From the IMG/VR virus record IMGVR_UViG_3300037010_000365, positions 17,962 through 81,961 of that record: a stretch of 64,000 bases of DNA. One strand, given 5' to 3'. Both the position numbers and the translations under genes were made by a program. The notes under the pieces are model-generated. The model ran no database searches and was not told the origin of the DNA. It saw only the letters and a list, made by a program, of their open reading frames with translations. This document shows, in pieces, positions 1-64,000 of the stretch. Origin of the DNA: a virus. Numbering within the stretch: position 1 is the stretch's first letter; each line of letters opens with the position of its first letter.

Positions 1-462
1 TTTACACATTATGGTGGGTAAATTTACCTATTCAAATTGTTATTGATAATAACACTCAAGCTGAGGTATATAATGCCTATTATGCAGTATGACAATAAAC
101 AATCAATTAATTTCATTGAGTATCAATACAACTCTTCGCTAGAGATGAATCCTGAGTGGTCTGGTAGTATTGCTGGGTGCATAATGCTATTGGCTATAAA
201 ACACTAATGGAAAAATACGCTGAAAATGCGTTAAGATGGGCTAGTCGGTTTAATGACATTGATCATAATAAAAATGATGAGTTGATGAACTATGACTGTT
301 CTTATCCATTACGGTTAAAGTATAGAACTGCTAATGATTACTATTGGCAATGTTCAGCTTATAGCGCTTGGCCGACATGTCAAGAGATCACCCTAACGTT
401 GATTACATAACGATCTTAGGCATGTCACTTCCATTTGTTTTCTACCCAAATAGGTAATTTAA

Positions 463-1125
463 ATGTCAAAGCTTTTTGCTCCTAGAAATAGATATATTGA
501 CCAAATTGGTACCAGTGATGAACAAGATTTATACTTAAGTTTATCAGGTGAGATCATATCTACCTTTGGGTTTGATATGGTTTACTTCCCTAGAGACGTA
601 TTTCATACCGATGATTTACTAGGTAGAACTGATGCTCAGTTTGGTAGAAACGCTACTTTGGTAATGTTGATTGAAGATCCTGGTAATGATGCTGATATAT
701 CAGGTCAAGCGGAAATGTATAATAAGTTTGGTGTAAAGTACGAATACGATATTTCAGTGTCTGTAACTCAACAAGCGCTTTGGGAATGTTTTGGTGATGG
801 ATATACACCGACGAAGGGTGATGTGTTTCTAGTTAAGAATCCAGATGACGTAAACAAAAACCTTAATATTCCGTTCACAGTAATGGATGTCGATTATATA
901 AACTTAGAACAGTTCGGCGGTGTAAACGGTGTCTTTAAACTCTCAGCAAAACCTTATGAATCAACTAATGAAGAGTTTGTGACCAATGATCCTCAATTAC
1001 AAGAGCTGAAGAATTCATTCGATGCACAAGGCACATCAAGCTATAACGAATCTGATATTATTTCTGATTTAATGAAAGATATTAAGACGTTCAATCCAGA
1101 TAATCCGTTTGCAAAAAGTTTTTAA
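463..1125 (+). CDS. gp14: Neck / head completion protein, T4 gp14-like
   Basis: EQDLY..L.GE.I..FG.D.VYFPR and MYNKFGV motifs typical of gp14; lies directly before gp15. Confidence 0.85.
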   Translation: MSKLFAPRNRYIDQIGTSDEQDLYLSLSGEIISTFGFDMVYFPRDVFHTDDLLGRTDAQFGRNATLVMLIEDPGNDADISGQAEMYNKFGVKYEYDISVSVTQQALWECFGDGYTPTKGDVFLVKNPDDVNKNLNIPFTVMDVDYINLEQFGGVNGVFKLSAKPYESTNEEFVTNDPQLQELKNSFDAQGTSSYNESDIISDLMKDIKTFNPDNPFAKSF

Positions 1126-1136
1126 GGTAATAAATT

Positions 1137-1838
1137 ATGTTAGGTTTTGATTACTTCTATAATGAATCAATTAAGAATATGATTGTTACATTTGGATCGT
1201 TGTTTAATGAAGTATATATTTCAAGAGCAAGAAAAGATACTAATTCAGTGTTGATTAAAGTTCCGTTGCACTACGGTGATCAATCTAAAGTATATATGTA
1301 TAGTAAATCTGGTAACAACCCATTTAATTCAATTTGGCCTAGAATGGCGTTTGATTATGGTATCGGTGCAGTTGATGATCAACGTAAAACTAGCAGAACG
1401 ATTATACATAACTTTGGCAAATCGGTTAATAACACTGGTGAATGGTCGTCACGAAACTTCATTCCGTATGATTTTACATTCAATTTGTATATTGGTGCAA
1501 GTGATATCCAGGACGGATTGCAAATTGTTGAGCAAGTACTACCATTCTTTCAACCAGAATTAACTGTTAAGATCAGACCACTAAAAGATTTTCCAGATTT
1601 TATCGCAGATGTTCCTATTGAATTGCTAAGCGTTACTACTGATTATGAAGCTGACGGTGAAATTGAAGCCAGGGAATATTATAACTGGACTCTTAGTTTT
1701 AATCTAAAGGGGTTCCTATTTAGTCCAGTCATTAAGGATGCTTATAAAGTAATTGATGCTTATGACATTAACCTTAAAGACTTCAACTTACTACAACAGG
1801 ATGCTAAGGATATGGTTGCTAAGAGTGGTATAATTTAA
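1137..1838 (+). CDS. gp15: Tail sheath stabilizer / tail terminator, T4 gp15-like
   Basis: YFYNESIK..IVTFG.LFN, IKVPL.YG, WPRMAF, QIVEQVLPFFQP motifs. Confidence 0.92.
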   Translation: MLGFDYFYNESIKNMIVTFGSLFNEVYISRARKDTNSVLIKVPLHYGDQSKVYMYSKSGNNPFNSIWPRMAFDYGIGAVDDQRKTSRTIIHNFGKSVNNTGEWSSRNFIPYDFTFNLYIGASDIQDGLQIVEQVLPFFQPELTVKIRPLKDFPDFIADVPIELLSVTTDYEADGEIEAREYYNWTLSFNLKGFLFSPVIKDAYKVIDAYDINLKDFNLLQQDAKDMVAKSGII

Positions 1839-2221
1839 TGAATTTATTAATGTTTAGAATTCCGTTATGGATTGTTGGAGTTGTCTTTATAGCAATGTCG
1901 ACACAGATAGTATCTCTTACATACGATCTAAACAGAGCAGCAGATAAATTAGATAAAGTCAATGAGATGTACACAACAGCTAAGAATAATAATGAGGTGT
2001 TAGTTGCTTCAATATCTGATCAAAATACTGCTATTGATAAGCTTAAGCAGTTGAGTGCGCTGCAACAAAAAGAATTAGATGCGAGAGTGCTAGAAGCTAA
2101 TAGATTAATGGATCTTAATAACAAGGCCGTTAACACAATTAATAATGTCAAGGTCGATACGACAGGTGAAGGGAGTATTAAATGGCTATCAGAACAGTCG
2201 CGTTCATTATCTCAATGGTAA
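1838..2221 (+). CDS. Putative inner-membrane spanin (Rz-like)
   Basis: Single N-terminal TM helix followed by long coiled coil; overlaps a downstream lipoprotein gene. Confidence 0.7.
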   Translation: MNLLMFRIPLWIVGVVFIAMSTQIVSLTYDLNRAADKLDKVNEMYTTAKNNNEVLVASISDQNTAIDKLKQLSALQQKELDARVLEANRLMDLNNKAVNTINNVKVDTTGEGSIKWLSEQSRSLSQW

Positions 2222-2469
2222 TAGCATTGCTGCTTTTGTCTGGATGCACCACTCAGCGTGAACCAGTGATTCGGGGTGTTAGAGTTGATGTACCTATCGC
2301 TGTTGAATCTCCGAGTGTCCCTGACAGACCTCTACCAACATTGCCAATAAGTGATATAACAGATGGCTCACCGAATGATGTTGTTGTTAAAAAGTATGCA
2401 ACTAGCATTGTTATCTTAAAGAATGAGATAAATTGGTATAGGTCTGTGATCTACAAGGATAAGCATTAA
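2182..2469 (+). CDS. Putative outer-membrane spanin lipoprotein (Rz1-like)
   Basis: Signal peptide with lipobox LLSG|C, Pro-rich mature part, overlaps i-spanin candidate. Confidence 0.72.
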   Translation: MAIRTVAFIISMVIALLLLSGCTTQREPVIRGVRVDVPIAVESPSVPDRPLPTLPISDITDGSPNDVVVKKYATSIVILKNEINWYRSVIYKDKH

Positions 2470-2843
2470 TGTTTGGATCCTTACAACAACGGTTTAACGC
2501 AGAACCTATGGAATACACAATATTACCAAGCAAAACTAGCAATAAAGTTGCAGTATCAACTGAAGTAGTTGATACTTATATTGAAGATGAGCTTAAAGAT
2601 ACAGTAACACAGATTAATGATGCAGCGGATAAAATACTAAACTTGGCAAAGACAAGTGAGCAACCTAAAGCCTATGAGGTTTATGGTACGCTACTAAAGA
2701 CTAAAATTGACGCGTTAAAAGAACTAAATAATATCAGAAAAGGTACTGAAAAGCAGGTTGCTGGCGTTATTAATAATACGCAGATAAATGCGTCAGGTAC
2801 CAATATCAACGAAATATTAAAGGCGATGCGAACACAACAATGA
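2469..2843 (+). CDS. gp16: Terminase small subunit
   Basis: LAKTSEQPKAYEVYGTLLK motif; immediately before gp17. Confidence 0.85.
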   Translation: MFGSLQQRFNAEPMEYTILPSKTSNKVAVSTEVVDTYIEDELKDTVTQINDAADKILNLAKTSEQPKAYEVYGTLLKTKIDALKELNNIRKGTEKQVAGVINNTQINASGTNINEILKAMRTQQ

Positions 2844-3331
2844 GTAAAAAAGACATACCCTGGGGTAAATTTGATTTAGCATCAAAGCCAGATGATTCTG
2901 TGCTGAACATAGAACCTGATCAAGAAGGGTATTACCATGACGCTGCAGGTGAACGGTTTTCATTCAATGGAAATAGAACGCTTAGACCTGCTCATGTTAG
3001 AATGCACTTAAATGAATATCATATACAGGAAATCGCTAAGTGCGCAGAAGATATGAGATATTTCATTTTTAATTATTGTAAAGTACTAACAAGTCGCGGA
3101 TGGCGTACACCAGATCTCAGAGATTATCAAGAAACATACCTAAAAACAGCGCTAACAGATAATAGAATTGTGCTACTCCAAGGCCGGCAATCAGGTAAAT
3201 GCCAAAATTATAACACGATTATAAATATTCGTAATAAACACACCGGAGAAGTTGAAGCACTCTCTGTTGGTGAATTTCATGAACGAATAAGGAACAAAAA
3301 TAGTGATCAAACTAAAGAAGTCGATTGTTAA
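2840..3331 (+). CDS. gp17: Terminase large subunit, N-terminal fragment fused to a short N-intein
   Basis: EIAKC..D..YF..NYC, LRDYQ, Walker A GRQSGK, then Cys-starting intein segment and a stop. Confidence 0.92.
   Translation: MSKKDIPWGKFDLASKPDDSVLNIEPDQEGYYHDAAGERFSFNGNRTLRPAHVRMHLNEYHIQEIAKCAEDMRYFIFNYCKVLTSRGWRTPDLRDYQETYLKTALTDNRIVLLQGRQSGKCQNYNTIINIRNKHTGEVEALSVGEFHERIRNKNSDQTKEVDC
3200..3331 (+). mobile_element. Split intein N-part (43 aa, atypically short) in gp17
   Basis: GRQSGK|CQNYNTIINIRN...SVGEFHERI, intein block A only. Confidence 0.85.
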
Positions 3332-3452
3332 AACATTTAAAATAATATCAGCACCGATTAAACCGTATGATATTATTCCACAAGAAGTTGATTATATATC
3401 GCTATGGGTTTAATACTACAGATTGCGTTTGACATTAGTTCGAGTATAGTAA

Positions 3453-3812
3453 ATGAATTTATCTGATAACACTTACCGTAAATTCACTGAAGTATATGAT
3501 GTTAGTGATTATGAAGTCCTATCTCATAACGGTTGGGTAGATATAACACAATCAAATCAGACTGTAGAGTATGAGGTGTACTTATTAGAATTAGAAAATG
3601 GTTTATCTCTAGAATGTGCTGATACCCATATTTTGATGACTAATGATCTAACCGAAGTATATGCAAAAGACAGTTTGGGTTCGTTGATATACACTAAATC
3701 AGGTCCGTCTAAGGTAATATCGGTTAGCAACCTAGGCTACTCTGAGCGTATGTATGACCTATCTGTAGGTGGTGATCATACGTATTTCACAAATGATATA
3801 TTGTCACATAAT
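3453..3812 (+). mobile_element. Split intein C-part (120 aa) in gp17
   Basis: Block B LECADTH, block F MYDLSV, terminal ILSHN followed by Thr+1. Confidence 0.88.
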
Positions 3813-5561
3813 ACAGTTGCGACTGCTCTTTATTTTGTTTGGGCTGCTACATTTCACAACGACGTTAAAATTGGTATCAGCTCAAACGTAGAGAAAGGTG
3901 CTATTGAAGTACTTGATAAAGTTAAAAAGATCTACGGATCTTTACCTATTTGGTTGCAACAAGGCGTTGAAAAGTGGAACGTAAAGACCGTCATTTTAGA
4001 AAATAAATCCAGTATTATCACATCAGCTACTAACGGAGATGCGTTTCGTGGATTCTCGTTTGTAGGCGGTGAAGGATATTCTACATTATATGTAGATGAG
4101 TGTGTTGAATATAATACTAAGATTAAAATTCTATCAAGTACTACAAAAATATTCGAAGAAGTAAGTATCGGTGATTTATACCGAAGATTTAACACTGACA
4201 GTGTTGTGTATGTTTCTGATCTATCCGTGATGACGCAGACCGGCATGAGATCTTTTGATGGGATTAAGCGAACTGTTAGATCTGACGGGATTAAGATTAA
4301 AACAGCTTCAGGTGAGTTGATCTGTACACCAGAACATTTACTGAAAATCGAGAATGGCTTCATTGAAGCTAAAGATTCATTCAATAAATTCATTGATAGC
4401 AGTTCGGGCCTTGAATTGGTGACTAGCATAGAGCCGTATAACGTTGAATCTGAATACTTCGACCTTATTAATGTTAAAGGCGGTCATACATACTTAACAA
4501 ATAATATTGTTTCACACAACTGTGCATTTGTTCATGACTGGCAAGCATTTTCAGACTCGGTATTACCTACCGTATCATCTGACCCTAATGCAAATATTAT
4601 TTTGACATCCACAGCAAATGGTATGAATCATTTTTATGAAATGGTTAAACTAGCAAGAGCTAAAATATCTGAATACACACTAATAGAAACGCCATGGAAT
4701 TGTCTACCAGAGAGAAACGAAGAATGGAAGCAGAAGATAATTGCAACTAACGGCATTCAATACTTTAATCAGAACTATGGTAATCAGTTTTTGGGTTCAT
4801 CATATACGCTTATTAACAGCGAAGGTCTTGAAAAACTTATTTCACGCACGCCAATCCAATCAAATGATAATCTTACAATTTATCAAAAACCAATAAAAGG
4901 TGCTAAGTATATCATATTAGGTGATCTTGCGTCTGGAGCTGGTGAAGATTTTTCAGTTTTACAAGTGATTAAACTGAGTAAGCGTAAATTTGAACAAGTT
5001 GCGATTTTTAGATCTAAAGATACTCCAGTTCTTAGTATGCCTTTGGTTATTCAAGAAATTGGTAAAAAATATAATGATGCGTTTGTGTTTATGGAAATCA
5101 ACTTCGGTGAAGAAGCTGCTAGCAGACTATATCACGACTTAGAGTATGAAAATCTTTTAACAATTGCGGTTCATAATGGAAAACAAAAGCTACAAGGCTT
5201 CCGCGGTAAGATGCAAACAGGTCTTCGGGTTGATGTTAAAATTAAGCAGACACAACTTAGCTCATTAAAAACGTTAATTGAATCAAATAAGCTTGTAATT
5301 AATGACAATACTACTATCTCTGAATTTTATTCATTCGTTCAGCATGGCATTTCATTCGCTGCAGAAGCAAATAAGCATGATGATTGTGTTATGGCGTTGG
5401 CACTATTAGGATGGCTAGTAACTCAGCCTGTATTTTCTGAAATTATTGATTATGATTACATTGCTGACTATGAGAGTGAAAAATCTGAAGAATTATCAGA
5501 TTTAATACCTGCCGCGTTTTTTGGGTATAACGACCCAGATGAATGGGAAGTTTTTGAATAG
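3453..5561 (+). CDS. gp17: Terminase large subunit, C-terminal fragment (C-intein + ATPase remainder with cis intein + nuclease domain)
   Basis: ILSHN|TVATA resumes Walker A; LPIWLQQG, FRG, YVDE, STANG.NHFY, DLASG.GEDFS, HDDCVMALA motifs. Confidence 0.93.
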   Translation: MNLSDNTYRKFTEVYDVSDYEVLSHNGWVDITQSNQTVEYEVYLLELENGLSLECADTHILMTNDLTEVYAKDSLGSLIYTKSGPSKVISVSNLGYSERMYDLSVGGDHTYFTNDILSHNTVATALYFVWAATFHNDVKIGISSNVEKGAIEVLDKVKKIYGSLPIWLQQGVEKWNVKTVILENKSSIITSATNGDAFRGFSFVGGEGYSTLYVDECVEYNTKIKILSSTTKIFEEVSIGDLYRRFNTDSVVYVSDLSVMTQTGMRSFDGIKRTVRSDGIKIKTASGELICTPEHLLKIENGFIEAKDSFNKFIDSSSGLELVTSIEPYNVESEYFDLINVKGGHTYLTNNIVSHNCAFVHDWQAFSDSVLPTVSSDPNANIILTSTANGMNHFYEMVKLARAKISEYTLIETPWNCLPERNEEWKQKIIATNGIQYFNQNYGNQFLGSSYTLINSEGLEKLISRTPIQSNDNLTIYQKPIKGAKYIILGDLASGAGEDFSVLQVIKLSKRKFEQVAIFRSKDTPVLSMPLVIQEIGKKYNDAFVFMEINFGEEAASRLYHDLEYENLLTIAVHNGKQKLQGFRGKMQTGLRVDVKIKQTQLSSLKTLIESNKLVINDNTTISEFYSFVQHGISFAAEANKHDDCVMALALLGWLVTQPVFSEIIDYDYIADYESEKSEELSDLIPAAFFGYNDPDEWEVFE
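4101..4520 (+). mobile_element. Contiguous mini-intein (140 aa, no endonuclease) at the gp17 Walker B
   Basis: YVDE|CVEYNT...ICTPEH...YFDL...IVSHN|CAF; removal restores YVDECAF. Confidence 0.92.
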
Positions 5562-5569
5562 TATAAATA
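5562..5569 (+). promoter_or_regulatory. T4-type late promoter TATAAATA (also at 7069, 9057, 9075, 11536, 12600, 27715, 30905, 31425)
   Basis: Exact gp55 consensus upstream of structural genes; gp55 is present in the window. Confidence 0.8.
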
Positions 5570-5594
5570 CATAATACGTTAAAGATGGTAGAAT

Positions 5595-7058
5595 ATGAAT
5601 CTTTTTAATTGGCTTGGTACAACCGAGAAAAAACAAAAAATAAAGGATAATGTAGCTCCTGCTGCGTCTCCTGTTATGCCAGATGATCCAAGCGTCCAGG
5701 TTATGTCTGGTTTTGGTATGTTTCATACTGGGTATAATTTTGGTACAAGCAGTGCACAAAATATTGAGAAATCCGTATTATACCGTCGCGAAATGGCTAA
5801 TCAACCAGAAGTTGAGTTTGCCATTGACGAAGTTGTGAATGAAATGGTTGATTTTTCATTAGAGATCCCGTTTGAAATAAACTTTGCTGAAGAATCACAA
5901 TTAAGCGCTGCAGTTAAAGATAAAATCGCTGAATCATTTAAGACAGTTAGTTCATTGTATAGCGCTAACCTTGGTGATGATATTCGCAGTTGGTATATCG
6001 ATGGTATAAGAGCATGGTTTATTCAGCTATCAAAAGATAGAAAAAATATAATTGCGCTTAAACCTATTGAACCATGGATGATTAAAAAGGTAACACCAAC
6101 CCGGATTGAACTAGTTGATGACGTTAATACTTATATTGAAGATGAACCTTACTACGCGTATTCCCAAGACGGTAATTTAGAAGGTTCAAAGATTGTTAAA
6201 CTTGTATACGATTCTGTATTATACATAGACTCAGGTAAGTATGATGCTAATAATAATGCGGTATCTTATCTAGATGCAGCTATCAAACCGTTAAACGATT
6301 TACTATCTCTTGAAAATGCAACAATCATTTACAGATTGACTCGTGCACCGGAAAAACGAGCATTCTATGTTGATACAGGTCAGTTACCTACCAATAAAGC
6401 TGAAGAATATGTAAATGCTTTGATGAAACGGTTTAAGACTAAGCTAGACTATGATTCTAAAACTGGCGCGGTTAAAACATCGAACCAGAATACTATTTCA
6501 GCAACAGTTGACTATTGGTTGCCTCGTCGTGAAGGCTCAACCAGTACAGAAATTAACCAGATCTCTGAGACAAGTAATGCGATCTCTAATATTTCAGAGG
6601 ATATTAACTACTTTAAACGTAAAGCGTTTAGAGCATTAAAAATCCCTGAATCACGTGTTGGTGATAACCCTACGTTTAACTTAGGTCAGAGTGGTACCAT
6701 CACAAGAGAAGAAGTTAAGTTTAGTCAGTTTATTGATAGACTACATAACATATATGTAAGCCCTTTATTTCAATTAATTAAAGTTGATTTAATGATTAAA
6801 GGTATTATGTCTGCTCAAGAATTTGATGATATTGCTGATGATATTAAAATCAAATTAATAAATAATGATTATTTTGCTGAGACAAAACGTATTGAGTTAT
6901 TAACGGAGAAAATTGCGGTAATAGATGCAATTTCGCCTCACATAGGTAAATACTTTACATCTGAATTTGTATTCAAGGATATTTTAGGATTATCTGATGA
7001 AAAAATTGAACAGATTAAAGCGAAGATAGATAAAGAGCCTAAGGTTCAAGAAGAGTAA
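5595..7058 (+). CDS. gp20: Portal vertex protein
   Basis: PEVEFAIDEVVNE, WYIDG, IYRLTRAPEKRAFYVDTG, DYWLPRREG, ITREEVKF motifs. Confidence 0.97.
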   Translation: MNLFNWLGTTEKKQKIKDNVAPAASPVMPDDPSVQVMSGFGMFHTGYNFGTSSAQNIEKSVLYRREMANQPEVEFAIDEVVNEMVDFSLEIPFEINFAEESQLSAAVKDKIAESFKTVSSLYSANLGDDIRSWYIDGIRAWFIQLSKDRKNIIALKPIEPWMIKKVTPTRIELVDDVNTYIEDEPYYAYSQDGNLEGSKIVKLVYDSVLYIDSGKYDANNNAVSYLDAAIKPLNDLLSLENATIIYRLTRAPEKRAFYVDTGQLPTNKAEEYVNALMKRFKTKLDYDSKTGAVKTSNQNTISATVDYWLPRREGSTSTEINQISETSNAISNISEDINYFKRKAFRALKIPESRVGDNPTFNLGQSGTITREEVKFSQFIDRLHNIYVSPLFQLIKVDLMIKGIMSAQEFDDIADDIKIKLINNDYFAETKRIELLTEKIAVIDAISPHIGKYFTSEFVFKDILGLSDEKIEQIKAKIDKEPKVQEE

Positions 7059-7122
7059 ATTGTGTTTTTATAAATACATAAATAGAATTGTGAACATTTA
7101 AAAAATAAATTGGAGACTTATA

Positions 7123-7308
7123 ATGAGTTTAAAAGACGAAATGTTGAAAGAGCTTAGCGGTAAACTTGAAGCAATTGCAGAATCATTTTCAGCTTATGTT
7201 GAATATGTATTGAACGAAAAGAAAGTAGAGCTTGATGATGAAAAAACGGTTGGTGATGATCCTGAAGAGGACGACGTCAAGAAAGAAGATAAAGAAGATA
7301 CTAAATAA
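7123..7308 (+). CDS. Small acidic prohead core protein (gp67-like)
   Basis: Acidic 61-aa ORF in the gp67 position, with late promoter and GGAG RBS. Confidence 0.55.
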   Translation: MSLKDEMLKELSGKLEAIAESFSAYVEYVLNEKKVELDDEKTVGDDPEEDDVKKEDKEDTK

Positions 7309-7327
7309 GTATTAATGGAGCCTTCTA

Positions 7328-7564
7328 ATGAAGAGAGTAATACGTTTTAAAGCATCGGGGCAACGCGTTATTAAACGTAAATGTGCACCAGGACAAATCG
7401 TTAGAAATGGGTCGTGTACTGTTCAAACAGCTAGTGATGCGTTAAGGCGTAAGCGTTCAGCTAAGAAAATGGTTAAGACCAAAAATAGACAGCAAGCAAA
7501 AACATCTTTAGGTATCCGTGCCATGAAACGCGCGGTTGCTAAAAGACATGCAGCAGGTTACTAG
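7328..7564 (+). CDS. Basic prohead core protein (gp68-like)
   Basis: K/R-rich (RRKRSAKK..KTK, MKRA..KR) ORF directly before gp21. Confidence 0.6.
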   Translation: MKRVIRFKASGQRVIKRKCAPGQIVRNGSCTVQTASDALRRKRSAKKMVKTKNRQQAKTSLGIRAMKRAVAKRHAAGY

Positions 7565-7573
7565 GAAATAATT

Positions 7574-8131
7574 ATGATTTTAATTGAACACCTACCTAAA
7601 ACTGAAACGCTAACAGAGCAAACAGCTGAAGGTAAAAATCTTTACATTGAAGGTATCTTTCTTCAAGCTGAAGTTAAGAATCGAAATGGTCGTGTTTACC
7701 CTAAAGGTATTCTTGAATCAGCATTAGATACTTATCAGAGAAACTTTATCAATGAGTGTCAAGCTATTGGTGAATTAAATCACCCGGAGAATAGAGCTCA
7801 ACCAGATCCGGCTGAAGCATGTATTATCATTGAATCACTGTCTTGGCATGGTAATGATATTATTGGTAAAGCAAAAGTATTAAATACGCCAAAAGGCTTA
7901 GTCGTTAAAGGTTTGCTTGAAGGCGGATGGCGTGCTGGTGTATCTTCTCGTGCAACAGGTTCAGTTAAGTTGAGAGAGGGTACTAACTTTGTTCAGCCTG
8001 ATCTTATGCTTTATGCTGTTGACGTGGTTAATAATCCAAGTGCGCCTGATGCATATGTTAAGTCGTTATATGAACAAAATCAGAATGTAACTAAATGCAT
8101 TCTAGAATATATTAAATCATTAAAACTCTAA
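7574..8131 (+). CDS. gp21: Prohead protease
   Basis: LYIEGIFLQAEVKNRNGRVYP, GELNHP, GVSSRATGS, DVV.NPSAPDAYV. Confidence 0.97.
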   Translation: MILIEHLPKTETLTEQTAEGKNLYIEGIFLQAEVKNRNGRVYPKGILESALDTYQRNFINECQAIGELNHPENRAQPDPAEACIIIESLSWHGNDIIGKAKVLNTPKGLVVKGLLEGGWRAGVSSRATGSVKLREGTNFVQPDLMLYAVDVVNNPSAPDAYVKSLYEQNQNVTKCILEYIKSLKL

Positions 8132-8143
8132 AGGAGAGCTACT

Positions 8144-9046
8144 TTGAATTTATTAGTAGAAAAGCTTAAAGAGTTTGGTGTTGCTGAAACTGATGTTGCT
8201 TTAGTTGAGGCTGCGTTTAAAGCGCAGGTTGATGAAGCAGCTGAAACTCGTGCACAAGAGTTGCTTGAGACAGAACGCCAAACAATGAAAGAGGGAGTTG
8301 ATTCTGTTGTTTCAGAATTTGCTGCTAAATATGAAACGTTAAAAGAATCTATTGATACTCAGATTGATGCTAAGCTTAGCGCTTTAGTTAAAACTGAACG
8401 TGAAGTTACTGTAAACGCTATCGATGCATTTGTCGAAGATCACACAGCAAAGCTTAGCGAATATGCTGCTACCGTTGTTGAATCAGTGGAAGCTAAGTAC
8501 AAAGAAGCATTTGAATCAGAAGCAGCTGCAATCATCGAAAGCTTTACTGAAAAGCTTGATTCTTACTCTGGTTATGTTACTGAATCAATTAAGACTAAAG
8601 CTCAGTCACAGTCAGATTTGAAGGTTGCAATGGCTGAAGAATTGCTTGAATCAATTCGCAGCATTTATGCAGAATACAATGTAACTATGCCTGAATCAGT
8701 TGACTTTACTGCTCAGTTTGAAGATCACTTGAAAGAATCTGAAAAACTTGAAACAGAAAATAAGCGATTGAAAGCTAAATTAACTGAAAAGTCTAAAGCT
8801 GAAGTTATTACTCAAGTTACTGAAGGCATGACGTTAATACAGAAAGAAGATTTTACTTCTTTAACTGAATCAGTTCTTTTTGTATCTGAAGAATTGTACA
8901 CAAAACGTTTACATGAAATGAAGGATCGCTTCTTATCAGGTAAGCAAACAGCGCAAGAAGTCTCAAAACCAGCCGCAACTGCTATTGTAACTGAAGGCAC
9001 TACTGTTCCAAAAGTTGATGTATCGAAGTACCTCGGTCGTCGTTAA
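8144..9046 (+). CDS. gp22: Prohead scaffolding/core protein
   Basis: Acidic coiled coil between gp21 and gp23; TTG start with AGGAG RBS. Confidence 0.85.
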   Translation: MNLLVEKLKEFGVAETDVALVEAAFKAQVDEAAETRAQELLETERQTMKEGVDSVVSEFAAKYETLKESIDTQIDAKLSALVKTEREVTVNAIDAFVEDHTAKLSEYAATVVESVEAKYKEAFESEAAAIIESFTEKLDSYSGYVTESIKTKAQSQSDLKVAMAEELLESIRSIYAEYNVTMPESVDFTAQFEDHLKESEKLETENKRLKAKLTEKSKAEVITQVTEGMTLIQKEDFTSLTESVLFVSEELYTKRLHEMKDRFLSGKQTAQEVSKPAATAIVTEGTTVPKVDVSKYLGRR

Positions 9047-9111
9047 TTTTAAAAACTATAAATACATTTGAAACTATAAATATAGATGTATTATTAAGGA
9101 GATTACAATAA

Positions 9112-10398
9112 ATGTCTAATACTTTGTTAGAAACTTGGGGTGACGTGATCGAAGCTAAAGAATTAGGTTCTATCGCTCCACAACACAAATCAACTGTAGC
9201 AGTAATGCTAGAACAGCAAGCTAAACATATTAATGAAGATCTTGCTAACGTTACTGGTGGTGTTGCTAAATGGGATCCAGTCTTGATTGGCATGGTTCGT
9301 CGTTCAATTCCAAAAATGTTAGCGTTTGATTTGGTTGGTGTACAGCCTATGACTATGCCTTCAGGCATCGTTTTCGCAATGCGTTCACGTTATACTGCCC
9401 AGTCTGGTACAGAAGCGTTATACCATGAAGCAAATGCAGCTTTCTCAGGTAACGGTGTAGCTGAAACTGGTTCTATCTTCTCTGGCGACTTTGGCGGTAC
9501 TGGTGCAACCGATCCTGCGGCAATCACAGCTATGTTAACAGCTATCGGTGAAAACTTGGGTGTTGCTGGTTCTGCTAAAGACTTCAATGAAATGGCGTTC
9601 TCTATCGAGAAGAGCTCAGTAATTGCTAAGACACGTGGTTTACGCGCTCAGTGGTCAACAGAATTAGAACAGGATTTGAAAGCAGTTCACGGCATGAATG
9701 CTGATGAAGAAATGATCAACATTCTTTCTATGGAAATCACAAACGAAATCAACCGTGAATTGCTTCGTAAGATGTACTTCTTCGCTAAGTTAGGTGCTCA
9801 GAACTGTACAGTTCCTGGTGTGTTCGACTTGACAGCTGATTCTAACGGTCGTTGGTTAGTAGAAACTTTCAAAGGTTTGTTATTCCAGATCGAAATGGAA
9901 GCTAACAAGATTGCAACTGATACTCGTATGGGTAAAGGCAACTTCGTAGTTTGTTCTAGCAACATCGCTTCTGCTTTGGCTATGACTGGTTTGTTGGACA
10001 ACGTTCCTTCATCTAAGTTAGATACTGGTGCTCAAGTCGATCCTACTAGCTCAACTTATGTTGGTACTATCTTGAACGGTATGGCAGTTTATGTTGATCC
10101 GTATGGTTATGAAGCTTCAGCTGGTGCTGAGTTTGTTCTAGTTGGCTACAAAGGTGCTAGTTCTACTCAAGCTGGTATGATCTATGCTCCATACCAACCG
10201 TTAACTCTTGCTAAGACTGTTAACCCAACAAGCTTCCAACCAGCTGCTGGTTTCAAAACTCGCTACGGTCTAACAGTGAACCCGTTCGCTTATGCTACTC
10301 CATTGGCTAACGCCGATATGACTAGCACTGCAGACTTTACAGCTGCTTATCGTGGTAACATGTTCTATCGCATCATGAAAGTAACTGGTTTGTTGTAA
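9112..10398 (+). CDS. gp23: Major capsid protein
   Basis: DPVLIGMVRR, GVQPMT.PSG, EMAFSIEK, ELEQDLKAVHG, FQPAAGFKTRYG. Confidence 0.98.
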   Translation: MSNTLLETWGDVIEAKELGSIAPQHKSTVAVMLEQQAKHINEDLANVTGGVAKWDPVLIGMVRRSIPKMLAFDLVGVQPMTMPSGIVFAMRSRYTAQSGTEALYHEANAAFSGNGVAETGSIFSGDFGGTGATDPAAITAMLTAIGENLGVAGSAKDFNEMAFSIEKSSVIAKTRGLRAQWSTELEQDLKAVHGMNADEEMINILSMEITNEINRELLRKMYFFAKLGAQNCTVPGVFDLTADSNGRWLVETFKGLLFQIEMEANKIATDTRMGKGNFVVCSSNIASALAMTGLLDNVPSSKLDTGAQVDPTSSTYVGTILNGMAVYVDPYGYEASAGAEFVLVGYKGASSTQAGMIYAPYQPLTLAKTVNPTSFQPAAGFKTRYGLTVNPFAYATPLANADMTSTADFTAAYRGNMFYRIMKVTGLL

Positions 10399-10418
10399 AA
10401 CGATCAGTTAGTTTTAAT

Positions 10419-10443
10419 AAAAGGAGACTTCGGTCTCCTTTTT
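10419..10443 (+). terminator. Rho-independent terminator after gp23 (bidirectional)
   Basis: AAAAGGAGAC-TTCG-GTCTCCTTTTT. Confidence 0.9.
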
Positions 10444-10448
10444 GTTTA

Positions 10449-11021
10449 TTAAGCAACTAATAATTTAAGTACTTCGCTATCGCTAATACCTGTTAATAAT
10501 TCTTTTAATGCATTATGTTGTCTAAACGTGTTAATTTGAAATTCATATGATTTATCTATTTCATCCAGTGTAGTTAAGCAGTTAGATTTGCTTAACGATA
10601 ATAACAGGTCATTATAAAGAATTAACCCTATTCTGTTGAAATTTATCGGTAGTACACAGCTTTGTTCAAGTGACCAAAATCCGCTCTTGTAATCAGTTTT
10701 GTGTTCTAATGAAACACCAAATAAAAATTGTATTGTTTCATCGTTTAGCTGTATGAAGTATGGAACTCTAACTAATTTAATATCATTAACTGTGCAGTAT
10801 TCGGATAACAATGTGTCTCGCAATTGTGTTTTTGCCGATGTGTAGTGATGATACCCGTCAAATTCAATCAGAGTATCTATTTTACCATCAACTATCACAG
10901 CGTAATCAATTATCATCCGTTTATTCTTAAACTTAATAGAATATTGAGACTCAATAACGCATTGGCGGTATAGTTTAATAAGAATAAGCGCTAACGATTC
11001 CTCAGTAAGGTAATCTTTCAT
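10449..11021 (-). CDS. PD-(D/E)xK / Vsr-like (DUF559-type) endonuclease, probable free-standing homing endonuclease
   Basis: IIDYA...LIEFDGYHHY...RD....EYC..NDIKLVRVPY; the only credible minus-strand ORF, next to gp23. Confidence 0.7.
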   Translation of the reverse strand: MKDYLTEESLALILIKLYRQCVIESQYSIKFKNKRMIIDYAVIVDGKIDTLIEFDGYHHYTSAKTQLRDTLLSEYCTVNDIKLVRVPYFIQLNDETIQFLFGVSLEHKTDYKSGFWSLEQSCVLPINFNRIGLILYNDLLLSLSKSNCLTTLDEIDKSYEFQINTFRQHNALKELLTGISDSEVLKLLVA

Positions 11022-11105
11022 TTTACCATCCTCAATTTATTATTCTTAATATGTAATATTATAACATATAACTTAAAATAAATAAACCAAAAGGAACTAA
11101 CTATC

Positions 11106-11540
11106 ATGGATCTTACACTCGATCAAATCTTATCTGAGTCTGAAAAAGACTTATATGTCGATCACTTAGGTGACATCGGAAAACAAGTTGCTCAGCAGTC
11201 TAACATATTCTCTAAATGGCTAAGAATTACAAAAAAAGAAACCCTAAAGCTTAGAGCTCTTGATATTGAAATGGAAGCGCTAAAAGCTGAGTTGTGGTTG
11301 TATTATACAGGTAAGGCAGATCCTAGCGTGTATCGTGACCATCCAATGGATACGAGATTCTTGAAGTCTGAATCAAAAGAAGCAATTAATGCAGATCCAA
11401 GATATAAAAAGCTAAACATTAAAATAACTGTTCAATCTGAAACAGTTGATACATTGGAAAAAATTCTAGATCGTGTTAAATCAAGAGACTTCCAATTAAA
11501 GAATATTATTGAATGGAAGCGTTTTGAGTCTGGCGTATAA
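11106..11540 (+). CDS. uvsY: Recombination mediator UvsY
   Basis: FSKWL, LWLYYTGKA, ADP, KSRDFQLKNIIEWKRFESG. Confidence 0.92.
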   Translation: MDLTLDQILSESEKDLYVDHLGDIGKQVAQQSNIFSKWLRITKKETLKLRALDIEMEALKAELWLYYTGKADPSVYRDHPMDTRFLKSESKEAINADPRYKKLNIKITVQSETVDTLEKILDRVKSRDFQLKNIIEWKRFESGV

Positions 11541-11567
11541 ATATCGAACAACACTTAGGTAAAAATA

Positions 11568-12593
11568 ATGTTATTAATTAACTCAGCAAAAGAAATTAAC
11601 TGGTTAGCTAGCTTTCAAGTTAGATCGCCAACGGGTAAGCACATTGATATATCACAGTATATTCAACAAGTTAACATTCCATCTATTTCGTTGATGCCGT
11701 TGGATACAGCTGCTCCTAGAGGTATTACTAAATTCTACGGGACACAGACTCAATACGGTTCTTTTGATGTTCAGTTTTTAATGGATGAAAACTGGGAAAT
11801 CTATACGTTGCTTTTATCATTTCTATTTAACATGTCTAGATCAAGCAAACCTAATGAAGTTTTTGGGTCAGTAACTGTTATTGCCGTTGATTCGTATCAG
11901 GTACCTAAATTTAGAATTGAGTTTGATAATCTAGTGCTTAGTTCTATAACAGATATTCAATTGCAGACGTCTAACACAAATCAGCCGTTAATTGTTAACT
12001 GTCAATTTGATTTTAGCATGATTAAGTTTAGAAAAATATCAACTGCAGGTGATTTAGGTATTGGTGCAGGTATTAATACTAATGGATATTACCTTGAAGA
12101 TGGTTCATGGACTGGGATTGATTCAAGTTTAATAAGAAACAAATATTTAACATATGAAGGTAGATTAATTAACTCGGCTACAGGTGCTGCTCAATGGTCA
12201 GTTGATTTGTTAGAACAAGATAGCTATACGGTATTTATCCCAAAAAATACAGTTAAATTTGTAGAAGGTTTAACTGAAATTGAAATAGCTTGCGGAGTTG
12301 TTGTTACTGTCAATAATATACCTAAAAATAATGGATTGTTCAGTCGAACTGTTACTGTTCTTAAAGGCGGTGTAAAAGTTTTAACCAATAACTTCATATT
12401 AGAGTCATGTGTAGATATAAATACATTTAATAAAAAATATTCATCCGCTGATGGTGTTATTATTGAATTCACTTACACATTAGATCCAGCTGGGTACTCG
12501 ATTAGCTTCAATATACACGATCAGTTTAATCCTAATATGACATCAGGCGCTGAATATATTCAAAGCAATATAATTGATGGTTGTGTTAAATAA
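11568..12593 (+). CDS. gp3: Tail tube terminator gp3-like protein with long C-terminal extension
   Basis: QQVNIPSISL...F.VQFLMDENWEIY tube-fold N-terminal ~155 aa; late promoter upstream. Confidence 0.7.
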   Translation: MLLINSAKEINWLASFQVRSPTGKHIDISQYIQQVNIPSISLMPLDTAAPRGITKFYGTQTQYGSFDVQFLMDENWEIYTLLLSFLFNMSRSSKPNEVFGSVTVIAVDSYQVPKFRIEFDNLVLSSITDIQLQTSNTNQPLIVNCQFDFSMIKFRKISTAGDLGIGAGINTNGYYLEDGSWTGIDSSLIRNKYLTYEGRLINSATGAAQWSVDLLEQDSYTVFIPKNTVKFVEGLTEIEIACGVVVTVNNIPKNNGLFSRTVTVLKGGVKVLTNNFILESCVDINTFNKKYSSADGVIIEFTYTLDPAGYSISFNIHDQFNPNMTSGAEYIQSNIIDGCVK

Positions 12594-12663
12594 AAATTCT
12601 ATAAATACATTTAGGAGTTTGGGTTAATTCCTAAACACATTAAACAATTAATTGGAGAAGAAT

Positions 12664-13179
12664 ATGGCAGATTTTGGCATAGATTCATTTATTGGTAGTA
12701 TGACACATGGCGGGGCACGTGGTAACTTATATACGGTTACGCTAAACTCGCCTTATGGTTCCACTGATGATCTTACATTTAGATGTAAAGCTGCAAGCTT
12801 ACCAGCAGCTACTGTTGGCGTTATTGAAGTGCCGTATATGGGCCAGATTAGTAAGTGGCCAGGTAACACGACATACGAAGAGTGGAATGTTACTATTTTG
12901 ATGGATGAAGGTTTAGAATCGCGCGCCGCTATTGAAGTTTGGCAAGATGCTATCAACGGACGCGTATCAAATATCACTCAAGATAATACTACTCGTAATC
13001 ATTTCATCGATGCAATTGTAACACAATATAACAAAGATGGTTCTGTTGGTGCAGAGTACACAATTCATGGCATGTGGCCTACCAGTTTAGGTGCAGTTGA
13101 AATGTCATGGGAAGCGGCTTCGGCTGTGTTAGAGTTTCAATGTAGTTTTGCTGTGCAATACTGGACTCGTAACGTATAA
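12664..13179 (+). CDS. gp19: Tail tube protein
   Basis: GARGNLY, CKAASLPAATVG.IEVPYMG, TYEEWNVT, WPTSLG.VE.SW; ATG at 12664 after GGAG. Confidence 0.95.
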   Translation: MADFGIDSFIGSMTHGGARGNLYTVTLNSPYGSTDDLTFRCKAASLPAATVGVIEVPYMGQISKWPGNTTYEEWNVTILMDEGLESRAAIEVWQDAINGRVSNITQDNTTRNHFIDAIVTQYNKDGSVGAEYTIHGMWPTSLGAVEMSWEAASAVLEFQCSFAVQYWTRNV

Positions 13180-13200
13180 TATTAAAATAAGGAAATTATA

Positions 13201-15120
13201 ATGGCATATTTAGATTCTCCTGGTATTGCTATAAAAGAAGTTGATAAATCTTCTTATGTTGGCGGTAACAGTTCTACTACTGGTGGTTATGCTGGTGCGT
13301 TTGGTTGGGGTCCTGTATTAGTACCTACCATCATATCAAATCAAACAGATTTGATTCGCACATTTGGTGGCCCTGTTACTGGTTACAATCAGCAAGATTT
13401 TTACTCTGTTGCTTACTTTTTAAAGTATTCTAATGCTTGTTATGTTACTCGTGTAACAGGACCAGACGCTAAGAACGCGGTAGCAATGAAAGATAATTCA
13501 ACAACTGTTGGTAAAGAAGTTGTGATTAACTCATCTCAAGCTTTTGAGACCACTTTCACTAACTCAACTAGCGTTGACTTTGCTGCTAGATACCCTGGCT
13601 CTTTAGGTAATGGTATTGAAATTATCATCATTGATTCAATTTCATTTACATCATCCAAATACAAGAACTTGTTCACAGGTGCACCTACTGGTACTGAACT
13701 TCACGTATTATTATTGAAGAATGGTTCTGTTCTTGAAAAGTACGAATATTTGAATGCTTTACCTGGTACTAAAAAATCAGATGGCACAGTTGCATACTAT
13801 GTTGAAGTAATTAATACCCAATCTAATTACATTTACGTCTTGAAAGAAACAGGCGCTTGTGATTGCATACTGTCTGGCGGTACGCTAGGTGCAACTTTTG
13901 CTACATATAAAATATCATCTGTTACATATGCGGCAAGTATTTACCCCGGTATTGGTAATAACACTGTAATTTACTTAGTTGATAGTGCAAACTACGCTGC
14001 TTTGAGTACTGATGTTAAGTCACATTTGGTTGGCGCGCCTGCAGTTGATCAGTGCGCTGTGGTTGTTTATACTAATGGTTTCTTCACTGAAGTATTTGAA
14101 GCTTTGGACAAGTTATCTACATCTGCTAACTATTACGTAACCCAGTTTAACGCTCAATCATCTACAGCGCATTTAATGTCACCTGTTGACTTCACAGTAG
14201 CTGCTCAAACAGTTATGACATTAACTGGCGCAGTTGGTGATGTTCCAGTTGGTGATTCAGTTGTTAACGGTTATAACATTATGGCTGATGCTGATACTTA
14301 TGATATTAGCTTGATGTTTGCTGGATCAAATACTACAGTGTGTCAAACTGCTGTTGTTTCTATTGCAGAATCTCGCAAGTTTACAGTTGGTTTTGTCAGC
14401 CCTCAGTTTAGTTCATGTAAGTTAGGCGGTTCTGCTGCTTTAACTGCAGTGTTAGCTGATCGTCAAGCAATTTACTCTTCAAGTTATGGATTCATGGATT
14501 CTAACTGGGGTAAGGTTTACGATCCAATCAATAAGAACTCTTTCTGGATGGCTATGAATCCTGTATCTGCTGGTCTTCAAGCACAGGTTGAAAATCAGCG
14601 TGAAGCTTGGTATGTTGGTATGGGTACCACTTATGGTAGAATCTCAGGCATTCAAGCGTTAGCATGGGAACAGAGTCAAGTTATTCGTGATGCTTTGTAC
14701 AAGTCTCAAATCAATCCATTATGCACGTTTAAAAACGAAGGCATTTTGTTATTTGGTTCTAAGACATTACAAGTTAAGCCTAGCGCATTTGATCGTTTGA
14801 ATGTACGTCGTTTATTCATTGTAATTGAAAAAGCTGTTGGTAAAACTGCTAGAGCTCTTATTGGTGAACTTAACACTGATCAAACTCAGCGTTCTGTAGT
14901 TAACTCGATTACACCGTTTATGCGTGATATCAAAGCTAAGCAAGGTTGTTATGATTTTGCTATTGTTTGTGATGCCACGAATAACACGCCACAAGTTATT
15001 AACACTAATGGTATTGCAATTGGTTTGTACATCAAGCCTACTAAAAACATTGACTTTGTTTATGTTGATATGGTTGCAGTTAGCTCTGGTGTTTCTTTCC
15101 AAGAGATCATCGGCAAATAA
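13201..15120 (+). CDS. gp18: Tail sheath protein
   Basis: SPGI.IKEVD, F.WGP, ARYPG.LGN, RD.LY...INP, SAFDRLNVRRLF, CDATNNTP. Confidence 0.97.
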   Translation: MAYLDSPGIAIKEVDKSSYVGGNSSTTGGYAGAFGWGPVLVPTIISNQTDLIRTFGGPVTGYNQQDFYSVAYFLKYSNACYVTRVTGPDAKNAVAMKDNSTTVGKEVVINSSQAFETTFTNSTSVDFAARYPGSLGNGIEIIIIDSISFTSSKYKNLFTGAPTGTELHVLLLKNGSVLEKYEYLNALPGTKKSDGTVAYYVEVINTQSNYIYVLKETGACDCILSGGTLGATFATYKISSVTYAASIYPGIGNNTVIYLVDSANYAALSTDVKSHLVGAPAVDQCAVVVYTNGFFTEVFEALDKLSTSANYYVTQFNAQSSTAHLMSPVDFTVAAQTVMTLTGAVGDVPVGDSVVNGYNIMADADTYDISLMFAGSNTTVCQTAVVSIAESRKFTVGFVSPQFSSCKLGGSAALTAVLADRQAIYSSSYGFMDSNWGKVYDPINKNSFWMAMNPVSAGLQAQVENQREAWYVGMGTTYGRISGIQALAWEQSQVIRDALYKSQINPLCTFKNEGILLFGSKTLQVKPSAFDRLNVRRLFIVIEKAVGKTARALIGELNTDQTQRSVVNSITPFMRDIKAKQGCYDFAIVCDATNNTPQVINTNGIAIGLYIKPTKNIDFVYVDMVAVSSGVSFQEIIGK

Positions 15121-15137
15121 ATCTATATTCGATTATG

Positions 15138-15165
15138 AAAAATGGGAGCATACGCTCCCATTTTT
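15138..15165 (+). terminator. Rho-independent terminator after gp18 (bidirectional)
   Basis: AAAAATGGGAGC-ATAC-GCTCCCATTTTT. Confidence 0.88.
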
Positions 15166-15213
15166 GTTATTCGTTAACTAATCTATAGTGTTATAATTAG
15201 CTCTTGTGTATCT

Positions 15214-15291
15214 AGAAGTTCACTGGTTTAATTCAAAAAGAAAAGATATAGATTTTATCATATATTTTGTTTGGATTAAACCTGAGTGATT
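15214..15291 (+). repeat. Dispersed ~78-bp hairpin element, copy 1
   Basis: AGAAGTTCAC.GGTTTAAT.CAAAAAGAAAAGATATAGATTTTATCAT...ATTAAACCTGAGTGATT shared with 17713-17791. Confidence 0.85.
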
Positions 15292-15299
15292 CAGATAAT

Positions 15300-15975
15300 T
15301 TTAACAGTTCGGCCATTATATACCGGTGTGGCCTTGCGAGAAAGTTTCAATGATGTTCTGTACATTGTCGGATTACGAATACATCTACTCCCTTTTCTTT
15401 CCGCTGGATAATGAACCGGTTATTAATTAAAGTAATAATAAACAGATAACGCTGTTGAAAATTAATCTAATTAATAATTCGGTATTAATCCAGTTACCTC
15501 TAGTAAAAGGTAATCGCAGAAGCGAAGGAAATACTCAGTTTCTTTTAGTGATTAAACACTACCAGTTCATTCCCGTAGAACTGTCTTTCCTGATAACTTT
15601 TTAAGGCGTTATCACCAAATCAATATTAATTTCATGTAAGTCCATTACACTACTCATAACATCAACAGTAAAGAATACGTATACTCAATACATGAAACTA
15701 CGACTATCTTAGGTATTCGTTTCATTGGGCTGTCTACCCGAACCATCCTGTCTTACTAGGATATCCATCGTCGCTGGGTGCAAAGGGGAGCAGTGCCAGC
15801 ATTTTATTTTTAAGTTTTGGTCTACAATAGAAGTATGTTTAATTTAGATAAAGGGATATAGAATCCTGCATTATCAGAGTTCTAGACGTATCATAGCATA
15901 GTCAGATAGTAACTCAACCGTATGGATTGGTGTTTAACGGTTCCTAATTTGCATTTAACTTGGGTATGTTGTTTG
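15300..15975 (-). ncRNA. Candidate long non-coding RNA / origin transcript
   Basis: No ORF of 60 aa or more, multiple hairpins, downstream of 2 early and 3 late promoter boxes on the minus strand. Confidence 0.45.
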
Positions 15976-15982
15976 TATTTTC

Positions 15983-16172
15983 TATTTATAGAATTCTATT
16001 TATAACACATATCAGTCTAAAAGTAAACAACTAAATGATAAAAAGTTAAAATAAACTTGTTGTTCGGTTGACACAACTATAGAGTAATAAATAATTAATG
16101 AATAGAATCTTATTTATACATTATAACATGAATTAGACTAAAAGTAAACAACTAAATTATAAAAAGTTAAAA
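15983..16172 (-). promoter_or_regulatory. Tandem minus-strand early promoters (TTTACT-N17-TATAAW) plus late TATAAATA boxes; ~35-bp direct repeat
   Basis: Reverse-complement GTTTAC at 16023 and 16144; TATTTATA at 15983, 15997, 16111; repeat CTAAAAGTAAACAACTAAAT.ATAAAAAGTTAAAA at 16017 and 16138. Confidence 0.75.
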
Positions 16173-16177
16173 ATAAA

Positions 16178-17692
16178 ATGCCAGACATCATAATACACTA
16201 CTATGACTCAACCTACATAAAGCTGGAGTTTCCTAATCGGTATTCCATAGCAGATGAGGTGCATCAGAACTTTAGTTTTTTCGCAGAAGGATACAAGTTT
16301 CATCCAAAGTACAAGATGAAAGTATGGGACGGAAAGATAAAGTTGTTTGATAAAGGTAGATCTCTGTTGCCGTATGGATTGCTTAGCGATCTAGTTTCAT
16401 TTGCTGCTAAACAAAATTATACGGTTAAAGTACCTAAAGAATTAACACTACAGTCTAAAGTAACAGTAGAAGTTCTTGAAGAATTCTGTAGGTCAATTCT
16501 AAAGCTACCATTTGAGCCTAGAGATTATCAGTTAGAAGCAGCAGTACAGTGTATCAGAAATGGAAGACGTTTAGTTGTAAGTCCTACCGGGTCTGGTAAG
16601 AGTGTGATTCAGTATATCATTATTCAATATCTAACATTAGTTGAAGGTTTTGATCGAATATTGCTTACTGTACCTACGACAGGGTTAGTAACTCAGATCT
16701 ATAATGATTTTAAAGACTATGCTCAGAACGTAGAATTTAATGAAGCTGATTATCTGACAATTCCAAACAAACAGAATATTAAGTTTAAAGCTGACGCTAA
16801 AGTTATTATATCTACCTGGCAATCAATACAAAAACAAGATATCGAATATTTTGAAAATTTTGATGTACTGATGTGTGATGAAGTGCATACTATGGCAGCA
16901 GATGTTAGTCAACAAATATCGTTAAAATCAAAAAACGTATCTGTAAAATTAGGTATGACAGCAACTTTGTCTAATACTAAGTTGGGTGAAATGCCGTTGA
17001 TTGGTCTTTTTGGACCTATCTTCAAAACAACAACAACTGCAGACTTGATAGGACAAGGAATGTTAGCTAAGATAGAAATCAAAGCTATCCAGATGTCATT
17101 TCCTAATATATCTAATAGAGCTAGAATTATTGACTATGCTGAAGAGATCAGTATATTAACAAATTCAGTAGAACGAACCGAGTTTATTGCTAAATTAGCT
17201 GGAAAGTTAAAAGGAAATACATTAGTACTGTTTAATCATATTGAACATGGTACGTCTATATTCAATAACATTAAAAAGCTATATCCTGAAAAGAAAGTAT
17301 TCTATATAGCCGGATCAAGTTCAAAACAAGAAAGAGAAGATGTTAGAGTAGTTGCAGAAAAAAACGATGACGTGATAATTGTAGCTGGATATGCTGTATT
17401 CAGTACTGGTGTTAACATTAAAAATCTACATAACTTAATGTTTGCAGCACCAAGCAAGTCTATGATTAGAATATTACAGTCAATCGGTCGAGTATTAAGA
17501 TTACATAATGGTAAAGACTGCGCTGTTGTATATGACTTGTACGACATATTTGGCGATGATCAAGCTAAAGCTAAAAACTATGGGTTTAAACACTTTATTG
17601 AAAGATACAAAATTTATAATGATGTAAAAATGGAATGCTCTATCGTAGAAGGACCTAAGTTTATTACAACTGATCCAGGTATTAGCGACTAG
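16178..17692 (+). CDS. uvsW: UvsW SF2 DNA helicase
   Basis: GYKFHPKYK..VWDGKI, PRDYQ, SPTGSGKS, STWQS, DEVH, LQSIGRVLR. Confidence 0.96.
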   Translation: MPDIIIHYYDSTYIKLEFPNRYSIADEVHQNFSFFAEGYKFHPKYKMKVWDGKIKLFDKGRSLLPYGLLSDLVSFAAKQNYTVKVPKELTLQSKVTVEVLEEFCRSILKLPFEPRDYQLEAAVQCIRNGRRLVVSPTGSGKSVIQYIIIQYLTLVEGFDRILLTVPTTGLVTQIYNDFKDYAQNVEFNEADYLTIPNKQNIKFKADAKVIISTWQSIQKQDIEYFENFDVLMCDEVHTMAADVSQQISLKSKNVSVKLGMTATLSNTKLGEMPLIGLFGPIFKTTTTADLIGQGMLAKIEIKAIQMSFPNISNRARIIDYAEEISILTNSVERTEFIAKLAGKLKGNTLVLFNHIEHGTSIFNNIKKLYPEKKVFYIAGSSSKQEREDVRVVAEKNDDVIIVAGYAVFSTGVNIKNLHNLMFAAPSKSMIRILQSIGRVLRLHNGKDCAVVYDLYDIFGDDQAKAKNYGFKHFIERYKIYNDVKMECSIVEGPKFITTDPGISD

Positions 17693-17712
17693 TAATACAT
17701 CTGACAGTGTAC

Positions 17713-17791
17713 AGAAGTTCACAGGTTTAATCCAAAAAGAAAAGATATAGATTTTATCATCTAGTGTGATTATAATTAAACCTGAGTGATT
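17713..17791 (+). repeat. Dispersed hairpin element, copy 2
   Basis: Near-identical to 15214-15291. Confidence 0.85.
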
Positions 17792-17811
17792 TTAAAAAAT
17801 AATGAAAACAT

Positions 17812-17841
17812 GTTTACTTTTATATAAAACTATGTTATAAT
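17812..17841 (+). promoter_or_regulatory. T4-type early (sigma70) promoter GTTTACTT-N-TATAAT; similar sites near 25514, 26469, 27528, 28922, 30755, 31362, 32202, 32838, 33691, 35713, 36624, 37247, 43867, 46274, 49200, 51238, 52865, 59609
   Basis: Recurrent TTTAC(T/A)-N17-TATAAT in intergenic gaps. Confidence 0.8.
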
Positions 17842-17872
17842 AGAATAATTACACATGTAAGGAATAGATTTT

Positions 17873-18439
17873 ATGATTGAAATTACCGCGAAACCGTATG
17901 ATGTTAGATTCGCAAAGCGTAAAGCTAGAAATAAAGATGCAGCCGATTATATCAATAATTCTTTGTTGTACGAAGAAATGGTAAGATGGAAGGAATCTGG
18001 AGAAGAGAAAGTATCTGCTGAACTTGGTAGAATGTTTTTATTATTAGCAAAAAAAGTAACATCACATCGCCATTTTTCTAGATATCCAATTGAATTAAAA
18101 GAAGAAATGGTAAACGAAAGCGTTATAACCTTATTAAAAGGCGCTAGCAAGTTTAATCTTGAATTTAAAAATCCATTTGCATATTTTACACAATTCTGTT
18201 TCAACGCAAATATTGGTGTTATTAAAAAGTACTACGCTGAGAATGCTGGGACAATTCAATACTTTTTAGCAAACACACAAGAAATTGATGTCACTGATGG
18301 TCATACATTAGCAGTTATTGAGCAAGCAAAGATGTATTCAGATTCTAGAGCAAATTCTAGCAAAAAAACAAAATCAAATAAAGCAGTTAGACCAACATTA
18401 TTTGATTTTGATGAATTCGTAAAAGAACTTGTTGATTAA
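17873..18439 (+). CDS. gp55: Late-transcription sigma factor
   Basis: YINN..LY, LG.MFLLLAKK, F.RY, NPFAYFTQ.CFNA. Confidence 0.93.
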   Translation: MIEITAKPYDVRFAKRKARNKDAADYINNSLLYEEMVRWKESGEEKVSAELGRMFLLLAKKVTSHRHFSRYPIELKEEMVNESVITLLKGASKFNLEFKNPFAYFTQFCFNANIGVIKKYYAENAGTIQYFLANTQEIDVTDGHTLAVIEQAKMYSDSRANSSKKTKSNKAVRPTLFDFDEFVKELVD

Positions 18440-18477
18440 ATATTATCATATAATAGGAACAGGAATTATGAATTTTA

Positions 18478-19533
18478 ATGTATGCTTTAATTACAGACAC
18501 TCACTTTGGGACACGTGGTGAATCCCAAATCTTCTTAGATGCTCACACAGCACTTCTAAAATCATTCTTCGAGTTTATCGATAAAAATAAAATCAAAAAG
18601 ATTATTCATACTGGTGATCTTTTTGATTCACGCAAAGCTGTATCTTCTAAATTACTGAATTGGGTTAGAGTCAATTGGATTGAACCAATAGTAAAAAGAA
18701 AGATAGAGTGTATTGTTATCGCAGGTAACCATGATACACATTTTAGATCGACTAATACTCCAAACTCAGTAAGAGAAGTTCTTTCTCCTTACTCAAAAAA
18801 CTTTATAGTTGTCGATGAAGCACCGCTGTACTTGTCATCGGGTATTAATAGGTTTGCTCTATTTCCATGGATTAATCCAAACTTAGAACAAACAATAACC
18901 GAAGACCTCAGTAAAAATACGTATGATATTGTATTTGGCCACTTTGATATTATCGGTGCAATTATGCAAGGCAATCAACTGTCTGAGCATGGACTTACTA
19001 TGGACATGTTAAAACATCATGGTAAGGTAATATCAGGACACTATCATAAAAGATCTATCACAAACAATATCCATTATCTTGGCAATCCAGTAGCTACTTC
19101 ATGGATGGAGTATTTTGATCAACACGGATGGTATACTTTAGATTCTGATACTTTAGATCTTAAATTTTACGAATTTGATTACCCGCTATATGACAGGATC
19201 TATGTTAACAGTGAAACTGAAATATTGTACGAGTGGTCTGGCGCTAAATTTATTAAAATCGATATCGATCAAAAGTCTGAATTCTGGTTTCAAAAACTGC
19301 TAACCTATCTAAGATCAATCCCTGAGATCATCCAGATTCAAATAAATGATAATACAATAGAAACATTAGGTGATAGCGTAACTATTTCAGAGGATGAACT
19401 TAAAGATGATCTGGTCACCATTATGAATAGAGCTATTGATGAATCTGCAGATTTAGCTAGCATATCAAATGAAATGAAGAAGTTAATTGCCGAATTACAC
19501 GAAGAAATATCTGGAAAGGGAATAATTAAGTGA
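18478..19533 (+). CDS. gp47: Recombination endonuclease subunit (Mre11/SbcD-like)
   Basis: TDTHFG, HTGDLFDSRK, AGNHD, FGHF, SGHYH. Confidence 0.95.
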   Translation: MYALITDTHFGTRGESQIFLDAHTALLKSFFEFIDKNKIKKIIHTGDLFDSRKAVSSKLLNWVRVNWIEPIVKRKIECIVIAGNHDTHFRSTNTPNSVREVLSPYSKNFIVVDEAPLYLSSGINRFALFPWINPNLEQTITEDLSKNTYDIVFGHFDIIGAIMQGNQLSEHGLTMDMLKHHGKVISGHYHKRSITNNIHYLGNPVATSWMEYFDQHGWYTLDSDTLDLKFYEFDYPLYDRIYVNSETEILYEWSGAKFIKIDIDQKSEFWFQKLLTYLRSIPEIIQIQINDNTIETLGDSVTISEDELKDDLVTIMNRAIDESADLASISNEMKKLIAELHEEISGKGIIK

Positions 19534-21254
19534 AAATTATTAAAATAACAGCTAAGAATTTCTTATCCTTTGGTAATAACACAGAAGAACTGAACATTGA
19601 TCTTAACGAATTAGTTCTATTGCAAGGTCGTAATGGTGCAGGTAAGAGTAGCATTTCAGAGACTATTACCTATGCGCTGTACGGTAAAACGTTAAGAAAC
19701 GTAAAGAAGTCAGATTTAGTTAATAAGGTAAACCGAAAAGAATGCATTGTTACTATTGAGTTCGAACAACACGGTTTTAACTATCTGGTTCGCCGAGGCA
19801 TTTCACCCAACATTTTTGAAATCTTTAAGAACGGAGAACTGGTTAATCAATCATCTTCTGTGTTAGACTATCAAACTATTTTAGAAACTGAAATACTTAA
19901 AATGTCTTATAACATGTTTAGACAGTTAGTTATTTTAAGTCCTAGCTCATTTACTTCGTTCTTTGAGATGAGCGCTTCAAATAGACGAGGTTTGTTAGAA
20001 GAGTTATTAGGGTTGACCGAAATCTCTATGATGCTAAACGTGCTAAATGGTAAAATTGTAGATGTTAAATCTAAACAAAACACGACCAAAGCTACGTCAG
20101 ACGAATTAACAAATACGATTAAAACGTTAAATGATAGTTTGAAAAAATCGCGTGAGTCATCTGATGAGTTATCTTCACAAATTCAATCAAAAATAGATAA
20201 GCTAAAATTAAACTTAGACCACGCTAGACAGGCAATGGATGATAAGATTCAATGTTTAACTGAATTACAAGTTGAATCGGTAAAAGCAAGCGCATCAACA
20301 ATAGATTCGACGATAAATCAGCTACAACATGGCATCACGGAAATTAATGCAATTATATCTCAGCTGAATAAGGAAGTTCAGTTTTTAGAATCTAACGATA
20401 ACTGCCCTACCTGTCACCAAGACATCACACAAGAACACAAGACTGAACTAATTAATAAGAATAACACTAAAAAAGAATCGGTTGCGCCTAAGTTAGATAC
20501 AGTGAGATCAAAGATTGAATCATTAAGCTTAGAAAAATCATCGCTAACTGAGGTAATTGCCAAAGCGAATGAACTTACATCAGATATTAGAAATCTTTCT
20601 AACGTGATTAAACAAGTTCAAACGCAAATAGACGATAATACATCTATTATATTAGAGGTTAGCACTCGAGACGATATTCAATTTATTAGTGATAAGGTTA
20701 ATGACACTAAGAATCGATTAATTGAGACACTTACATTATTACAAGATATTGGGACACAGCTGAATTTATACACGTCGACTAAAATGTTTTTAAGCGATGA
20801 TGGTATTAGAAAGCATATTATTCAAAAGTACATTCCGTTTATTGTTAATAAAGTTAACGAATGGTTAGAGCTGCTTGACTTTTTTGCTGTATTGGAAATC
20901 AATGATGATTTTGATGAAGTTATTAAAGTAAGAGGTTTTGATCCAACCAAGTACGGTAATCTTTCGTCAGGAGAACGTGCTAAATTAACTCTTGCATTAG
21001 TTATGACTTTTAGAGAACTATTATCTATTCGTAACAATTCAACCTGGAATTTATTATCATTGGATGAAATACTTGAAACCATCGACGCCGAGTCAAAAAA
21101 CAAGTTATTCTGGAGTCTGCGCAATATATCAGAAAAAGAACAAATGTCTATCATGGTTGTGAGTCATGGTACTAGCGTTACTGATCAATTTCATAAAGTT
21201 ATGGAAGTTAACAAGATTGGTAATTTTACAAAGATAACAAACATGGAATTGTAA
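19530..21254 (+). CDS. gp46: Recombination ATPase subunit (Rad50/SbcC-like)
   Basis: KNFLSFGN, GRNGAGKS, CPTC zinc hook, LSSGE, LDE, SH. Confidence 0.96.
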   Translation: MKIIKITAKNFLSFGNNTEELNIDLNELVLLQGRNGAGKSSISETITYALYGKTLRNVKKSDLVNKVNRKECIVTIEFEQHGFNYLVRRGISPNIFEIFKNGELVNQSSSVLDYQTILETEILKMSYNMFRQLVILSPSSFTSFFEMSASNRRGLLEELLGLTEISMMLNVLNGKIVDVKSKQNTTKATSDELTNTIKTLNDSLKKSRESSDELSSQIQSKIDKLKLNLDHARQAMDDKIQCLTELQVESVKASASTIDSTINQLQHGITEINAIISQLNKEVQFLESNDNCPTCHQDITQEHKTELINKNNTKKESVAPKLDTVRSKIESLSLEKSSLTEVIAKANELTSDIRNLSNVIKQVQTQIDDNTSIILEVSTRDDIQFISDKVNDTKNRLIETLTLLQDIGTQLNLYTSTKMFLSDDGIRKHIIQKYIPFIVNKVNEWLELLDFFAVLEINDDFDEVIKVRGFDPTKYGNLSSGERAKLTLALVMTFRELLSIRNNSTWNLLSLDEILETIDAESKNKLFWSLRNISEKEQMSIMVVSHGTSVTDQFHKVMEVNKIGNFTKITNMEL

Positions 21255-21313
21255 TTAGATTTTATATAATCTAAACTGAAATAAATAATACATTAATCAA
21301 AGGAACAATCTAT

Positions 21314-22363
21314 ATGAGTCTATTATCAAAATTCAAAGCAAACAAAAACATTTCAGAATTCATTCTTTCTGAAGAAAATCAAGTAGACAAAGGATTTATC
21401 TCAACCGGGTGTATGTCGTTAAACATTCTATTTTCTGGCAGATTGGATGGCGGTATTCCTATTGGTAAAATTAGCCAGGTTGCTGCTCCATCTGCCCTAG
21501 GTAAAAGCTTTATTGGGATGAAAGTAGCTAAGAACGCCCAAAAGAAAGGTCTGGAAGTAGTTTATATCGATACAGAGTTTGCGTTTGACTTTGGATTTGC
21601 TGAATCTATCGGTCTCGACAACGATAAGCTTATGGTTATTCAAGATAATCAAATCGAAAGTGTACAGAAAACTATTATGCAAATGCTAGAAGGTATTGAC
21701 AAGAAAGAACGTGATCGTTTGCTTATTCTTATCGATTCTTGGGGTGGTTTGGTAACGAGCAAGACTACTACAGACGCGCTAGATGGTAAAGACGTTAGCG
21801 ATATGACTGTTAGTAAGAAAAAGAATATGCTGTCTCGATTATTAATGGGCGGACCTACAGTGTTTGTCATCAACCAGGTGTACGATACATTTGACCAGTA
21901 TAATCCTTTAGCAATTGCAGGCGGTCGCGGATTATATTTTGCTTCAAGCTCTATTGTATTAGGTTCGTCAAAAGCTAGAGAAAAAGATTCAGACGGCGAT
22001 ATTTCAGGCGCTATCGTAACAGCTGTAACAAAAAAATCAAGATCTTCAAAAGAAAATACGAAATTAAAGTACCTAATTCGATATGACGGTGGTATTCATC
22101 CAGTGTATGGTATTTTAGAAGATGCTATGGAGTGTGGTGTTGTTGAGAAGCCATCTATGGGTTGGTACACAAGACCTGACGTAGAAAATGATAGAAAATG
22201 GCGTGAGAAGGAAGTATGGAATACCTGGGAAGTGTTTTGGGCTCCTATTTTAAAATCAGCCAAGTTTAAAAAGTTCATTGAAGACAAATATAGCTTTAAG
22301 GAATCAAAGATTATTGATGAGAACTTTGATTTTGACGATTCTTCAACTGATAGAGAAGAGTAA
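21314..22363 (+). CDS. uvsX: RecA-like recombinase UvsX
   Basis: STG..SLN..FSG..DGG, APSALGKS, YIDTEF, IDSWG, INQVY. Confidence 0.95.
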   Translation: MSLLSKFKANKNISEFILSEENQVDKGFISTGCMSLNILFSGRLDGGIPIGKISQVAAPSALGKSFIGMKVAKNAQKKGLEVVYIDTEFAFDFGFAESIGLDNDKLMVIQDNQIESVQKTIMQMLEGIDKKERDRLLILIDSWGGLVTSKTTTDALDGKDVSDMTVSKKKNMLSRLLMGGPTVFVINQVYDTFDQYNPLAIAGGRGLYFASSSIVLGSSKAREKDSDGDISGAIVTAVTKKSRSSKENTKLKYLIRYDGGIHPVYGILEDAMECGVVEKPSMGWYTRPDVENDRKWREKEVWNTWEVFWAPILKSAKFKKFIEDKYSFKESKIIDENFDFDDSSTDREE

Positions 22364-22390
22364 CGTTTGTTTATAAAACAAGTTTGAATG

Positions 22391-22412
22391 AAAAGGAGCT
22401 TCGGCTCCTTTT
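22391..22412 (+). terminator. Rho-independent terminator after uvsX
   Basis: AAAAGGAGC-TTCG-GCTCCTTTT. Confidence 0.9.
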
Positions 22413-22432
22413 AATTTATAAGGTTTATCATA

Positions 22433-23125
22433 TTGAAAACGTTTAAATAATTCTTACCGGAAAATCCAATAAATTTTCCGGATTATAATCGAACAAATTA
22501 TAAAAATTTATGGCAAGCAGAATATTCTACGTACTTTCATACTAAGAAAGATAATAAACTTGTAAAACTTAGCGATGAATTTTATCGATTAGATATAGAC
22601 CCTAATAGAAAACAGATTATGGTTTATTTCGTTCGTGGCGATAATCTTATTGGAATAGTTGGACTTGTGAAGGTCAATTTGCACACTGGTGCATACATGG
22701 AAAGATTAATTATTAAGAATCCAGAGTACTCTGAATTTAAAGGATTAGCCGAGAAAATGTATAAATTTATTAGCAGTTATATTGTTAACGGGCTAATACT
22801 GTCAGACGAAGAGCATTCAGATACTAATAAAGCAATTTGGTTGAAATGGTTTAAACAAGGAAAAGCTGTTGCCTTTAATTTGCAAACCAGAAGCATTGTA
22901 TCAGACGAGAAAGAAATATATGGTAAAGATAAACGACATATTATTTTGGTATTGGACATTAACAAACAATTCGATAATTTAACTGAATGCTTCGCTAATG
23001 TGCACGAATATAATATAAGCGTTCAATCTATGTTAGATCAGAGTCTGAACTATGATAATAATATAGATAGCATTGGTAAGTCTACTGAAGAATTTATTTT
23101 AAAAATTAGACAAAATACGTTATGA
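22433..23125 (+). pseudogene. Putative internal-protein-like gene with an in-frame TAA at codon 6 (ORF track shows 22619-23125)
   Basis: TTG start gives MKTFK*FLPENP..., then open in frame into the 22619 ORF; weak GNAT-like resemblance. Confidence 0.55.
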
Positions 23126-23144
23126 TATACTAAACATAAACCAA

Positions 23145-24023
23145 ATGAACAATACCGTGCATATCTTTGAAACCGCTATGTCCCCTTCAATAAATAAAGA
23201 TGTCATTTATAAAAAATATAAGGAACAAATCAAGATGTATACACCAGCTAAAACTAAGTTAATTTCACGCGCTGATGACTATGAAGAAAAGTCAATCACT
23301 GTAGCAGAAGATTCGTCTCGTGATATCTGTTTACTATACATCAGAGGACCTATTGAAGAGGTTGAGACTTATAGTAAAGAGCTAATTGAACTTGATCGTT
23401 TGTCAAGCAAGTATGATAGAATCGAGATTGTTATTAATACGCCAGGCGGTGCGCTGACAACTACAATTGATCTTATTAATATAATTCGTAAATTCAAATA
23501 TGTTACTACATTTGGCGTAGGCGAAATCTGCTCAGCTGGTTTTATTCTATGGGCTCTTGGTGATGTTAAGGTTGTTGCTCCTTACTCACTATACATGTCG
23601 CACAGGGAATCGTACGGGACATATGGTAAAACACTAGAACATAAGCGTATGGCGTTAATCAACGAGCAGATTAACGGTAGGTTATATGATGAAATTGTTA
23701 TCCCGTTACTAACATCAGAAGAGATTAGCGTTATTGGTTTAAGTGAATGCTGGATTGATGGGCAAAGTCTTGTTGATCGTGGTGTTGCTATCACAGAAGA
23801 AACATACAACAATCCAAAAACAGTAGCTAGAGTAGATATATATAGTATTGACGGCCAAATGTTTGTATGGAATGAAGAAAGCAAAGTATTCTTTGAAGTT
23901 GACACAATTTCCATCACAAATCGATATGTTGAAGATTTAAACCAGTACGCTCTTGGTTTATCTGATGTACTATGTGATATTGATGATAGTCAAGAAGGAG
24001 ATGATACCGGACCTCATTACTAA
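23145..24023 (+). CDS. ClpP-like peptidase
   Basis: LYIRGPI, INTPGG, CSAGF (catalytic Ser), YMSH (catalytic His). Confidence 0.8.
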   Translation: MNNTVHIFETAMSPSINKDVIYKKYKEQIKMYTPAKTKLISRADDYEEKSITVAEDSSRDICLLYIRGPIEEVETYSKELIELDRLSSKYDRIEIVINTPGGALTTTIDLINIIRKFKYVTTFGVGEICSAGFILWALGDVKVVAPYSLYMSHRESYGTYGKTLEHKRMALINEQINGRLYDEIVIPLLTSEEISVIGLSECWIDGQSLVDRGVAITEETYNNPKTVARVDIYSIDGQMFVWNEESKVFFEVDTISITNRYVEDLNQYALGLSDVLCDIDDSQEGDDTGPHY

Positions 24024-24071
24024 CGAATAACGTATGCGACTGAACATTAAAAATAAAAATAAAGGATTATA

Positions 24072-25457
24072 ATGTCTAATAAAATTTACTGTCTGGATAC
24101 TAATGTTTTATTATCTGATCCAACGGCGATTTACAACTTCGATGAACACCAAGTCTATATTCCTTTTATAGTTTTAAGCGAATTGGATAGTAAGAAAGTA
24201 GGACATACCGATTTAAACCGTAATGCTCGTGAAGCTACTCGGCAGTTAGAAATTATAATGCAGACTGAGGTTTCCAATAATCTCTATAAAATAAACGAAG
24301 CTGGTGGAACATTATCTTTCACCACTCAAGATCTAAAAACATCCATCAGCGGTGAAATGACAAATGACGATATTATCATTGCAGAAGTTAGCAAATTAAG
24401 CGAAACTATTAAAGACAAGCAGGTTATTCTAGTTTCAGCTGATATTAACATGAGAGTTAAGGCCAAGTCACTATTGCTATTAGTAGAAGCTTATAAACAC
24501 AATCAAGTTAACATAGCTGATTCTGACGTCGTAGGCCTTGGTTATAAGCTTGCTCACGATCATTTTTCTCAAAACACTATTGATCGTTTAGTTCAAGTAT
24601 TTCATTCTAGTAAGGACACGATTACAGTACCTTACACTGGTGATGAACTAGAGCCTTTTACTATCAATGGTTACATTGCTGTATCTGATAATGTTCAATT
24701 TGCTGTGATTGATCAAGATGAGCTAAAAGTAACTCTAGCCCCTGTTACACAATACAATGGTAGAGCTAATGTTTGGGGTATTAGAGCTAAGAACGCTGAA
24801 CAGAATATTGCGTTAAACATGTTAATGGATAAGAATAAGCACCTGGTTGTAGTCGGTGGGCAAGCAGGGTCAGGTAAAACTATTATCGCATTGGCAGCTG
24901 CGTTAGAATTAGTAATTGAGCAGAAGCTTTACGAACGAATTGTTTTCATGCGGGAGACTGTAGTTGCAGCTGGTGCTGAGGAGATTGGTTTCTTACCAGG
25001 TACGTTAGATGATAAGATGATTCCATATTTAGGCGCGCTAACAGAAAACCTAAAGCAACTGACTGGTTTTGCTGAACAACCTAAAACTTCAAAGAAACAA
25101 ACAACTCCTGAAAAAATTACTAGCCCTTTAGGTCAGTTTGAAGATATAATTGAGATTAATAGTATCGGACTCATGCGCGGCACAAGCATTCCTAATGCTA
25201 TTATCATTATTGATGAGTCACAAAACTTGACTAAAGATATGGTAAAGATGTTACTCACACGAGCAGGTGAAGGTACTAAAATCATAATGCTAGGTAACAT
25301 GAATCAGATTGATAATGTATATTTGTCAAAGAACAATAATGGTATGGCGATTGTTGTAGACAAGTTCAAAGATTGTGATATTTTTGGATATACTATTCTT
25401 CAGCAGACTGTTAGATCTAAGCTTGCTGAAGAAGCAGTAAATAGACTAGTTGGTTGA
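24072..25457 (+). CDS. phoH: PIN-domain + PhoH ATPase fusion (PhoH2/YlaK type)
   Basis: LDTNVLL PIN motif, S.DINMRVKA, GQAGSGKT, IGFLPG, MRGTS, DESQN. Confidence 0.92.
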   Translation: MSNKIYCLDTNVLLSDPTAIYNFDEHQVYIPFIVLSELDSKKVGHTDLNRNAREATRQLEIIMQTEVSNNLYKINEAGGTLSFTTQDLKTSISGEMTNDDIIIAEVSKLSETIKDKQVILVSADINMRVKAKSLLLLVEAYKHNQVNIADSDVVGLGYKLAHDHFSQNTIDRLVQVFHSSKDTITVPYTGDELEPFTINGYIAVSDNVQFAVIDQDELKVTLAPVTQYNGRANVWGIRAKNAEQNIALNMLMDKNKHLVVVGGQAGSGKTIIALAAALELVIEQKLYERIVFMRETVVAAGAEEIGFLPGTLDDKMIPYLGALTENLKQLTGFAEQPKTSKKQTTPEKITSPLGQFEDIIEINSIGLMRGTSIPNAIIIIDESQNLTKDMVKMLLTRAGEGTKIIMLGNMNQIDNVYLSKNNNGMAIVVDKFKDCDIFGYTILQQTVRSKLAEEAVNRLVG

Positions 25458-25596
25458 TTTTAAATGATATTCATACTTATTTTGATTTATTTTGAAATAA
25501 GTATGAAATAACAGTTTACTTCTTAGCAAGATGTAGTATATAATTATCACAAGTTAAGAAGTTAACGATTTTAAATAAATGTAATAGGCGAATATC

Positions 25597-25776
25597 ATGG
25601 ATCAGAAAGAATTTGTAACAATCAACGGTACAATTGTTGAAGCGGAAATGACTTTTGAAGAGATTGCTAAAGAATTAGGTATCACCGTTCAAGGCGCTCG
25701 CGCATTATATTGTCGCGCCATTATCAAGTTGCAAAAACAAGCTAAGCGCTTAGGGTTAGACGTATATCTATCGTAA
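25597..25776 (+). CDS. 59-aa sigma70 region-4-like HTH protein (not in ORF track)
   Basis: MTFEEIAKELGITVQGARALYCRAIIKLQK; early promoter at 25514 and AGG RBS. Confidence 0.7.
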   Translation: MDQKEFVTINGTIVEAEMTFEEIAKELGITVQGARALYCRAIIKLQKQAKRLGLDVYLS

Positions 25777-25805
25777 TAATTTTTACATCATTTGAGTATA
25801 CAGAC

Positions 25806-26462
25806 ATGCAAACATTTAATGAGTATCTATTTGAAATGTCTATAGCTATGTTAGGCGATTGGAAAGATGGGTATGCGAATCTAACGCCAATTAGTAAACT
25901 AGTAACAGATAAAAACTGGGAACTAATTACAACTATAGAAATATCAGGCGATGTATACGAACTAAGAAAACTCAAAGAAAAAGAAGTATATATCTTGGGT
26001 AAATTTGTTGAAGCTGAAGACTTGGAATTAACTACCAATGAATTAGTTACTAAATTCAACGTCGTATTTCAAATCAACCTAGGTAGAGATTATAAAGTCG
26101 AATCACAATTATCGCGTATTGGTGGTAATTATACACGCATTGCTAATGTAAATGGTGTTGTTGTTGACACATCTATGCAAGGTAAGGGAATTGCTCTAAC
26201 AATTTATAAATGGTTAGTAAATGATCAGGGTTTTGTAATAATGGGTGATTCTAAACAATACTTTGGCGCAAGAAAACTATGGTCAAAACTAAGTAAGCAA
26301 CATGATATAGTTGTTGATTTGGTTGATATTAAGCGAGGAAAGCTAATAGAATCTCATGTTAAACTACATCAAGGCGATCATGAAACTGACTTTGACGCTC
26401 GCTTATGGTCATTAGGTAAAGAAAAGAAAAACATTAGACCTGTTCTACGAAAAATATTGTAA
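25806..26462 (+). CDS. GNAT-like protein with a capsid-targeting-like N-terminus
   Basis: MQTFNEYLFE start; VVVDTSMQGKGIA acetyl-CoA motif A; GARKLW. Confidence 0.6.
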   Translation: MQTFNEYLFEMSIAMLGDWKDGYANLTPISKLVTDKNWELITTIEISGDVYELRKLKEKEVYILGKFVEAEDLELTTNELVTKFNVVFQINLGRDYKVESQLSRIGGNYTRIANVNGVVVDTSMQGKGIALTIYKWLVNDQGFVIMGDSKQYFGARKLWSKLSKQHDIVVDLVDIKRGKLIESHVKLHQGDHETDFDARLWSLGKEKKNIRPVLRKIL

Positions 26463-26561
26463 ATAATTGTTTACTTTCTAATAAGATAGTATATAATTAT
26501 TACAAGTTAAGGAAGCTAACCGCATAAATTAAAATACTTTGATTTAATTAAATGCTTCCTG
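26462..26561 (+). repeat. Early promoter + AGGAAGC...GCTTCCTG hairpin cassette, copy 1
   Basis: Near-identical to 27521-27618 and 28915-29017. Confidence 0.88.
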
Positions 26562-26569
26562 TTAAACTT

Positions 26570-26612
26570 AGGACTGTAGCTCAGTTGGTGAGCAACAGTT
26601 TGTCATCATTGA
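26570..26612 (+). pseudogene. tRNA 5'-half relic
   Basis: AGGACTG-TA-GCTCAGTTGGTGAGC acceptor and D-arm, no T-arm or 3' half follows. Confidence 0.5.
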
Positions 26613-26693
26613 TAAGCCTTTACGCGGCGATGATATAAGTAAACATTTATTTGTTGAAACTAATTATCAAAAAATTAGCGACTAGCTAAAACT

Positions 26694-26769
26694 CCTCCGG
26701 TAGCTCAACTAGTAGAGCAGTTCTCTCATAAAGGACCGGTTGCAGGGGCAGAGCCTGCCTGGAGGACCA
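26694..26769 (+). tRNA. tRNA with CAU anticodon, probably tRNA-Ile2 (lysidine)
   Basis: CCTCCGG/CTGGAGG acceptor, CTCATAA loop, CCA end, atypical T-loop GGCAGAG; adjacent to tilS. Confidence 0.8.
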
Positions 26770-26909
26770 ATTATGTGTTATGATGCATTGTACGAATATA
26801 TTGATATTCTCCTGTCGATAGAAAGCAATACATTCAGCTACCAATCGTTTAGCTGTTTACCTGACTGCTGATCAGAATTTGGTTTATATAAAATTCAAAG
26901 GACTGTATA

Positions 26910-27515
26910 ATGAGACTAGCTTGCAAACTACCTCATGATTGTTATATTGCGTTTAGCGGGGGTTCTGATTCATCTGCTCTAACACATTTCGCTTTATCAC
27001 ATCCTAAGCGCAAAGTTGCGTTAGTATATGTTGTTTATCAAGACTTCAACCACGTAGATTCTGAACTGGCGTATGTAACAACTGCAGCTAAAGAATATAA
27101 TCTAGATTTGATTTTATACTATGCTGAATTAAATCCAGGTAACCTAACAAAAGAGCAGCATTGGTCTATTCAACGCAACAAGTTCTTTAACACTCTTGAT
27201 AAACCAGTATTAACCGGTCATAATTTAGATGATGCGTTAGAGTGGTTTATGATGACATCAACAAGAGGGAATATGATTGGTAAGTTAATGCCAATTATTA
27301 ACAAAAATGTTCAGCGACCTTTGTTATTCACTAACAAACAAACTGTAATGAAATATATCGATAAACACGATATTAAATACTTTTACGATATAACTAATAG
27401 CGACACCAGCATTGCTCGCAATGAGATTAGGCACAACGTAATTCCTAGTCTGGTTAAGATTAACCCTGGAGTTTACAGGTCACTTATTAGACGGTACGGT
27501 AACATACCGGGCTAA
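26910..27515 (+). CDS. tilS: tRNA(Ile)-lysidine synthase, minimal catalytic domain
   Basis: AFSGGSDS PP-loop, TGHNLDD.LE, RPLL, D.TN.D, RN.IRH.VIP. Confidence 0.88.
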   Translation: MRLACKLPHDCYIAFSGGSDSSALTHFALSHPKRKVALVYVVYQDFNHVDSELAYVTTAAKEYNLDLILYYAELNPGNLTKEQHWSIQRNKFFNTLDKPVLTGHNLDDALEWFMMTSTRGNMIGKLMPIINKNVQRPLLFTNKQTVMKYIDKHDIKYFYDITNSDTSIARNEIRHNVIPSLVKINPGVYRSLIRRYGNIPG

Positions 27516-27520
27516 GTTGA

Positions 27521-27618
27521 AATAATTGTTTACTTTCAATCAATATAAGTATATAATTATTACAAGTTAAGGAAGCTAACAGCATAAATTAGAAATTGCT
27601 TTAATTTAATGCTTCCTG
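27521..27618 (+). repeat. Promoter-hairpin cassette, copy 2
   Basis: See copy 1. Confidence 0.88.
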
Positions 27619-27626
27619 TTAAATTT

Positions 27627-27713
27627 GGTACTGTATCTTAGTTGGTCAGAGTGGTAGATACATGGTCGTTGGTTCAAGCCCAACCAGTCCTACCAGTCCT
27701 ACCAGTCCTACCA
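27627..27713 (+). pseudogene. Degenerate tRNA lacking an anticodon arm, ending in a 3x 9-bp tandem repeat (ACCAGTCCT) + ACCA
   Basis: D-loop AGTTGGT, T-arm GTTGG-TTCAAGC-CCAAC, triplicated 3' acceptor strand. Confidence 0.6.
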
Positions 27714-27751
27714 TATAAATATAATTTTATTAATAAATTGAGGTAACCGAT

Positions 27752-28111
27752 ATGAAAACGTTTTTAGAGTTCTTAAATGAAAGTAATAACAAATTAACTA
27801 GTAACCCTTCTAAGAAATTCATCGATATGATGCCGACGATCATAGATTCGATTTTCGATAGCTGGTTCAAAGCTAATGGGGTGAATATATTGAGTTCGAA
27901 AGTTGTTAACGGTAATCGTGCATATTTTGGTTCAAAGGGTGATAAATATTATAAGTTCTCTTTCTATTTAGGTCGTTCTTTCTCTACTGTTAAATTTTCA
28001 ATGTTGAGTGAAGATAATATTAAAATTCTAACAAAAAGACCTGATACTGATCCAGCAGAAATTATGGACGTTAGTCAATTTAAGTTTATCGATGATATTT
28101 TAACTTTGTAA
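27752..28111 (+). CDS. Putative internal head protein (capsid-targeting N-terminus)
   Basis: MKTFLEFLNE start, late promoter at 27715, GAGG RBS. Confidence 0.6.
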   Translation: MKTFLEFLNESNNKLTSNPSKKFIDMMPTIIDSIFDSWFKANGVNILSSKVVNGNRAYFGSKGDKYYKFSFYLGRSFSTVKFSMLSEDNIKILTKRPDTDPAEIMDVSQFKFIDDILTL

Positions 28112-28114
28112 TCA

Positions 28115-28905
28115 GCTATAAAGGCAAAAGATTAACAATAAACAGTCGATTCGATTGATATTATATTATTAATCAAATCGACACTCTCGAGATAATGCAA
28201 CCTTTACGAGGTTCGAGAGATAAAGTAGCACAATCCATGACGTGTCTTATGGTATAGTAGAAGAGTTTAATTCTCTTTCTAGTTTCGGTGACAGACATAA
28301 TGACAAACGTTTCAAGCCTGGAGTTGCGCGAAAACTAATAGCATAGAGTTTGGATGCCTCGATAGGTGCTCGTAACACCGGTTACGTGAAAATTGTGATA
28401 CTCCGACCCGAAGTATATCTAATCTATGATGTTTATTTGTTTTTCAGGGAAATCCAGAAAAACATTAAATGGCGCAAGGAAATAACAGCTACTGCTGTCG
28501 CCGAATAAACTTCTTATCAGATATATAGATACTAGTGAAGATGGATTTGATCACCATCAACGCCGGAAGGGTGCATAGTTCAAAATCGCGAGATTACGAA
28601 AAAACTTGTTGTATAGTAAATGCTGTATAGAAACGTTAGACCCACAGTCTAAAAGTCTGCTTTAGCAACAGTTTCATGGCGACGGTTATGAAATAGTTTA
28701 ACCAAAATACAACAGTCAACTGGAAAGACTTAGAAAATAGTACCAGCGTGAAATGCGAATGTTGCAGACGAAACGTGCAAGCTGGAGACATAACCAGCAT
28801 CAACATGAAAGAGTAGGACATGAGGTATACTCATGAGATACGCATAAATTAATGAAGATAGCGCTAAAGCGTTCTTCGAGTATGTTTGTAATAACTTCAA
28901 AACCA
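28115..28905 (+). ncRNA. Candidate giant structured RNA (GOLLD/ROOL-type)
   Basis: ~790 nt without a credible ORF inside the tRNA region; dense short hairpins, several with GNRA-type loops. Confidence 0.55.
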
Positions 28906-28914
28906 ATAACATAA

Positions 28915-29017
28915 AATAATTGTTTACTTTTCCATCAAGATAGTATATAATTATTACAAGTTAAGGAAGCTAACAGCATAAATTAGAAATTATTTTGGTT
29001 TAATTAAATGCTTCCTG
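28915..29017 (+). repeat. Promoter-hairpin cassette, copy 3
   Basis: See copy 1. Confidence 0.88.
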
Positions 29018-29020
29018 TAT

Positions 29021-29124
29021 AAGTTAACTTTGTCGGCTAGTATCTCAACCGCCTTCTAAGCGGTCGTTAATCGAGTAATTGGAGTATGTAGGTTCGAACC
29101 CTATCTAGCCGACAAAGTTAATTT
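29021..29124 (+). ncRNA. Atypical tRNA-like RNA (UCU anticodon arm + T-arm, no canonical D-arm, ~20-bp closing stem, no CCA)
   Basis: ACCGC-CTTCTAA-GCGGT; GTAGG-TTCGAAC-CCTAT; TTAACTTTGTCGGCTAG/CTAGCCGACAAAGTTAA. Confidence 0.7.
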
Positions 29125-29287
29125 GAAATGAAAATATGAGAATTATACGGGATATTGTGGCTATATTAGCGATAGATAACCGAATATTATTTCATAAACC
29201 CATTTGATTCTCACACAACTCTAGTTATAATGATTACACACTGCGGTGCCACTCGAAAATCTACTAATCCTGAAAGGAACCTATATC

Positions 29288-30731
29288 ATGACAACATTTA
29301 CACAAGCGGTTGAATCAGCAAACAAGAAAGGTCACACAAAGACAGAAAATGGAATGAAGACCCGTAAATCTTCATTAAGTTCGGTTGTAGACTTTTTCTA
29401 TGGAGTTGGTGGTAATCGAGCTAATCCAGAAAATTCATTGAAACTTTTTACAGCAGCATTACAAGAAGATGTTGATTTGGCAATTCGTGTGTTATTGTGG
29501 TCTCGCGATGTTCGTGCTGGTGCAGGGGAACGTAACCAATTTCGAATCATGTTGCAATATTTGGCGATGAATGAATTCGATCTAGGTAAGCGGGTTTTAA
29601 CAAAAATTCCTGAACTCGGGCGGTGGGATGACATTCTAACTTTAATCGGAACACCATTAGAACATGAAGCATTGGAAATGATTTCTTCTGCTCTGAATGC
29701 TGGTAATGGATTGTGTGCTAAGCGGATGCCTAGAGAGAAGTCTGCTCATAAATCTACAGCATTGAAGATTATGAAGTATATGGATCTAAAACCAACTCAA
29801 TATCGTAAATTATTGTCACAAAATACGGAAGTTGTTGAACAATTAATGTGTGCTAACGAATGGCCGGTAATTAACTATTCTCATGTTCCATCTATAGCAG
29901 CTAAGATGTATTCTAAAGCATTTGCGAAACGAGATTCATTACGATACGAAGAATACTTGACAAAGTTGATAAAGGGTGATACTGATGTCAAGATTAACGC
30001 TGGTGCGATTTTCCCCCACGATGTTATTTCTTCAATTTGGGATCATACGACTAAATCAGAAGAAATGCGAGTTCAGGCTCAGCGGGATGCGTTACCAAAC
30101 TTTATGGAAGGTAAGGAATATACTATATTACCCCTGGTTGATGTTTCTGGTTCGATGGGATTCAACCTCAGTAAATCGAATACAACTGCGCTACAGGTTG
30201 CCGTGTCGCTTGGGCTGTATATTTCAACGAAAATCAGGGTGCCTTCAATGGTTTAATTTGTACATTTAGCACAGCTCCGAAGTTACATAAGATTTATTCT
30301 AACGGTATTAAGCAACAGTTGGAAGAAGTCAAACGTTTGGATTGGGGATGGAGACGAATATTGAAGCTGCATTTTCAGAAATACTGAAAGTTGCTACTAA
30401 AAATTCTGTACCACCATCAGAAATGCCAAACGTTATTTTGATTTTGTCTGATATGCAGTTCGATGAATGTATTAACAGCGGAGATTCGCTGAGCGCAAAT
30501 TCAATGATTCGTGAAAAATACAAAGAAGCAGGATATGAAGTTCCAAATATTGTTTTCTGGAATCTGAAGACTTCTAACGGTGTACCTGTTAAGATGGGTA
30601 CGAGCGGCACCGCTTTGGTGTTAGGGTTCAGTCCATCTATTCTGAAATCGGTATTAACATCTATAGAAGATATGACACCAGTTGGTGTGATGATGAAGAC
30701 TATTATGAAAGATTGTTATTCAATTGTTTGA
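29288..30731 (+). pseudogene. DUF2828 (TROVE/Ro60-like helical + vWA) gene with a frameshift near 30230
   Basis: TENG, RDVRAGAGER, ELGRWDD, INYSHVPS, DVSGSM (MIDAS), SDMQFD, IVFWNL, GFSPS; a -1 shift at ACGAAAATCAG joins the two ORFs. Confidence 0.8.
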
Positions 30732-30941
30732 AATAAAATAATATAAAATAATCATTTACTTTTATCGGTCGAATGATTATAATGAACACGTTAAGGAAAC
30801 TAACAGTAATAACATCCAACGTGTTATCTAGGTTGAGCCTTTATGAGTCGATTATATAAGTATTTGGTTAAATTGAAACTACTTCAAATCAACTAAGCAC
30901 ACTATATAAATATAGTTTTAATAAACTTTAGGATATGCTAA

Positions 30942-31387
30942 ATGAAAACAGTTAAAGAATACTGGTAAACAAGCTCAGAAACCCAACTCATAGAAGCGGT
31001 TGTTGTAAATGAGGGAACCCTTGGATCGTGTTTAATGATGTTGCGAAATGACCAAAAGGTTGTTGACTATTGTGAAAGCATCGCACGACAGAAGTTTAAT
31101 CCAAAGTTACTAGAATTTAATTTTATGACTAATGGTTATGACCCACAACACCGCCCCCAATTCCATATACTCCTTCTGATACTAATTCAGTAACTCGGTA
31201 TGATATGTTGATTGAGAGTGGAAATATTGGAACAGTAGAAGTCCATTATGGCGATACCACATTAATTGATAGAAAAGAATTAAGAAGAATTTTCACTTAT
31301 TATGATGGTACGTTTCAATTCATATCGAAAGAATTGTCTATGATAGGAAATATTGAAAAATACTTCTTTACATTTCTGATGTGTTAG
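30942..31387 (+). pseudogene. Disrupted internal-protein-like gene
   Basis: Late promoter at 30905; MKTVKEYW*TSSETQLIE in-frame stop; later stop and probable frameshift into the 31205 ORF. Confidence 0.5.
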
Positions 31388-31430
31388 TTTATAATGAACT
31401 AAATGAGGTTAAGAATCTCAACATATAAAT
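31306..31430 (+). repeat. Direct repeat (gene end + early promoter), repeated at 32141-32270 and partly at 32827-32938
   Basis: TGGTACGTTTCAATTCATATCGAAAGAATTGTCTATGATAGG...TTTAC.TTTCTGATGTGTTAGTTTATAATGAACTAAAT. Confidence 0.9.
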
Positions 31431-31464
31431 ATAATTTTAACAATTAATGAAGAGCGCGGGTAGT

Positions 31465-32130
31465 ATGAAATCATTTAAAGAATTCTTGAAAGTTGATAGT
31501 GAACCACAGTTAACTAATTTAGTTGAAGGGTTTAACTATAAAAATCCATTATTTCATCCTGATAATAGTTTATTAGGGAATGCTTGCTTTTACAGAGATA
31601 ATTTCTATCTTATTATTGAAGCGAATAGAACTCCTGATGACCTGTTATTTTGTATGGTGGATAGCGATAATAACTTTAAACCGTTTATATCACCGACAAT
31701 TGAAAAAGCCAGAGACTCCGATAGTGTCGGTCCAATTGTATCAGCAACAGGTGGTAGAACTATTGTAGCGTTTGATACAAACGGAATGGTTGGTGGAGTT
31801 ATTGGGTCAATAGTTGAAAAATCCATTAACGGATATGGTGTGAAGGGATTTACCTTTGATGACATGATATATTCTAATCGCAACATGAAAGACGGCGATT
31901 TTAGATATACTTGGGATTCAATTGCATTTTCGATTGAATCTTTTAAAGGAAAAGATGTTCTTTTGAAACAAAAAGAATTTACAGACTTTGAAGTGAATCT
32001 AATTAAAAAATTAGCGTTTGCCTCATCGAAAAAGGTGAAATTTGGTAAAGTTAAATCAGATGAAATAGTTTATTTCTCAAAAAATAAACTAGAAGCAAGT
32101 CCAACACTATATTACGTACAGTTTTCGTAA
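31465..32130 (+). CDS. Putative internal head protein (capsid-targeting N-terminus)
   Basis: MKSFKEFL start after late promoter at 31425; flanked by direct repeats. Confidence 0.6.
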   Translation: MKSFKEFLKVDSEPQLTNLVEGFNYKNPLFHPDNSLLGNACFYRDNFYLIIEANRTPDDLLFCMVDSDNNFKPFISPTIEKARDSDSVGPIVSATGGRTIVAFDTNGMVGGVIGSIVEKSINGYGVKGFTFDDMIYSNRNMKDGDFRYTWDSIAFSIESFKGKDVLLKQKEFTDFEVNLIKKLAFASSKKVKFGKVKSDEIVYFSKNKLEASPTLYYVQFS

Positions 32131-32320
32131 TATATATATATGGTACGTTTCAATTCATATCGAAAGAATTGTCTATGATAGGAAATATTGAAAAATACTT
32201 CTTTACTTTTCTGATGTGTTAGTTTATAATGAACTAAATAAAGGTTGAGGATCTCAACTTCATATAAATTTTAGGTAATAACGTGACGTTGGTTCGAATC
32301 CGATATTACGATCCAAATTT

Positions 32321-32397
32321 GGTGATTTAGCTCAGTTGGTTAGAGCGTCGGATTCATAACCCGAAGGTCGATAGTTCAATTCTATCATTCACCACCA
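32321..32397 (+). tRNA. tRNA-Met (CAU)
   Basis: Cloverleaf, TTCATAA loop, CCA end; one mismatch each in the acceptor and anticodon stems. Confidence 0.85.
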
Positions 32398-32498
32398 GAC
32401 GTGTTGTCCGCTTGTAGAAATCTGATAATTTCTACACAGACACCTTTCAGTCATGATTGAATGGCTACGTTGGTGATCTATACGTTAATCACTTTAAT

Positions 32499-32583
32499 GC
32501 GAGTGTAGGAAAATTGGTAACCCCAGTGGATTGTAAATCCGTCGCCCATGGCACTGTTAGTTCGACTCTAACCACTCGCACCA
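32499..32583 (+). tRNA. tRNA-Tyr (GUA)
   Basis: GCGAGTG/CACTCGC acceptor, TTGTAAA loop, long variable arm, CCA. Confidence 0.9.
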
Positions 32584-32954
32584 CTTTGGAAATATAGTAT
32601 TTGCCTTGACGTGGCGCCAAAGCTGAGTAGTTCTTTGAACGAAACTAAATGATACTCTTTAGATCTTTAACAGTTAGATTGAAAAATCACGTTATGTAGT
32701 ATTACGGTAGAGGCTGATATCCGATTAATAGAAGTTCAATTCTTCTTGGAACGACAGAATTTAAGAGAACATATAATGTGAATGTTAATACGACAAAACT
32801 GTTCCCCTGTTTATTTTAGGAAAAAGTGAAAATACTTCTTTACTTTTCTGATGTGTTAGTTTATAATGAACTAAATAAAGGTTGAGGATCTCAACTTCAT
32901 ATAAATTTTAGGTAATAACGTGACGTTGGTTCGAATCCAACTCAGTCATTTATT

Positions 32955-33029
32955 TGGCAAGTAGCTCAGTGGTAGAGCAGTTGGCTGTTAACCAATTGGT
33001 CGCAGGTTCGAATCCTGCCTTGCCAGCCA
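32955..33029 (+). tRNA. tRNA-Asn (GUU)
   Basis: Canonical cloverleaf, CTGTTAA loop, GTTCGAATC, CCA. Confidence 0.95.
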
Positions 33030-33034
33030 ATTAT

Positions 33035-33109
33035 GCACCTATCGTCTAGCGGTTGGGACTCATGGTTTTCATCCATGCAACAGCAGTTCGATTCTGCTTA
33101 GGTGTACCA
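33035..33109 (+). tRNA. tRNA-Glu (UUC)
   Basis: CATGG-TTTTCAT-CCATG, T-arm, CCA. Confidence 0.9.
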
Positions 33110-33386
33110 AACATCGGTATCAGCTACCTACAGCTGCGAGACCTGACTTGAGACTCAGGGTAGGGAGTAGTCTCCGAATAGATTACCTGATTGTGGAACA
33201 GTTATCACCATACGCTGTAGTATGCAAGCGTTACCAAGTATACCAAGAGACTGCTCTTGTTAATAAGAGTCTCATGTTAGATACATTGGTGATGCTTTGT
33301 AGTCTAACTTTCTCGAGAGATAGTGATATACCTTTTCGTGGTGCTCGAGATAAGTAGGAAATTTCCGAAACTAAATATCATTCAAA

Positions 33387-33460
33387 CGGTCTGTAGTATA
33401 GAGGTAATACCCTAGTTTTGGGAACTAGAATCGAATGTTCAATTCATTCCAGACCGACCA
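33387..33460 (+). tRNA. tRNA-Pro (UGG)
   Basis: CGGTCTG/CAGACCG acceptor, CTAGT-TTTGGGA-ACTAG, CCA. Confidence 0.9.
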
Positions 33461-33471
33461 AATTTAATCAT

Positions 33472-33549
33472 GCAATGTTAGCTTTTGTAGTTGTTTGCTA
33501 AACAGTCGAGGTAACATCTACACTGGTTCGAATCCAGTACATTTCGTCA
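33472..33549 (+). pseudogene. Degenerate tRNA-Ser (GCU)
   Basis: TTGCTAA loop, variable arm and ACTGG-TTCGAAT-CCAGT retained; D-arm deleted, no CCA. Confidence 0.55.
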
Positions 33550-33646
33550 AATTACAGGACTTAGCTAAGTTAGCAGAGTACCTTGCTTTACGCTAATGAG
33601 GTAAACTCTCCTAGTTTCCACAAAATAAAGTGATAATCATAATATT

Positions 33647-33669
33647 AAGGGAGCCGCAGCTCCCTTTTT
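33647..33669 (+). terminator. Terminator closing the tRNA cluster
   Basis: AAGGGAGC-CGCA-GCTCCCTTTTT. Confidence 0.88.
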
Positions 33670-33690
33670 CATTTATTTTTCATAAAACGT

Positions 33691-33781
33691 TTTACTTTTA
33701 TCACGACTTAGGTTATAATAATTACAAGTTGATGGAAACCTAAAATTTTTAACTACTAATCCTGATGAGGAAACCAAAATG
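33691..33781 (+). repeat. Early promoter + leader + RBS cassette, repeated at 35713-35801
   Basis: TTATAATAATTACAAGTTGATGGAAAC..TAAATTT.AACTACTAATCCTGAT.AGGAAACCAAAATGA. Confidence 0.85.
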
Positions 33782-34123
33782 AATACATGTCTTGTAAAAT
33801 CTGGCAGCTTGTGTGTATCAACTACAGCTATCATTGAAGTGAAAATGTCTCATATCCATGGTAAGAGTAAGTTCCATCGCGAAAATGCAGCAAAACATGG
33901 ACCAAAGAAACTCCGCAGATCGTTTGTTAAGGATGAAGGTGATATTCCAACTGCGTGTACCTTATTAGTTAATGGCACTCAGCAAGTTTCTGGTTGGGTA
34001 TCTCCTGAAGCAGTAGTCCTACCCGTCGTTAACACCCGTGGTATGGGGTATGCTCATCGTAATGCAAAGCGTTATCGTGTAGGCAAGTTATTAGCTAAAA
34101 AGTATTCTTGGGTGTTGATATGA
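33779..34123 (+). CDS. Hypothetical early protein (basic)
   Basis: ORF with promoter/RBS cassette. Confidence 0.6.
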   Translation: MNTCLVKSGSLCVSTTAIIEVKMSHIHGKSKFHRENAAKHGPKKLRRSFVKDEGDIPTACTLLVNGTQQVSGWVSPEAVVLPVVNTRGMGYAHRNAKRYRVGKLLAKKYSWVLI

Positions 34124-34274
34124 TGTTGTTACAACTTTTCTCCACGGTTATCATGATATTTGCTGTTGCTGGAGCTTCGATTTGGTTGCTACAATCTGAC
34201 ATCGTGGCTATGCAAAATAACGCTAGTTCTAACGAACCTCTAATCGATATCCACCTTCGAGAGAATGTCTATAA

Positions 34275-35069
34275 ATGAAAACAGCAATCATATATGATAG
34301 CGCATACGACGTAGAATCACAGCGCGAGGTTTATCTAATCGAAAATCTTGATGACTTAATTGAGTACCAAACATATATTCAAGCGGAAGGAGCTCATGCT
34401 GCTAATAAAATGTTGAAAGACATTGCAGACGGATATCCGACAAGTAGACTAATTCATTACTGCTATGGGCTAGACTTAATCGATTCGCTAGTCGTCTTAG
34501 CAGTTAGTATGGGTAGGAATCCTTTTTGGTCGATTGGTGAAGAAATTAATGGTATGCTCAAAATATTCTATGATCATGTTGTTAATGAAAATCAGACAAT
34601 CATCCTAAACAAGAATTTATCTTGGAGAATATTCTGTGTTGGTGAAGATGAGATTGTAGAAAAATACGATTCACTACTCGGAGAAAAACTCGAGATTGTT
34701 GATGGCTGTAGTAATGTTATTCAATTAGAGAATGATTCAGAGTTAGATGTTGGCTGGATTGACGCATTCTCAGCTAGACATAATTGTTTATACCCAACCG
34801 TTATACCAAAGTTACGATCTTGGAGCCATTCGGAATTATTGTCAACATTAACTAATTGGGTGAAATCAACGCCAGAAGAAAAGATTCTTTGCCAATATAC
34901 TACTGGGACAGACGTACCGCAAATGCACCAATATCTTGAAATTTGTATAAAAGCTGGTATTAAGAAGGCGGAGTTCATGTTCGGCGCAGGTTATAGTTCA
35001 GAGTTACGAATTTTCATAGATTCTTATCATGTAAACGATAAAATTAAAGTCACTTGCATCAACTCATAG
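34275..35069 (+). CDS. Hypothetical protein
   Basis: 264-aa ORF in an early operon. Confidence 0.65.
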   Translation: MKTAIIYDSAYDVESQREVYLIENLDDLIEYQTYIQAEGAHAANKMLKDIADGYPTSRLIHYCYGLDLIDSLVVLAVSMGRNPFWSIGEEINGMLKIFYDHVVNENQTIILNKNLSWRIFCVGEDEIVEKYDSLLGEKLEIVDGCSNVIQLENDSELDVGWIDAFSARHNCLYPTVIPKLRSWSHSELLSTLTNWVKSTPEEKILCQYTTGTDVPQMHQYLEICIKAGIKKAEFMFGAGYSSELRIFIDSYHVNDKIKVTCINS

Positions 35070-35286
35070 CATATTGGAGATTAACAATGTATAAATTAGA
35101 CAACTCAATGATAAGCATATCGTCCGACACTGGTAGATTCATGAACTTTAACATTTCTAGAAAACAGAGTGATGACCTAGAACAGTACGACCAATGGTGA
35201 AACCTGGACATTAGAAGAAGCCAAGCAAGCCGAAGCTGGGATTCTTTTGGTTGTTAATAAAATCTTAAACACAGGACAGTGATATT

Positions 35287-35685
35287 ATGAACGTTGGTTA
35301 TATGAAAGAACAGAATCCGAATGACATTGATGTCATTCTCGCTAGACTGAAATGTATCAGCATCGGGGTTCAATTTAGTTTGTGCAATGGTACTGGTGAA
35401 ATTAAACGAAGTGAAATTAATCGTGAGCTTGCAGAGATAGACGAATTAGTTTCAGACGTTGAGAAAATGAGGGATGAAGAAATTAACCAAACATACAACA
35501 TCGATCAAGAAAGAATTGATTCTTGTTCTTACTTACCAGTTGCATACCAAAGTAGAATGCGGATGGATGAAGATGGCTATGTTTTCGGTGACTGGTATGA
35601 TGTCAGCAAGGGAACGCACGAAGATCACCTACGAGTTCCGATCAATTCTGGTTGGGAATATGAAACTCGCGCTCTATATACATAA
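35287..35685 (+). CDS. Hypothetical protein
   Basis: ORF with AGGA RBS. Confidence 0.55.
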   Translation: MNVGYMKEQNPNDIDVILARLKCISIGVQFSLCNGTGEIKRSEINRELAEIDELVSDVEKMRDEEINQTYNIDQERIDSCSYLPVAYQSRMRMDEDGYVFGDWYDVSKGTHEDHLRVPINSGWEYETRALYT

Positions 35686-35798
35686 AGCAAGTAAAATATT
35701 TTCATAAATCCATTTACTTTTCTCCTGACTTTAGTTATAATAATTACAAGTTGATGGAAACATTAAATTTAACTACTAATCCTGATAAGGAAACCAAA

Positions 35799-36326
35799 AT
35801 GAAAATCGAAAATCCTATCATCGCAGCCTTAAACGCTAATCTTGAATCGGTGTTGCATGTTGTGGATACCAACTACAGATCTTATCTACAAACGATTATA
35901 TATCGTGTTGCTGAGTGCACTGGTAATATCGATAAAGCGTTTCCATCTCCTTCAGCAAATTTAAGTCATAATGAATATCACGCTAAATCTGTTCTGCGTC
36001 ATTTAGCTAGAGAAATTCACATTTTACCTCCAGTTTATCTGTCAGACTTACATTTACTTTCTGAGGGAGTTGATCAAAATGGGGTAGACTTCTTGGTTAA
36101 ACGTCATCAGAAAGATACGATAGAAAGATACGAACAATATGTCAATAAATTGATCAATAAAGTTGGCGATTGTGACTCTGTTACTGTCGCTGGTGACCTA
36201 TGGAACTATAGTATTTTAACTATCACCAATGGCGCTGTTGTAGAACGTTGGAAAACTTCCATGATTCTAAATGTTAGTAAAAATGGTAAAGTCTTCAACC
36301 AATTCCCAACTCGTAAGATTATGTGA
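35799..36326 (+). CDS. Hypothetical early protein
   Basis: Start set by promoter/RBS cassette; C-terminal I.NVSKNGKVFNQFPTR. Confidence 0.65.
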   Translation: MKIENPIIAALNANLESVLHVVDTNYRSYLQTIIYRVAECTGNIDKAFPSPSANLSHNEYHAKSVLRHLAREIHILPPVYLSDLHLLSEGVDQNGVDFLVKRHQKDTIERYEQYVNKLINKVGDCDSVTVAGDLWNYSILTITNGAVVERWKTSMILNVSKNGKVFNQFPTRKIM

Positions 36327-36336
36327 GAGCGAGTTT

Positions 36337-36609
36337 ATGAGCACCGATGGGTTACACCGTAGAATGATGGACACACTTTCAGATTATGTGGAAACTCTAC
36401 AACATATAGGAAAGTCTTCTGGTTATACCGAGTACTATTACACGATTGACTCTAGATATATGTCGAAATATACTTGGTTGTGTTTTATCGTGTATGCCCC
36501 AAATATTCAAATAGCGACGCACATAGCAAGTCGACGGTTCTTAGAGTTAATATCATACGGAGAAAGGAGTCTTAGAAAAATTCAATTAGTTGATACTTTG
36601 TGTAAATAA
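36337..36609 (+). CDS. Hypothetical protein
   Basis: ORF following the previous gene. Confidence 0.5.
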   Translation: MSTDGLHRRMMDTLSDYVETLQHIGKSSGYTEYYYTIDSRYMSKYTWLCFIVYAPNIQIATHIASRRFLELISYGERSLRKIQLVDTLCK

Positions 36610-36726
36610 TTTATCAAACTCATTTACTTTTTAGATAACTTAGATTATAATAATTATAAATTGATCCTAACAAAATTTGTTGTAATACTTACATTTAGGA
36701 ACATTTTATTAGTGCTACCAAATAAC

Positions 36727-36804
36727 GCATCAGTGGCGGAGAGGTCCATCGCACCGGATTGCAAATCCGAACAACCGCCAGTTCGAATCTGGCCTGATGC
36801 TCCA
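36727..36804 (+). tRNA. tRNA-Cys (GCA)
   Basis: GCATCAG/CTGATGC acceptor, U73, TTGCAAA loop, CCA. Confidence 0.9.
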
Positions 36805-36817
36805 AATTAGGATTTAT

Positions 36818-37072
36818 ATGAATTTTGATATAAATAAACATGTTCAAGAAGCTAGAACCCGATATTATGACATGATGATTTTGTTTCAGAATAAAGAATA
36901 CAAATTAATAAAATCTAAATGCAAACAAATCGCAAGCTTACATGGTATTGATTTTGCCGACGAAACTATTTTAGATGAATACAAAAGTAGAATTAGTCAT
37001 GAATATACTATTAAAGATTTAAGTTTCAATCAACGTAGCATTATCGGACCATTAATTAAACCATTAGTATAG
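36818..37072 (+). CDS. Hypothetical protein
   Basis: ORF with AGGA RBS after the tRNA. Confidence 0.5.
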   Translation: MNFDINKHVQEARTRYYDMMILFQNKEYKLIKSKCKQIASLHGIDFADETILDEYKSRISHEYTIKDLSFNQRSIIGPLIKPLV

Positions 37073-37302
37073 AAACCTGCGATATTTTGGATTATCAGTT
37101 CAATCGCTACAAGGATCATTTAGCATGGTCGATATTTCAGCTATGGACACGATGGCTGTCTTAGACTACTCTATATCAATTTTGTTTTGATGGTTGCAAT
37201 CTCAATCCACAAATGCCGTATCTTCCAAACAGCTTCAAAAATACATGTTTACTTTCATAATAATCTAGTGTATAATAATTCTATCTTAAATGGAGTTATT
37301 AT

Positions 37303-37542
37303 ATGATTGTCTATCACGTAACGTGCTTAAGCAAATTAAACAAATATCTTGAATCAGGTCATATTCGACCTCCAGTACGCGCTTGGGAAAACATTGAACA
37401 AGCTAAAAGAATGAGTTTGTCTACAGGACGTAGAATCATCCTTAGACTTAAGTTCCCAGATAATGCCGATAAGTTAGAAGGGCATTTTAATCAAGCACTG
37501 GTGTTACAAACACCATATAAAATGGAACCAGGTCATTACTAA
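37303..37542 (+). CDS. Hypothetical early protein
   Basis: Early promoter and GGAG RBS; MIVYHVT..K...Y..SG.I. Confidence 0.6.
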   Translation: MIVYHVTCLSKLNKYLESGHIRPPVRAWENIEQAKRMSLSTGRRIILRLKFPDNADKLEGHFNQALVLQTPYKMEPGHY

Positions 37543-37674
37543 TATAGCTGGAGTATTTGAAGCTATTTTAGACCGTGCAGTCAAGTACAAAGTACCAGAA
37601 GTAGACGTGTCTAAAGTTCTATTGATTTTAATCGATATGACTATTATCAGGATTATCATTACTAAATAACCAGC

Positions 37675-37746
37675 AATCCCGGCTTAATCCAATCAAATTA
37701 GATAATAGAATCTATATCTTTTCTTTTTTGGTTAAGCCAGAGTGCT
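37675..37746 (-). repeat. Dispersed hairpin element, copy 3 (inverted)
   Basis: Reverse complement reads GGCTTAACCAAAAAAGAAAAGATATAGATTCTATTATC...TGGATTAAGCC. Confidence 0.8.
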
Positions 37747-37908
37747 AGAAATGAATTAAAATGTTGTTTATAATATTTCAATAATGTGATATTATGATTA
37801 TTAGAAGTTAAATCTTCTACATCGCAGTGATTTTACTGCTTAACCTTGTCCTAATCTCAGCATTAACCTGCCGAGCCAATGACAAAAAACTGAAATAAGG
37901 GAGACTAT

Positions 37909-39198
37909 ATGTCTAAAATTAAAGTAGCTATTGTAGGTGTTGGTAACTGTGCCAAATCATTAGTAGAAGGAATTCAATACTATAACGAAAATCCAAATGA
38001 TACTGTCGGATTAATGTATCCTGATATTGGCGGCTATAAATCTAGCGATATCGAATTTGTTGCTGGTTTTGACGTTGATATTCGTAAAGTTAATAAACCT
38101 CTAATTGAAGCTTTGCGAGCTAGTCCAAATTGTGCTATGGATCACGTTATTGAAATTACTGATAGCGAAATGACATCTTGTGTAACAAAGGGCGCCATGG
38201 TTTATTCAGGTCCAACCATGGATGGCGTTGCTCCATACATGCTAGACTTTCCAGAAGAAGTATCTTTTCGTATCGGCGCTATTCCAGCAGAACCATTCGA
38301 TCGAGTTGTCGAATTATTGAAATACCACAAAGTCGATGTAGTTATTAATTATCTACCAGTCGGGTCTGAAGAAGCTTCTAAGTTTTATATTGACGCAGCT
38401 ATTAAAGCAAAATGCCACGTTGTTAACTGTATTCCTACATTAATTTCAACAGCTGATACTATGGAATATGAACAAAAGTTTATTGATGCTGGGTTGACTA
38501 TTGTTGGTTCTGATATGCGTTCTGCTTGGGGTGCTAGCCGATTATCTGAAGTGCTACAGGGTGCTATGCTAGATGCTGGTCTGCTAGTAACACAACATAT
38601 CCAAATGAATATGGCAGCAGGCACTACGCAAGGTCAAGAAACCATTAGAACTGGCCGTACGGCAAACACTGATTTTTTAAACATGATTAGCAAGGATCGT
38701 TTACACAGCAAACATGTGTCGAAGGAAAATGTCTTGCGTGGCCAAAATTCCGTTCGAGACGTTGACACTGCTGGCATGACATTATATGCAGGTCCTTCGT
38801 TAACGGTTTTACAAAAGCCAGGTGGCCAATACGTTGGTTCAGATAATAAAATTGCTAATTTGGATCTAGTTGCTTACGGTTTCGGTGGAGCTCGATACGA
38901 ATTAACTGCACGATTATCTGTACAAGACAGTCCTAATTCTGGCGGTGTAGTTGTATCAGCTATTCGTTTCTGTAAAGTAGCTAGTGAAATGGGTATTGTT
39001 GGATTTTTACGTGGACCTAGCGCTTATACCCAAAAGACACCGCCATTACAGCTAAGCTCATCTGATTCAAAATTTGAATGTGACGCTTTGTCTCGTCGTG
39101 TGTTAACATCGTTAACAGAACCTCAACTTAAGATTAATAACCCAGTCGCAACGGATTTGCCATATACGTTCCAATCAAGTAAAACTGATTATGAATAA
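37909..39198 (+). CDS. ino1: myo-inositol-1-phosphate synthase (Ino1 family)
   Basis: KVAIVGVGNCAKSLVEG, FVAGFDVD..KV, NYLPVGSEEA, NCIP, NTDFLNM, DSPNSGGVV, KTPP. Confidence 0.9.
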   Translation: MSKIKVAIVGVGNCAKSLVEGIQYYNENPNDTVGLMYPDIGGYKSSDIEFVAGFDVDIRKVNKPLIEALRASPNCAMDHVIEITDSEMTSCVTKGAMVYSGPTMDGVAPYMLDFPEEVSFRIGAIPAEPFDRVVELLKYHKVDVVINYLPVGSEEASKFYIDAAIKAKCHVVNCIPTLISTADTMEYEQKFIDAGLTIVGSDMRSAWGASRLSEVLQGAMLDAGLLVTQHIQMNMAAGTTQGQETIRTGRTANTDFLNMISKDRLHSKHVSKENVLRGQNSVRDVDTAGMTLYAGPSLTVLQKPGGQYVGSDNKIANLDLVAYGFGGARYELTARLSVQDSPNSGGVVVSAIRFCKVASEMGIVGFLRGPSAYTQKTPPLQLSSSDSKFECDALSRRVLTSLTEPQLKINNPVATDLPYTFQSSKTDYE

Positions 39199-39217
39199 TT
39201 GAAGTGGTTTAACAATA

Positions 39218-39607
39218 ATGAATCAAATTTATTCATACGACATTGATGGAGTTATTAATTTAGATACTGGACGAATTGGTATTCGTCCAGGGTCTGTTAA
39301 TGACGTTATTATTTCTGGTAGGTCTACTGACGAACTTACTGACACTATAAAGTTTCTTCGAGATAACGGCATTGGTAACTACGTTTATCTTAATCCTATT
39401 CCATTCGAAGAAAAGACACGTGTTTTATCAGGTATTCATAAAGGTAATACTATTTTAGCTTTGCGTGAATTAGGGTTGAATATCGTGACACATTATGAAG
39501 ATGATGTAGTTCAAATTGAGCAGATAATGAAGATTGTCCCAGATTTAATAATTATTCACGTCAATCATAATGGAATTGTAAATTATGAAAACGTTAAAAG
39601 AGGTTAA
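39218..39607 (+). CDS. Minimal HAD-family phosphatase
   Basis: YDIDGV (motif I), ISGRS (II), HK (III), HYEDD (IV). Confidence 0.8.
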   Translation: MNQIYSYDIDGVINLDTGRIGIRPGSVNDVIISGRSTDELTDTIKFLRDNGIGNYVYLNPIPFEEKTRVLSGIHKGNTILALRELGLNIVTHYEDDVVQIEQIMKIVPDLIIIHVNHNGIVNYENVKRG

Positions 39608-39610
39608 ATA

Positions 39611-40663
39611 ATGAATTACGTATATGGAATCTTAGGTTCTATACCTAAACTTAAATTCTCTCATAATTCAGCTTATGCAAAAATATGGGCAAACGTTAGT
39701 AAATCTTGTATTACTGATGATTTAGATTCTGTTACATCTTCAGACAATGTTTTGCTGTATTTTGGTGTAGGGTTTAATGGTAAATTATTAAACCTTTTTG
39801 ACGGTGCTAATTCTAAGTTGTTTAACAGACTTAATGCTTTCTTATCTTGTCAAGCTGAATTTACTAGTATTGATTTTGATATGCCAGACATTGGAGCTAT
39901 GCTAACAATTAGAATTGGTAATAATACTACTGATCCGAGATTTACTAAAGAGTTTCTTGATAAAATTAGTGATAAGTGTAAAACTGTTAAGCAAATTAAC
40001 ATGAAAGATTTTATTAATGACACTATTGTTATCGGTGATTCACATAGTCTTTCAATGACTCCGCTAAATGCACCAGTAATTTATATGACAGGCAAAACAA
40101 TGTTTGGTATTACTAAATCTGGATTATCAGAAATCGTTGATTTGAATAATATCAATAAATTAACTTTATCGTTTGGTAGTATCGATATTCGACATCATTT
40201 ATTCAGACAGACAAATCCTAATGTAGCTGCTACTAAACTGGTTACAGATTATCTGAATATGATTACTTTACTGTTAGACTCGCATCTGCAGATTAATATT
40301 GAATTATGTTCTACTGTTCCTGTTGAATTCGAAGGTAGAAAATTGCCAAAAACTGGCTATTATAAAGGTACCCCATTTGCTGGTAACAGACAACAGCGAT
40401 TAGATGTAACGTTGATGATTAATAACATGCTTAGCGAATTTGCAAATATGACAAATAGAGTTTCGTACATGTCATTTCCATTGGAATGGTATGAAATGGA
40501 TCCTAAACTGTTTGCTGATACTATCATGGAAAGACCTAAATCTGTTCATATCGGTTACCCGTTTTATAGACTAAATGATTTTGGTAAAGTAGAGCAGTTC
40601 AACGATGAAGAACCAGAGAATAATACAGAAAAACCTATGTTTTCTGGTCCTACTTTATTCTGA
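39611..40663 (+). CDS. SGNH/GDSL-like protein in the DNA-modification operon
   Basis: IVIGDSHS, FGSIDIRHH, KSVH; ends FSGPTLF. Confidence 0.55.
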   Translation: MNYVYGILGSIPKLKFSHNSAYAKIWANVSKSCITDDLDSVTSSDNVLLYFGVGFNGKLLNLFDGANSKLFNRLNAFLSCQAEFTSIDFDMPDIGAMLTIRIGNNTTDPRFTKEFLDKISDKCKTVKQINMKDFINDTIVIGDSHSLSMTPLNAPVIYMTGKTMFGITKSGLSEIVDLNNINKLTLSFGSIDIRHHLFRQTNPNVAATKLVTDYLNMITLLLDSHLQINIELCSTVPVEFEGRKLPKTGYYKGTPFAGNRQQRLDVTLMINNMLSEFANMTNRVSYMSFPLEWYEMDPKLFADTIMERPKSVHIGYPFYRLNDFGKVEQFNDEEPENNTEKPMFSGPTLF

Positions 40664-40852
40664 TACTTATTATGGAAATACCATCGAATACACCGTTGAA
40701 TTTAACCCATGTTAATACTTAATAATTTTGGATTGCTATCATCAAGCGCTCCAAAATTATTCTAAACGGTTACAAAATTCTATTAACTAAAATGAGGGGG
40801 ATATTAAATCATTAAAACACCAAATATTATTTCACATCCAGATTTTCCAATT

Positions 40853-42115
40853 ATGATGGACCATTGTTTTGTTGGCAAACCTCAAGAACCTGATTTTGAT
40901 TATACACCAGATTCTTGGTATGATTCTTCTAAAGGGTTCGATAAAAATATCAATTATTCAAAATTAAGAGTGATTACACCAAAAGTTTCTAAAATATTAT
41001 GGGAATCCGTTGACAAGGATTTTCTGCATGAAATGCGTATGTTTACACATAATGTTCAAAGAACATGGGAAATCCATTATGGTGTAAGACCAGTTGAACA
41101 TTATATTGCACCAAATCCTGCTCTTGCCCTTGACGTTGAATATTTCGGGTTTTGGGTAACCGCAGACGACCGTTTAAGATATATTGCTGAAAATATAACA
41201 ACTAATCCAGACTTACCATTAATAGACCAGATTGGCAATGGTTTAGCATCACATTTTTACGGAGCAAGAAACGTACATAAAGCTATGAATGGCATTGATG
41301 ATCCTAAAACAGCGTTAGTAAACTACAGTAAATTAGCAGAAGAACAAATTGAGTTTAAGACGTCTGGTATTATTGGGGAATACACCTTGCATATGAGATC
41401 CTTTCTTGAAGAACAGAAGAAGAAAGGTGAAAAACTCTGGGGAACTACTGAGCTACACACGTCTATCCAAACTGCTGGGCGTCGCTGGTTAAACGAGTGG
41501 TATAACGATGATAGACTACATCAAAATAAAGGTTCATCAAATAACGTTAATGAATGGATTGCTTCGTTTAAGAATTCTGGTTTGCTAGATAAAATGGTAG
41601 CTAATTCTGGATTAAAGTCAATGTGTGATATTCTTGGGTCTGAATGGGGTATCGGCGATTATTACCGGTTTCACGGTGGTTCTGATTTATCATTATGTCC
41701 TGAATTAAACGCATATATTGATGAACGATATGTGGTACCTGGTCCTGGAGCAACATGGACATTAAAAAATCTATATCCAGATTTATCAACTAAAGACGTT
41801 TCTCTTGCTGATAGAGTTATTTGGTTTAGAGAAAACCAATCATATTTGCTAGGTCTTCCTGAGATTAATCCGTTTTTTCATAAACTGGAAGTCAATGGCA
41901 TTAACATTTTTCCTGAACCGATTAATGAAATCAAAACAACTCAAGCTGAAGTATGTCATTGCCAGTTCGGAATTTATGTAGATTTGCGAGACAATCCACA
42001 TAAAATCGATAAACGAAAAGTAGCAAGAAACGATAATGCTACTTGCGCGATTGATAGCGTGCAATCACCGAATAAACGAAAAGCAGAAATTTATTCTGGA
42101 CCTACTCTATTTTAA
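40853..42115 (+). CDS. aGPT-Pplase-like (HhH-glycosylase fold) DNA base-hypermodification protein
   Basis: GIGDYY.FH..SDL, VVPGPGA..TL, EVCHCQF..Y motifs; ends YSGPTLF; start may be upstream at ATC/ATT 40808-40811 behind GAGGGG. Confidence 0.65.
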   Translation: MMDHCFVGKPQEPDFDYTPDSWYDSSKGFDKNINYSKLRVITPKVSKILWESVDKDFLHEMRMFTHNVQRTWEIHYGVRPVEHYIAPNPALALDVEYFGFWVTADDRLRYIAENITTNPDLPLIDQIGNGLASHFYGARNVHKAMNGIDDPKTALVNYSKLAEEQIEFKTSGIIGEYTLHMRSFLEEQKKKGEKLWGTTELHTSIQTAGRRWLNEWYNDDRLHQNKGSSNNVNEWIASFKNSGLLDKMVANSGLKSMCDILGSEWGIGDYYRFHGGSDLSLCPELNAYIDERYVVPGPGATWTLKNLYPDLSTKDVSLADRVIWFRENQSYLLGLPEINPFFHKLEVNGINIFPEPINEIKTTQAEVCHCQFGIYVDLRDNPHKIDKRKVARNDNATCAIDSVQSPNKRKAEIYSGPTLF

Positions 42116-42128
42116 TAAAAGGAATTAA

Positions 42129-42623
42129 ATGATAGTTATTATTGAAGGACCTGATCGGGTCGGTAAAGATTCACTATTATCTCAAGGGGTTTTTACAGAG
42201 TACGAACAGATTCATTGCGGATCACCAAAGCTAAAAACCAAAGATTATTACTATGGATATTATACTGGTTTATATCAATCATTAAATCAATTGAATACCC
42301 GTGTTGTATTAAATCGAAGTTCAATAGGTGAATATGTTTATGGACATTTATATCGCAACAACGAATATGAATTGTTAGATATAGTAGATCCTCATCAAAT
42401 TATTGCAAATCATGAAGTTAGAATAATCACATTAATCGATTCAGCTGAAACTTTATTGTCTAGAGAAGACGGTGAATCATTTGGAAAAACGTTACAAGCA
42501 AAAAAAGATGAAATTGACCGGTTTATTAAAGTCACCGAATTTTTTAATGGGTCAGTTATTAATTGCGCAGGTAAAACTTCTAATGAAGTATACGAAGAAG
42601 TTGTAGGAGTTATGTATGGATAG
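42129..42623 (+). CDS. Thymidylate-kinase-like P-loop kinase
   Basis: IIEGPDRVGKD, NRS.IGEYVYG..YR. Confidence 0.8.
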   Translation: MIVIIEGPDRVGKDSLLSQGVFTEYEQIHCGSPKLKTKDYYYGYYTGLYQSLNQLNTRVVLNRSSIGEYVYGHLYRNNEYELLDIVDPHQIIANHEVRIITLIDSAETLLSREDGESFGKTLQAKKDEIDRFIKVTEFFNGSVINCAGKTSNEVYEEVVGVMYG

Positions 42624-43308
42624 AGTAAGCGATATTAGAAATCAGTTGGTAAACCAATATAACACAGGCGATTTTGTTATTGATAAGACTGGTGCAAAAA
42701 TGGTAGAACTTATCGGCGCTACATTTATCGCTGATGAAGATTGGATTATTAGAAAACCAAATATGGAATATGTTAAGCATGAGTTAGATTGGTACGAATC
42801 ACAAAGCTTGAATGTTTATGATATACCTGGAGTTGTTCCAGAAATTTGGAAACAGATCGCAGACATGTATGGTAACATTAACTCTAATTATGGTTGGTGT
42901 ATCTATTCTGATGAAAATTCAGCTCAATTCCAGAAATGCTTAAACGAATTACTAGCTAATAAATTTAGTCGACGATCAACTATGATTTATAATAGACCGT
43001 CTATGCATGAAGACTATAAAGAAAATGGTAAAAATGATTTTATTTGCACCTACGCTAATCAGTTTTTTATTAGAGACAACAAATTAGTTTCTCATTACAT
43101 AATGCGGTCAAATGACTCGGTATTTGGGTATTGTAATGATTATCAGTGGGCTAAATATGTACAGCAACATATGCTTTCTGAATTGCTATTAGACTATCCA
43201 GGTCTTGAGTTAGGCGATATCATATGGACAGCATCAAGTCTTCATGTATATGAACGACATTTTAAATTTATTGAAGAATATAAAGGAACACAAAATGGCA
43301 GTATTTAA
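42616..43308 (+). CDS. gp42: dCMP hydroxymethylase (T4 gp42 family)
   Basis: DKTG.K..E.IGA.F.ADE, ELDWYES, INSNYGW, SRR..MIY.RPSM, DFICT, MRSND.VFG..ND (Asp specifying dCMP), SLHVY.RHF. Confidence 0.93.
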   Translation: MDRVSDIRNQLVNQYNTGDFVIDKTGAKMVELIGATFIADEDWIIRKPNMEYVKHELDWYESQSLNVYDIPGVVPEIWKQIADMYGNINSNYGWCIYSDENSAQFQKCLNELLANKFSRRSTMIYNRPSMHEDYKENGKNDFICTYANQFFIRDNKLVSHYIMRSNDSVFGYCNDYQWAKYVQQHMLSELLLDYPGLELGDIIWTASSLHVYERHFKFIEEYKGTQNGSI

Positions 43309-43831
43309 TCAATGCTCACACTTAGTAAATGAAGAATCATTAGCGCAAGTTCGTAACGCGGTGAACTTGTCTAAACATGTAGGTAATAACCCATTTCAAT
43401 TAGTGCTAGACACTCAATTGAAATTGCAAAAAGAATTAGCTGCTAAGTTACCAGAAAATGGTAACATTGATCCTGAAAATATGGCCGATTGGGCTACTTG
43501 CGGTCAGATGGTAGATTATATGCGTGAACAGAAAGATTCACTAGACGACGAGTTCCGTGAATTGCTTACATCATTCGGTGGGATGTCTAACGGTGAAAAA
43601 TCAGCTACATCAGTCTGGAAGAAGTGGAAAAAAGATAACCAGTCTAGACGTAACACTTTATTTTCTGAATTGTCAGAAGAAGATAAATTAGAAGTTTATA
43701 TGGAATTAATCGATGCTGTTCATTTCTTTGCTAATAAAATCAATGCATTAGGTTTAACAGCTGACGATGTTTGTGAGTTGTATCTCATTAAAAATGCTGA
43801 AAATTTTAATAGGTATAACGCTGGTTATTAA
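43295..43831 (+). CDS. gp56: dCTPase/dUTPase (T4 gp56 family)
   Basis: MAVFNQCSHL, MREQKD..DDEFRELLTS.G.MS.GEK.A..VWKKWK, EL.D..HF, KN.ENF.R..GY. Confidence 0.93.
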   Translation: MAVFNQCSHLVNEESLAQVRNAVNLSKHVGNNPFQLVLDTQLKLQKELAAKLPENGNIDPENMADWATCGQMVDYMREQKDSLDDEFRELLTSFGGMSNGEKSATSVWKKWKKDNQSRRNTLFSELSEEDKLEVYMELIDAVHFFANKINALGLTADDVCELYLIKNAENFNRYNAGY

Positions 43832-43915
43832 TTTTATACAAAACCGTTTAGTTTTACATCTAAACGGTTTACAAATCATTCGTGATGTAATATAATAATC
43901 AAAAAGGAGTACACC

Positions 43916-44549
43916 ATGCAAGATCATACACTGTCAGCTATCTATAAAATCATTACAGGTAAAGACGAAGACTTAAAAGTAGACAACTCAGAATTAAACC
44001 AGATTGGTACTTAGCACTTTTGATTTAAATCAACTCACTGTAAACTTGCTCGCAAGCGATGGTAATCTTTATCCGTTTACATACAATTTAAGCAAGGTGG
44101 TAAACGGCGATGTTCTGGCATCAGCAACGACTAATATGCTAATCAAACGCAAATCAAAACAATCGCCAACCAGTATTCGATTTAACGATGTTGCTGTTTG
44201 GAATGCACGTGCAAAGATTAACGAAAAGCTTAATACGCTACGACGTGAACTAACTAAGAAGTATATTGAACTAAAGCAACAGAAGAATATTCAAGATTAT
44301 ACTCACGAGCAAAAACAATTATATCTGAAGCTTTTAGAGTTCGAACAGCTTAGCGAAAAGGCTAAAGTTGAGTACGCATCCACATACTTTAAGAATAGCG
44401 GTATTAATTTAGATAGCTCTAATGATTATCAGGTTTCAATTAACGGTTATACCCAGACATGGAAACACGGCAACCATCAAGAAGTATCTGTAGCTAAATT
44501 CGATTGGCATAATATGACCACCCATAATATTCACGGATACTCGAATTAA
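43916..44549 (+). pseudogene. Hypothetical early gene with an apparent frameshift near 44000 (ORF track 44004-44549)
   Basis: Promoter, AGGAG and ATG 43916 give a 32-aa ORF overlapping the 181-aa ORF in the +1 frame. Confidence 0.45.
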
Positions 44550-44776
44550 TGGGAAGAGTAGTACACAAATTTTACAGTCTATCCCACACTGATGCTGTCA
44601 AGATTATTAAAAAAATTAAAATGCGTAAGAATAAAACGTTATTTCCTAACGCTTCTTTTGTGTATGAAGAGCTGTCGTCTCTAGATTATGAAAGAACTAG
44701 TAATGGATCGACAAATTTGGTACGACCAAATAAAAAAGATAGATGCGCTTTGACTGTTGAGTGGGATAAACTATGA
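44549..44776 (+). CDS. Hypothetical protein
   Basis: Translationally coupled ORF. Confidence 0.55.
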   Translation: MGRVVHKFYSLSHTDAVKIIKKIKMRKNKTLFPNASFVYEELSSLDYERTSNGSTNLVRPNKKDRCALTVEWDKL

Positions 44777-45057
44777 AATTAACTGGAATTGTAACAACTC
44801 AGAAAGAGTTTGATGTTAGTTTTAATAGTGTTTTACAGTCAATAAGCAAAGAGTTAACGGGCAGCACAGATTGGCGTGTAGATTATAATGAAGCAACAGG
44901 TCAACATCAATACCGTGTATACGAACGTGTATCATGGGATGAGTATGATTACGTAACCAAAAGACTAGCAACAGATGAAGAGCAGAAAATCTTTTATGCT
45001 ATTAACACACTGAAGGAGGTTTATCTTGCAAGAGAGTCTAACAAAGCACTTAGATGA
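44773..45057 (+). CDS. Hypothetical protein
   Basis: ATGA-coupled ORF. Confidence 0.6.
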   Translation: MKLTGIVTTQKEFDVSFNSVLQSISKELTGSTDWRVDYNEATGQHQYRVYERVSWDEYDYVTKRLATDEEQKIFYAINTLKEVYLARESNKALR

Positions 45058-45490
45058 TGTTGAAATTCCAACATCTTGCAGTTTTGAATATTCAATGTCA
45101 AACGGTAATGACCGGCACTACAAGGTAACACTTGGCTGGTTTGGGTATACAGACAATAAACCTTATTTAAAACGTAAGCTAGTTTACGATATTGTTATTC
45201 ATATAAAGAGTTTTAACGAGTATTTTGTTTATATTATCGATAGCTCGTTTACTGCAACTACATTAATACGAGTTCATATCACCGACGATTATTTTGGCGA
45301 TGTTAGCGACTTAACTGAAGATGAAAAGATTCAGGTTAAAGGTTCTATAGGGATGGACATAGTTAAGACTAAAACTATTGCAATGTTAGGGCGGTGTAAC
45401 ATCAAGTACGCGCATATGCTATATGAGATTCATAAATCTGTTGAAGATCTTGAACAATCAGAACGCCAACAAAATAAAATAATTCATTAA
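45026..45490 (+). CDS. Hypothetical protein
   Basis: TTG start with GGAGG RBS. Confidence 0.6.
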   Translation: MQESLTKHLDDVEIPTSCSFEYSMSNGNDRHYKVTLGWFGYTDNKPYLKRKLVYDIVIHIKSFNEYFVYIIDSSFTATTLIRVHITDDYFGDVSDLTEDEKIQVKGSIGMDIVKTKTIAMLGRCNIKYAHMLYEIHKSVEDLEQSERQQNKIIH

Positions 45491-45712
45491 ACGGTTTACA
45501 AATTAACAAAGGTGTGGTTACAATGGAAAATAATCAAGATAGATTAACACTAGATTGCATTTGTAATCTGTTTATTGATAATTCAGTAGTGTTTATTGAT
45601 AAGTTTGATATCAAAACCAAAGAGGATGTCTTAACTCTTGTGTTAAGACATCCAGATATCGCAACAAATTATATCTGGTGCGGATTAAAACATATAGTAA
45701 ACGGAATACAAG

Positions 45713-46177
45713 ATGTGTAATATTCAAAACTTATCAATGCTTCAATACTTAGAACGGAAATACACAGCTGATCGTTGTGTTATGATTCGTATCTTCGACA
45801 ATACGTTTGATAAAGATTTATACCCAACTGCTGTATTCGATGGTAGAGATGAGTTAGTTCGAGTGTATACGTTTGACGATGCTGACCGCGGTGAACCGAA
45901 TACTCTTACTTTGGAAACGGCCAGCGATATTATCGCTGATTTAAAATATGCGAAGGAATTGAACAAAGACGTTCGTGTTCATTGCCTAGCAGGCTTATCA
46001 AGATCGGGCGCAGTTACTCAGTTTGCAATAGACTATCTTGGATTTGAAGATACTGGTAGACCCAGAGTACCTAACTCTCATGTGTATCAAATGCTTGTTG
46101 AGTCTTATACAGGGTTGACTATTGAACAACAAGTTATTAAAGCCTTTGAAAATTATATGCAAGGAGAAGATGTATGA
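45713..46177 (+). CDS. Cys-dependent (PTP/DSP-like) phosphatase
   Basis: VHCLAGLSRS CX5R loop, FDD, PN.HV. Confidence 0.82.
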   Translation: MCNIQNLSMLQYLERKYTADRCVMIRIFDNTFDKDLYPTAVFDGRDELVRVYTFDDADRGEPNTLTLETASDIIADLKYAKELNKDVRVHCLAGLSRSGAVTQFAIDYLGFEDTGRPRVPNSHVYQMLVESYTGLTIEQQVIKAFENYMQGEDV

Positions 46178-46337
46178 TCTATACTGCAAAAGTATCAATG
46201 CACAACGGTAAACGTAGCTTTAAATCAGCAACTCAACAAATAAATCAAATATTGCGCTAAAAGTTGAAATGCAGTTTACTTTTTCATGGAAGCATAATAT
46301 AATAGCTATACGTTAATCAAATAGGAATAGATATATC

Positions 46338-46631
46338 ATGTCAAAGCTAACAGTTAGTACAATTCGTTCATTGTTTCCTTCTAGCTCCAAAGCGTCAGCT
46401 TCAATGATCCCAATTGAGTATGTCGACAGTGTTCGAGCTGCATATCATAATGAAGGTTATAAAGTAACTATGCGATACCGTGGAAGCCGACAAAAGCAAT
46501 CTGGCATCGTTATGACACACGACGCTTTAGGTCGTGTTTATTCTCGTAAACGTGTACGTTCCCCTGATGCGGCACAACGCGAATGTTTAAAAGATTATGC
46601 TGAACACTTCACAGTTTACATTCGAGATTAA
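46338..46631 (+). CDS. Hypothetical early protein
   Basis: Early promoter at 46274 and RBS. Confidence 0.6.
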   Translation: MSKLTVSTIRSLFPSSSKASASMIPIEYVDSVRAAYHNEGYKVTMRYRGSRQKQSGIVMTHDALGRVYSRKRVRSPDAAQRECLKDYAEHFTVYIRD

Positions 46632-46642
46632 GGAGTAGTAAT

Positions 46643-47692
46643 ATGAAAAATATGTTTAAATTTCCAAGCATTGAACAATTTGCTTCGGTGGTTAAAAGCG
46701 TTCGAGAACGTTCTAAGTTTGTTGGATTAGACACTGATGGGAAAGCTATTTTTGATCTAAGCAAAGTTGCACCTAAATTATCGTTTCATGGCACTGTAAA
46801 ATTACATGGAACAAATGCTTCAGTGTGCTTTAACCAAGTAGATGGATTATGGTTCCAGTCTCGTGAAAATATCATTACGCCTGAAAAAGATAATGCTGGT
46901 TTTGCGTTCTACGTAGAATCTAATAAATTTGAGTTTCTCCGCATTATTAATCAGTTTAGTGTAGATAATCAACTAGATTTATCTACGACGTCTCTATGTA
47001 TTTACGGTGAGTGGTGTGGTGGTTCGATTCAGAAAGGTGTAGCGCTGAACCAGTTACCTAAAATGTTTGTAGTTTTCGGTGTTAAGCTAATGACTTTTGA
47101 CAGTGAAGAATCAGTAGGCACATGGTTAGATCATTCAAGCATTAACGATGAGACTATTCGTTGTTATAATATTGAACAATTCCCAACTTACGATATCGAG
47201 ATTGACTTCGAGAACCCTTCATTATCACAGAATAAGTTAATTGATATGACTATCGCTGTTGAAGATGAGTGTCCAGTTGGTAAGCACTTCGGAGTTTCGG
47301 GTATCGGTGAAGGAATTGTTTTCTCCCATGTCTATGAAGATGGTACTGTGCTTCGCTTCAAATCTAAAGGTGAAAGACACGCTAGCTCTAAAGTAAAAAC
47401 ACTAAAAGTTGTGGATGACGCTAAAGAGCAGTTAAAATTAGATATTGCTGAAAAAGTAACACCGGACTGGCGAGTTGATCAAGCTATTCAAGAGGTGTTT
47501 GACACTAATAACAATGGTGTAATCGATATTAAGAAAATTGGTGATGTCATCAAGTGGGTTAACCAGGATATCATGAAAGAAGAGCTTCATGTATTTGCAG
47601 AAGCTGGGTTAGAGCCTAAAGAGGTAATGTCCAAAGTTGCACAATTTGTTAAAACACGTTTCTTTACTGTTATGAATGAGAATTTAGTATGA
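46643..47692 (+). CDS. RNA ligase, Rnl2 family
   Basis: VKLHGTN, QSR, DNAGFA, IYGEWCG, GEGIV, FKSKG. Confidence 0.85.
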   Translation: MKNMFKFPSIEQFASVVKSVRERSKFVGLDTDGKAIFDLSKVAPKLSFHGTVKLHGTNASVCFNQVDGLWFQSRENIITPEKDNAGFAFYVESNKFEFLRIINQFSVDNQLDLSTTSLCIYGEWCGGSIQKGVALNQLPKMFVVFGVKLMTFDSEESVGTWLDHSSINDETIRCYNIEQFPTYDIEIDFENPSLSQNKLIDMTIAVEDECPVGKHFGVSGIGEGIVFSHVYEDGTVLRFKSKGERHASSKVKTLKVVDDAKEQLKLDIAEKVTPDWRVDQAIQEVFDTNNNGVIDIKKIGDVIKWVNQDIMKEELHVFAEAGLEPKEVMSKVAQFVKTRFFTVMNENLV

Positions 47693-48054
47693 CATACGAT
47701 GAAAAACTAGAGATTATTAAGTCTCTGGTTTACAACTTTGAAGCAGTGTCTGGACAGTATATTGAACGGAACAACATCACTAAGCGTGGTGTAGCATTAT
47801 TATTTGATGTTGACATAAATTTAGCTCCACCGTTCGATTTTCCAGTGCATCCGTGGGATGATTTAACAGACACATACGATAACGTGATATTTGTACTCAC
47901 CGGTGTGCATAACATTATTAACTATTGGTGTGAAACATCTTTGTTTCCGCATAAACCTGAATCATTTGGGTCAATTAAATTTAAAGACACTGATTATCGA
48001 ATTAAAACAGCAGATGATGTTATGGAATACATAAAAACGCAAATTAAAGAGTGA
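47689..48054 (+). CDS. Hypothetical protein
   Basis: Coupled ORF between the two ligases. Confidence 0.6.
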   Translation: MTYDEKLEIIKSLVYNFEAVSGQYIERNNITKRGVALLFDVDINLAPPFDFPVHPWDDLTDTYDNVIFVLTGVHNIINYWCETSLFPHKPESFGSIKFKDTDYRIKTADDVMEYIKTQIKE

Positions 48055-49172
48055 TAGGTATGAATATTAATGAAATGTCCGTAGCTATGCAGCGCGACGA
48101 GATTCGGGTCAAACATGAAGAAATTAACGGTGAATCATTTAACATTATTTGTTATATGGTAGCTACACGTGATTTATGGGACATACCAGGCGCTATTGAA
48201 TGCCGAGGTATCACATTTAATGACCAGGGTAATTGTGTTTGTCGTACAATGCCAAAGTTCTTCAATCTAAACGAAAATAAATTCACTCAATTAGTTGATT
48301 TGAATTTTGACAACGCAAAATGTTATGAAAAGCTCGATGGCTCAATGGTTACTCCAGTCAAACTAAAAGATGGTTCAATTCGTTTCAAGACAAAGAAAAG
48401 CTTTTATTCAGACGTAGCTCATCAAGCTAATTGTTATTTCAGACAAAACCAGAACTATATTGACTTCTGTAATTATCTAATTGATAACAATATGACTCCA
48501 TCGTTTGAATTTCAATCACCTGACGCTAAAATTGTTGTCGATGTTGCCGAAACGGTTGCAACCTTAATTCTGGTACGACAAATCAATACGGGTGCTGATG
48601 TATCTCTTGAATCGCTCGCATCATTAACTCAACAGTATAACATTCCTGTTGTTTATGGTTCGAAGTTAAACTCAGAACATAATAGTATGCGCATTCAAGA
48701 TTATATTAATCTCAGTCAGACAATCGAAGGCATAGAAGGTTGGGTGTTTGTATTAGCATCAGGTCAACGGGTAAAACTTAAGACTAAGTGGTATCTTGAC
48801 CGTCATCGTCTAACTACGTATCATGAACGTAATATTGTAGATATGATTATTGATGAGTCTCTTGACGATATTATGCCGGTTGTATCATTGCTACCAGGTG
48901 CAACTGAAACAGTAGAAGCTATCGAGCTTAAGATTGCGCATCAGTTTAAAGAGATTGACATTGCCGTATCTGAACTGCTTGATTTAATGAAACTCGAACC
49001 GGATATCAAGAGTACATCTCTCAAATATTCTAAACATACCTACTTCTCAGTTGCCGTTAGGTTATATAATGGTCAAGAAGCTGATGTGCAGATCAAGAAA
49101 TTATGGAAAAAGTTGCACTATCATGAATGGTCAACACGACCGTTATTCTGGGGTTTTGACACAGACGCATAA
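48051..49172 (+). CDS. rnlA: RNA ligase 1 (T4 RnlA family)
   Basis: ECRGI.F, R.MPKFFNLNE, EKLDGSM, FE, EGWV, VKLKT.WY. Confidence 0.9.
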   Translation: MIGMNINEMSVAMQRDEIRVKHEEINGESFNIICYMVATRDLWDIPGAIECRGITFNDQGNCVCRTMPKFFNLNENKFTQLVDLNFDNAKCYEKLDGSMVTPVKLKDGSIRFKTKKSFYSDVAHQANCYFRQNQNYIDFCNYLIDNNMTPSFEFQSPDAKIVVDVAETVATLILVRQINTGADVSLESLASLTQQYNIPVVYGSKLNSEHNSMRIQDYINLSQTIEGIEGWVFVLASGQRVKLKTKWYLDRHRLTTYHERNIVDMIIDESLDDIMPVVSLLPGATETVEAIELKIAHQFKEIDIAVSELLDLMKLEPDIKSTSLKYSKHTYFSVAVRLYNGQEADVQIKKLWKKLHYHEWSTRPLFWGFDTDA

Positions 49173-49262
49173 GCGCTTCATAATATATTAGTAAAATAAG
49201 TTTACTTTTTGGTTTGCTTATATTATAATACTACTATGTTAATTAGAAATAGGATGATAAAG

Positions 49263-49580
49263 ATGAAATCAATACTAGCCAGCTCATTGTTGCTGTTATC
49301 ATTAAACGCTAACGCATATGTTGAGGATACTGCTACATTCTACAATCGTTTATCTGATGCTGATAAGTGGACATTGACCTCAGTTGCATCTAACGTAAAC
49401 GAATTCACAGATATTAAAATGAAGTGGAAAACTATGGATTCACGGAAGTTTGAAATGAATATCTCTGGATTACATAATAATTCAGGTAAAACGTGTAAAC
49501 ATTATCGTTTGTTTTTAGATGGATACCAAGCTATGGGTGAGTTTTGCAAAGATCCTGATGGTACATGGTCGTTTCGATAG
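49263..49580 (+). CDS. Exported protein with a 17-kDa surface-antigen-like Cys pair
   Basis: Signal peptide (ANA|), C...C.DPDGTW; own early promoter. Confidence 0.6.
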   Translation: MKSILASSLLLLSLNANAYVEDTATFYNRLSDADKWTLTSVASNVNEFTDIKMKWKTMDSRKFEMNISGLHNNSGKTCKHYRLFLDGYQAMGEFCKDPDGTWSFR

Positions 49581-49593
49581 AAGGAGTTATAAG

Positions 49594-49776
49594 ATGACAT
49601 TAGATAAAAACGAAATGCAATTAATTATTGCATGTTCAATGGATCATGAGTTAATGCAGCAAACTATGAGAGTTAACAGCAAACTAGCGTGGGCTTCTAT
49701 GGATAGCGAATTAGTTGCCTATTGCGCTGACGCTCTAGCGCACGAAGAGTTAGGATGGGTGGATGCAGCAAACTAA
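49594..49776 (+). CDS. Hypothetical protein
   Basis: AGGAG RBS. Confidence 0.55.
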   Translation: MTLDKNEMQLIIACSMDHELMQQTMRVNSKLAWASMDSELVAYCADALAHEELGWVDAAN

Positions 49777-50275
49777 GTTTATTAGTGACACACATTTCTC
49801 ACACAGGAGTGTATGCTCATGGCGTCCTCAATTTGTTACCGTAGAGTCACACGATAATTATTGTTTAGATATGATTATGTCTAACGTTAATCCTAATGAT
49901 AATCTTTGGATTTTGGGCGATGTGTGTTTTTGTAAAGAGTCTTTCGTAAAGCATGTTTTGCCTATTGCTAACAAGGTTAATCTTTCTATCGTTTTGGGTA
50001 ATCACGATGGCGAGCGACGATACGCTCCTACTATTCTTGATTATATCAATGCTGGTATTAACGTTTACGGTTTAGCGAAATATAAAACAGCAAATGATTC
50101 TTTCATTTTATCTCATTGCCCAGTTCATCCAGCTGAGCTCCGCGGTAATTTAAACCTGCACGGTCACGTTCACAACGTGACGATTAACGACCATCGATAC
50201 ATTAATTGTTGTTGTGAGGTTGTTGATTTTATTCCAAAAACTATTAACGAATTATTGAAAACGAGAGTATTATGA
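49763..50275 (+). CDS. Calcineurin-like metallophosphoesterase
   Basis: SDTHFSH, LGD, GNHD, SH.P, HGHVH. Confidence 0.88.
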   Translation: MQQTKFISDTHFSHRSVCSWRPQFVTVESHDNYCLDMIMSNVNPNDNLWILGDVCFCKESFVKHVLPIANKVNLSIVLGNHDGERRYAPTILDYINAGINVYGLAKYKTANDSFILSHCPVHPAELRGNLNLHGHVHNVTINDHRYINCCCEVVDFIPKTINELLKTRVL

Positions 50276-51231
50276 AGCAAGTAATTTTTACAGTTGGGCC
50301 ATCCGCGTCTGGTAAAACTACATGGTCTAACATTTGGGTTACTCACCGTAATCAAATGAAAAAGCTTGGCATGTCAATCGATTCATGGGTTAATATTAAC
50401 CGTGACGATATTCGAGCTGATGTGTTTAAACAAAAGAAAAACAATGCTAGTTTTAAGTGGTCTGAGTGGAAATGGAAATGGGAAGATGAGGTTACATCAA
50501 TCCAGCGAGAGAAGATTCAACGGGCGATAGCTGATGGTGATTCTGTCGTTATTTCTGATACAAATCTAAATCCAAAATACCTGCATAAAACAATTGAGCT
50601 TTTTACGAATGAAGGTTACGAAGTAATCTATCGTTATTTTACAGATGCTAGCTATAACGAGCTTATTACCCGTGATAATCAACGAGAAAACGGTGTAGGT
50701 TATTCAGTTATCCGTAAGCAGTGGAAAGATCAATTGAATCTTTTATCAGATCAAGGTACACATAAATTTTATACACCTGACTTATCTAAACCAAAAGCAA
50801 TTCTATGTGATATTGACGGTACTATTGCTAAGATGGTTGATAGGGGCCCTTTTGAATGGCATAAGGTTGGCACAGATGAACCTGATTTTATGATGCAGTT
50901 TATCATTTCATCATGGTTATCAGATCCAACCAATAACGTTGTGTTTTTGTCTGGTCGTGATTCTGTATGTCGTAATGAGACAATTGAGTGGATTAAAAAG
51001 CATTTCAATAACGTTGATTTTACAGATGGATCCGGTAACTGTACACTGTATATGCGCCAAGCTGATTCATACATCCCAGATGAGATTGTTAAACCTGATC
51101 TGTTCTGGAATCATGTAGCCCCTTATTATAACATCGTTTCTGTGTTTGACGATCGACCAAAAGTAGTTCGTGCCTGGCATGATATTGGTTTGAAAGTGTG
51201 GGCGACTGGTGATCAATTCATCAATTTTTAA
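50272..51231 (+). CDS. pseT: Polynucleotide 5'-kinase / 3'-phosphatase
   Basis: GPSASGKTT, NRDDIR, SDTNL, CDIDGT, SGR, FDDRP. Confidence 0.95.
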   Translation: MKQVIFTVGPSASGKTTWSNIWVTHRNQMKKLGMSIDSWVNINRDDIRADVFKQKKNNASFKWSEWKWKWEDEVTSIQREKIQRAIADGDSVVISDTNLNPKYLHKTIELFTNEGYEVIYRYFTDASYNELITRDNQRENGVGYSVIRKQWKDQLNLLSDQGTHKFYTPDLSKPKAILCDIDGTIAKMVDRGPFEWHKVGTDEPDFMMQFIISSWLSDPTNNVVFLSGRDSVCRNETIEWIKKHFNNVDFTDGSGNCTLYMRQADSYIPDEIVKPDLFWNHVAPYYNIVSVFDDRPKVVRAWHDIGLKVWATGDQFINF

Positions 51232-51293
51232 AAAACTGTTTACTTTTAGTATAAAGTGGTTTATAATATACATAATGATATAAGGTAAACAAA

Positions 51294-51950
51294 ATGATAC
51301 AACATATTAAAGATAACAATACGCTTCTGCAGCTATTCTTAATTCTGGACAGCATTGCTCAAGATGTATGTTTAGTTGGCGGTAGTGTACGAGATTCTTT
51401 AATTAGTGAATACTATAATATACCAGTAATCATTAAAGATTTTGACATAGTACTAAACGGTGATCTAGATATAATTTATAGCACGCTTGTTAGTAATGGT
51501 TGGAAAGTATCCGAAGCAGGTAAGCAATTTCTGGTGATGATCGCATCAAAGAACGAACAATCATTTGAAATTGCTTTATACAGAAAAGATGGTACTTATA
51601 CAGATGGTCGCCGTCCTGATTCGGTAGACGTTGGTACAATTTATGATGATGCTAATCGCCGAGATTTTACAATCAATGCTTTGTATTATGATATTTTACA
51701 TGGTGTGTATATAGACCCAACTGGTCAAGGTATAGAACATATTAAACAACGTAAACTTCAATTTGTTGGCAGCGCCAAAGCTCGTATTATGGAAGATAAA
51801 CTTAGAATCATGAGAGCTTATCGATTTGCAATAACAAAGGGGTTTTCAATGGATAATAAAACTCATAGCGTTATACGACGGTATTTCGAAGACATGATTA
51901 AAAGCGTGCCATCAGCACGAATTATGCAAGAATTAGATAAAATGCTTTAG
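51294..51950 (+). CDS. Class II tRNA nucleotidyltransferase (CCA-adding / poly(A) polymerase family), compact
   Basis: LVGGSVRD, KDFDI, RRDFTINAL, ED.LRIMRAYRF. Confidence 0.9.
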   Translation: MIQHIKDNNTLLQLFLILDSIAQDVCLVGGSVRDSLISEYYNIPVIIKDFDIVLNGDLDIIYSTLVSNGWKVSEAGKQFLVMIASKNEQSFEIALYRKDGTYTDGRRPDSVDVGTIYDDANRRDFTINALYYDILHGVYIDPTGQGIEHIKQRKLQFVGSAKARIMEDKLRIMRAYRFAITKGFSMDNKTHSVIRRYFEDMIKSVPSARIMQELDKML

Positions 51951-51981
51951 TTTTTCGCTGAAGCTATAAGGAAGATACATT

Positions 51982-52263
51982 ATGAGTTCAATACGTAAAT
52001 TTTTTACAATCGAAGCTTTCGGGTTTACATTTTTATGTGCTTCTATTTTCGTGGTTGTATTTTATACATTAAATCCGCCAATAGCCCCACAGAAATTATG
52101 CATCGTTGGTAATCAAGCAACTCAAACTGATATGCACACATTAACTTGTACCTCTGTCGAGATTGATAAAGTTAGCCGTGGCGTAATTATCAAAGATGAT
52201 ATTAAAAAGACTAAAATGATTTTAGACTTAACAAACACTTATGTTAAAGTAGAGGATTTATAA
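51982..52263 (+). CDS. Membrane-anchored hypothetical protein
   Basis: N-terminal TM helix. Confidence 0.55.
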   Translation: MSSIRKFFTIEAFGFTFLCASIFVVVFYTLNPPIAPQKLCIVGNQATQTDMHTLTCTSVEIDKVSRGVIIKDDIKKTKMILDLTNTYVKVEDL

Positions 52264-52865
52264 TGCACGTTATTATCGATTTTGAGACATTAGGCAAAGC
52301 TACTGATGGTCTAGTTGCATATGTAGCGTACAAGGCATTCGATCCGTTTACTATTCAATCGTTTAGCGAAAATAAAGAAGATATTAAAACATTCAAGTTT
52401 AACTACCATGATGATAGTCAATCTTCTTGGAAAGCAGATCCTGCAGTCATGGATTTTTGGCGAAATCAAGATATTAATATTGTCAGATCTATGTTGGGTA
52501 ACCCTGAAGAAGGCGGTAGTATTTCTGAATTTATTACACAATTTAACGAATTTATGTTTAGTTGCGGATTCAACGCGAAACGAGACGTTATTTGGTCAAG
52601 AGGTAACACGTTTGATATCACTATCTTAGATCGATTATACTCTTCGGTTGGTCAAGAAGCACCATATCCATTCTATCGGGTTAGAGATATCCGAACATTT
52701 TTAGACTCATATAATATTTGCAATAACTTAATTAGCAAAGATACACATTTTGCTGGTAAAATGATTGGTGTTGAATTAGTATACAATGCTCATGATGCTG
52801 TTGATGATATTGCTAAAGATATTACGCAGCTTCAGTTAACTATACAAAATTTAAAAACAAAATAG
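52263..52865 (+). CDS. dexA: DexA-like 3'-5' exonuclease
   Basis: IIDFETLG, FW..Q, WSRGN.FD, RDIRT, HDA.DD. Confidence 0.88.
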   Translation: MHVIIDFETLGKATDGLVAYVAYKAFDPFTIQSFSENKEDIKTFKFNYHDDSQSSWKADPAVMDFWRNQDINIVRSMLGNPEEGGSISEFITQFNEFMFSCGFNAKRDVIWSRGNTFDITILDRLYSSVGQEAPYPFYRVRDIRTFLDSYNICNNLISKDTHFAGKMIGVELVYNAHDAVDDIAKDITQLQLTIQNLKTK

Positions 52866-52925
52866 TTTACATTTACCTATTTCTATTATATAATAGATTA
52901 TATCAAATGAAATAGGTAAATCATC

Positions 52926-53267
52926 ATGACTCGTGAATGCATTATGGGTAATATCGTTGAGATTATTTCAGATAATCTATCTGAGTTAATTGATCCATTA
53001 AACTATAAAGATTACCAATTGGTTAATAAATGCATTATCAGTAGCTATTATGTTAAGCAGTTAAAATTACTCGTCGATCAAAAAGTAATAATCACATCAA
53101 TTCAAACAAATGACTGCTCACATCATTTTACAACAGTAGTCGAAGTATCAATCATGCATACACCAACCATGAATACAGCTAGGCTTCATTTTGAAAATAA
53201 TGAACTAGTTAGCGGTGTTGGTTTATCTAATATTCAGTTTCTAACGCAGTTCAACACATACACATAA
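52926..53267 (+). CDS. Hypothetical early protein
   Basis: Early promoter at 52865. Confidence 0.55.
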   Translation: MTRECIMGNIVEIISDNLSELIDPLNYKDYQLVNKCIISSYYVKQLKLLVDQKVIITSIQTNDCSHHFTTVVEVSIMHTPTMNTARLHFENNELVSGVGLSNIQFLTQFNTYT

Positions 53268-53286
53268 CCTAAACAAGGAGGATTTA

Positions 53287-53685
53287 TTGTCAAAACAAAT
53301 CAAAGTTAGAAGCTTTCTGGTTAATCTCAAATTAGAGGTAAATGAAGGAATTCCAACTGTATATGATGCAGATGGTTTTCAAGTTACACCGGTAGATCTC
53401 AAAATGTCTGAAGGACATATCTATACAACATGGACAAATTCACCGTTCAGCGCAATTGGTTATAACATTTTATCTGTGCAAGACGATTATAATGAAGAAG
53501 ACCCAAAAAGTTCAATCACGTTTACATATGAAGTTGAAATTTTAAAAGAATCAATCAACACTGCTCAGTCAATTCAATACATATCAACTATTGTTTACCC
53601 GACTATTGCTTCATACATTATCAATGCGTTAACAATCGCTAAAGACGTAAATGAAGAAGTTGAATCTAAGTTCACTGTTCAATAA
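53287..53685 (+). CDS. Hypothetical protein
   Basis: AGGAGG RBS, TTG start. Confidence 0.6.
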   Translation: MSKQIKVRSFLVNLKLEVNEGIPTVYDADGFQVTPVDLKMSEGHIYTTWTNSPFSAIGYNILSVQDDYNEEDPKSSITFTYEVEILKESINTAQSIQYISTIVYPTIASYIINALTIAKDVNEEVESKFTVQ

Positions 53686-53718
53686 ATAAGAAACCTATTT
53701 TATGAAAGGAACACAAAA

Positions 53719-55341
53719 ATGAAAACAATTCACGTTAGAAAACGCTCAGGTGAATTAGAGCTTCGCGACGATGATAAAATCAATAAGCTGGTACAGTTTG
53801 CTTGTGAAGGTGTAAATGATGTTTCAGCGTCAATGGTTGTTATTCAATCTAAAGTGAAGTTTTATGATGGTATTCCAACTGATGATATTCACGAAGCATT
53901 AATTAAAACCGCAGCTGATTTAATCACAGTAGCAACCCCAAACTATCAACAAGTTGCGGCTAAGCTAATTTCTTATAAATTACGAAAAATTGCATATCGT
54001 ACTTATACACCGCCTACGTTGTTAGATCATATCAATCGTGTGGTTAGTTTAGGATTCTACGATAAGGCTATTCTAGAACTATACACCGAAGACGAAATTA
54101 ATAAGCTAGATAAGGTTATTAATCACGGGAATGACGATTTGTTTACATACGCGGCTATGAAACAATTTGAAGATAAGTATCTCGTTAGAAATCGTTCAAC
54201 CGGTGAAGTACTAGAAACCCCTCAAATGGCTTACATTCTAGTAGCTATGACTCTATTTTCCATGGAAGACGCTAGTTGCAGAATGGAATTGGTTAAAGAG
54301 TATTATAAAGAAATCTCAACAGGTATCAAGTCAACAATCAGTTTACCTACGCCAATTAGCGCAGGAGTTAGAACACCTACACGCCAATTCAGTTCATGCG
54401 TAGTTTTAAAAGCAGGTGATTCAATTGACTCCTTGAATGCTACAACATCAGCTATTGTGAAGTACGTTTCTAAACGAGCTGGCATTGGCGTTGATTTTTC
54501 AGCTGTACGTCCTAGTGGATCCCCAATTCGTGGGGGTGAAGCAACACATACAGGAGCCATTCCGTTTATTAAGTATATCCAAGGTGGTGTTAAGAGCAGT
54601 TCACAAGGTGCTATTAGAGCAGGCGCTGCTACGCTTTACATACCAGTATGGCATCGTGAAATCGAAGACTTAATTGTTATTAAAAATAACAAAGGCACTG
54701 AAGATAACCGAGCTAGAGGGTTAGACTACGCTATTCAATTAAACGGACACTTCTATAAGAAAGCAATGGCTCGCGAAGAATATTGTCTATTCAATCCTAA
54801 CGAACATCACGACTTATATGAAGCATTCTTTAACGATCAAGATTTGTACAGCACCCTGTACGATAAACTATCGAAGAAGAAAGGTGTTAAGAAAGTAGAT
54901 GCATTCACATTGTTGACTAATATCATCACTGAAAGAGCAAGCACAGGTCGTATCTATATTATGAACGTTGACCATGTGAATAAACAAACTTCACATAAAT
55001 CAACAATTTATAGTTCAAATCTTTGCTTATCTGGTGAAACCATAGTTACCATTAAACAAGACGGTGTTGCTAATCAAGTATCAATGAAAGAATTGGATGA
55101 AATTTTCACAAATCATAAAAATATTATGATTAAGTCGTATGACGAAAATACGGATAGCGTAGTATGGACATTGGTAGAAGCTTCAGCAATGACATCTGTG
55201 TCAGCTAAGGTTGTGAAAGTAACTGATTCGTCAAGCGGCCAATCCATAATTTGTACGCCTGACCATGAAGTTTATACCTCAAACCGTGGATACGTTAAAG
55301 CTGGTAATTTATTAAGCGATGATAAATTAGTTTTATGCTAA
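53719..55341 (+). CDS. nrdA: Class Ia ribonucleotide reductase alpha, N-terminal fragment + N-intein
   Basis: ATP cone VRKRSG, ETPQ, LPTPI..GVRTPTRQFSSC, RAGIG, SSNL then intein. Confidence 0.95.
   Translation: MKTIHVRKRSGELELRDDDKINKLVQFACEGVNDVSASMVVIQSKVKFYDGIPTDDIHEALIKTAADLITVATPNYQQVAAKLISYKLRKIAYRTYTPPTLLDHINRVVSLGFYDKAILELYTEDEINKLDKVINHGNDDLFTYAAMKQFEDKYLVRNRSTGEVLETPQMAYILVAMTLFSMEDASCRMELVKEYYKEISTGIKSTISLPTPISAGVRTPTRQFSSCVVLKAGDSIDSLNATTSAIVKYVSKRAGIGVDFSAVRPSGSPIRGGEATHTGAIPFIKYIQGGVKSSSQGAIRAGAATLYIPVWHREIEDLIVIKNNKGTEDNRARGLDYAIQLNGHFYKKAMAREEYCLFNPNEHHDLYEAFFNDQDLYSTLYDKLSKKKGVKKVDAFTLLTNIITERASTGRIYIMNVDHVNKQTSHKSTIYSSNLCLSGETIVTIKQDGVANQVSMKELDEIFTNHKNIMIKSYDENTDSVVWTLVEASAMTSVSAKVVKVTDSSSGQSIICTPDHEVYTSNRGYVKAGNLLSDDKLVLC
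55024..55341 (+). mobile_element. Split intein N-part (105 aa) in nrdA
   Basis: SSNL|CLSGET..., block B ICTPDH. Confidence 0.9.
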
Positions 55342-55347
55342 GAGATT

Positions 55348-55383
55348 ACTCCGCTCATTAAATACTATTTTAATGAGCGGAGT
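55348..55383 (+). promoter_or_regulatory. Hairpin occluding the RBS of the HNH gene
   Basis: ACTCCGCTCATTAAA-TACTAT-TTTAATGAGCGGAGT with GGAG in the 3' arm, ending 9 nt before the ATG. Confidence 0.7.
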
Positions 55384-55392
55384 CCTCTATCA

Positions 55393-56352
55393 ATGAACTA
55401 TGAAAGACTGTATAATATTTTTATTGATTATTGTAGAGTCACACCGCCGACACAGCGGATTGAGCGTAGAAATAAACATGATGAGAGATTATTTCAAGAT
55501 CATTTATACCTTGAAAAGCATCATATTATACCTAGACATAACGGTGGAAGAGATACAGATGAAAACCTTGTGGTATTACTACCAGAAGAACATTATCTCG
55601 CGCATTTGATAAGGTTTAAAGCTTACAACGATAGAAATGATTTTTTAGCAATTAGATTCATGGTTAATGGATATAACAATAGCGAAAGAAAGTTGCTAAT
55701 ACCTAAAAAGGTAACATCAAAAATTATAGGTAGATTTAAACAAAAGATTTATTATTTTAGGAAGAAAAACACATGGCATACTGATGATGGTATACAACGT
55801 ATATCTAGAGCTAGGACTGGAAAGGTATCAGTAGTTGATTCAATAACAAAAGAAGTAATTGGTTCAATAGATAGAAATCATCCTAATATCATTTCTGGAA
55901 AATGGGTACACCATACTAAAGGTATGCTTAGTGCAATTTCGATAGAAACAGGTAAAACTGTTAGACTCACGACATCAGAGTACAGAAATAATAAAGAGTT
56001 GTATAAACCATTGCTGGATACTAGCGGCGAAGCCAATCAGAATTTTTCTGGGTTTAGCGATGATGATCTTATTAATTTATATTATGAATTTTGTGGTAAA
56101 CTAATTTCGCTAGGGTCATCAATTATTCCATCGTACTCAACGTCAATACGCTATCATAGATCAATTGGGGTTTATGTGCCTATTACTTATACTAAATTTA
56201 GGTTTAACGGTAATTATGACCAATGCGTTCGTGATATGCATGACGAAATGTCTAAAAAATATAAGCTTCCACTTATGAAAATTAGGAGTAATAAAGACAT
56301 AAAATATATAAATGATTTAATCAGGAGATTAAAATTAAATGATAACAATTGA
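55393..56352 (+). CDS. HNH homing endonuclease (MobE-like) inserted between the intein halves
   Basis: MNYERLY, EKHHIIPR..GG.D..ENLV.L.PEEHYLAH. Confidence 0.88.
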   Translation: MNYERLYNIFIDYCRVTPPTQRIERRNKHDERLFQDHLYLEKHHIIPRHNGGRDTDENLVVLLPEEHYLAHLIRFKAYNDRNDFLAIRFMVNGYNNSERKLLIPKKVTSKIIGRFKQKIYYFRKKNTWHTDDGIQRISRARTGKVSVVDSITKEVIGSIDRNHPNIISGKWVHHTKGMLSAISIETGKTVRLTTSEYRNNKELYKPLLDTSGEANQNFSGFSDDDLINLYYEFCGKLISLGSSIIPSYSTSIRYHRSIGVYVPITYTKFRFNGNYDQCVRDMHDEMSKKYKLPLMKIRSNKDIKYINDLIRRLKLNDNN

Positions 56353-56437
56353 ATATTTAGATTATGAGATACCAGTATATGATATTACTGTAGCAGATAC
56401 TCATAATTTTTTCGCTAATGGTATTTTAGTGCATAAC
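56339..56437 (+). mobile_element. Split intein C-part (33 aa) in nrdA
   Basis: VYDITVADTHNFFANGILVHN|C. Confidence 0.92.
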
Positions 56438-57454
56438 TGCCTAGAAATTGCCGCTCCTACAGCTGACCTAACTGAGTTTAGTAATTTACGTACTGAAGTT
56501 GCAAAAGATACCGGTTTATATTCAGATGACATGCCAATGGAACAGTTTAGAACTCGTTTTGGCGAGATTAATCTTTGTACGTTATCTGCTATTAATTGGG
56601 GTAATATTAAGAAGCCAGGGGACTTTGAACGAGTTTGTCATCTAGCACTCAGAGCGTTGGATAACTTAATTACATACCAAGATTATCCGATGATTGCAGC
56701 CCACGTACCTGCCATTAATCGACGTAACCTTGGTGTGGGTATTATCAACTTAGCGCACTTCTTAGCAACTCATAACGTTAAGTACGGTGAAGAAAAGGCA
56801 TTAGAGTTGGTTGATACATACGCTGAAGCAATGTATTACTATCTGATGAAAGCCAACGTACAATTAGCTAAAGAACGGGGACCTTGCGGCTGGTATAAAG
56901 ACACTCATTACTCAGACGGTGTGTTTATACATGAATTACGAAATGCTAATGTTGACTCTCTAATTCCACATAATCCAAAAATGGATTGGGAATCTCTTAG
57001 AGCTGATATGATTAAATATGGTGTACGTAATTCACAAGTAGTAGCATTGATGCCTTCAGAGACATCAGCAGTTATTTCAAACGCTACTAATGGCATTGAA
57101 CCTCCACGGAAAATCATTACAGTAAAAACGTCAAAAGACTCTGTAATGAAACAATTGGTACCTAAACCTAAACTAAAATATGACTTATTATGGGATCAAC
57201 CAACCCCAGCAGGTTATATTAAAACGGTTGCTGTGTTACAAAAATACAATGATCAATCAATCTCGGCAAATACGTCTTATAACCCTGATAATTTCAACGG
57301 TCCTATTCCAATGACTCAACTTCTTCAGGATATTTTGATGTGTTATAAGTTTGGGGTAAAAACAGCTTACTATCATAATACAATGGTAGAAATGACTGAT
57401 GATATTACAGAAACAAAATCTGAAGAATCAGATTGTGAATCTTGCAAAATTTAA
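56339..57454 (+). CDS. nrdA: C-intein + ribonucleotide reductase alpha, C-terminal fragment
   Basis: HN|CLEI catalytic Cys, LCTLSAIN, MPSETS..ISNATNGIEP, DQSISAN, KTAYY, C-terminal CESC. Confidence 0.95.
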   Translation: MITIEYLDYEIPVYDITVADTHNFFANGILVHNCLEIAAPTADLTEFSNLRTEVAKDTGLYSDDMPMEQFRTRFGEINLCTLSAINWGNIKKPGDFERVCHLALRALDNLITYQDYPMIAAHVPAINRRNLGVGIINLAHFLATHNVKYGEEKALELVDTYAEAMYYYLMKANVQLAKERGPCGWYKDTHYSDGVFIHELRNANVDSLIPHNPKMDWESLRADMIKYGVRNSQVVALMPSETSAVISNATNGIEPPRKIITVKTSKDSVMKQLVPKPKLKYDLLWDQPTPAGYIKTVAVLQKYNDQSISANTSYNPDNFNGPIPMTQLLQDILMCYKFGVKTAYYHNTMVEMTDDITETKSEESDCESCKI

Positions 57455-57476
57455 ATTAAAATAAGGAAATCTTAAA

Positions 57477-58043
57477 ATGACAAAAACAATTTTAACTATG
57501 GCTTTGACTGCTCTTTTATCAACTTCTGTATTGGCATCTGGCGGTGTTGAAGTTCAAGCTGGTTACGAACAAGGTAAGTTGGCAGCTGGTAGTTCAGCAG
57601 CTGTTGTGATTCGTCCATTCGTTGATGTTTGGTCTGGCTATACAGTAGCTTTACGTTCAGTGTCGCAGCGTTATGTGTCAAATGGCGCTATTGTATCATT
57701 TATTGAACCTCAAGTGTCTAAAACGGTAGTAGATGGTAATGCATTGTATGGTGTAACTGGCGGCTTGGGTGTGGTATCCGGTTCTACTGGGTCGTACGGA
57801 TATTACACTGTAGAGCCTAAAGTTGGTTACGTTATTAATGGTAAATTAACAGTCGGTGCTTCAGTTCGCTACCGTGATTTGATTGATGGTTCAGCTGCTC
57901 CATTCAAGATGCAGTCGTTGACATATAACGTTGGGGCTTATTATGAAGTAGCTAAAGGTACTACCGTTGGTTTAGTTGGATATGAAAAGAATCTTGACGA
58001 AAAAGCAACAGGTGCTTTACTATCTGTAACTCAAGCATTCTAA
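57477..58043 (+). CDS. Outer-membrane beta-barrel protein
   Basis: Signal peptide (VLA|S), alternating amphipathic strands rich in G/Y/V, terminal Phe. Confidence 0.75.
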   Translation: MTKTILTMALTALLSTSVLASGGVEVQAGYEQGKLAAGSSAAVVIRPFVDVWSGYTVALRSVSQRYVSNGAIVSFIEPQVSKTVVDGNALYGVTGGLGVVSGSTGSYGYYTVEPKVGYVINGKLTVGASVRYRDLIDGSAAPFKMQSLTYNVGAYYEVAKGTTVGLVGYEKNLDEKATGALLSVTQAF

Positions 58044-58050
58044 ATCTACA

Positions 58051-58076
58051 GGTGAAGCGACAATTGTCGCTTCACC
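58051..58076 (+). terminator. Perfect hairpin after the OMP gene (terminator or mRNA stabiliser)
   Basis: GGTGAAGCGAC-AATT-GTCGCTTCACC, no U-tract. Confidence 0.55.
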
Positions 58077-58094
58077 ATACAAAAGGAATAGTTA

Positions 58095-58460
58095 ATGTCC
58101 TTTCTTGATAAATTACTCAATAAAACACAACCAACGAAATCAATTAAAACTCAATCTGATTTAATAGAATCTAAACTAAAATCAAACGAAATTCCTGATA
58201 TTCTTAAAGATATTAATAAGTTATCAATTGAAATAGTTGATGATATTATTGATGAATTTAACATGAGCATACAGCTTAGACCTTCAACTAATTCATATAT
58301 GGCCGATGTTAGACGTATTTTATCTTGTTACGCATTTAATTCAGATATTAAACTAGTAACAAATGTAACACCGAAGTATATGGCTAAAGTAGAGTCGTTG
58401 TTAATATCTAGAGGGTTCGTGGTTGAGTCATCAGGTTACAATTTAATTATTAAAATTTAA
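58095..58460 (+). CDS. Hypothetical protein
   Basis: AGGA RBS. Confidence 0.6.
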   Translation: MSFLDKLLNKTQPTKSIKTQSDLIESKLKSNEIPDILKDINKLSIEIVDDIIDEFNMSIQLRPSTNSYMADVRRILSCYAFNSDIKLVTNVTPKYMAKVESLLISRGFVVESSGYNLIIKI

Positions 58461-58468
58461 GGAGATAT

Positions 58469-59605
58469 ATGGAACAACAATGCTCTAAAACATTCTCATT
58501 GTGCAATTTACATTCAGCTCAACTTGAAAATACTTGCTTTTTGTCGTTGAACTGTACACCAGCAGTTCAACGTTTTGATGTAGTTAAGCATCAATCAATT
58601 TTAAAGCTTAATAACCAAATGTTAAGTGTGTTTTGGCGTCCAGAAGAGATTGATCTAAGTCGTGATCGTAATGATTTTAACGCTTTATCAGATGCACAAC
58701 AGCAGATCTTTACTCAAACATTGCTGCGTGCTGTAATGTTGGATAGTATTCAAGGTAGAGCTCCATTTGAAGTGCTTGGACCCATTTGCGGGTTGTCAGA
58801 GGTAGAATCTGGTTTAATTATTCAGACCGCGTTTGAGAACATCCATTCTCAGAGTTATTCGCATATTATCCGAAACATTTATGCCCATCCTGATAAGATT
58901 TTCGATCAGTTGAAAGATAACCCTGATATTATCAAATGCGCCTCTGATATTTCAAAATACTATGATGACGTATTACGGTTTAATACTCTTAAAGATTGTA
59001 CCGAATACGGAATTCCTACTACTGAAGTTTATGATTTGTACGAGCATAAAAAAACCGTGTGGAAATTATTGATTAGTATCAACGGGCTAGAAGCATTACG
59101 TTTCCATTCTGCATTTGCTGTATTCTTTGCTTTTGCCGAAGTTGGTTCAATGATTGGTAACTCTAAAATCTTATCAATGATTGCCAGGGATGAACAGTTA
59201 CACGTAGCATTTACTAGTCAGTTACTAAACATTATGCCTAAAGAAGATCCTGACTATTCTAAGATTCAGAAAGAATGTTATCAAGACACGGTAAGCATTT
59301 ATAATTCGATTGCAGACCAGGAAATCGAATGGGTTGATTATCTGTTTAGTAATGGTGTAATGCTTGGGCTTAATAGAGATATTTTAGTTGATTATATTCA
59401 TAGTGTGGCAAGAACTCGTATGATTAAGTTTGGTGTTGCTGCTAGCGATATTAAGTATCCAGTTGTTAAAAACCCAATCCCATGGATGTCTAACTATCTG
59501 GAAACTAGCAGCGTGCAGACTGCTCCACAAGAATCAGAGCTTATCAATTACACACAAGGCACTATTGATAATAGTAACTTAAATGAATTTACTTTTGAGT
59601 TCTAA
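58469..59605 (+). CDS. nrdB: Ribonucleotide reductase beta subunit
   Basis: FWRPEEIDL, LDSIQGR, ENIHSQSY, LEALRF, RDEQLH, APQE.E...Y. Confidence 0.95.
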   Translation: MEQQCSKTFSLCNLHSAQLENTCFLSLNCTPAVQRFDVVKHQSILKLNNQMLSVFWRPEEIDLSRDRNDFNALSDAQQQIFTQTLLRAVMLDSIQGRAPFEVLGPICGLSEVESGLIIQTAFENIHSQSYSHIIRNIYAHPDKIFDQLKDNPDIIKCASDISKYYDDVLRFNTLKDCTEYGIPTTEVYDLYEHKKTVWKLLISINGLEALRFHSAFAVFFAFAEVGSMIGNSKILSMIARDEQLHVAFTSQLLNIMPKEDPDYSKIQKECYQDTVSIYNSIADQEIEWVDYLFSNGVMLGLNRDILVDYIHSVARTRMIKFGVAASDIKYPVVKNPIPWMSNYLETSSVQTAPQESELINYTQGTIDNSNLNEFTFEF

Positions 59606-59688
59606 TCAGTTTACTTTTTACTGAAGATGGTGTATAATGTCCTTAAGTAGTTAAAACTACATTATTAAACGAAATAGGAAATACTCAA

Positions 59689-60018
59689 ATGAAAGCATTC
59701 TTCACAACTGCATTAGTTATGACTTTATCGACCCAATCATTTGCTAACAGCGTGCCAGTTAACGAGATTATTGATACTATGTCTAAAAGTGATCTGACAG
59801 TTGTTCAACAAATGGTTCGAACAAACAAACAAATCACAAGCAAAACATGGGATAGCGGTAAGAAGCATATTACAGTGTATCAAGAGCTAACTCCAGCCGA
59901 AGCTAAGTGTCGACCGGTTCAATTAGTTAGCGGTAATATGATCTCGGACTTTTTCTCTTGTGAAGTTGAGCCAAATAAGTATTTTTTATTCGATGATATT
60001 CCGGTTGATATTGATTAA
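59689..60018 (+). CDS. Exported early protein with a Cys pair
   Basis: Signal peptide (SFA|), CR...C; own early promoter at 59609. Confidence 0.6.
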   Translation: MKAFFTTALVMTLSTQSFANSVPVNEIIDTMSKSDLTVVQQMVRTNKQITSKTWDSGKKHITVYQELTPAEAKCRPVQLVSGNMISDFFSCEVEPNKYFLFDDIPVDID

Positions 60019-60033
60019 TTAAAGAGGTAGATT

Positions 60034-60198
60034 ATGGGATTCAAATATGTTTATTATGATTCATCAGTGAATTATATTCGTGTTAGAGTTCCAGGTAAGA
60101 AGACTATTAATTTTAGTCTATCAAACGAATCTAAAGGAACAGTATTATTAAAAGCACTAAATGCTAGAGATAGCATTATTAATAGGAGAAATAAGTGA
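60034..60198 (+). CDS. Small basic protein, weak AP2-like resemblance (not in ORF track)
   Basis: GAGG RBS; 54 aa; GTGA overlap with nrdC. Confidence 0.45.
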   Translation: MGFKYVYYDSSVNYIRVRVPGKKTINFSLSNESKGTVLLKALNARDSIINRRNK

Positions 60199-60416
60199 GA
60201 TATAAAATCTTTACAAAAACCAATTGTCCAGGTTGTGACGTGTTAAAAGCTCGACTGAATCAAGCTGGATTGCTTGAAAGCGTCTCGATCGAAATGATCG
60301 GACCTGATAATATTGATGTTATTAAGTCTTTAGGAGCTCGTAGAGCGCCTGTTATCATCGATTCTAAAACAAGTTCTATTATTACAGAACAAGAGCTTGT
60401 AAATTCTTTATTATAA
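60195..60416 (+). CDS. nrdC: Glutaredoxin/thioredoxin (NrdC-like)
   Basis: IFTK.NCPGC, R.APVI. Confidence 0.85.
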   Translation: MRYKIFTKTNCPGCDVLKARLNQAGLLESVSIEMIGPDNIDVIKSLGARRAPVIIDSKTSSIITEQELVNSLL

Positions 60417-60552
60417 ATTTGAGTTACATCATGAATAACAACAACACTCATTGGACTGAGTACCCTAATTGGGTATATGTTTCTGCGTTAACACTGTTAG
60501 CTACACTTACATTTGTATCATATATTTTAAAATCACACTAAAGGTAACACTA

Positions 60553-60852
60553 ATGTTTTCAGCAAAAGAATTAGCAGAGCAAGTTATTAATCATTTAATG
60601 CAAGAAGTTAAAAACAAACAATCGAACAAATCGTATGAACAATTCAAAGGCTTGGAAGATGCATACGATGAACAAGAGCCAGTGTCTGAAGATGAATCAA
60701 CACTAACTGAGTTCTTAAATGATTGTGATGATCTTCTTAACATGGCCCAGAATTTAATTCGTTATCAAACAAACGAGATTAATGAATTAAGCAACTATAT
60801 TCAATTTCTCGAATCTAAAATCGAAGCAATCGTATCAATTATCAACAACTAA
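60553..60852 (+). CDS. Hypothetical acidic coiled-coil protein
   Basis: AAGGT RBS before ATG 60553. Confidence 0.55.
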   Translation: MFSAKELAEQVINHLMQEVKNKQSNKSYEQFKGLEDAYDEQEPVSEDESTLTEFLNDCDDLLNMAQNLIRYQTNEINELSNYIQFLESKIEAIVSIINN

Positions 60853-60864
60853 TAGGAAACTAAA

Positions 60865-61167
60865 ATGGAACAAAACTTATCATCTCAATACCCAGCCACA
60901 ATCACACCGGATATGGCGAAAATCTTTGCTAATAGCTTTTCAGAGTTCAGCAATTCAAAAATTCGTGAGCAAGCTGAAAAAGACTTACAGAATGATATTT
61001 GCGAAAAAGCTGCTACACAATGCGGTCTTAAACCAGCAAAGGTTAAATCGCTAGCTAATGATTACCATCGTGGTAACTTAGAACAGAAAGAAGCTGAAAA
61101 AGATGATTACTTCGCTTTTGCTGCAATGGTAATGGACGCAGTAGCTGCGGCTAAGAAAGGAGCTTAA
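60865..61167 (+). CDS. dsbA: T4 DsbA-like dsDNA-binding protein
   Basis: DI...A....G......L...YH..N.....EAE pattern as in T4 DsbA. Confidence 0.7.
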   Translation: MEQNLSSQYPATITPDMAKIFANSFSEFSNSKIREQAEKDLQNDICEKAATQCGLKPAKVKSLANDYHRGNLEQKEAEKDDYFAFAAMVMDAVAAAKKGA

Positions 61168-61169
61168 CT

Positions 61170-61796
61170 ATGAATATTAAACTACTTAAAGCGTTTAGTG
61201 TTATTAACAACGGTATTGTTATCACTGAAGGCGCTCCTCTTGTAACTATTAGTGCAGCGCTTAATATCTTAGCGGTGTCTAACGAAGTATCTGATGTATC
61301 GTTCGCAATTTATGATTTAAACAATTTTCTTAGCGTGTTGTCGTTAACTTCAGATGAACGAACAATGTCAGTAGACGGTTCAGCCATGACAATCAAAGAT
61401 GGTAAAACTGTAATGAGCTATATGGGCGGTAATCCTAAAACTATTATTACCCCGCCATCTAACATCTCGCCATTGACTGACGCCGATTACACTAATGAGT
61501 TTACACTATCAGTAACTGAGTTTAAAAAGCTCATGGATGCTTGTTCAGTGTTACAAGCTAAAAAACTTCAGTTTAATTTTGATGGAACTAATGTTACAAT
61601 TAAAACTGAAGCTGATTATGCCGATGCAAATTCGTTTGCGTGTGACTATGACACTGAAGAAGGTGTATCACGCGCAGTAAAACTCGACGTAACTACAATC
61701 AAAATTCCAGTAGCAGAGTATAAAGTATCGTTAGGCCCTAAAGCTATGCGATTCGTCTCAGACGAATGTACGTTCTACATTGTGTTAGCTATCTAA
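61170..61796 (+). CDS. gp45: Sliding clamp
   Basis: LLK.FS.IN.GI, FAIYDLNNFLSVLSL, F.L...E.K.L..A..VL. Confidence 0.93.
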   Translation: MNIKLLKAFSVINNGIVITEGAPLVTISAALNILAVSNEVSDVSFAIYDLNNFLSVLSLTSDERTMSVDGSAMTIKDGKTVMSYMGGNPKTIITPPSNISPLTDADYTNEFTLSVTEFKKLMDACSVLQAKKLQFNFDGTNVTIKTEADYADANSFACDYDTEEGVSRAVKLDVTTIKIPVAEYKVSLGPKAMRFVSDECTFYIVLAI

Positions 61797-61823
61797 AACG
61801 CTATCAGCAACACCTGATTTGTC

Positions 61824-61895
61824 CTCGGTTACACTATCTAATATTAGTTAATAGATTATATATCTATGCTAGTATTAGTGTAACCGAGTGATTTT
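61824..61895 (+). repeat. Hairpin element related to the dispersed family (copy 4, divergent)
   Basis: CTCGGTTACACTA...TAGTGTAACCGAG arms, then TGATTTT as in copy 2. Confidence 0.55.
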
Positions 61896-61919
61896 GATTT
61901 AATCTAAAGGAATAGGAAA

Positions 61920-62342
61920 ATGTTTAACGTTAAAATTCTCAAACCACCACGAAAAATAGAAGAAGCCTTATCACGAATGGGTGTTTCATCAGATAACGCT
62001 AATGTTTTGTTTACTAGCGTTGTGTTAATTCATAATAAACAAACTAATGTTTCATATATTGCTCATTTCAAAGAAGCATTGGCATTAATTCATCAAACAC
62101 CGAATTTTGTCATGGATAAAGAATCAGAAGCTATTCTTAATAATGTCGTAATCATGTTATCTAATTGGGGATTAATTTCAATAGAAAATCACCAACTAGC
62201 ATTTAACAATGAATATAAAGTCAAAGTTATCAAAAAGCTTGACTTAGAAGGTGATAATCCATGGGTAGTTCAACATAAGTTTAAGATGACATTACCTAAA
62301 TTACAAAGATTAATCGAATTAATAGGAAATAAAAATGACTGA
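61920..62342 (+). CDS. regA: Translational repressor RegA
   Basis: E.LSRMGV, YIAHFKE, L.NWGLI. Confidence 0.88.
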   Translation: MFNVKILKPPRKIEEALSRMGVSSDNANVLFTSVVLIHNKQTNVSYIAHFKEALALIHQTPNFVMDKESEAILNNVVIMLSNWGLISIENHQLAFNNEYKVKVIKKLDLEGDNPWVVQHKFKMTLPKLQRLIELIGNKND

Positions 62343-63273
62343 TATTTCACAAGATCAAACAAATCCAATTTGGGCGTTGCGATATCGACCTAACAAAGTA
62401 TCTGAGCTGATTTTACCTAAGCGTATTAAAGATCAAATTGAGGACGCTGTTAAAGGAGAATCAAGTCACTTATTGTTATCTGGCGATCCTGGGCTAGGTA
62501 AAACAACAGCAGCCAAAGCTATTGCTAACGATATGAACGCGTCTACTATGTTCATTAATGCTAGTTTAGAAACTGGTGTTGATGTTATTCGTGAAAAATT
62601 AACACAATTCTGCTCTACTGTTTCTGCGTTTAGCGTAAGCGATCGTAAGGTTGTTATTCTTGATGAGTTTGAAGCTGGTAGTTCTCTATTCTTTCAAGCG
62701 CTGCGTGGATTCTTAGAACAATTTAGCAAACAAGCATTGTTTATCTTTACAACCAATTATGCAAATCGAATCCCTGATCCTATCATGAGCCGTGTTAATC
62801 ACATCGTGTTCGATATTCATGCAGACGAACGTGCAGACATGATTAAACAAGCTTTTATTCGATCTACCTCTATTTTAGATTTAGAAGAAGTCGAATATGA
62901 TAGAACTTTAGTTGCTACAGTCGTTAAGAATAATTACCCTGATATGCGTGCGATTTTAACATCTTTACAACGCGGTTCAATTTCAGGTAAACTAGACTCA
63001 TCTTCTCTTATTAGTGAGAAGTCCAACTACGCTGAGTTAGTCGATATGGTAAAGGCTAAGAACTGGGCTGGTGCGCGCCAATGGGTTGCTAATACACCTG
63101 GTGTGTTTGGATATAGCGACTTTTATGAAGAGTTATCAAAACAAGTAGACAAGAAATCAGCATTGCCTGAAATTGTAGTTCTTACATCACAGTATGATTA
63201 CCGCAGCCAATTTGTTATGAATAAACAGATTACTACTGTAGCGTATCTCACAGAAGTTATGGGTGCACTGTAA
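62335..63273 (+). CDS. gp44: Clamp loader large subunit
   Basis: W..RYRP....LILP, GDPGLGKTT, INAS, ILDE, SR, YPDMR. Confidence 0.95.
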   Translation: MTDISQDQTNPIWALRYRPNKVSELILPKRIKDQIEDAVKGESSHLLLSGDPGLGKTTAAKAIANDMNASTMFINASLETGVDVIREKLTQFCSTVSAFSVSDRKVVILDEFEAGSSLFFQALRGFLEQFSKQALFIFTTNYANRIPDPIMSRVNHIVFDIHADERADMIKQAFIRSTSILDLEEVEYDRTLVATVVKNNYPDMRAILTSLQRGSISGKLDSSSLISEKSNYAELVDMVKAKNWAGARQWVANTPGVFGYSDFYEELSKQVDKKSALPEIVVLTSQYDYRSQFVMNKQITTVAYLTEVMGAL

Positions 63274-63698
63274 TGTCAGACGCTTTATCCCCGTTTGAGG
63301 CAATTAATGCTCTTAGTTTCGAAAAGCGTAAATTATCTGATAGTCAAATTGAAACATTAGATCACTTTATGATTAGCATGGCTTTATCGATGGGTAAAGC
63401 CACTATTTACTATTCAGACTACATTAATTACACTAACATGTCAAAGCGAATGATTCATGACTTTTTGATTAACAGCTTGCCTAAGCAAAAGATCTTTAAT
63501 AAATGGATTAAAGGCTCTGTTCAAGATGATATTGTCGAATTACTGCAAACCGTTTATAAAATCGATAAAGAAGAGGCTGAAGGGTATGTCATGTTATTAG
63601 ACGAGACTGATATCCAATATCTTAAAGATGCCTTGTTTACTGGTGGTTCTGATATTAAACCTAAACGAAAAGGGAAACCAAAAAAGAATGCAGATTGA
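63273..63698 (+). CDS. gp62: Clamp loader small subunit
   Basis: PFE.INA, FMI..ALS, F.KW.K, TGG; follows gp44. Confidence 0.88.
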   Translation: MSDALSPFEAINALSFEKRKLSDSQIETLDHFMISMALSMGKATIYYSDYINYTNMSKRMIHDFLINSLPKQKIFNKWIKGSVQDDIVELLQTVYKIDKEEAEGYVMLLDETDIQYLKDALFTGGSDIKPKRKGKPKKNAD

Positions 63699-64000
63699 TA
63701 ATTACATTTCAGTTACACAAAGAGGTGACAAGCTATTAGTTAGAGGATTAGATTCAGACGGAAAACCAGTTAATTTCGTAGAATATGATTTTAAACCATA
63801 CTTATATATACAATCAAATAAAAATGTTAATGCTGTTGGCTTAATGGGTGAAAAACTCAAACGAGTTGATTTTGATTCTATCGAGTCATATGGAACTTGG
63901 CTAAAAGAACAAAAAGCGCTTGGCATCCCAGTTCATGGCGATTTAGGAACTCCTGAATTATACATTTCTGAATTACCAAAGAAACGAACAGTCACCAAAG
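63688..64000 (+). CDS. gp43: DNA polymerase, N-terminus (runs off the window)
   Basis: MQIDNYISVTQRGDKLLVRGLD.DGK....EYDFKPYLY resembles the family-B gp43 N-terminus. Confidence 0.85.
   Translation, partial: MQIDNYISVTQRGDKLLVRGLDSDGKPVNFVEYDFKPYLYIQSNKNVNAVGLMGEKLKRVDFDSIESYGTWLKEQKALGIPVHGDLGTPELYISELPKKRTVTK

Follow-up and report, generated by a model that had tools for sequence, protein, structure and literature searches.

The window analyzed here is a 64,000-nucleotide stretch of an uncultured metagenomic virus record of 81,961 bases (~46% complete), with a T4-like genome backbone (gp55, Rnl1, and Rnl2 are present). Seven open reading frames, all on the plus strand, occupy positions 37909-43831. 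The ORF check and homology searches agree with the order, orientation, and identities given to these genes in a preliminary description. The first four intergenic gaps measure, in order, 19, 3, 189, and 13 nt, and the last two junctions are overlaps; we refer to the set as a seven-gene operon. Its features are as follows:

37746..37774, plus strand: weak sigma-70-like promoter match (10/12, motif scan), 135 nt upstream of the first gene (Ino1)
37909..39198, plus strand: Ino1-type NAD-dependent cyclitol-phosphate synthase, 429 aa (PF01658, 1gr0, motifs)
39218..39607, plus strand: minimal HAD-type phosphatase, 129 aa (motifs in homologs)
39611..40663, plus strand: P350, with an N-terminal alpha/beta domain (1-135), an SGNH-fold domain (136-326), and a disordered tail (AlphaFold2 model, family alignment)
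40643..40660, plus strand: SGPTLF, C-terminal hexapeptide of P350, candidate sliding-clamp docking tail (tail comparison)
40853..42115, plus strand: P420, all-helical HMUDK_hel-family protein with a predicted HhH-glycosylase/PUGT-like fold (Pfam, predicted structure)
42095..42112, plus strand: SGPTLF, C-terminal hexapeptide of P420, identical to that of P350 (tail comparison)
42129..42623, plus strand: K164, small P-loop protein with Walker A GPDRVGKD (motif)
42616..43308, plus strand: predicted gp42-type dCMP hydroxymethylase, 230 aa (homology to the T4 enzyme)
43244..43831, plus strand: predicted gp56-type dCTP/dUTP pyrophosphatase, 195 aa (homology to T4-group dCTPases)

A second sigma-70-like site (11/12) lies at 43868-43896, after the last gene (gp56). 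The number of such sites in the region does not exceed that in shuffled sequences, and the late-promoter motif TATAAATA has zero matches within 36837-64000. The synteny itself recurs in well over 100 viral contigs, far beyond chance.

The two last genes point to the modified base. dCMP hydroxymethylases are recognized by a catalytic Cys, an Asp at the position of ThyA N177 that confers dCMP specificity, and an acidic residue at the L143 position; Asp rather than Asn at the D169 position gives a 5-hydroxymethyl rather than a 5-hydroxy product (PMC13326640). The gp42-type enzyme aligns to the T4 dCMP hydroxymethylase (1b5e, E 3e-68), with aligned segments ..NDFICT.. and ..MRSNDSVFGYCNDYQW..., and retains the catalytic Cys and the specificity Asp. 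Indeed, this TS homolog has Asp at all three positions (N177, L143, and D169), the signature of 5-hmdCMP and not of the 5-hydroxy product. All 38 TS homologs found beside the module in related loci keep Asp at the N177 and D169 positions, and the 35 complete ones also retain the catalytic Cys and the Asp at the L143 position. By these criteria the protein is a T4-type dCMP hydroxymethylase (gp42) of predicted activity, and the Asp signature bears out the earlier view that cytosine, not thymine, is the target. The gp56 protein shows 42-50% identity to 1397 phage records, 1381 of which cover at least 80% of the query; the matches carry dCTPase or NTP pyrophosphohydrolase annotations (phrog_173, E 6e-27), and sequence search returned no solved relative. 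Its full-length homology to T4-group gp56 makes it a predicted gp56-type dCTPase/dUTPase.

The first two genes would form a branch that supplies a cyclitol. Ino1 matches PF01658 (31.4 bits, cut-off 27) and aligns to Mycobacterium tuberculosis Ino1 (1gr0) with E 1.3e-58 across residues 3-386. It retains the motifs NxDF, SKxxSK, DNK, DSPNS, and K(T/S)PP, and on this family match, full-length similarity, and motif content it is classed as a MIPS/Ino1 family member. Its TIGR03450 match (E 2.7e-70, 237 bits) falls under the equivalog cut-off of 638 bits, and it has GSDMRS instead of GDDxKS, VSAIR instead of IDAxR, and a 15-residue insert; at this level its product is not certain. Arg replaces Lys of GDDxKS in phage Ino1, and the deviant position swaps between Lys and Arg within the phage clade; GSD, VSA, and the insert are further deviations within the window's subclade. 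Ino1 probably converts glucose-6-P to myo-inositol-3-P, although the product could be another cyclitol, as with Ari2 (6k96), a five-membered-cyclitol-phosphate synthase that is its second-best solved relative, 1gr0 being a far better match. In the HAD protein, the four motifs D8-x-D10-G11-V12, T33-G34-R35, H74-K75, and E94-D95-D96 show full or at least 90% conservation across 18 homologs, and by the superfamily pattern (DxDx(T/V); S/T; K; (D/E)D) it is a HAD protein. Curated models match weakly (PF03767 in five of the 18 members, best E 0.009; phrog_415 PNK, E 1e-4), and profile search found no solved PDB relative. It adjoins Ino1 in 141 of 149 loci, the pair also being present in phages RP13, Moby, and Cr30, and its probable role is to dephosphorylate the cyclitol phosphate.

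P350 belongs to a family of 684 members that lacks a Pfam model. Its AlphaFold2 model (pLDDT 91.8) resembles GDSL esterases over residues 136-326 (best 7e16: Z 14.3, rmsd 2.9, 166 aligned; dozens of GDSL entries exceed Z 10), and Foldseek assigns the SGNH domain with a probability of 1.00. Invariant residues, many of them Arg and His, include GDSH (G142-D-S144-H), D192, R194, H195, H196, and H313. The modeled SGNH fold is thus accompanied by the block I Ser (GDS) and the block V His; the block III Asn (GxND) and block V Asp (DxxH) are absent, the consensus reading GSIDIRHH and SSVH. We regard P350 as a divergent SGNH member for which esterase or acyltransferase activity is not assured. In the Aeromonas phages 44RR2.8t and 31, both of which carry gp42, P350 and P420 are fused into a single 795-aa protein, with P350 at the kinase position; the 44RR fusion adjoins a vSGLT-type sugar symporter in place of Ino1-HAD. 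The SGNH protein had been suggested to add or remove acyl groups, perhaps; the fusion and its clamp-type tail make it look like a core DNA-acting partner and not like an enzyme of late tailoring. Homologs occur without Ino1, as in phiAS4, where the neighbor is a UDP-galactopyranose mutase, and P350 is therefore not cyclitol-specific.

P420 matches Pfam HMUDK_hel (28 bits, cut-off 25). Its model (pLDDT 90.9) aligns to PaMx11 gp46 (PUGT, the 5-PmdU glycinyltransferase, 8z2m) with Z 8.7 and rmsd 4.2 over 220 of 287 residues, to QNG1 with Z 8.8 and rmsd 6.0 over 236 residues, and to ~20 HhH glycosylase entries at Z 5.0-8.3, a Z of ~8-9 being only moderate for a helical protein by the comparison tool's own caveat. 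Sequence similarity to PUGT was not detected by hhalign (prob 0.1), nor was there a PF18724 (ADDT) match in the Pfam search. Invariant residues include H133, H141, H201, H273, PGPGA (295-299), and E365-V-x-x-C369-Q370, of which E365-V-x-x-C369 is also retained in the Aeromonas fusion. PUGT has E243-T244-x-x-C247, whose Cys attacks C6 (PMC11472151), and by motif pattern E365-x3-C369 of P420 parallels its E243-x3-C247. We rejected P420 as a 5-hmdU DNA kinase: HMUDK_hel is matched alone, with no fused P-loop kinase domain, and a Walker A motif is absent from P420 and from its longer homologs alike. Of the earlier label, aGPT-Pplase-like, the PUGT-like fold survives; the Pfam family is HMUDK_hel, not ADDT/aGPT-Pplase, and the link holds at fold level only. 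P420 is probably a base-flipping enzyme acting on 5-hmC in DNA.

K164, a separate gene, carries a Walker A motif but otherwise shows just a weak PHROG match to thymidylate kinase, on residues 1-18, and the searches linked it to none of the known DNA-kinase families; it may phosphorylate hm-dCMP as a nucleotide kinase, or act as a kinase on hmC in DNA. A homolog is present in just one of the 149 related loci, and P420 has no conserved kinase partner across the loci examined, a result that does not support the kinase-activated step suggested previously.

The C-terminal tails give a further indication of where these proteins act. Beyond their identity in the window, P420 and P350 tails from one locus match each other far better than shuffled pairs do (z 6.7, 0/5000), and each matches the polymerase tail of its own locus (z 3.4 and 4.5, respectively), in permutations that ignore kinship among loci. 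By the same permutation, the tails of Ino1, HAD, FkbM, and gp42 show no match to the same-locus polymerase (z about 0 or below). In 44RR, ORF233c ends in ..SLDGLFAI and gp43B in ..NLFDMFDI, and RPTLF occurs close to the C-terminal end of the window's gp55-like sigma. The clamp-binding tails of T4 and RB69 gp43, gp55, and gp33 serve as models, and by this analogy we infer that the P350 and P420 tails are candidate sliding-clamp docking tails. The identical hexapeptides, together with a polymerase match that is absent from the small-molecule enzymes, suggest that P350 and P420 act at the DNA level.

The four genes travel together. Ino1, HAD, P350, and P420 co-occur in ~130 of the 149 viral contigs, usually adjoining a TS homolog with the dCMP-hydroxymethylase signature. 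A P420-seeded search of 80 viral loci recovered Ino1 in 78, HAD in 77, and P350 in 74, and an Ino1-seeded search added 69 new loci, 50 of them with P420 and 41 with gp42-type genes. The linkage of Ino1 to gp42 in related phages, named beforehand as a point on which the proposal could fail, is thus tight, and it extends to DNA transferase-like enzymes. Across the 149 loci Ino1-HAD is found in three settings: with P350 and P420; with TET/JBP, ADDT (PF18724), and Ploopntkinase3 (PF18751); and with QueC (7-deazaguanine). Neither of the last two settings includes P350 or P420. The counts of overlap are zero for P420 with ADDT, for Ploopntkinase3 with P420, and for TET with gp42, which suggests that P350 and P420 occupy the place held elsewhere by the kinase and ADDT.

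On this evidence we infer that the four-gene set most likely attaches an inositol-type sugar alcohol to hmC. We lean toward a two-branch pathway: the cyclitol would be synthesized in solution, and its attachment to 5-hmC would take place on freshly replicated DNA. In the nucleotide branch, as homology to T4 suggests, dCTP would be removed by the gp56-type dCTPase, and the gp42-type enzyme would convert dCMP to 5-hydroxymethyl-dCMP; this would be phosphorylated, possibly by K164 with host enzymes, and the polymerase would then put 5-hmC throughout the phage DNA. In the other branch, as homology and linkage suggest, Ino1 would cyclize glucose-6-phosphate, and from the resulting cyclitol phosphate, most likely myo-inositol-3-phosphate, the HAD phosphatase would then release the free cyclitol. 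A free alcohol as substrate is suggested by the symporter that takes the place of Ino1-HAD beside the 44RR fusion and by the FkbM-type O-methyltransferases that lie within the module in 27 loci. P350 and P420, kept on newly replicated DNA by polymerase-like clamp-docking tails, would convert 5-hmC to 5-(cyclitol-oxymethyl)cytosine. P420 would flip the base out, and, by analogy to the PaMx11 glycinyltransferase, its invariant Cys369 would add to C6, the 5-methylene carbon would lose a leaving group, and a hydroxyl of the cyclitol would add. P350 would probably activate the 5-CH2OH group, since its position corresponds to that of the kinase domain of 5-hmdU DNA kinase; this assignment is a guess, as is an ester formed by its Ser-His pair. 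As the preliminary description had it, no inositol-bearing DNA base is described in the literature searched, nor did we find there a paper describing such an inositol-type modification system.

Only tentatively would we go further, to a state in which every cytosine bears an ether-linked carbocyclic polyol on its 5-methylene carbon (myo-inositol, in some phages O-methyl-inositol). Neither a glycosyltransferase nor a P-loop kinase would be used; a new enzyme pair, an SGNH activator and a stand-alone HMUDK_hel-type Cys transferase, would ride the clamp by polymerase-mimicking tails, and the Ino1-HAD cassette would serve gp42-, TET-, and deazaguanine-based systems in at least several hundred uncultured viruses.

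The alternative that survives best, unlikely as we judge it, keeps this logic and changes the chemistry. The cyclitol might be another one, or the join might differ, for example a cyclitol-phosphate diester to 5-CH2OH with HAD acting after; or P350 might be the transferase, with P420 confined to base flipping like the helical domain of 5-hmdU DNA kinase. The altered Ino1 motifs with Ari2 as second-best solved relative, the invariant Arg and His of P350, which would suit a phosphate, its kinase position in the Aeromonas fusion, and the Pfam placement of P420 in HMUDK_hel and not ADDT are all compatible with this. However, the Lys/Arg interchange in the phage clade suggests that Ino1 function is kept, and 1gr0 remains far closer than Ari2; HAD, without a clamp-type tail and with Ino1 in all three cluster kinds, fits a soluble substrate; the module has no nucleotidyltransferase for a CDP-inositol-type donor; and P420 itself has a set of invariant Cys, Glu, and His residues.

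It is less probable still that the DNA contains hmC, which enzymes from the missing genome part might glycosylate, with Ino1-HAD an auxiliary metabolic pair (osmolyte, lipid head group, or host metabolism) and P350/P420 doing another job on hmC-DNA. The genome is ~46% complete, and the part that is missing could encode glycosyltransferases or other modification enzymes; RP13 and Cr30 have Ino1-HAD without a recognized modification partner nearby, and in phiAS4 P350 accompanies the UDP-Galf mutase. Against this, Ino1-HAD is wedged among DNA-acting genes in ~140 of the 149 loci, the cassette moves between three different DNA-modification systems, and O-methyltransferases are inserted in the module. 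Moreover, PF09198 and PF11440 (T4 alpha/beta-glucosyltransferase), PF00534 (GT1), and PF00535 (GT2) have zero matches in the 82-kb record, so that the noted lack of a recognizable glucosyltransferase extends to all of it, and GT1-type genes occur in only three of the 149 loci.

We doubt even more that P350/P420 attach another nucleophile (an amino acid or polyamine, ADDT-like) to hmC, the cyclitol being added later or elsewhere. The fold-level relatives PUGT and M6 gp51 transfer glycine (PMC11472151), and ADDT family genes adjoin Ino1 in TET-type loci; but amino-acid-tailoring enzymes (PLP, FAD lyase, radical SAM, acetyltransferase) are absent from the module, in which the only constant substrate-making genes are Ino1 and HAD. 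A thymidine (5-hmdU) operon, to which only the Pfam family of P420 would point, is very improbable given the cytosine-specifying Asp of a TS homolog this close to the T4 enzyme and of its 38 locus counterparts, the adjoining gp56-type dCTPase, and the absence of a dUMP-type enzyme.

The cyclitol-hmC pathway that we favor can be compared with the known systems nearest to it. As in thymidine hypermodification (5-hmdU DNA kinase and ADDT; PaMx11 gp46, M6 gp51), a TS homolog would make a hydroxymethyl pyrimidine at the nucleotide level for incorporation into DNA, where a helical base-flipping enzyme with a Glu-x3-Cys kind of motif, here in the Pfam family of the DNA kinase's helical domain, would rebuild the base, and substrate-making genes lie in the cluster. 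In contrast, the base here is cytosine, an SGNH-fold protein replaces the P-loop DNA kinase, P420 lacks the ADDT match and the sequence match to PUGT, and the proposed nucleophile is a cyclitol hydroxyl (giving an ether) rather than an amine. With the T4 hmC pathway the operon shares gp42 and gp56 orthologs, the hmC acceptor, and the genome backbone; unlike in T4, no glucosyltransferase was found in the 82 kb (~46% complete), and the proposed decoration is a carbocyclic polyol, which has no anomeric carbon and thus is not deliverable from an NDP-sugar by a glycosyltransferase.

The operon logic also matches the arabinosyl-5-hydroxycytosine clusters of RB69 and Acinetobacter phage DLP3, which group a dCTPase, a TS homolog, a small TMK-like kinase, a sugar-phosphate-forming enzyme, and a small HAD phosphatase freeing the sugar (PMC13326640). 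Their TS homolog carries D169N and makes 5-hydroxy-dCMP, whereas here Asp is retained (5-hm); there the free sugar becomes UDP-arabinose for GT-B transfer, whereas here P350/P420 would act without a kinase/nucleotidyltransferase or GT. The phage TET/JBP (5mYOX) 5hmC clusters make hmC on DNA by methylation and oxidation and activate it with a recognizable P-loop kinase, unlike the pre-replicative gp42 route followed by P350/P420. Yet the same Ino1-HAD cassette, with at least 75% identity, is found in the TET, ADDT, and Ploopntkinase3 loci, which suggests the same type of adduct as the end point of both routes.

The seven consecutive plus-strand ORFs at 37909-43831, positioned exactly as in the preliminary description, encode Ino1 (an inositol-3-phosphate synthase homolog), a HAD-type protein, P350 (a two-domain SGNH-fold protein), P420 (a helical protein of the HMUDK_hel family), K164 (a small P-loop protein), a gp42-type dCMP hydroxymethylase (the TS homolog) and a gp56-type dCTPase. 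Scanning IMG/VR with a P420 alignment, we obtained 239 relatives and checked the best 80 loci by tblastn. Ino1 is present in 78 of these best 80, HAD in 77 and P350 in 74, and the partner genes are always co-oriented and a few kb away at most. Starting from Ino1 instead, the scan found at least 546 relatives, and 69 new loci were taken from these; HAD accompanies Ino1 in 65/69, P420 in 50/69, P350 in 43/69 and a gp42-type gene in 41/69, many of the loci with missing partners being truncated by contig ends. The linkage of ino1 to gp42 in related phages, on which the preliminary description had made its reading depend, is thus found. Clustering all neighbours, we observed the Ino1-HAD pair, nearly identical throughout (75-84% identity), in three mutually exclusive settings.

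Genomic settings of the Ino1-HAD pair
Setting 1: P350 and P420, usually with gp42; C5-cytosine-methylase-like gene in 61 loci, FkbM-type O-methyltransferase in 27
Setting 2: TET/JBP dioxygenase, ADDT (PF18724, the family of the glycinyltransferase PUGT) and Ploopntkinase3 (PF18751); 10 loci
Setting 3: QueC/7-deazaguanine genes; 3 loci and Stenotrophomonas phage Moby

P420 co-occurs with ADDT in 0/149 loci, P420 with the P-loop kinase of setting 2 in 0/149, and TET with gp42 in 0/149; this strict mutual exclusivity is a new observation. In the simplest reading, Ino1-HAD supplies a soluble building block, P350 plus P420 are the functional counterpart of kinase plus ADDT, and gp42 is the counterpart of methylase plus TET as the source of 5-hmC. 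The TET-type row (TET/JBP, ADDT, Ino1, HAD, Ploopntkinase3), present in the IMG/VR contigs L113 (7319-12224), L129 (5667-10591), L148 and L102, is a second, kinase-bearing setting of the same cassette. In one contig of the deazaguanine setting (IMGVR_UViG_3300035180_000343, L093:8557-12435), Ino1-HAD is followed by QueC, as in phage Moby, and an IS605 OrfB/TnpB (Cas12f-like) gene lies immediately upstream of Ino1 on the opposite strand.

The target base can be read from the nucleotide genes. The preliminary description had named gp42 and gp56, and both identities hold: the last gene is a gp56-type dCTPase, and the TS homolog matches T4 dCMP hydroxymethylase (E 3e-68), keeps the catalytic Cys, and has Asp at all three specificity positions. 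Asp at these positions specifies dCMP as substrate and a hydroxymethyl, rather than hydroxy or methyl, product (PMC13326640). All 38 of the 38 module-adjacent TS homologs have Asp at the dCMP-specifying and D169 positions, as in the window, and the 35 uncut by a contig end keep the catalytic Cys and the Asp at the L143 position too. A 5-hydroxycytosine route is rejected because the D169-position Asp is retained, and a thymine target because the N177 position is Asp.

The module also carries genes for a small molecule. Ino1 (37909-39198, plus strand) matches Pfam PF01658 above the cut-off and can be aligned from end to end to the inositol-3-phosphate synthase of M. tuberculosis (1gr0, E 1.3e-58), in agreement with its earlier assignment; the five-membered-ring synthase Ari2 matches far less well. 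Its score is under the NCBIfam equivalog cut-off, and the phage proteins depart from canonical enzymes at conserved motifs, with Lys/Arg interchange inside the phage clade. The 129-aa product of the next gene had been called a HAD phosphatase, and it does have all four HAD motifs, invariant across 18 homologs, though it matches curated models only weakly and its profile had no match in the PDB. By homology and linkage, these two proteins would together make a free cyclitol.

P350 (39611-40663, plus strand) is without a Pfam family and belongs to a family of its own of 684 proteins. In its AlphaFold2 model (pLDDT 91.8), residues 136-326 adopt an SGNH fold (Z 14.3, rmsd 2.9, 166 aligned), as anticipated from the sequence. 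Besides Ser144 (in GDSH) and His313, a group of Arg and His residues is invariant; the SGNH domain lacks the customary Asn of block III and Asp of block V. A structural search with the N-terminal domain gave no informative neighbour, and profile searches of P350 and of P420 against solved structures gave no sequence link.

P420 (40853-42115, plus strand) matches Pfam HMUDK_hel, as do nearly all relatives among those listed (221 relatives in total). Its model is all-helical (pLDDT 90.9), and the structures nearest to it fall into a single coherent group, recovered by the exhaustive aligner only; Foldseek gave no significant match.

Structural neighbours of the P420 model
QNG1, a queuine-salvage enzyme: Z 8.8, rmsd 6.0, 236 aligned
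PaMx11 gp46 (PUGT, PDB 8z2m), a 5-phosphomethyl-dU glycinyltransferase: Z 8.7, rmsd 4.2, 220 aligned
Some twenty HhH DNA glycosylase entries: Z 5.0-8.3

P420 has a PGPGA loop and an invariant Glu-x3-Cys (E365, C369) with spacing equal to that of E243/C247 in PUGT. The description of P420 as aGPT-Pplase-like stands for the fold; by sequence, the Pfam match is to HMUDK_hel, and hhalign of the P420 profile was negative against PaMx11 gp46, as it was against phiAS4 ORF0026. As modelled, the kinship with PUGT is at fold level only.

Beyond a Walker A motif, the gene read earlier as a P-loop kinase offers little to identify it. K164 has a homolog in 1/149 loci and a single phage match, no relative in the PDB or Pfam, and no similarity to the Ploopntkinase3 of TET-type loci, of which it had been considered a homolog. 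It is an idiosyncratic addition to the window locus and may be a nucleotide kinase, comparable to the TMK-like genes that adjoin the TS homologs of RB69 and DLP3. Where TET-type loci have a recognisable kinase, P420-type loci instead have P350.

Some of these proteins also occur as fusions. In Aeromonas phages 44RR2.8t and 31, a single protein of 795 aa comprises both P350 and P420 (the P420 half by hhalign, probability 99.9), in which the SGNH part takes the place that the kinase domain holds in 5-hmdU DNA kinase; this parallel in domain order is a new observation. So is the fusion in P0243, an ENA metagenome protein of 889 aa, of a P420-type HMUDK_hel domain to a C5-cytosine DNA methylase-like domain. 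As a separate gene, the C5-methylase-like sequence occurs in 61/149 module loci and keeps PC, ENV-like, QxRxR and GNxVP-like motifs. Long P420 homologs were considered as HAD or kinase fusions and rejected (BLASTP negative, no Walker A). Phages 44RR2.8t and 31 have gp42 (49% identity) and lack Ino1. In 44RR2.8t, a vSGLT-type Na+/sugar symporter gene (E 3e-103 to 2xq2) adjoins the fusion gene (L004:6378-10358; ORF234c, ORF233c), which fits import of a free sugar or polyol instead of its synthesis. In phiAS4-type phages the P350 homolog comes after UDP-galactopyranose mutase, and P350 is therefore not bound to cyclitols alone. The row in the gp42-bearing phiAS4 (L005:4754-8026; ORF0025-0027) consists of this mutase, an unknown 358-aa protein (phrog_14998) and the P350 homolog, and hints at a galactofuranose-type decoration of hmC that would also employ an SGNH protein.

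We suggest that gp56 and gp42 would, by homology, yield 5-hm-dCMP and hence 5-hmC in DNA, to which the cyclitol would be joined. A cyclitol is without an anomeric carbon and therefore could not be donated as sugars are; activation of the base side would be required instead, as in thymidine hypermodification. In PUGT, Cys247 attacks C6, the phosphate departs, and glycine joins the exocyclic methylene (PMC11472151). That P350 and P420 join a cyclitol to hmC on DNA is somewhat the better bet; the specific form, in which a myo-inositol ether is made by clamp-tethered enzymes with P350 as activator, is a more tentative proposal that we consider rather less probable than its failure.

The proposed tethering would act through the C termini. 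The window (GC about 35%, nearly all genes on the plus strand) carries, besides gp42 and gp56, the following T4-type markers:

17861-18439, plus strand: gp55-like late sigma factor (phrog_234, E 1.8e-23)
46643-47692, plus strand: Rnl2-type RNA ligase (phrog_548), shortly downstream of the operon
48051-49172, plus strand: Rnl1-type RNA ligase (phrog_562), shortly downstream of the operon

In T4 and RB69, gp43, gp55 and gp33 dock C-terminally on the gp45 sliding clamp. P350 and P420, alone among the ORFs of the record, end in SGPTLF, preceded in both models by a disordered linker, and the gp55-like sigma factor has an echo of this tail (RPTLFDFDEF) within its last 20 residues. We compared C-terminal pentapeptides between same-locus and shuffled pairs in 56 dereplicated loci, with kinship among loci left uncorrected.

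Co-variation of C-terminal pentapeptides
P420 and P350: z 6.7, 0/5000 shuffles reaching the observed value
P420 and polymerase: z 3.4, 2/5000 shuffles
P350 and polymerase: z 4.5, 0/5000 shuffles
P420 or P350 and Ino1, HAD or FkbM: z -0.1 to 0.7, not significant
P420 and gp42: z -2.5, not significant; P350 and gp42: z 0.5, not significant

The signal consists of unrelated proteins tracking the polymerase tail clade by clade, with matching sets such as LESFMN/LEEFFG/LEAFFG, QNALF/VTSLF/STSLF and NEDW/SDDW; in 44RR2.8t, the fusion protein ends in SLDGLFAI and the split polymerase gp43B in NLFDMFDI. This quantified co-variation with the polymerase C terminus is a new observation. We infer that the proteins with such tails, namely P350, P420 and in many cases the C5-methylase-like protein, which often bears a clamp-type tail, are putative clamp clients acting on newly made DNA, and that Ino1, HAD, FkbM and gp42 would act on soluble substrates.

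The system would belong to hm-pyrimidine hypermodification, an already known kind. In the literature searched, inositol and phage DNA modification are brought together in incidental mentions only. If the adduct is real, cyclitol ethers would be a new chemical class among natural DNA bases; being isobaric with glucosyl-hmC, a cyclitol adduct would be mislabelled in mass-only surveys. With Ino1 relatives in at least 546 viral contigs and P420 in 239, the module may be present in much of the uncultured aquatic T4-like phage population; this would bear on the evasion of restriction and CRISPR, on virome sequencing, and on enzyme tools for 5-hmC tagging. The co-varying tails suggest a general phage route for recruiting DNA-modifying enzymes to the replication fork. 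The enzymology is open to direct testing, since gp42 and P350, with or without P420, are carried by Aeromonas phages in culture (44RR2.8t, 31 and the phiAS4 group).

Megablast with the operon as query gave no match among 50,697 phage records, which leaves the virus without a close cultured relative there in nucleotide sequence. No C5-methylase, FkbM, DNA polymerase or clamp gene was found in the source record, a fragment of 81,961 bases, about 46% complete by CheckV, of which the window covers 64 kb. Promoter and terminator scans of the region gave counts no higher than chance. Small genes flanking the module include DUF6378 in 29 loci and DUF1599 in 12, and a GroEL-type chaperonin (PF00118) and a PD-(D/E)XK nuclease recur downstream of it in one viral-contig clade (L009 and L024 among them).
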